Shown here: piece after piece, positions 1 to 15,810 of the stretch
Layout: the number at the start of each line of letters is the position of its first letter
Numbering within the stretch: the stretch's first letter is position 1
From: Bdellovibrionota bacterium FG-1
GTDB taxonomy: Bacteria > Bdellovibrionota > UBA1018
Length of the DNA stretch: 15,810 nt
Reading direction: 5' to 3'
Assembly: GCA_051382295.1 (NCBI GenBank)
Contig: JBBCAW010000044.1
Coordinates: 1-15,810 of the forward strand
Made by a program: the position numbers and the translations under genes
The notes under the pieces: model-generated
Told to the model about the DNA's origin: nothing
What the model saw: only the letters and a program-made list of their open reading frames with translations
Databases searched by the model: none

Positions 1-1085
1 TCGCCACTCATCGGAGCAGTCGCCCCCACCAAGGGGCGCACTCCCACATAAGCGCTTAGGATATCCGAAGTTTTTAACTGAAGCGTCGGAAAATACTTAC
101 CCAATAAGTTCATCAGATATTGAACATCTTCAAAATCTACGCTAGCGGAGTCGGGATCCTTAGGAGTCGGACCATCTGTGGTTCCCACCACCGTAACCCC
201 TGCGCCTAGGTCAGGTCGCGGAATCACAAACGCAATCCGCCCATCTTCCGGATGGTTCATCACCATTGCCCCGGGCATCGGAAGTCGCTTCAAATCAAAA
301 ATGAGATGAACCCCCTTGCTCGGATTGAGCCAGCTTCGCCATTTATTGGAAAGCATCAACCCAACCTGATCCGTCCAAGGACCGGCGCATACCACCACTC
401 GCTGCGCATGAAGATTAATCTCGGCAGATGCCTCTAAATCACGCACCCGAAAACCGGTGATTCGGTCCCCTGTCCAAAGCGGGCCAATGGCTTCGCAATA
501 GTTGGCAATAGCCGCGCCCTCAACATGAGCGGAACGCAAAGTCTCCACCGCTAAAACATCATCCCACATCGAAGCATCAAAATAACGAAAGCCGCCGGTC
601 AGTCCCTCACTTTTCAAAAATGGAATCTTCTCGATCATCGCCTTGGCGGACAAACTTTGATGGCAACCCGGCGTTCGAAACAGCGCGAGCAAATCGTAGA
701 GCCAAAGCCCCAGATTCAATAAAGCCCGCCCATTGGGGTCCCCCTCATAGACCGGCAAAAAAAACGGCAGCGGCCGCACCATATGCGGCACGGTTTTCAG
801 CAAAAGTGCCCGTTCAGCGAGCGCCTCAAAAACCAGGCCAAACTCAAGATTTTGAAGGTACCTTAAGCCACCATGAATGAGCTTGGAGCTACGAGAAGAA
901 GTACCATAGGCAAAATCACGACGCTCGACCAACGCGACCTTTAGACCGCGAGTGGCCGCATCACGTGCGACGGCCGCCCCGGTTATCCCGCCTCCGATCA
1001 CTAAAAGATCAAACGTCTCTTCCTGAAAGCGTTTCAACGATAGGGTACGGCTTCGAAATGAAAACTCAGATGAAAGCGTTGCCAT
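1..1085 (-). CDS. glpD: FAD-dependent glycerol-3-phosphate dehydrogenase (3' end runs off the window)
   Basis: Manual translation from ATG 1085: MATLSSEFSFRSRTLSLKRFQEETFDLLVIGGGITGAAVARDAATRGLKVALVERRDFAYGTSSRSSKLIHGGLRYL (GxGxxG FAD motif and the GlpD signature GTSSRSSKLIHGGLRYL). The same frame gives SAYVGVRPL near base 30. Missing from the ORF track because its stop lies outside the window. Confidence 0.95.
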   Translation of the reverse strand, partial: MATLSSEFSFRSRTLSLKRFQEETFDLLVIGGGITGAAVARDAATRGLKVALVERRDFAYGTSSRSSKLIHGGLRYLQNLEFGLVFEALAERALLLKTVPHMVRPLPFFLPVYEGDPNGRALLNLGLWLYDLLALFRTPGCHQSLSAKAMIEKIPFLKSEGLTGGFRYFDASMWDDVLAVETLRSAHVEGAAIANYCEAIGPLWTGDRITGFRVRDLEASAEINLHAQRVVVCAGPWTDQVGLMLSNKWRSWLNPSKGVHLIFDLKRLPMPGAMVMNHPEDGRIAFVIPRPDLGAGVTVVGTTDGPTPKDPDSASVDFEDVQYLMNLLGKYFPTLQLKTSDILSAYVGVRPLVGATAPMSG

Positions 1086-1118
1086 ATCCAATAGATTATC
1101 AGACCAAAAGCCAGAGAG

Positions 1119-2954
1119 CTACTCCGTCGATGGTCCACGTCGCGTGACCGAGATTCCGAGCTCCGCCAACTGCTCCGGCGATACTACCGAAGGAGCGTCG
1201 GACATGAGATCATGACCTTTTTGGGTCTTCGGAAAGGCCATGACGTCTCGGATCGGCCCTACGCCACAAAGCAAGGCCGCCAAACGATCCACGCCAAAAG
1301 CTAACCCCCCGTGTGGAGGAGTGCCGTAGGAGAGGGCTTCGAGGAAAAATCCAAACTTTTCTTTGGCATCCTCGGGGGTCAAACCCAAGAGTTTAAACAT
1401 AGCCGCCTGTACATCGGAGCGATAAATGCGCAACGAGCCGCCACCGACTTCCACTCCGTTGAGAACCAGGTCGTAAGCCGCTGCCTGAATGCCCTCAAGG
1501 TTCGTGCCCTTCACAAAATCTTCAAAAAACTCGGGCCTCGGACTTGTAAAAGGATGGTGGCAGGCAAAATAGCGGTTTTCTTTTTCGTCATACTCCAAAA
1601 GCGGAAAGTGGGTCACCCAAAGAAACGCCGGTTTTCCTTCGCCTCCTTTAGGGATCAACCCCAAACGTGCTCCGACCGCCAAACGAATGGCCCCCAGTGC
1701 ATCAAAAACTACTTTATTCTTAGCATCGGCCACCATGAGGACGAGATGGCCGGGTTGAAGATCCAACGCCTTCTTAAGCGCTTGCGTTTCCTCAGCCGAA
1801 AAGAATTTGGCAGCCGGTGATTGAAGTTCTCCGCTCGGTTGAACTTTGATCCAAAGTAACCCTTTGGCCCCAAAATTTGCACCCTGAGCCGCTAAATCAT
1901 CGAGATCTTTTCGAGAAAACTTCTCAGCCTGCCCCGGCACCACAATCGCACGAACAGAGCCGCGACGTCCGCGAGTGCCCGAGACTAACGCTTGTTGAAA
2001 AACCTGAAACGCACTGCCATGAAAGATTTCTGAAACATCCTGAAATTCCAAACCAAAACGCACATCCGGCTTGTCACTTCCGTAACGTGACATGGCTTCC
2101 GAATAAGGCATCCGCGGGAAAGGAGTCTGAAGCTCGACGCCCAACACTTCTTTCCAAAGCTTGACCATCATCTCTTCAAGAATCGGAAAAAGCGCTTCTT
2201 CATCGAGAAACGAGGTTTCAATATCAATTTGAGAGAACTCTGGTTGACGATCCGCCCTCAAGTCCTCGTCGCGAAAACACCGGGCGATTTGATAATAACG
2301 ATCCATCCCGCTAATCATCAAAAGCTGCTTGAGAATTTGGGGGGATTGCGGAAGCGCATAAAAAGTGCCGGGATTCAGACGGCTCGGCACGATAAAATCG
2401 CGCGCGCCCTCAGGAGTGGACTTATACAAAATCGGAGTTTCGACCTCAATAAATCCATTTTGATCCAGGTGATTGCGCACAATCGAAAGCATGCGATGCC
2501 GCACCAATAAATTGCGCTGAAGCGACGGCCGACGCAAATCCAAGTAACGATACTTCAAGCGCAACGTCTCAGCGACCTCCGCACTATCGTCCAGCACAAA
2601 CGGAGGAGTTTCGGCCTCCGATAAAATCATCAAATCCGTGCATGCCACTTCGATTTCACCCGTCGACATCTTGGCATTGGTCATGCCGTCAGGCCGACGA
2701 CGAACCTTACCCTTACACCAAATCACAAACTCGGAGCGAAGGCGCGAGGCCAGCTCATGGGCATTGTCCCCCCCAGTCGTGGTAGGATCAAAAACAATTT
2801 GAGTTAGACCGTACCGATCACGCAGGTCAGCAAAAATCACGCCGCCATGATCACGCCGCTTAGCCACCCAACCACAAAGGGTCACTTCTTGATTGAGATC
2901 CGATACTTTCAATTGTCCACAGGTGTGCGAACGCACGGTTCGTTGAGCTGACAT
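1119..2954 (-). CDS. aspS: Aspartate--tRNA ligase, probably non-discriminating (Asp/Asn) type
   Basis: RSHTCG N-terminus, OB-fold RRDHGGVIFADLRDRYG, LRLKYRYLDLRR, STPEGARDF, ALPQSPQ, motif 2 CFRDEDLRADRQPEF, motif 3 PPHGGLAFGVDRL, FPKT. Confidence 0.98.
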   Translation of the reverse strand: MSAQRTVRSHTCGQLKVSDLNQEVTLCGWVAKRRDHGGVIFADLRDRYGLTQIVFDPTTTGGDNAHELASRLRSEFVIWCKGKVRRRPDGMTNAKMSTGEIEVACTDLMILSEAETPPFVLDDSAEVAETLRLKYRYLDLRRPSLQRNLLVRHRMLSIVRNHLDQNGFIEVETPILYKSTPEGARDFIVPSRLNPGTFYALPQSPQILKQLLMISGMDRYYQIARCFRDEDLRADRQPEFSQIDIETSFLDEEALFPILEEMMVKLWKEVLGVELQTPFPRMPYSEAMSRYGSDKPDVRFGLEFQDVSEIFHGSAFQVFQQALVSGTRGRRGSVRAIVVPGQAEKFSRKDLDDLAAQGANFGAKGLLWIKVQPSGELQSPAAKFFSAEETQALKKALDLQPGHLVLMVADAKNKVVFDALGAIRLAVGARLGLIPKGGEGKPAFLWVTHFPLLEYDEKENRYFACHHPFTSPRPEFFEDFVKGTNLEGIQAAAYDLVLNGVEVGGGSLRIYRSDVQAAMFKLLGLTPEDAKEKFGFFLEALSYGTPPHGGLAFGVDRLAALLCGVGPIRDVMAFPKTQKGHDLMSDAPSVVSPEQLAELGISVTRRGPSTE

Positions 2955-3052
2955 GGTTAATTTTTAACACTCCGGCCACCTAAAGGCAATTGGACTTCCC
3001 GTTCCAAATCCTTTCGGTGGCTCGGATTTTAGGATACTCACCTGAAAGACTC

Positions 3053-4957
3053 ATGATCGAGCCTATAGCCCTTTCCAAACGGTCTTACTTTCACCGCACC
3101 CTGGCCTCTTCTTGGGAAGAAATCTGGGAGGCCGGGCCTTATTTTGACCGTCTCTCCACCCTCCTCGAAGACGCCACCGACTACGCCATTTTGGTGGGTT
3201 GGCAAATTGACTCGCGGCTGACCATTGCTATCCCTGGAAAGTCCGGACAGACCGAAACGCTCAAAGAAAAGATCATTCGGCTCTGCGAAATGAAGCCCCA
3301 TTTTCAATTTTATATTTTGATGTGGGACCACGCCTATTTCTATGTACTCGAGCGAGAGCACTGGCAGGGGCGTATTTGGGAGGATATTCACCCTAGAGTC
3401 CATTTTATCTTTGATAACCGCCATCCTTTTGGCGGGTCTCACCACGAAAAAATCTGCCTGATTGATGGCAAAGTGGCTCTTTGCGGTGGAGTTGATCTTT
3501 GCGATGACCGCTGGGACAGCCCTGATCACCTCTACCAAGACCCCCGCCGCTCTCTGGACCACAAGGCCGAAAAATATGGCCCCTACCATGACTTGAGCGT
3601 CCAGGTGACCGGTCCCGTTTGCGCAGACCTTCAATCTCATGTGGCCACGCGGTGGCAAGCTCTCTCGAATATTCCGTTTCCGCAGCCACCTATAACACCG
3701 CCGTTCGCGAAAGAGTCGCAAAACACCGTCTATGTGAGTCGCACCCAATCCAACATCGATCCCTACGGCACGCACCCGATATTGGTGCGCGAAATCGAAT
3801 TTCTTTTCAGAGACTTGATCCGAAGCGCACAATATCGCGTTATTTTGGAAGGTCAGTACTTTTGGTCAAAAGGAATCTGCGACCTCCTTTGCGCAAAAAT
3901 TCAGGCCATGCGAAGCAAGCCTTTTGAGCTTTACCTGATTCTTTCAGACCTCGCCAAAGTCAAGACTCTCACTTGCCTCATGGATCCCTATCAACGACGT
4001 TTACTTGACCGGCTACAGACCGCCGCACGAAATACAAGTGTCCGACTCATCATCGGACATCCTCAAGTTCTATCCCCCGATCCGGTCACGCAGCCCCCTC
4101 GACCGATCTATATCCATTCCAAACTAATCATCATTGATGATCGTTTTTTATCGATCGGAAGCGCTAATTTTGCCTCCCGTGCCCTTCGAATTGACACTGA
4201 AATCCACCTCACGCTCGAGGCCAAAACCGACGCTCAACGGCACCATGTCCAAAACGTGGCGTCACAAGTCCTCGACCATTGGCATCGCCCCCCGATTCGC
4301 CTGCAGCCGATCACTCCTCTCAGAAATTTACGAAGAAACCGCTTGCCGTTTGATTTTTTTTTCGACCCCTCCTTCCCCTGGCCCACGCGGTTTAAACTCC
4401 GCTTCCGCAAACTCGCCCGCCACCACCACTGGATAATCCCCTTAAGTCTTGTCCTGCTCGCTCTCACAGGCTCGATGTTAGCCGTTTTTTTAAGCTTTCC
4501 GGGCCGAGGAAGTCCAGACTGGATGGTCATACTTTTTGGAATCGCTCTTTCGACTTTTTGGCTAATTCCCCTCCCCTTCGTTCCCACCGCACTGCTCACG
4601 ACCCTTTGGTTAGGCCCTGACACGGGGATACGCCTCACCCTTTTTTCAATTTGGATTGGTTCAATTCTCGGCTTTTCCGTCGCCAGGATTTTTCCGACCA
4701 CCGTTGCTCGCTATTGCTCTGAAAAGGCCCCAAAATGGTTGGAAAATCGATTCAAGGAACGAACCTTTTCAGCCCTTCTTTGGGTCTTGGCCGATCCGCG
4801 CATTGAACTCCGCTTCAAAATCGCTTATCAAGGACTCTATTGTATCCCCCTCCCCTGGTTCCTCATGGCCATGGGCGTGCTGGCTCCGTCCGTCCTGTTT
4901 TTGATTTGTGATTGGGGATTTCAACTTTACTCCTATTTTTTGGGCCTCACTCCATGA
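3053..4957 (+). CDS. Phospholipase D family protein (two HKD motifs) with a C-terminal DedA/VTT (SNARE-associated)-like membrane domain
   Basis: HKD1 SHHEKICLIDGKVALCGGVDL and HKD2 YIHSKLIIIDDRFLSIGSAN; RWDSPDH and PYHDL segments typical of bacterial PLD1/2-like enzymes. The last ~175 aa hold several hydrophobic helices. ATG 3053 is preferred over the upstream TTG 2990. Confidence 0.88.
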   Translation: MIEPIALSKRSYFHRTLASSWEEIWEAGPYFDRLSTLLEDATDYAILVGWQIDSRLTIAIPGKSGQTETLKEKIIRLCEMKPHFQFYILMWDHAYFYVLEREHWQGRIWEDIHPRVHFIFDNRHPFGGSHHEKICLIDGKVALCGGVDLCDDRWDSPDHLYQDPRRSLDHKAEKYGPYHDLSVQVTGPVCADLQSHVATRWQALSNIPFPQPPITPPFAKESQNTVYVSRTQSNIDPYGTHPILVREIEFLFRDLIRSAQYRVILEGQYFWSKGICDLLCAKIQAMRSKPFELYLILSDLAKVKTLTCLMDPYQRRLLDRLQTAARNTSVRLIIGHPQVLSPDPVTQPPRPIYIHSKLIIIDDRFLSIGSANFASRALRIDTEIHLTLEAKTDAQRHHVQNVASQVLDHWHRPPIRLQPITPLRNLRRNRLPFDFFFDPSFPWPTRFKLRFRKLARHHHWIIPLSLVLLALTGSMLAVFLSFPGRGSPDWMVILFGIALSTFWLIPLPFVPTALLTTLWLGPDTGIRLTLFSIWIGSILGFSVARIFPTTVARYCSEKAPKWLENRFKERTFSALLWVLADPRIELRFKIAYQGLYCIPLPWFLMAMGVLAPSVLFLICDWGFQLYSYFLGLTP

Positions 4958-5724
4958 CGTCACATCCTCATCAACTCCGTATTTTGTCCTACAATATTCA
5001 TAAAGGATTCAATGTGGGGAACCGACGGTTTATCTTAGAAAAAATCCGCCACGCCATTCGCACCCTTCATCCTGATCTGGTTTTGCTCCAAGAAGTCCTG
5101 GGCGAACATCGTGGCCACCAACGTCGTCTACCCGAATGGCCCAAGCTTCCCCAATTTTCTTATCTCGCTCACGATCTCTGGCCCCATTTTGCCTACGGCA
5201 AAAATGCCATTTATGGAGCAGGTCATCACGGCAATGCTATTTTGAGCAAATATCCCATTGATTTCTTTGAAAACATCGACATCTCGACCAACCCCTATGA
5301 AAAACGCGGTCTGCTCCATGCGCGAGTCGCGATCCCGGGCCGTCATCGCCCCGTTCATGTTATTTGCGTCCATCTCGGACTTTTTGAGGCCGAGCGCCAA
5401 ACTCAAATCAAACGAATTTGCCGCCAAATTGACGCTCACGTTCCTCATCAGGATCCACTGATCCTCGGTGGAGATTTCAATGATTGGCTTCTCAAAGCCA
5501 CCGGCCCTTTGCAAAATGCCCTCGAAGTCAAAGAAGCATTTTTAGAAATGCACGGTGCTCATGCACGAACTTTTCCAAGTTGGTTGCCTTCGCTCAGGCT
5601 TGATCGTCTTTATTTTCGCAAGATGAAGTTAAAAAGCTGTCGGGTCCTAACACAAAAGCCATGGAACACACTTTCAGACCATGTGCCCCTTTATGCGGAG
5701 TTGAGCATCCAAGCGGGGTCTTAA
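4954..5724 (+). CDS. ybhP: Endonuclease/exonuclease/phosphatase (EEP) family protein, YbhP-like
   Basis: SYNIHKGF, LLQEV, AYGKNAIY..GHHGNAILSKYPI, CVHLGL, GGDFNDW, RTFPS..P.LRLDRLY and LSDHVPL closely match E. coli YbhP as recalled. ATG 4954 overlaps the PLD stop (ATGA, 4954-4957). Confidence 0.9.
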   Translation: MTSHPHQLRILSYNIHKGFNVGNRRFILEKIRHAIRTLHPDLVLLQEVLGEHRGHQRRLPEWPKLPQFSYLAHDLWPHFAYGKNAIYGAGHHGNAILSKYPIDFFENIDISTNPYEKRGLLHARVAIPGRHRPVHVICVHLGLFEAERQTQIKRICRQIDAHVPHQDPLILGGDFNDWLLKATGPLQNALEVKEAFLEMHGAHARTFPSWLPSLRLDRLYFRKMKLKSCRVLTQKPWNTLSDHVPLYAELSIQAGS

Positions 5725-5738
5725 GGCGAGGCCTTAAG
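5720..5738. terminator. Perfect 8-bp hairpin at the convergent ybhP / receiver gene junction, possible bidirectional terminator
   Basis: CTTAAGGC-GAG-GCCTTAAG; the arms contain the TAA stops of both genes. No clear U-tract. Confidence 0.4.
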
Positions 5739-6102
5739 CCGCGTTTCGCGAAGAATTCGCAGCTTCGCAAAGAACGTCCTCAAGCTGCTCGATCGTATAG
5801 GGCTTTGCCAAAAAATACGCACCGGGCATACGGCGCGCGCGCGCTGCCCCTTGCTGCGCGGCTGAAAGCACAACCGTCGGGGGAACGCGGCCAAACTCCA
5901 GGCGAATGCGCTCAAAAGCCTCTTCGCCACTGCCCCCTTGCAGCGTCAAATCGAGCAACATCACATCAGGCCAAACTTTTTTAAGGCGTTCTAAGGCCTC
6001 CTCGCCGCTCTCTACGAGATCCGGATGATGCTGATAGGCCTCCAGCACCATGCCTAAAGTTTCTCTCACTGATGAATCATCTTCGATGACTAAAACTCTC
6101 AT
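5734..6102 (-). CDS. Single-domain response regulator (CheY-like receiver)
   Basis: MRVLVIEDD acidic pocket, phosphoacceptor VMLLDLTL, VVLSA, FLAKPY; no output domain. ATG 6102 is preceded by GGGGTG; the track's start at 6147 adds 15 non-receiver residues. Confidence 0.92.
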   Translation of the reverse strand: MRVLVIEDDSSVRETLGMVLEAYQHHPDLVESGEEALERLKKVWPDVMLLDLTLQGGSGEEAFERIRLEFGRVPPTVVLSAAQQGAARARRMPGAYFLAKPYTIEQLEDVLCEAANSSRNAA

Positions 6103-6129
6103 ATGCAGCACCCCGAGTAGGGTTCTTGC

Positions 6130-6147
6130 ATGTTTGGCACCAAACAT
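6130..6147. promoter_or_regulatory. Perfect inverted repeat between the divergent receiver gene and aspA (candidate operator)
   Basis: ATGTTTGG-CA-CCAAACAT, inside a 56-bp divergent intergenic region. Confidence 0.45.
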
Positions 6148-6158
6148 AGGTGAAAACG

Positions 6159-7709
6159 ATGCTTGTTAAAAAATTTCGTCAAGAAAAAGATTCGTTGGGT
6201 TGGGTTCATGTGCCTAAAAATGCCTTCTATGGCGCGCAGACTTGTCGCGCGCTCACCCATTTCAAAATTTCAAAAAACACTGCTGATGCATCTTTGATCC
6301 GCGCTCTGCTAAGCATCAAAGGTGCCGCTGCCTTGACCAATCAAACGTGCGGAACGCTGAGCGCCGAACATTCACAATTAATCCAAAAAGCGGTCGACGA
6401 GCTTCTTATGATGCCGATTGCAAAATGGCCAGAAATTTTTCCGATTGATTCATTTCAAGCAGGTGCGGGAACGAGCCAAAATATGAACGTCAACGAAGTG
6501 GTCGCCAATTGGGCCAATCACCTCGCAGGAAAACCCCTCGGAAGTTACTCCCCCATTCATCCCAACAACCACGTCAATCAGTCTCAATCGACCAACGATG
6601 TGTACCCCAGTGCAATGCGTCTTGCCCTCTTAGAAGTATCTACTGAACTCGTGAAAGAGATCAGACTCCTTTCGTTAATCTTTGAAAAAAAGGCTGAAAT
6701 ATGGGCAGAAATCCCTAAAGCCGCGCGCACCCACCTTCAAGACGCAGTGCCTATAACTCTGGGACAAGAGTTCGGCGCCTATGGTGCAATGCTCCTGCGC
6801 TGTACTCACTGGATCGAAAAAGCTCGCGAGGAAATTTCAGAACTCGGGATTGGAGGCAGTGCAGCAGGCACGGGACTCAACGTGCCCAGTGGATTTACTT
6901 CAATCATCATGACCGAACTTTCGCGCTCCTATAAAATAAATCTACGCTCAGCGTTAAATCTCTGCGAATCAATGCAATCCCAAGCTCCCCTTTCGTTTTA
7001 CTCCTCCATGCTTCGAATCACCGCTCTTGAGCTCACCCGAGTCTGCAACGATTTGCGCTTGCTTGCCTCAGGGCCGGCCAATGGGCTAGCCGAAATAACG
7101 CTGCCCGCCGTTCAACCTGGCAGCAGCATTATGCCTGGCAAAGTCAACCCCTCCATTTTGGAAGCCATGAATCAAATTCTTTTTGCGGTTTTAGGACATG
7201 ATCAAACAGTGAGTTTTGCCATGCAAGCCGGGCAACTTGAACTCAATGTGATGATGCCCGTTATGGCTTATGCACTTTTGGATGCGACCCAAATCCTTAC
7301 GAAGGGGATTGGAATGATGCGCACCTTTTGCATTGAAGGCATTGAACCCCAGACTGAGCGACTCCGACGATATTCAGAAAACACACCCCAACTTGCCACG
7401 GCGCTATCCCCGCTCCTCGGATACGAACAAACAGCCATGCTCGTACAACAGGCACAAGCGCAGGGCCTCACCCTTCTTGACTTACTGAGAAAGGAAGTCG
7501 CAAAAAACAACTACTCCGTCGAAGTTTTAGCCGCCGCTGAAGCTGCCTTGCTGCCCCCAATGGGCAAATCCAAAGCCTCAAAATCAAGATCTTCTTCTAC
7601 CCCTTCGACGGAACCGTCCGAGCCTTCGCCCCCTTCGCCGGTTTCATCCTCAGGAGTAGCTCCTACAGAGCAGCCAGGCAAACCGGAGACATCCCCGATC
7701 CGAATATGA
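6159..7709 (+). CDS. aspA: Aspartate ammonia-lyase (fumarase/aspartase superfamily) with a Ser/Pro-rich C-terminal extension
   Basis: EKDSLG, YGAQT, QAGAGTSQNMNVNEV, SQSTNDVYPSA, RTHLQDAVP, GSSIMPGKVNP, GQLELNVMMP. GAGTS, QSTND and DAVP favour aspartase over FumC (GSGTQ, QSSND, DATP). ATG 6159 follows an AGGTG Shine-Dalgarno. Confidence 0.85.
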   Translation: MLVKKFRQEKDSLGWVHVPKNAFYGAQTCRALTHFKISKNTADASLIRALLSIKGAAALTNQTCGTLSAEHSQLIQKAVDELLMMPIAKWPEIFPIDSFQAGAGTSQNMNVNEVVANWANHLAGKPLGSYSPIHPNNHVNQSQSTNDVYPSAMRLALLEVSTELVKEIRLLSLIFEKKAEIWAEIPKAARTHLQDAVPITLGQEFGAYGAMLLRCTHWIEKAREEISELGIGGSAAGTGLNVPSGFTSIIMTELSRSYKINLRSALNLCESMQSQAPLSFYSSMLRITALELTRVCNDLRLLASGPANGLAEITLPAVQPGSSIMPGKVNPSILEAMNQILFAVLGHDQTVSFAMQAGQLELNVMMPVMAYALLDATQILTKGIGMMRTFCIEGIEPQTERLRRYSENTPQLATALSPLLGYEQTAMLVQQAQAQGLTLLDLLRKEVAKNNYSVEVLAAAEAALLPPMGKSKASKSRSSSTPSTEPSEPSPPSPVSSSGVAPTEQPGKPETSPIRI

Positions 7710-8719
7710 AAATGATTTTTGTGCGCTGGCATATGCCTAATAAAGCGCCCAAAGCGTCCCCAGTCCGCATCACCACGGGCGGTTTTGGCTAGCTTGCGAA
7801 TCAGCTTTTTATCCAAGAAAACCACCTTCACACAAGCATACGGATTTTTAAAAAGCTGTTTAACCAACCACCAATTGATCTTTCCATCAAAATCATTATG
7901 AAATGCTTGCGGCGAAAGACGTCCGGGATGAACGGTCAAAAACCCAATATCTGCATCCTGTCCTGTTGTATGAGAGGCATGACCTTTGGGGCCTGATCTT
8001 CCTGCGAGACAGCCACCCCGAGGCGCGGATATATCGCCGACCACCAAACGCACGCCGTCATGGTGATCGTCTGCATACTGTTTGGCCACCTGTCGCCCCA
8101 ACCACTCCATCAATCCTGCCATCGGATCAGTCCCATAATTGGTGCAACGCTCGGGCGAGCGAAGTAAAATACGATTAGTCGCCGTCGGTAAAACCGGCCG
8201 ACCCCAGGCCAAAAAGCCGTTATTGACCGTGCAAAAAGCTTGCTCGCCCTTACGCCCCAGTTCTTGATGAATCACACCCAAAATATCCGGAATCTTGCCC
8301 GCCTCGAGCGCTTGCGTGTAAGCCAGCTGCTCATCCGTCATTTCATCGCAAAAATCAGCCTTAAAACGCTCGCGCGCACAAACCTTCGGCGGCAAACGTC
8401 GCCGTCCCCGACGGCCCTTAGCTCGCATGACCCTACTGCAACAACGATGACCATTATAGCCAAACTCAGGATTCCACTCCGCGCAAAACTCCAGCCGCGG
8501 CGCGGACGAACCCGGAATCGGCAATCCTAAGCCATCCCGAAGATCTCCCCAATCGTCCGACTCCGGACCGCAGGCGCCAAAATCCGGCACGACTGAGTAG
8601 AATCCCTGAGCCAAGCAGGAGCTGGAAACCAAAAGCAAAAGGGGGGTCACTAAGGGGAAAAAATGGGTTTTAAACAGAGACACTGGGTCGATCATAAAGA
8701 CAAAAAGCGCCCGAGTCAA
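7511..8719 (-). CDS. Penicillin-insensitive murein endopeptidase (MepA-like LAS zinc peptidase), probably exported, Cys-rich
   Basis: VGDISAPRGG, GHASHTTGQDADI (H-x6-D) and HKNHFHIRI (HxH); hydrophobic N-terminal stretch FFPLVTPLLLLVSSSCLA. The start is TTG 8719 or ATG 8695. Confidence 0.85.
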   Translation of the reverse strand: MTRALFVFMIDPVSLFKTHFFPLVTPLLLLVSSSCLAQGFYSVVPDFGACGPESDDWGDLRDGLGLPIPGSSAPRLEFCAEWNPEFGYNGHRCCSRVMRAKGRRGRRRLPPKVCARERFKADFCDEMTDEQLAYTQALEAGKIPDILGVIHQELGRKGEQAFCTVNNGFLAWGRPVLPTATNRILLRSPERCTNYGTDPMAGLMEWLGRQVAKQYADDHHDGVRLVVGDISAPRGGCLAGRSGPKGHASHTTGQDADIGFLTVHPGRLSPQAFHNDFDGKINWWLVKQLFKNPYACVKVVFLDKKLIRKLAKTARGDADWGRFGRFIRHMPAHKNHFHIRIGDVSGLPGCSVGATPEDETGEGGEGSDGSVEGVEEDLDFEALDLPIGGSKAASAAAKTSTE

Positions 8720-9027
8720 ATTTCGGGTCCATTTTGAAGTTCTCTCAAGATCCGCTCTGCCGGGGTTTCAAGTTTTTTCTCCCGATTGCACTCACGACAA
8801 GCGGCCACGATATTGCCTTCGGTGCTCGTCCCCCCCCGCGCTAATGGAACGACGTGGTCCATGGTCAACTGGCGAGATTCAACACGCTGACCGCAATAAT
8901 AGCAAAGTCCTTGGTTCAGCTGGGTGAGCCACCATTGAGTTTTGCGCAATTTCTGGGCTTTTTCTCGTTCCTTTTTCATCCGTTTTGGATCGGTATGAGC
9001 CGGATCAAGAAAGTAATAATCTTCCAT
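8716..9027 (-). CDS. Small HNH endonuclease
   Basis: CYYCG...LTMDHVVPLARGGTSTEGNIVAACRECNREK: zinc-binding CxxC pairs plus the H-N-N beta-beta-alpha-Me motif. Confidence 0.92.
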   Translation of the reverse strand: MEDYYFLDPAHTDPKRMKKEREKAQKLRKTQWWLTQLNQGLCYYCGQRVESRQLTMDHVVPLARGGTSTEGNIVAACRECNREKKLETPAERILRELQNGPEI

Positions 9028-9106
9028 ATCTTGATCAATTTGGTATCATAAAAAAACACGCTTTGTCTAGCGAAATTGCCGCGTTGCGTGGTAGACCCCC
9101 TATCTT

Positions 9107-10753
9107 ATGATTCATCTCACGAATATCACCAAGCAATACGGCACCCGCGTCCTCTTCAAAGAAGGCAGCTTTCAGGTGCGTCCGGGCGACAAAATAGGAC
9201 TCGTGGGCCCCAACGGTGCTGGCAAAACAACGATTTTTCGAATCATGACCCACGAAGAAGGCATCGACTCGGGAGACGTCAATATCGCGGACCGACTGGT
9301 GATCGGCTACTTTTCACAATCCATGGGCGAAATGGCGGGGTGTTCGGCGCTGGAGGAAGTCAAAGCCGGCGCGGGGAGAATTTCTAAGCTCGCTCATGAA
9401 ATCGAGACCATGCAAAAGCGCCTCGAAGACTCCGCGACCCATCCCCTTTCGGATGACGATATGGAGGCCTTGCTAGAGCGCTACGGTGAAGCCCAAACTG
9501 AGTTTGAACAGCGCGGTGGTTACGATCTCGAGGCGCGCGCTCAGGCTATTCTCACCGGGCTGGGCATTGGCCCCGATCAATACGATCGCCCCGTCGAGAG
9601 CTTCAGCGGCGGCTGGAAAATGCGAATTGCCCTGGCAAAAATTCTACTGCTCAACCCCGATGCCTTGCTGATGGACGAACCCACCAATCATCTCGATCTC
9701 GAATCGATTGTCTGGCTCGAAGAATGGCTTCGTAACTTCAAAGGTTCGCTCGTCATGACTAGCCATGATCGAGAATTCATGAACCGCATCTGTACTCGTA
9801 TTGTCGAAATCGCCAACAAGCAAATCACGAACTACACAGGGAACTACGACTTTTACTTGCGAGAACGACAAATCCGCAAAGATCAACTCGTTGCCGCCGC
9901 TCGAAAACAGGACGATATGCTTGCCAAGGAAGAGGAATTCATCGCCCGCTTTGCCGCCCGAGCCTCCCATGCCGCCCAAGTGCAATCTCGCGTCAAAAAA
10001 CTCGAAAAAATCGACCGAATTGAAATCCCCTCCGAAGACAAAGTCATGAAATTTGACTTTCCAAAACCCCCTCGCAGCGGAAATGACGTGGTCAAACTGG
10101 TCAATCTAGCCAAAGAGTACAAACTCGAAAATGGAAAAACCAAGTCTGTGTTTAGTGGCGCCAACGGCGTCATTCGGCGGCTCGACAAAATTGCGGTCGT
10201 CGGGGTGAATGGTGCCGGAAAATCAACGCTTCTCAAAATCATCACGGATCAGACCGAGGCGAGCCAGGGTGAATGTGCGATTGGCGCAGGCGTAAAGGTC
10301 GGATATTTCAGCCAACATGCCCTAGAAGTCCTGAACTCGAGCAAAACACTCTTCGAGGAAATCCATGATCGAATTCCCGAGGCCACCATTGGCATGGTTC
10401 ACAATCTATTGGGCGCATTCTTATTCAGCGGTGACGAGGTCGAAAAGAAAATCAATGTTCTTTCCGGCGGAGAAAAAAGTCGCGTCGTCCTCGCGACCAT
10501 CATGGCCTCCCCGGTTAATTTTTTGGTCCTCGACGAGCCGACCAATCATCTGGACATCAAATCTCGCGAAATTCTCATGGAAGGAATCCAGAATTTTGAC
10601 GGCACGGTCGCCTTTGTGAGCCATGATCGACACTTTTTACGTTCCATTGCCAACCGGGTTTTTGAGATCGATCATGGCGAAATGCGCATTTTCGAAGGCA
10701 ATTACGATTATTACACCACCAAAACGACGCGCTCGCTCATTAATGGTGTTTAA
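9107..10753 (+). CDS. ABC-F family ATP-binding protein (ribosome-associated, no transmembrane domain)
   Basis: Two NBDs: GPNGAGKT / FSGGWKMR / LLMDEPTNHLD and GVNGAGKS / LSGGEKSR / LVLDEPTNHLD; SHDR and YTGNYDFY motifs; helical arm and inter-domain linker. Confidence 0.95.
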   Translation: MIHLTNITKQYGTRVLFKEGSFQVRPGDKIGLVGPNGAGKTTIFRIMTHEEGIDSGDVNIADRLVIGYFSQSMGEMAGCSALEEVKAGAGRISKLAHEIETMQKRLEDSATHPLSDDDMEALLERYGEAQTEFEQRGGYDLEARAQAILTGLGIGPDQYDRPVESFSGGWKMRIALAKILLLNPDALLMDEPTNHLDLESIVWLEEWLRNFKGSLVMTSHDREFMNRICTRIVEIANKQITNYTGNYDFYLRERQIRKDQLVAAARKQDDMLAKEEEFIARFAARASHAAQVQSRVKKLEKIDRIEIPSEDKVMKFDFPKPPRSGNDVVKLVNLAKEYKLENGKTKSVFSGANGVIRRLDKIAVVGVNGAGKSTLLKIITDQTEASQGECAIGAGVKVGYFSQHALEVLNSSKTLFEEIHDRIPEATIGMVHNLLGAFLFSGDEVEKKINVLSGGEKSRVVLATIMASPVNFLVLDEPTNHLDIKSREILMEGIQNFDGTVAFVSHDRHFLRSIANRVFEIDHGEMRIFEGNYDYYTTKTTRSLINGV

Positions 10754-11462
10754 GCTGAAATGAGTAAATATTGTAAGGGCGTCGAATCACAAATTGCGCA
10801 ACGTTCCGCACTGGTGTTCCTCCGGGCGTACTGCCCCGCTCCAGCCCGTGGTGCGCATGTCCATGAAAAGCACCGTCACAGCCAATGGCATCAATGGCCT
10901 CGGCCAGAAGATAACTGCCCAAGAAAGGATAGATTTCACGCCGCTCGCCCATCACGGTCGCTTCGATCGGTGAAAAATGAAGCAAGGCGAAGCGAAAGTC
11001 CGTTCTAAGCGCTTCCAACCCCGTCCGCAAAGACTCGGCCTGCAACCGGGCATGTTGGGCAAACGCCTTCATTTCAGGTTCACCGAATTCAGAAATACAA
11101 GCGCCAGAAAATCCGCCACCAAAACCTTTGATGCCCATGACACCCACACTGTGTCCGCGAATCTGAAACTCCGCCGAAGCCCCCTCCAAAACAATAATCC
11201 CCGCCTCACGCAAAAGAGCGGCAATTTCATTCTCCAAATTAGAATGAAAATCATGATTTCCCAGCACTGAAAGAACCGGAATCGAAAGCCCTTTTAAATC
11301 CTCAACCAATGCGGCCGCCTCATCAAGCGCGCCGTGTTGAGTTAAATCGCCGGCCACCAAAAATAGATCAGCCTGCCCCTCCAGGGCTTCAAATTGCGAA
11401 CGTAACCGATTTTTTGACCGACTATCATAATGAAGATCGCCCACGGCGGCGATACGGATCAT
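10740..11462 (-). CDS. Calcineurin-like metallophosphoesterase
   Basis: All five metal-binding motifs: GDLH, AGDLT, LGNHD, LLHFSP, HGHAHHG. ATG overlaps the upstream stop (ATGA 11462-11459) with a GAGGAGG Shine-Dalgarno. Confidence 0.93.
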   Translation of the reverse strand: MIRIAAVGDLHYDSRSKNRLRSQFEALEGQADLFLVAGDLTQHGALDEAAALVEDLKGLSIPVLSVLGNHDFHSNLENEIAALLREAGIIVLEGASAEFQIRGHSVGVMGIKGFGGGFSGACISEFGEPEMKAFAQHARLQAESLRTGLEALRTDFRFALLHFSPIEATVMGERREIYPFLGSYLLAEAIDAIGCDGAFHGHAHHGLERGSTPGGTPVRNVAQFVIRRPYNIYSFQLKHH

Positions 11463-12415
11463 TCGACCTCCTCGGCCGCGGCAGGTTCTTGAAAATGGAG
11501 GACTCTCACCTGATTTTCAATCGCGGCATCCGGAAGGCACTCCCGCACCACTTCCATCACCGCGTCGCGCCGCTCTGGGGCGGACACCTCACCCCGTAAG
11601 AGAATTTTATTTCCGGAATGCTCAATCTGAATATTGAGTTCATTAGTTCTTGGGTCTTGAGCCAAAGATTCATGCAGGTGGGAGATCGCGTATTCTTGCA
11701 CCCTCGATAGCGGCAGGGGAGAACGGGACGCCATTTTTTCCGCGCCTAAATTCGCGCCAGGTCGTGGGACGGGCGAAGCATCCCCAAACACGCTTCGATA
11801 AAGTTCGTGAATCACGTGATTCGGCACCCAAATATCATTGGATTGCGCATACAACAGAAGGCTCAACACCCGACGAGGGGCGCGTTTTGCCCGATGGATC
11901 AAGTAGTTCCAATCGAGACTCGCATGTGATAAAAGCGCGATCGCATCATGCCAATGATTAGGACAAAGCTCACTATGAGCCGCGACCTTAATGATCAGTA
12001 AATCTTCAGGAGCGACCATCCGGATTTTTAGACCGTGATACTGGACGGAAATCGAGCGTCCATACATTTCTGAATCCAAATAGATTTCACCCTTGGACTT
12101 AAAGATGACATCCACCAAAATATCTTCTTTAAAGGCCTTATAAAGCCAGGTGGGATCGGTCTTTTCGATCAAAAATCCGTGTTTATCGAGAGCCCTTAAA
12201 ACGATTTCGGCATCCTCAGGCCGGACAAATAAATCAATATCGTGAGTGGAGCGGGGGCGCCCGAGCCCCCCTGAAGCGATGCCGCCAATAAAAACGTAAT
12301 GCACCTCTGTACCCAAAAGAGCCGAAACCACCTCGTTCAGCACTGCATTGAAACGACCCGCAAGTTCTGGATTTTCAGTCGTACTAAAGGGGGTCGGTAG
12401 CACTTGCATCGGCAT
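11459..12415 (-). CDS. Pol-beta-superfamily nucleotidyltransferase fused to a C-terminal BON domain
   Basis: VFIGGIASGGLGRPRSTHDIDLFV (GGxA...RxTxDxD), LVDVIF, APEDLLIIK, HWHD, LDWNYL. A Pro/Gly linker precedes a BON-like HLHESLAQDPRTNELNIQIEHSGNKILLRGEVSAPERRDAVMEVV...IENQVRV (about 11695-11501). Start uncertain: ATG 12415, ATG 12409 or TTG 12427. Confidence 0.85.
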   Translation of the reverse strand: MPMQVLPTPFSTTENPELAGRFNAVLNEVVSALLGTEVHYVFIGGIASGGLGRPRSTHDIDLFVRPEDAEIVLRALDKHGFLIEKTDPTWLYKAFKEDILVDVIFKSKGEIYLDSEMYGRSISVQYHGLKIRMVAPEDLLIIKVAAHSELCPNHWHDAIALLSHASLDWNYLIHRAKRAPRRVLSLLLYAQSNDIWVPNHVIHELYRSVFGDASPVPRPGANLGAEKMASRSPLPLSRVQEYAISHLHESLAQDPRTNELNIQIEHSGNKILLRGEVSAPERRDAVMEVVRECLPDAAIENQVRVLHFQEPAAAEEVE

Positions 12416-12479
12416 TGAACCTATCAAAACTCGGGCCAGGCAATAAAAACTGAATCAAACGAGCGGCCCAGCAGCGTCA

Positions 12480-12495
12480 AGGAATGTCCCTTGCA
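12480..12495 (+). promoter_or_regulatory. Candidate sigma-54 (-24/-12) promoter for the KGG gene
   Basis: AGGAATG-TCCC-TTGCA: GG-N10-GC spacing with a consensus TTGCA, about 65 bp upstream of ATG 12559. The -24 element is only a partial match. Confidence 0.3.
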
Positions 12496-12558
12496 CACTT
12501 GATCGGTAATCGAGTGCATCTGTTTTCTCGCATCAAAACACTGTTCCAAGGAGGGACC

Positions 12559-12945
12559 ATGCCGAATATCAACCCCCATCCAGAGACCCACCTCACTGAG
12601 CCGACTCATTCTACCGACACCGCTCAGCAGAAGACCCAACCCGGTGCCCCACCGCACGATCAAGCCGTTGAAAATGCAACCCCATCCCACGAAGACCAAG
12701 CCAGGCATCCCCGGGAAAGCGGCGCCCGAGGAACGGCCGCCATGGATCCCCAAACCCGACAAGAAGTCGCCCGAAAAGGCGGAATTGCGGTTTCCCAAAA
12801 CAAACAGCACATGGCTGAAATTGGACGAAAAGGGGGCCAAAGCGTGTCAAAGAACCGTGAACATATGGCGCGGATCGGCCGAAAAGGCGGCGCCGCATCT
12901 CGGGGATCCCGAGGAAGCGGAAGCGCCGCAGGAGGAACCGCCTAA
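12559..12945 (+). CDS. KGG-repeat general stress protein (YciG/GsiB/Con-10-like hydrophilin)
   Basis: RGTAAMDPQTRQEVARKGG, HMAEIGRKGG and HMARIGRKGG repeats; hydrophilic low-complexity N-terminus; strong AAGGAGG (12548-12554) before ATG 12559. Confidence 0.92.
   Translation: MPNINPHPETHLTEPTHSTDTAQQKTQPGAPPHDQAVENATPSHEDQARHPRESGARGTAAMDPQTRQEVARKGGIAVSQNKQHMAEIGRKGGQSVSKNREHMARIGRKGGAASRGSRGSGSAAGGTA
12727..12891 (+). repeat. Three degenerate intragenic repeats with a 54-nt (18-aa) period, encoding RKGG units
   Basis: RKGG codons begin at 12772, 12826 and 12880. Confidence 0.85.
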
Positions 12946-12946
12946 G

Positions 12947-13744
12947 CTAAAAATCCATCTGCTGTCGGGGTTTTTTGATTTCTTGTAAACGCTCAAGAAA
13001 TGGGTCGGGCTGGTCTTTAGCCAGGCGGTCGCCCGAGTGGAGGCGTCCCGCTACGGCCCTATCCAAAAACTCATTGAGCCGTAATATTTGAGTGCAATCA
13101 ATGACCATCTGCTTTGCAAAACGAGGTGAAGAAAACTCCCGCACAGAATAAGAGCGCCAGACAAAGAAGGCCTGTAATTTGATCCAATCGATGTGGGGAT
13201 GAGATGCATCAAAACCCCGAGGCACTCGCGTGGAAACTCTTTCGTCCGAAAATCCCTCGGGAAAACAGTGCGAAAACGCCTTGGAACGAAAGAGCGCCTC
13301 AAACGCCGAGGCATCCACGGCAATAGCCTCCCGTATCGCACGAACTTGGCGAGAAGAAGGCATATACAAACCGCCAGCGACCAAGACACTATCCTTGCCC
13401 TCCGAGGGCTCAAGGACAAAGACCAAGCTAGGGTTGCGCTCAAAGCGGGATTCTGCCGGACGCGAGGCCGAATAAACCAGCCAGTTTTTATAAAGCGCGC
13501 CGCCCTTTTCAACCCGGTTGGAAGGTCGTTTTAATCTCCCGATTCCCTTTTGAGGGAAATGATAACCTGGCGCCTTTGAGCTCAATGCCGCCTTCAACGT
13601 GCTTGCTAAATGTTGCAACGGTTGGAGCAGTGTTTCTTCATATTCTTCACGGTTTTTGTCTAGCCACGTCGGATTTTTTTGCCTGGAGGCACGAGTCAAA
13701 AATTCGAGGGTCTTTTTGGAAAAACAGGGCACCGACGTCTTCAT
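12947..13744 (-). CDS. DUF2461 (TIGR02453)-like protein
   Basis: FSKKTLEFL...NPTWLDKNREEYE, VAGGLYMP...VRAIREAI and RVPRGFDASHPHIDWIK resemble DUF2461 motifs as recalled. Confidence 0.8.
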   Translation of the reverse strand: MKTSVPCFSKKTLEFLTRASRQKNPTWLDKNREEYEETLLQPLQHLASTLKAALSSKAPGYHFPQKGIGRLKRPSNRVEKGGALYKNWLVYSASRPAESRFERNPSLVFVLEPSEGKDSVLVAGGLYMPSSRQVRAIREAIAVDASAFEALFRSKAFSHCFPEGFSDERVSTRVPRGFDASHPHIDWIKLQAFFVWRSYSVREFSSPRFAKQMVIDCTQILRLNEFLDRAVAGRLHSGDRLAKDQPDPFLERLQEIKKPRQQMDF

Positions 13745-13746
13745 GG
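13697..13746. repeat. Direct repeat copy 1 (live 5' end of the DUF2461 gene)
   Basis: 44/50 identical to 15641-15690, including an exact 29-mer TTTTTGGAAAAACAGGGCACCGACGTCTT (13713-13741 = 15657-15685). Confidence 0.95.
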
Positions 13747-13953
13747 TGGCAACGGATACTGGAGCGGTTTTGGAAGCGCAAGGGGAAAAAAAGATAAATC
13801 ACTCAGTACACACTTGAGCTTGCAAATTTGAAAAACAGCGCAATAATCCTTTTAATTGGCTTTATGTTTTCAGCGGAAGGATGCTTATTTGATCACCTTC
13901 ACTGGAAAACTATTTTGAGCAGCAATCGCACAATCATCTGGGGAAACTAGGGG

Positions 13954-14436
13954 ATGAAGTCAAGCGTTTATATTGAGTCTTCGGTAGTTAGTTATTTTGC
14001 CAACGAATTGAGCTCCAATTTGAAAATAGCGGCCGAGCAGCGAATTACACACGAGTGGTGGAAAAAGGTTCTCCCGAAAGTTAATGCGTATGTTTCTGAT
14101 TATGTGCTTGAGGAGATTAAGAAGGGAAATCCGATCGAAGCTGCTGCGCAAATAAAAGCAGCCCAAATATTACCGCTCCTTCCAGAAAAAATGGAGACGT
14201 TTGATCTGGCCCGCGAATATATTAAGAAGCTTTCCTTACCAAAGGATGGGGAAATCGACGCATTTCACCTTGCCGTTGCCGCTGTTCACGAGGTTGATTT
14301 TTTATTAACTTGGAATTGCAAGCATATCGCAAACGCTTTCAAGTACCCGTTGATTCGGAAGATTAACAGTAAAATGGGATATCGATCTCCAACGATTTGT
14401 ACCCCACGCGAACTTATGGAGGTGCCACATGACTAA
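13954..14436 (+). CDS. PIN-domain (VapC-like) ribonuclease toxin
   Basis: VYIESSVVSY, YVSDYVLEEI, IDAFHLAVAAVHEVDFLLTWNCKHIAN, PTICTPRELM: a recognisable PIN subfamily with the TWNxKH motif. Confidence 0.88.
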   Translation: MKSSVYIESSVVSYFANELSSNLKIAAEQRITHEWWKKVLPKVNAYVSDYVLEEIKKGNPIEAAAQIKAAQILPLLPEKMETFDLAREYIKKLSLPKDGEIDAFHLAVAAVHEVDFLLTWNCKHIANAFKYPLIRKINSKMGYRSPTICTPRELMEVPHD

Positions 14437-14623
14437 GAAAAAAACAGACTCTCAGGGTGCCATTATCGACGAACTTAGAAAGGCCCGTGCTGAATTATGG
14501 CGTGAATACCATGGGGATATGAAAAAACTTCATGTCGATGCGAGAAAGACGGCAAAAACACTTGGAATGCGATATGCGGCGCCGCCAAAACGGCGCAAAA
14601 AAGATAACGGCGAGGCTGCCTGA
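14429..14623 (+). CDS. Small protein, putative antitoxin partner of the PIN toxin
   Basis: 64 aa; overlaps the PIN stop by 8 nt; GGAGGT Shine-Dalgarno. IIDELRKARAELWREYHGDM resembles small helical proteins I recall downstream of this PIN subfamily. Confidence 0.7.
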   Translation: MTKKKTDSQGAIIDELRKARAELWREYHGDMKKLHVDARKTAKTLGMRYAAPPKRRKKDNGEAA

Positions 14624-14638
14624 TTTTAGACCTACACT

Positions 14639-14660
14639 CGCCGAAATTAGGCTCTCGGCG
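14639..14660 (+). terminator. Possible intrinsic terminator of the PIN operon
   Basis: CGCCGA-N10-TCGGCG followed by TTATT, 15 nt after the stop at 14623. Confidence 0.3.
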
Positions 14661-14811
14661 TTATTGCAAAGGGGGGTGAGTTTAAAATTACCCACGAAAT
14701 ACTGGAGAGATAGGAGAAAGTATCCTAATTTGGTCTTCCCGCCCGATTCATGCCCCAATGACCCGCGCTAAGAACGAAAAGGCAGGCGGATAGATTGGGG
14801 CCATGCTATGC

Positions 14812-15189
14812 TTAAACATTTTCTCCCCCTGATTCTTTGTAAGCGCTGTCATGATCGGGATGAAGGGAGATGAATTGCATGTACACACCCTCGCGCGTTA
14901 CCCGTGCCCGGAACTTATCGGACACTCGAATGGAAGCTATAACGTCGCCAGATGCTGTTTTCTGGTTTAAAACTTCCCAATGTAATCCGCGTTTTTGTGT
15001 CATGGATGATGTTGCTAAAACCTGAGCCCAGGTCATTTTATTAATTTTTTCAATGCAGGCCCTGACTTTAAGCAGCTGAGCCAGGATTAATTCGGCGAGT
15101 TCATTTTGAACGCGGGGATATTCCAGATCCGCATGGACTATTTCGTGATGTGTTGAGCTGGTACCAGCTTCACTTTTTTTCTTTAACAC
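14812..15189 (-). CDS. Putative RelE/ParE-fold toxin
   Basis: Two N-terminal helices, then GLHWEVL...IASIRVSDKFRARV...MQFISLHPDHDSAY, matching the RelE/YoeB/HigB-like pattern (SxRh...R, C-terminal H..Y). Overlaps the upstream small gene by 20 nt; GTG start uncertain. Confidence 0.65.
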   Translation of the reverse strand: MLKKKSEAGTSSTHHEIVHADLEYPRVQNELAELILAQLLKVRACIEKINKMTWAQVLATSSMTQKRGLHWEVLNQKTASGDVIASIRVSDKFRARVTREGVYMQFISLHPDHDSAYKESGGENV

Positions 15190-15463
15190 GGGCCTTTTTT
15201 TCTAGGCGATCAAACAGGGCAGCTGTGTTTGTTGGTTTGGGTGGGTTTTTGGAATTCCACGCATTGAATTCTCGAAATTTTTCCATAGCATCGGGCGAAA
15301 AAAATGTAGCCTGGTGTTCCGGCACAAAAAAACCAGCAACGATTCTAAGCTCGGTATCACTTACTTCCTCGACACGAATTTCACGGCCAGCCCATTTTTT
15401 CCCAATGCTGATTTGTCCGTTGGGAGCTACGCGGAGCAATTTCGCTGCATTGGGTGGAGCCAT
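15170..15463 (-). CDS. Putative AbrB/MazE-like antitoxin
   Basis: LRVAPNGQISIGKKW matches the AbrB-type 'v..nGQItIP' swapped-hairpin start; VPEHQATFFSP resembles AbrB antitoxin C-terminal segments. AAGAGG Shine-Dalgarno; first gene of a two-gene operon. Confidence 0.7.
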   Translation of the reverse strand: MAPPNAAKLLRVAPNGQISIGKKWAGREIRVEEVSDTELRIVAGFFVPEHQATFFSPDAMEKFREFNAWNSKNPPKPTNTAALFDRLEKKARVKEKK

Positions 15464-15468
15464 ACAAA

Positions 15469-15509
15469 CCTCTTAAATTAAGAATATAGGAAATTACAAA
15501 ATTATGCAA
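15469..15509 (-). promoter_or_regulatory. Sigma-70-type promoter, palindromic operator candidate and RBS of the AbrB/RelE-like operon
   Basis: Minus strand TTGCAT (15509-15504), 17 bp, TATTCT (15486-15481). Inverted repeat TCTTAA-A-TTAAGA (15471-15483) covers the -10/+1 region. AAGAGG lies 5 nt before ATG 15463. Confidence 0.65.
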
Positions 15510-15640
15510 TACCTAGCAAAACAATACTAACCAGGATAATGGCCACCCTGGATGTCGCTTTAAATCACCCATTAAATTCAGTGCTTAGTTTTCGATTTCT
15601 GAGCAGTTTTTTGACCCCCCGGCCAGATGGGGCCGCTATC

Positions 15641-15690
15641 CAGAAATTCCAACGTTTTTTTGGAAAAACAGGGCACCGACGTCTTTATGG
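15641..15690 (-). pseudogene. Direct repeat copy 2: dead 16-codon 5' fragment of a DUF2461 allele
   Basis: Reads ATA-KTSVPCFSKKTLEFL, the same peptide as the live gene, with ATG changed to ATA and five synonymous substitutions; similarity ends abruptly on both sides. Confidence 0.85.
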
Positions 15691-15794
15691 CTGAGGCAAA
15701 GCGTCTGAATATGAGCAGACAAGCCGTGATTAAAACGATGCTTTCCGATTCTCTAGATCGACGCTCGCGGCTAAGAAATAAAAAGCAAGCCTAG
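15687..15794 (+). pseudogene. C-terminal remnant of a CopG/ribbon-helix-helix (BrnA-like) antitoxin
   Basis: MAEAKRLNMSRQAVIKTMLSDSLDRRSRLRNKKQA* matches the RHH helix A-turn-helix B pattern (EAKRLG.SRQ..IK). The N-terminal beta strand is missing, and the sequence directly upstream is the DUF2461 repeat. Confidence 0.6.
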
Positions 15795-15810
15795 TAATAA
15801 GGTTCTTTTT

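Follow-up and report, generated by a model that had tools for sequence, protein, structure and literature searches.

What do a nucleotidyltransferase (NT) fused to a BON domain, a metallophosphoesterase (MPE) and a KGG-repeat hydrophilin do side by side in a bacterial genome? These genes were found on a 15,810-nucleotide stretch of DNA from the Bdellovibrionota bacterium FG-1 (contig JBBCAW010000044.1; the window hereafter), and a preliminary description had proposed that the two enzymes attach and detach an NMP as a reversible stress switch, and had noted that they share a control region with the divergent KGG gene. The locus is composed as follows.

11459..12409, minus strand: NT-BON fusion gene, 316 aa from the ATG at 12409 (alternative starts, 12415 and 12427)
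11786..12370, minus strand: MenT1-fold NT domain, aa ~14-208, with G42, D57, D59, W88, K91, D100, K141 and D155
11711..11785, minus strand: flexible linker from NT to BON, highly variable in length (pLDDT <50 at aa 219-230)
11462..11710, minus strand: single BON domain with the family-specific Tyr240 (codon 11690-11692); OsmY Z 9.9
11459..11473, minus strand: GAGGAGG ribosome-binding site (11473-11467) and ATGA stop/start overlap (11462-11459)
10740..11462, minus strand: calcineurin-like MPE, 240 aa (Metallophos 2.1e-15), with the family-specific motifs KGFGGGF, FGE and GE..E
12424..12438, minus strand: sigma-54-like -24/-12 site upstream of NT, TGGC-N7-TTGA
12480..12494, plus strand: sigma-54-like site upstream of the KGG gene, GG-N8-TTGC
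12559..12945, plus strand: KGG-repeat hydrophilin gene, 128 aa (PF10685, E 4.8e-06)

The layout described earlier was confirmed. The NTase motifs GGIA..RSTHDID, LVDVIF and EDLLIIK all lie in the 316-aa frame, NT-BON is translationally coupled to an MPE with all five metal motifs, and the divergent NT-BON and KGG genes share a control region of 149 bp (12410-12558) rather than the ~140 bp given before. The NT-BON/MPE arrangement is far above chance: a -4 overlap between MPE and BON or NT-BON is seen at 91 of the 117 BON-bearing loci.

In Pfam, NT-BON matches DUF2204 (E 1.3e-10), NTP_transf_5 (9.6e-09) and DUF6036 (2.3e-05), and NT weakly matches Aminoglyc_resit (E 3.4e-4). AbiEii (PF08843) does not match the window protein at E 0.01, but it matches several homologues above the cut-off (best E 4.9e-09). 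The AF2 model (mean pLDDT 90.5, pTM 0.66) has the bilobed fold with the G-G/S and DxD metal-binding motif, and its best fold match is MenT1 (8an4; Z 18.1, rmsd 2.2, 170 aligned residues), so that the enzyme can indeed be called MenT-like; TM1012 (Z 13.3), ANT(2'') (12.4) and LnuA (10.7) follow. The NT family profile also finds MenT1 (E 1.6e-09). G42, D57, D59, W88 and D100 are present in all 149 paired homologues. The MenT1 residues D41, D43, K137 and D152 all have counterparts, R37 and T39 partly: the K141 column (K137 of MenT1), where the register shifts within part of the alignment, holds Lys in 121 of 149, and an Asp occurs in the D152-equivalent region, which together give the C-terminal Lys/Asp catalytic motif. 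Single-protein sequence searches of the PDB gave weak matches alone for NT (MenT1, E 0.57) and none for MPE; NCBIfam gave no family above its cut-off for NT, MPE or KGG, and the ESM Atlas generic names alone. The net charge of NT has a median of -6, and the MenT1 stretch compared with it likewise looks acidic by eye; net charge was dropped as a test of RNA binding because it does not discriminate.

The likeness to MenT1 extends to T55 of NT, which occupies the position of T39, the auto-phosphorylation site of MenT1 (PMC11375011). Together with the translational coupling, this match would suit a MenAT-like toxin-antitoxin arrangement, in which NT would be silenced by auto-phosphorylating Thr55 and re-armed by MPE as the phosphatase, or in which BON/MPE would be a sequestering antitoxin. 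However, the residue is Thr in only 88 of the 149 homologues (Q in 27, D in 14, E in 13), being present in the window protein and missing from the actinomycete clade; divergent and convergent gene orders exist, and the pair is mostly single-copy. No match was found among 50,697 phage records and one weak partial match in viral contigs, and PADLOC left NT unmatched and gave MPE a weak partial match (PDC-S10, aa 29-99, E 3e-07). The 90 neighbour clusters scanned contained no MenA/AbiEi-type family; BON and MPE are the neighbours that recur. The NT/MPE pair does not qualify as a canonical MenAT toxin-antitoxin system, and even the looser arrangement outlined above seems very improbable.

The MPE has the five metal motifs (D9xH11, GD39, GNH68-70, H162 and GH202xH204) and, in its AF2 model (pLDDT 96.1), the four-layer fold of the calcineurin-like metallophosphoesterases. 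All 149 paired homologues have D9, H11, D39, H70, H162, H202 and H204, and 148 have N69. Four folds, aq_1956, MPPED2, TT1561 and PptH, are tied at Z 19.1-19.5 against the predicted model, and such a tie names no substrate. The ties with the phosphodiesterases MPPED2 and PptH were counted for eraser chemistry. Two acidic residues, E128 and E173, are invariant, and the identity across phyla is 42-58% for MPE versus about 24-52% for NT; this much better conservation would be more readily expected of an enzyme with a fixed small substrate than of one whose protein target diverges. Small-molecule chemistry has to be weighed here: NT would nucleotidylate a metabolite or make a signal nucleotide, and MPE would act on the product or a precursor, in a stress-protective pathway. 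Beyond the conservation of MPE, this reading can draw on the ties of MPE with the cyclic-nucleotide phosphodiesterase folds MPPED2 and Rv0805, on ANT(2'') and LnuA, both small-molecule enzymes, among the next NT folds after TM1012, and on sugar-nucleotide and glycosyltransferase genes near a few loci. Nevertheless, MenT1 stands almost 5 Z units over these NT folds, the metabolic genes are conserved within single lineages at most (an NTP_transferase neighbour in 5 loci, GT9 in 6), and a CBASS-like effector or receptor gene is absent. We consider this reading unlikely.

The BON assignment is supported at the fold level: the Pfam match of the window copy (1e-4, 22.9 bits) is below the 27-bit cut-off, but the model has the alpha-beta-beta-alpha-beta fold, with a profile match, and aligns with OsmY (rmsd 2.9, 75 aligned). 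Tyr240 is Tyr in 120 of 125 rows (96%), whereas OsmY has Ala there. The BON C-terminal Glu (94% conserved) was rejected as a functional signal, since its conservation reflects the overlapping GAGGAG ribosome-binding site. Clades II and III have no BON; the domain is an accessory that always occurs with MPE and follows MPE, not NT.

The conserved core is the NT and MPE. The two genes adjoin at 76 of the best 80 MPE loci, at each of the 17 loci added by two other phylum samples and at 14 of 19 loci from a third, so that the earlier reading survived the check on conserved neighbourhood; weaker DUF2204-like NTases used as controls had no MPE nearby (0/10 and 0/9). All four gene arrangements (NT>MPE, MPE>NT, divergent and convergent) were found, as were two clean NT-MPE fusions and one MPE-NT fusion; the fusions P0392 and P0393 and P0256 (sugar-NTP transferase, NT and BON) were left out of the count as apparent products of frameshift or read-through. 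Among 297 actinobacterial genomes, 45 have both genes, 2 MPE only, 8 NT only and 242 neither, MPE thus being present in 47 of them; it is present in 20 of the 201 genomes searched in the Chloroflexota sample. The trees are concordant, with 46 of the 68 well-supported NT splits reappearing in the MPE tree. Four of five genomes chosen for lacking an adjacent NT, one of them a complete Nocardia genome, have MPE without any NT found, so MPE can have its own use.

The KGG gene behaves differently from this core. It adjoins NT in just 11 distinct loci, all of the window's lineage, and is not next to NT in 13 other Bdellovibrionota-type loci, 3 of which have <900 bases upstream. On this restriction, KGG was rejected as a component of the system; it is a co-regulated neighbour local to one lineage and not a core part.

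The evidence for stress control is most direct in Sinorhizobium meliloti, whose orthologues SMb20082/SMb20081 are members of a general-stress regulon: their log2FC is 4.0/2.2 (16-/4.6-fold up) on RpoE2 overexpression, and the pair has an RpoE2 promoter at a mapped TSS. For the actinomycetes and the window, motifs suggest a putative membership. The actinomycete copies have the SigB-type GGGTA box in 52 of 61 cases versus 8.0 in shuffles. Upstream of NT, the sigma-54-like site occurs in 16 of 26 rows versus 0.71 in shuffles, for a pattern picked after the sequences had been viewed, and its counterpart upstream of the KGG gene is present in all 12 KGG-bearing rows (a raw count; 11 are distinct). 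In the window, the putative sites lie back-to-back between NT-BON and KGG, and the genome encodes rpoN. The stress link suggested earlier has therefore survived the check on induction. A scan for sigma-70 promoters and terminators found about as many as chance would give (2 vs 1.6 and 5 vs 4.0), and 12 of the 18 files of the Tn-seq supplement of PMC5929573 gave no match. For RpoE2, most general-stress regulon genes are stated to be still without function (PMC6180224).

Stress genes do cluster and use two-way promoters at these loci (KGG, DUF2795 and EEP), and orphan NT and orphan MPE are both found. NT and MPE could accordingly be two independent members of a general-stress regulon, clustered solely through a common promoter. 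Against this, their adjacency persists through four orientations, fusion and three promoter types, and convergent pairs are incapable of sharing a promoter. Moreover, the clade II pairs, which come from several phyla, group as a single split in either tree, and the next most frequent MPE neighbour is far rarer (23 of the best 80 loci). Independence thus has the lowest probability of the alternatives. The NT/MPE genes have been retained, relocated and regulated as a unit, and each enzyme has an intact active site.

A further alternative arises from the neighbours. Six of the 8 actinobacterial genomes with NT only have a gene for an EEP-family phosphoesterase next to NT. The EEP and calcineurin-like phosphoesterase families both contain end-healing enzymes. 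MPE might clear a 3' phosphate or 2',3'-cyclic phosphate on damaged RNA (or DNA), and NT might re-add nucleotides. Such heal-then-extend end repair agrees with the best fold of NT, that of a tRNA 3'-end transferase, with the topoisomerase IB, LigD domains and baeRF2 that recur near the pair, and with a divergent NT paralogue adjoining a CCA/poly(A) polymerase-HD gene in two loci (L191 and L198). On the other hand, 5 of the 6 EEP cases are one close-kin group with a common two-way GGGTA/TACCC promoter, so the EEP link may be co-regulation only. Repair genes commonly reside in general-stress clusters, and those found here are the usual residents. The MPE of all 97 rows has a net acidic charge, and BON is left unexplained. 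End repair is in our judgement improbable, to much the same degree as small-molecule chemistry.

We therefore return to the NMP writer/eraser pair, which we favour tentatively, with somewhat less than even confidence. Of the earlier proposal, it retains the MenT-like NT, the functional pair and the stress link; KGG falls outside it, and BON is an accessory. The chemistry that we infer for NT and MPE would proceed as follows. A general-stress sigma factor (sigma-54-like in the window's lineage) would cause NT and MPE to be made in coupled amounts; NT would use an NTP to place an NMP on a hydroxyl acceptor as a phosphodiester; and, once the stress is over, MPE would hydrolyse the NMP bond, most likely as part of a complex with NT, with BON, where present, docking or regulating it. 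As to the acceptor, the MenT1 fold tips the balance slightly towards an RNA (tRNA) 3' end, though by itself this acceptor would be unlikely; a protein hydroxyl such as BON Tyr240 ranks second and is a little less likely still, and a small molecule, within this reading, comes last with a very low probability. Gene coupling is equally compatible with a sequential pathway, which counts against the writer/eraser reading.

The predicted NT-BON/MPE complex scored 0.42, versus 0.00 for the best control, with at least 73% of the contacts agreeing between runs and a partner pLDDT of at least 91. This mark was attained by 116 of 157 solved pairs and 2 of 215 mismatched pairs; scores at the mark yet ≤0.60 comprise only 18 of the 157 solved pairs and both mismatches. 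The prediction thus lends weak support to a physical complex.

If the writer/eraser reading is right, a MenT-fold enzyme would have a dedicated eraser, in contrast with MenT3, for which repair is credited to housekeeping enzymes such as PcnA (PMC11541572). The pair might, in addition, represent a new protein-nucleotidylation signal and give a first role to a cytoplasmic BON with a conserved Tyr. Going further, and more doubtfully, a domesticated MenT1-like toxin fold may have become a reversible chromosomal general-stress switch with a dedicated eraser, either by tRNA 3'-end tailing, which would pause translation until MPE trims the tails, or by nucleotidylation of the conserved Tyr of a cytoplasmic BON acting as a PII-like signal carrier, recruited to SigB-, EcfG- or sigma-54-type control according to phylum. 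In any case, NT/MPE is a common stress-regulon pair with two intact, opposed-looking active sites, its genes remain neighbours in several bacterial phyla, and it may be an undescribed on/off switch of stressed cells. It is directly testable in S. meliloti. A literature search gave no functional paper on the pair; an RNA-repair survey and a pSymB deletion study, which possibly bear on novelty and toxicity, were outside its scope.

Among known systems, the NT-BON architecture is shared by a cluster of 80 proteins in Table 1 of a BON survey ('One BON and one DUF2204'; PMC7806268), listed there without function, and the word 'phosphoesterase' is absent from the survey's main text. The closest relative of NT is MenT1 (Rv0078A, MenAT1; DUF1814/AbiEii superfamily), with the fold, profile and catalytic counterparts described above. 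Nevertheless, MenT1 has a MenA-type antitoxin, whereas NT has a phosphoesterase partner with or without BON and is under general-stress sigma control; their identity is about 20%, NT has an invariant W88-x-x-K91, and, in our own reading of the alignments, the R146/D149 positions of MenT1 differ in NT clade I. ANT(2'')-Ia, LnuA and TM1012 have a related NT fold at Z 10.7-13.3, below MenT1; we know of no phosphoesterase partner for them, and a resistance-gene context was not seen around NT. In GlnD/PII and MNT/HEPN, a pol-beta-fold NT modifies a Tyr of a small partner protein, and the eraser of GlnD is an HD domain. The conserved BON Tyr may by analogy be a possible acceptor in a candidate NT/BON relationship; those NTs, however, belong to another clade, and clades II and III lack BON. 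The analogy for the eraser may be PptT/PptH (Rv2794c/Rv2795c), in which a metallophosphoesterase gene likewise adjoins a transferase gene and, according to PMC8557913, PptH hydrolyses the phosphodiester-linked group that its neighbour PptT installs. PptH matches the MPE fold at Z 19.1 (rmsd 3.6, 225 aligned), tied with three others, and has 17% identity with MPE; PptT is a phosphopantetheinyl transferase and not a pol-beta-fold NT, and carrier-protein genes are not associated with NT/MPE.

The genes in focus are arranged in the window as follows.

12409–11459, minus strand: NT-BON gene (a nucleotidyltransferase, NT, fused to a BON domain), ATGA overlap with the MPE gene
11462–10740, minus strand: MPE gene (metallophosphoesterase), ATGA overlap with the NT-BON gene
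12559–12945, plus strand: KGG gene (hydrophilin), divergent from the NT-BON gene

All of the features named in the preliminary description are present: the NT-BON fusion, the ATGA overlap preceded by GAGGAGG, the MPE, and the divergent KGG gene, which lies 149 bp from the NT-BON gene. Each of the three genes has one copy in the genome, and the labels of its homologues indicate a host of the Oligoflexia/Bdellovibrionota type. The KGG gene, also counted there as part of the stress setting, was found to be restricted to 11 distinct loci, all of the window's lineage. Around these genes, a MepA-like peptidase M74, a small HNH gene, and an ABC ATPase occupy 7511–10753, and the 3′ end of the ATPase gene overlaps the convergent MPE gene end by 14 bp. 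On the other side, a PIN-domain gene is overlapped by a small ORF (13954–14623, plus strand), and two further short ORFs, likewise overlapping and without a Pfam match, are at 14812–15463 (minus strand); both sets are possible toxin-antitoxin pairs. Two shadow ORFs at about 13710–13745 and 15650–15690 have the common translation FLEKQGTDVFM, which suggests that the PIN-gene region is flanked by a directly repeated stretch of about 35 bp.

The NT and the MPE form a real, widespread, stress-regulated module, whose chemistry we infer. In the window's own phylum, the NT profile matched 28 of 251 genomes: the MPE is directly downstream in all of the 16 best NT places (the window among them), is head-to-head with the NT in the next 3, and is absent from the 1.5-kb flanks of the 10 weakest. 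Among the best 80 of 545 confirmed MPE places (many from Streptomyces and Micromonospora; also Nocardia, Mycolicibacter, Chloroflexi, and Polyangiales), an upstream NT was found in 76, BON in 77, and both in 75, of which 15 are fused and 60 separate. Two phylum samples centered on other matches carried the MPE in 6/151 and 11/401 genomes and a third in 20/201, prevalences that are lower bounds because the searches score part of the candidates per genome; the NT adjoins the MPE in 17/17 new loci of the former two and in 14/19 of the third. The expected conservation as neighbors stands on these loci; since kin are not independent, neither these figures nor those below on co-occurrence and trees are probabilities. 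When both profiles were applied to 297 actinobacterial genomes (four unpublished genomes left out; E limit of 1e-30 for the NT, at a gap in the scores), 45 had both genes, 2 the MPE only, 8 the NT only, and 242 neither; the two are non-adjacent in 3 of the 45. As a control, nine weaker NT matches were taken, and none of them has an MPE within 5 kb. Also observed was a second, divergent NT paralogue that lacks an MPE, mostly downstream of thioredoxin-like genes (loci L189, L191, L193, L194, L196, and L198); in L191 and L198, a CCA/poly(A) polymerase-HD gene lies downstream of it.

All four orders (NT>MPE, MPE>NT, divergent, and convergent) occur, as do NT/MPE fusions, which are clean in proteins P0269 and P0398 and probable in P0390. 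The NT and MPE trees of 149 pairs have 70 of 146 splits in common, and of the 68 well-supported NT splits, 46 are recovered in the MPE tree. BON is found in 117 of the 149 pairs. The BON-less clade II (23 loci from several phylum samples), which has a conserved C-terminal extension instead (CRG..SR..Y/F..D...WG), is a single split in both trees, and this fits a joint transfer of both genes. The small, convergent clade III has neither BON nor this extension. In loci where the trio is broken up or rearranged, BON keeps with the MPE (L062, L063, L170, L195, L197, L210, L211, and L219), and NT-BON without MPE was seen in none of the loci examined, apart from one unrelated weak BON match. In L170, L178, L182, L185, and L197, the NT adjoins a sugar-phosphate nucleotidyltransferase-like gene (PF00483), the order in L170 being BON-MPE-PF00483-NT. 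In L171 and L217, the NT and BON-MPE occupy separate places in one genome; the NT neighbors topoisomerase IB and a LigD primase-polymerase in the former and an alcohol dehydrogenase-like gene in the latter.

The NT matches DUF2204, NTP_transf_5, and DUF6036 in Pfam. For the NT-BON model (pLDDT 90.5, pTM 0.66), the best NT fold is MenT1 (Z 18.1, rmsd 2.2, 170 aligned; Foldseek concurs), followed by TM1012 (Z 13.3) and ANT(2″) (Z 12.4), and a 35-row NT family profile retrieved MenT1 at E 1.6e-09. A MenAT-like toxin-antitoxin system is very unlikely. The residues T39, D41, D43, K137, and D152, tested in MenT1 in PMC11375011, correspond to T55, D57, D59, K141, and D155; G42, D57, D59, W88, and D100 are invariant in the 149 paired homologues, and position 55 is Thr in just 88 of them. 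After a disordered linker, the C-terminal domain is BON (OsmY, Z 9.9). Its Tyr240, probably exposed as judged from the helix register, is present in 120 of 125 BON rows, which take in a few duplicate loci and the unrelated weak BON; the exceptions are that BON and four others, all four in NT-bearing loci. OsmY, in contrast, has Ala there. The MPE model (pLDDT 96.1) matches aq_1956, MPPED2, TT1561, and PptH in a tie (Z 19.1–19.5), so the substrate is not readable from the fold. A small-molecule route for the pair is unlikely.

Among the recurring neighbors are a sigma-70-family sigma factor, STAS, SpoIIE, catalase, topoisomerase IB, and ChaB, which are typical general-stress genes. The window's intergenic region contains back-to-back sites that are sigma-54-like by motif. 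The NT-side pattern, which was chosen after seeing the sequences, was found in 16 of 26 rows (14 of the 24 distinct ones) versus 0.71 in shuffles, and its −12 box is TTGA. An rpoN gene was found in the genome. At actinomycete loci, GGGTA lies within 300 nt upstream of the NT in 52 of 61 (16 of 21 genera or MAG groups), versus 8.0 in shuffles, 19 antisense, and 127/594 for neighboring genes. Divergent NT/EEP genes with a compact two-way promoter, in which a few bases separate GGGTA from TACCC, were seen in L183, L184, L186, L187, and L188, and a similar layout with DUF2795 in L045, L052, L056, and L061. GGGTA is described as the −10 box of SigB-type promoters in PMC8346170. In the Pseudomonadota sample, GGAAC-N16–18-GTT is upstream of the NT in 7 of 11 loci versus 0.12 in shuffles and 4 antisense. 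The S. meliloti 1021 orthologues found by profile (pSymB; NT 93598–94176, MPE 92774–93436) coincide with SMb20082 (93442–94344) and SMb20081 (92735–93445) as listed in the PMC3616915 supplement, where an RpoE2 promoter, GGAACTT-13-GTGTTG, is mapped at TSS0199. Upon RpoE2 overexpression, they rise by log2 4.0 and 2.2, respectively (PMC6180224 Data Set S1); the induction is one line of evidence, because the two papers rest on the same array data. The proposed stress link holds for these orthologues, while for the window organism it consists of the sigma-54-like motif only. Mere co-regulation of two otherwise unconnected enzymes has very little probability.

The catalytic residues are intact, and the NT and the MPE are coupled and co-regulated. 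The NT would write an NMP on an acceptor and the MPE would erase it; that they are such an opposed pair is a tentative reading, to which we give slightly less than an even chance. The predicted NT-BON/MPE complex scored 0.42 versus 0.00 for the best control (contacts agreeing in at least 73%, partner pLDDT of at least 91), and weakly supports a putative complex: of 157 solved pairs, 116 reached the score mark, as did 2 of 215 mismatched ones, but at ≤ 0.60 it was reached by only 18 solved pairs and by both of these mismatched ones. Two findings count against the writer/eraser pair: of 5 genomes checked because no NT adjoined their MPE, 4, one of them complete, yielded no NT, and the MPE is far better conserved than the NT. 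An EEP phosphoesterase is the adjacent gene in 6 of 8 NT-only genomes, which hints that the NT needs some phosphoesterase. The same adjacency fits a heal-then-extend repair, but five of the six cases are close kin with the two-way promoter, and we consider repair unlikely. Elsewhere in the window, an EEP-family gene comes after a phospholipase D gene (2990–5724, plus strand). S. meliloti (L134) has a phospholipase/UPF0104/EEP cluster at a distance of 6–7 kb from the pair, and in L030 a 61%-identical EEP is about 5 kb away.

The pair was absent from the phage records searched, and 112 of the 128 matching plasmid records are Sinorhizobium or Rhizobium replicons. A full-text literature search, its scope ending short of subscription papers and bioRxiv supplements, found no paper uniting the nucleotidyltransferase, the BON domain, and the metallophosphoesterase; it likewise found no general-stress regulon paper naming both enzymes, no link of BON to AMPylation, and, for MenT1 with a phosphoesterase, nothing on the pair. 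The SMb20082/SMb20081 tags occur in one main-text gene list, and the Pfam names occur in two papers, one of which (PMC7806268) has a table entry for a "one BON and one DUF2204" cluster but gives it no function. No earlier description seems to exist of the NT–MPE pairing, of how it is regulated, or of the BON Tyr. The two folds and the logic of a writer with an eraser are already known, and an MPE that acts as eraser next to its own writer has a precedent in PptT/PptH (PMC8557913).
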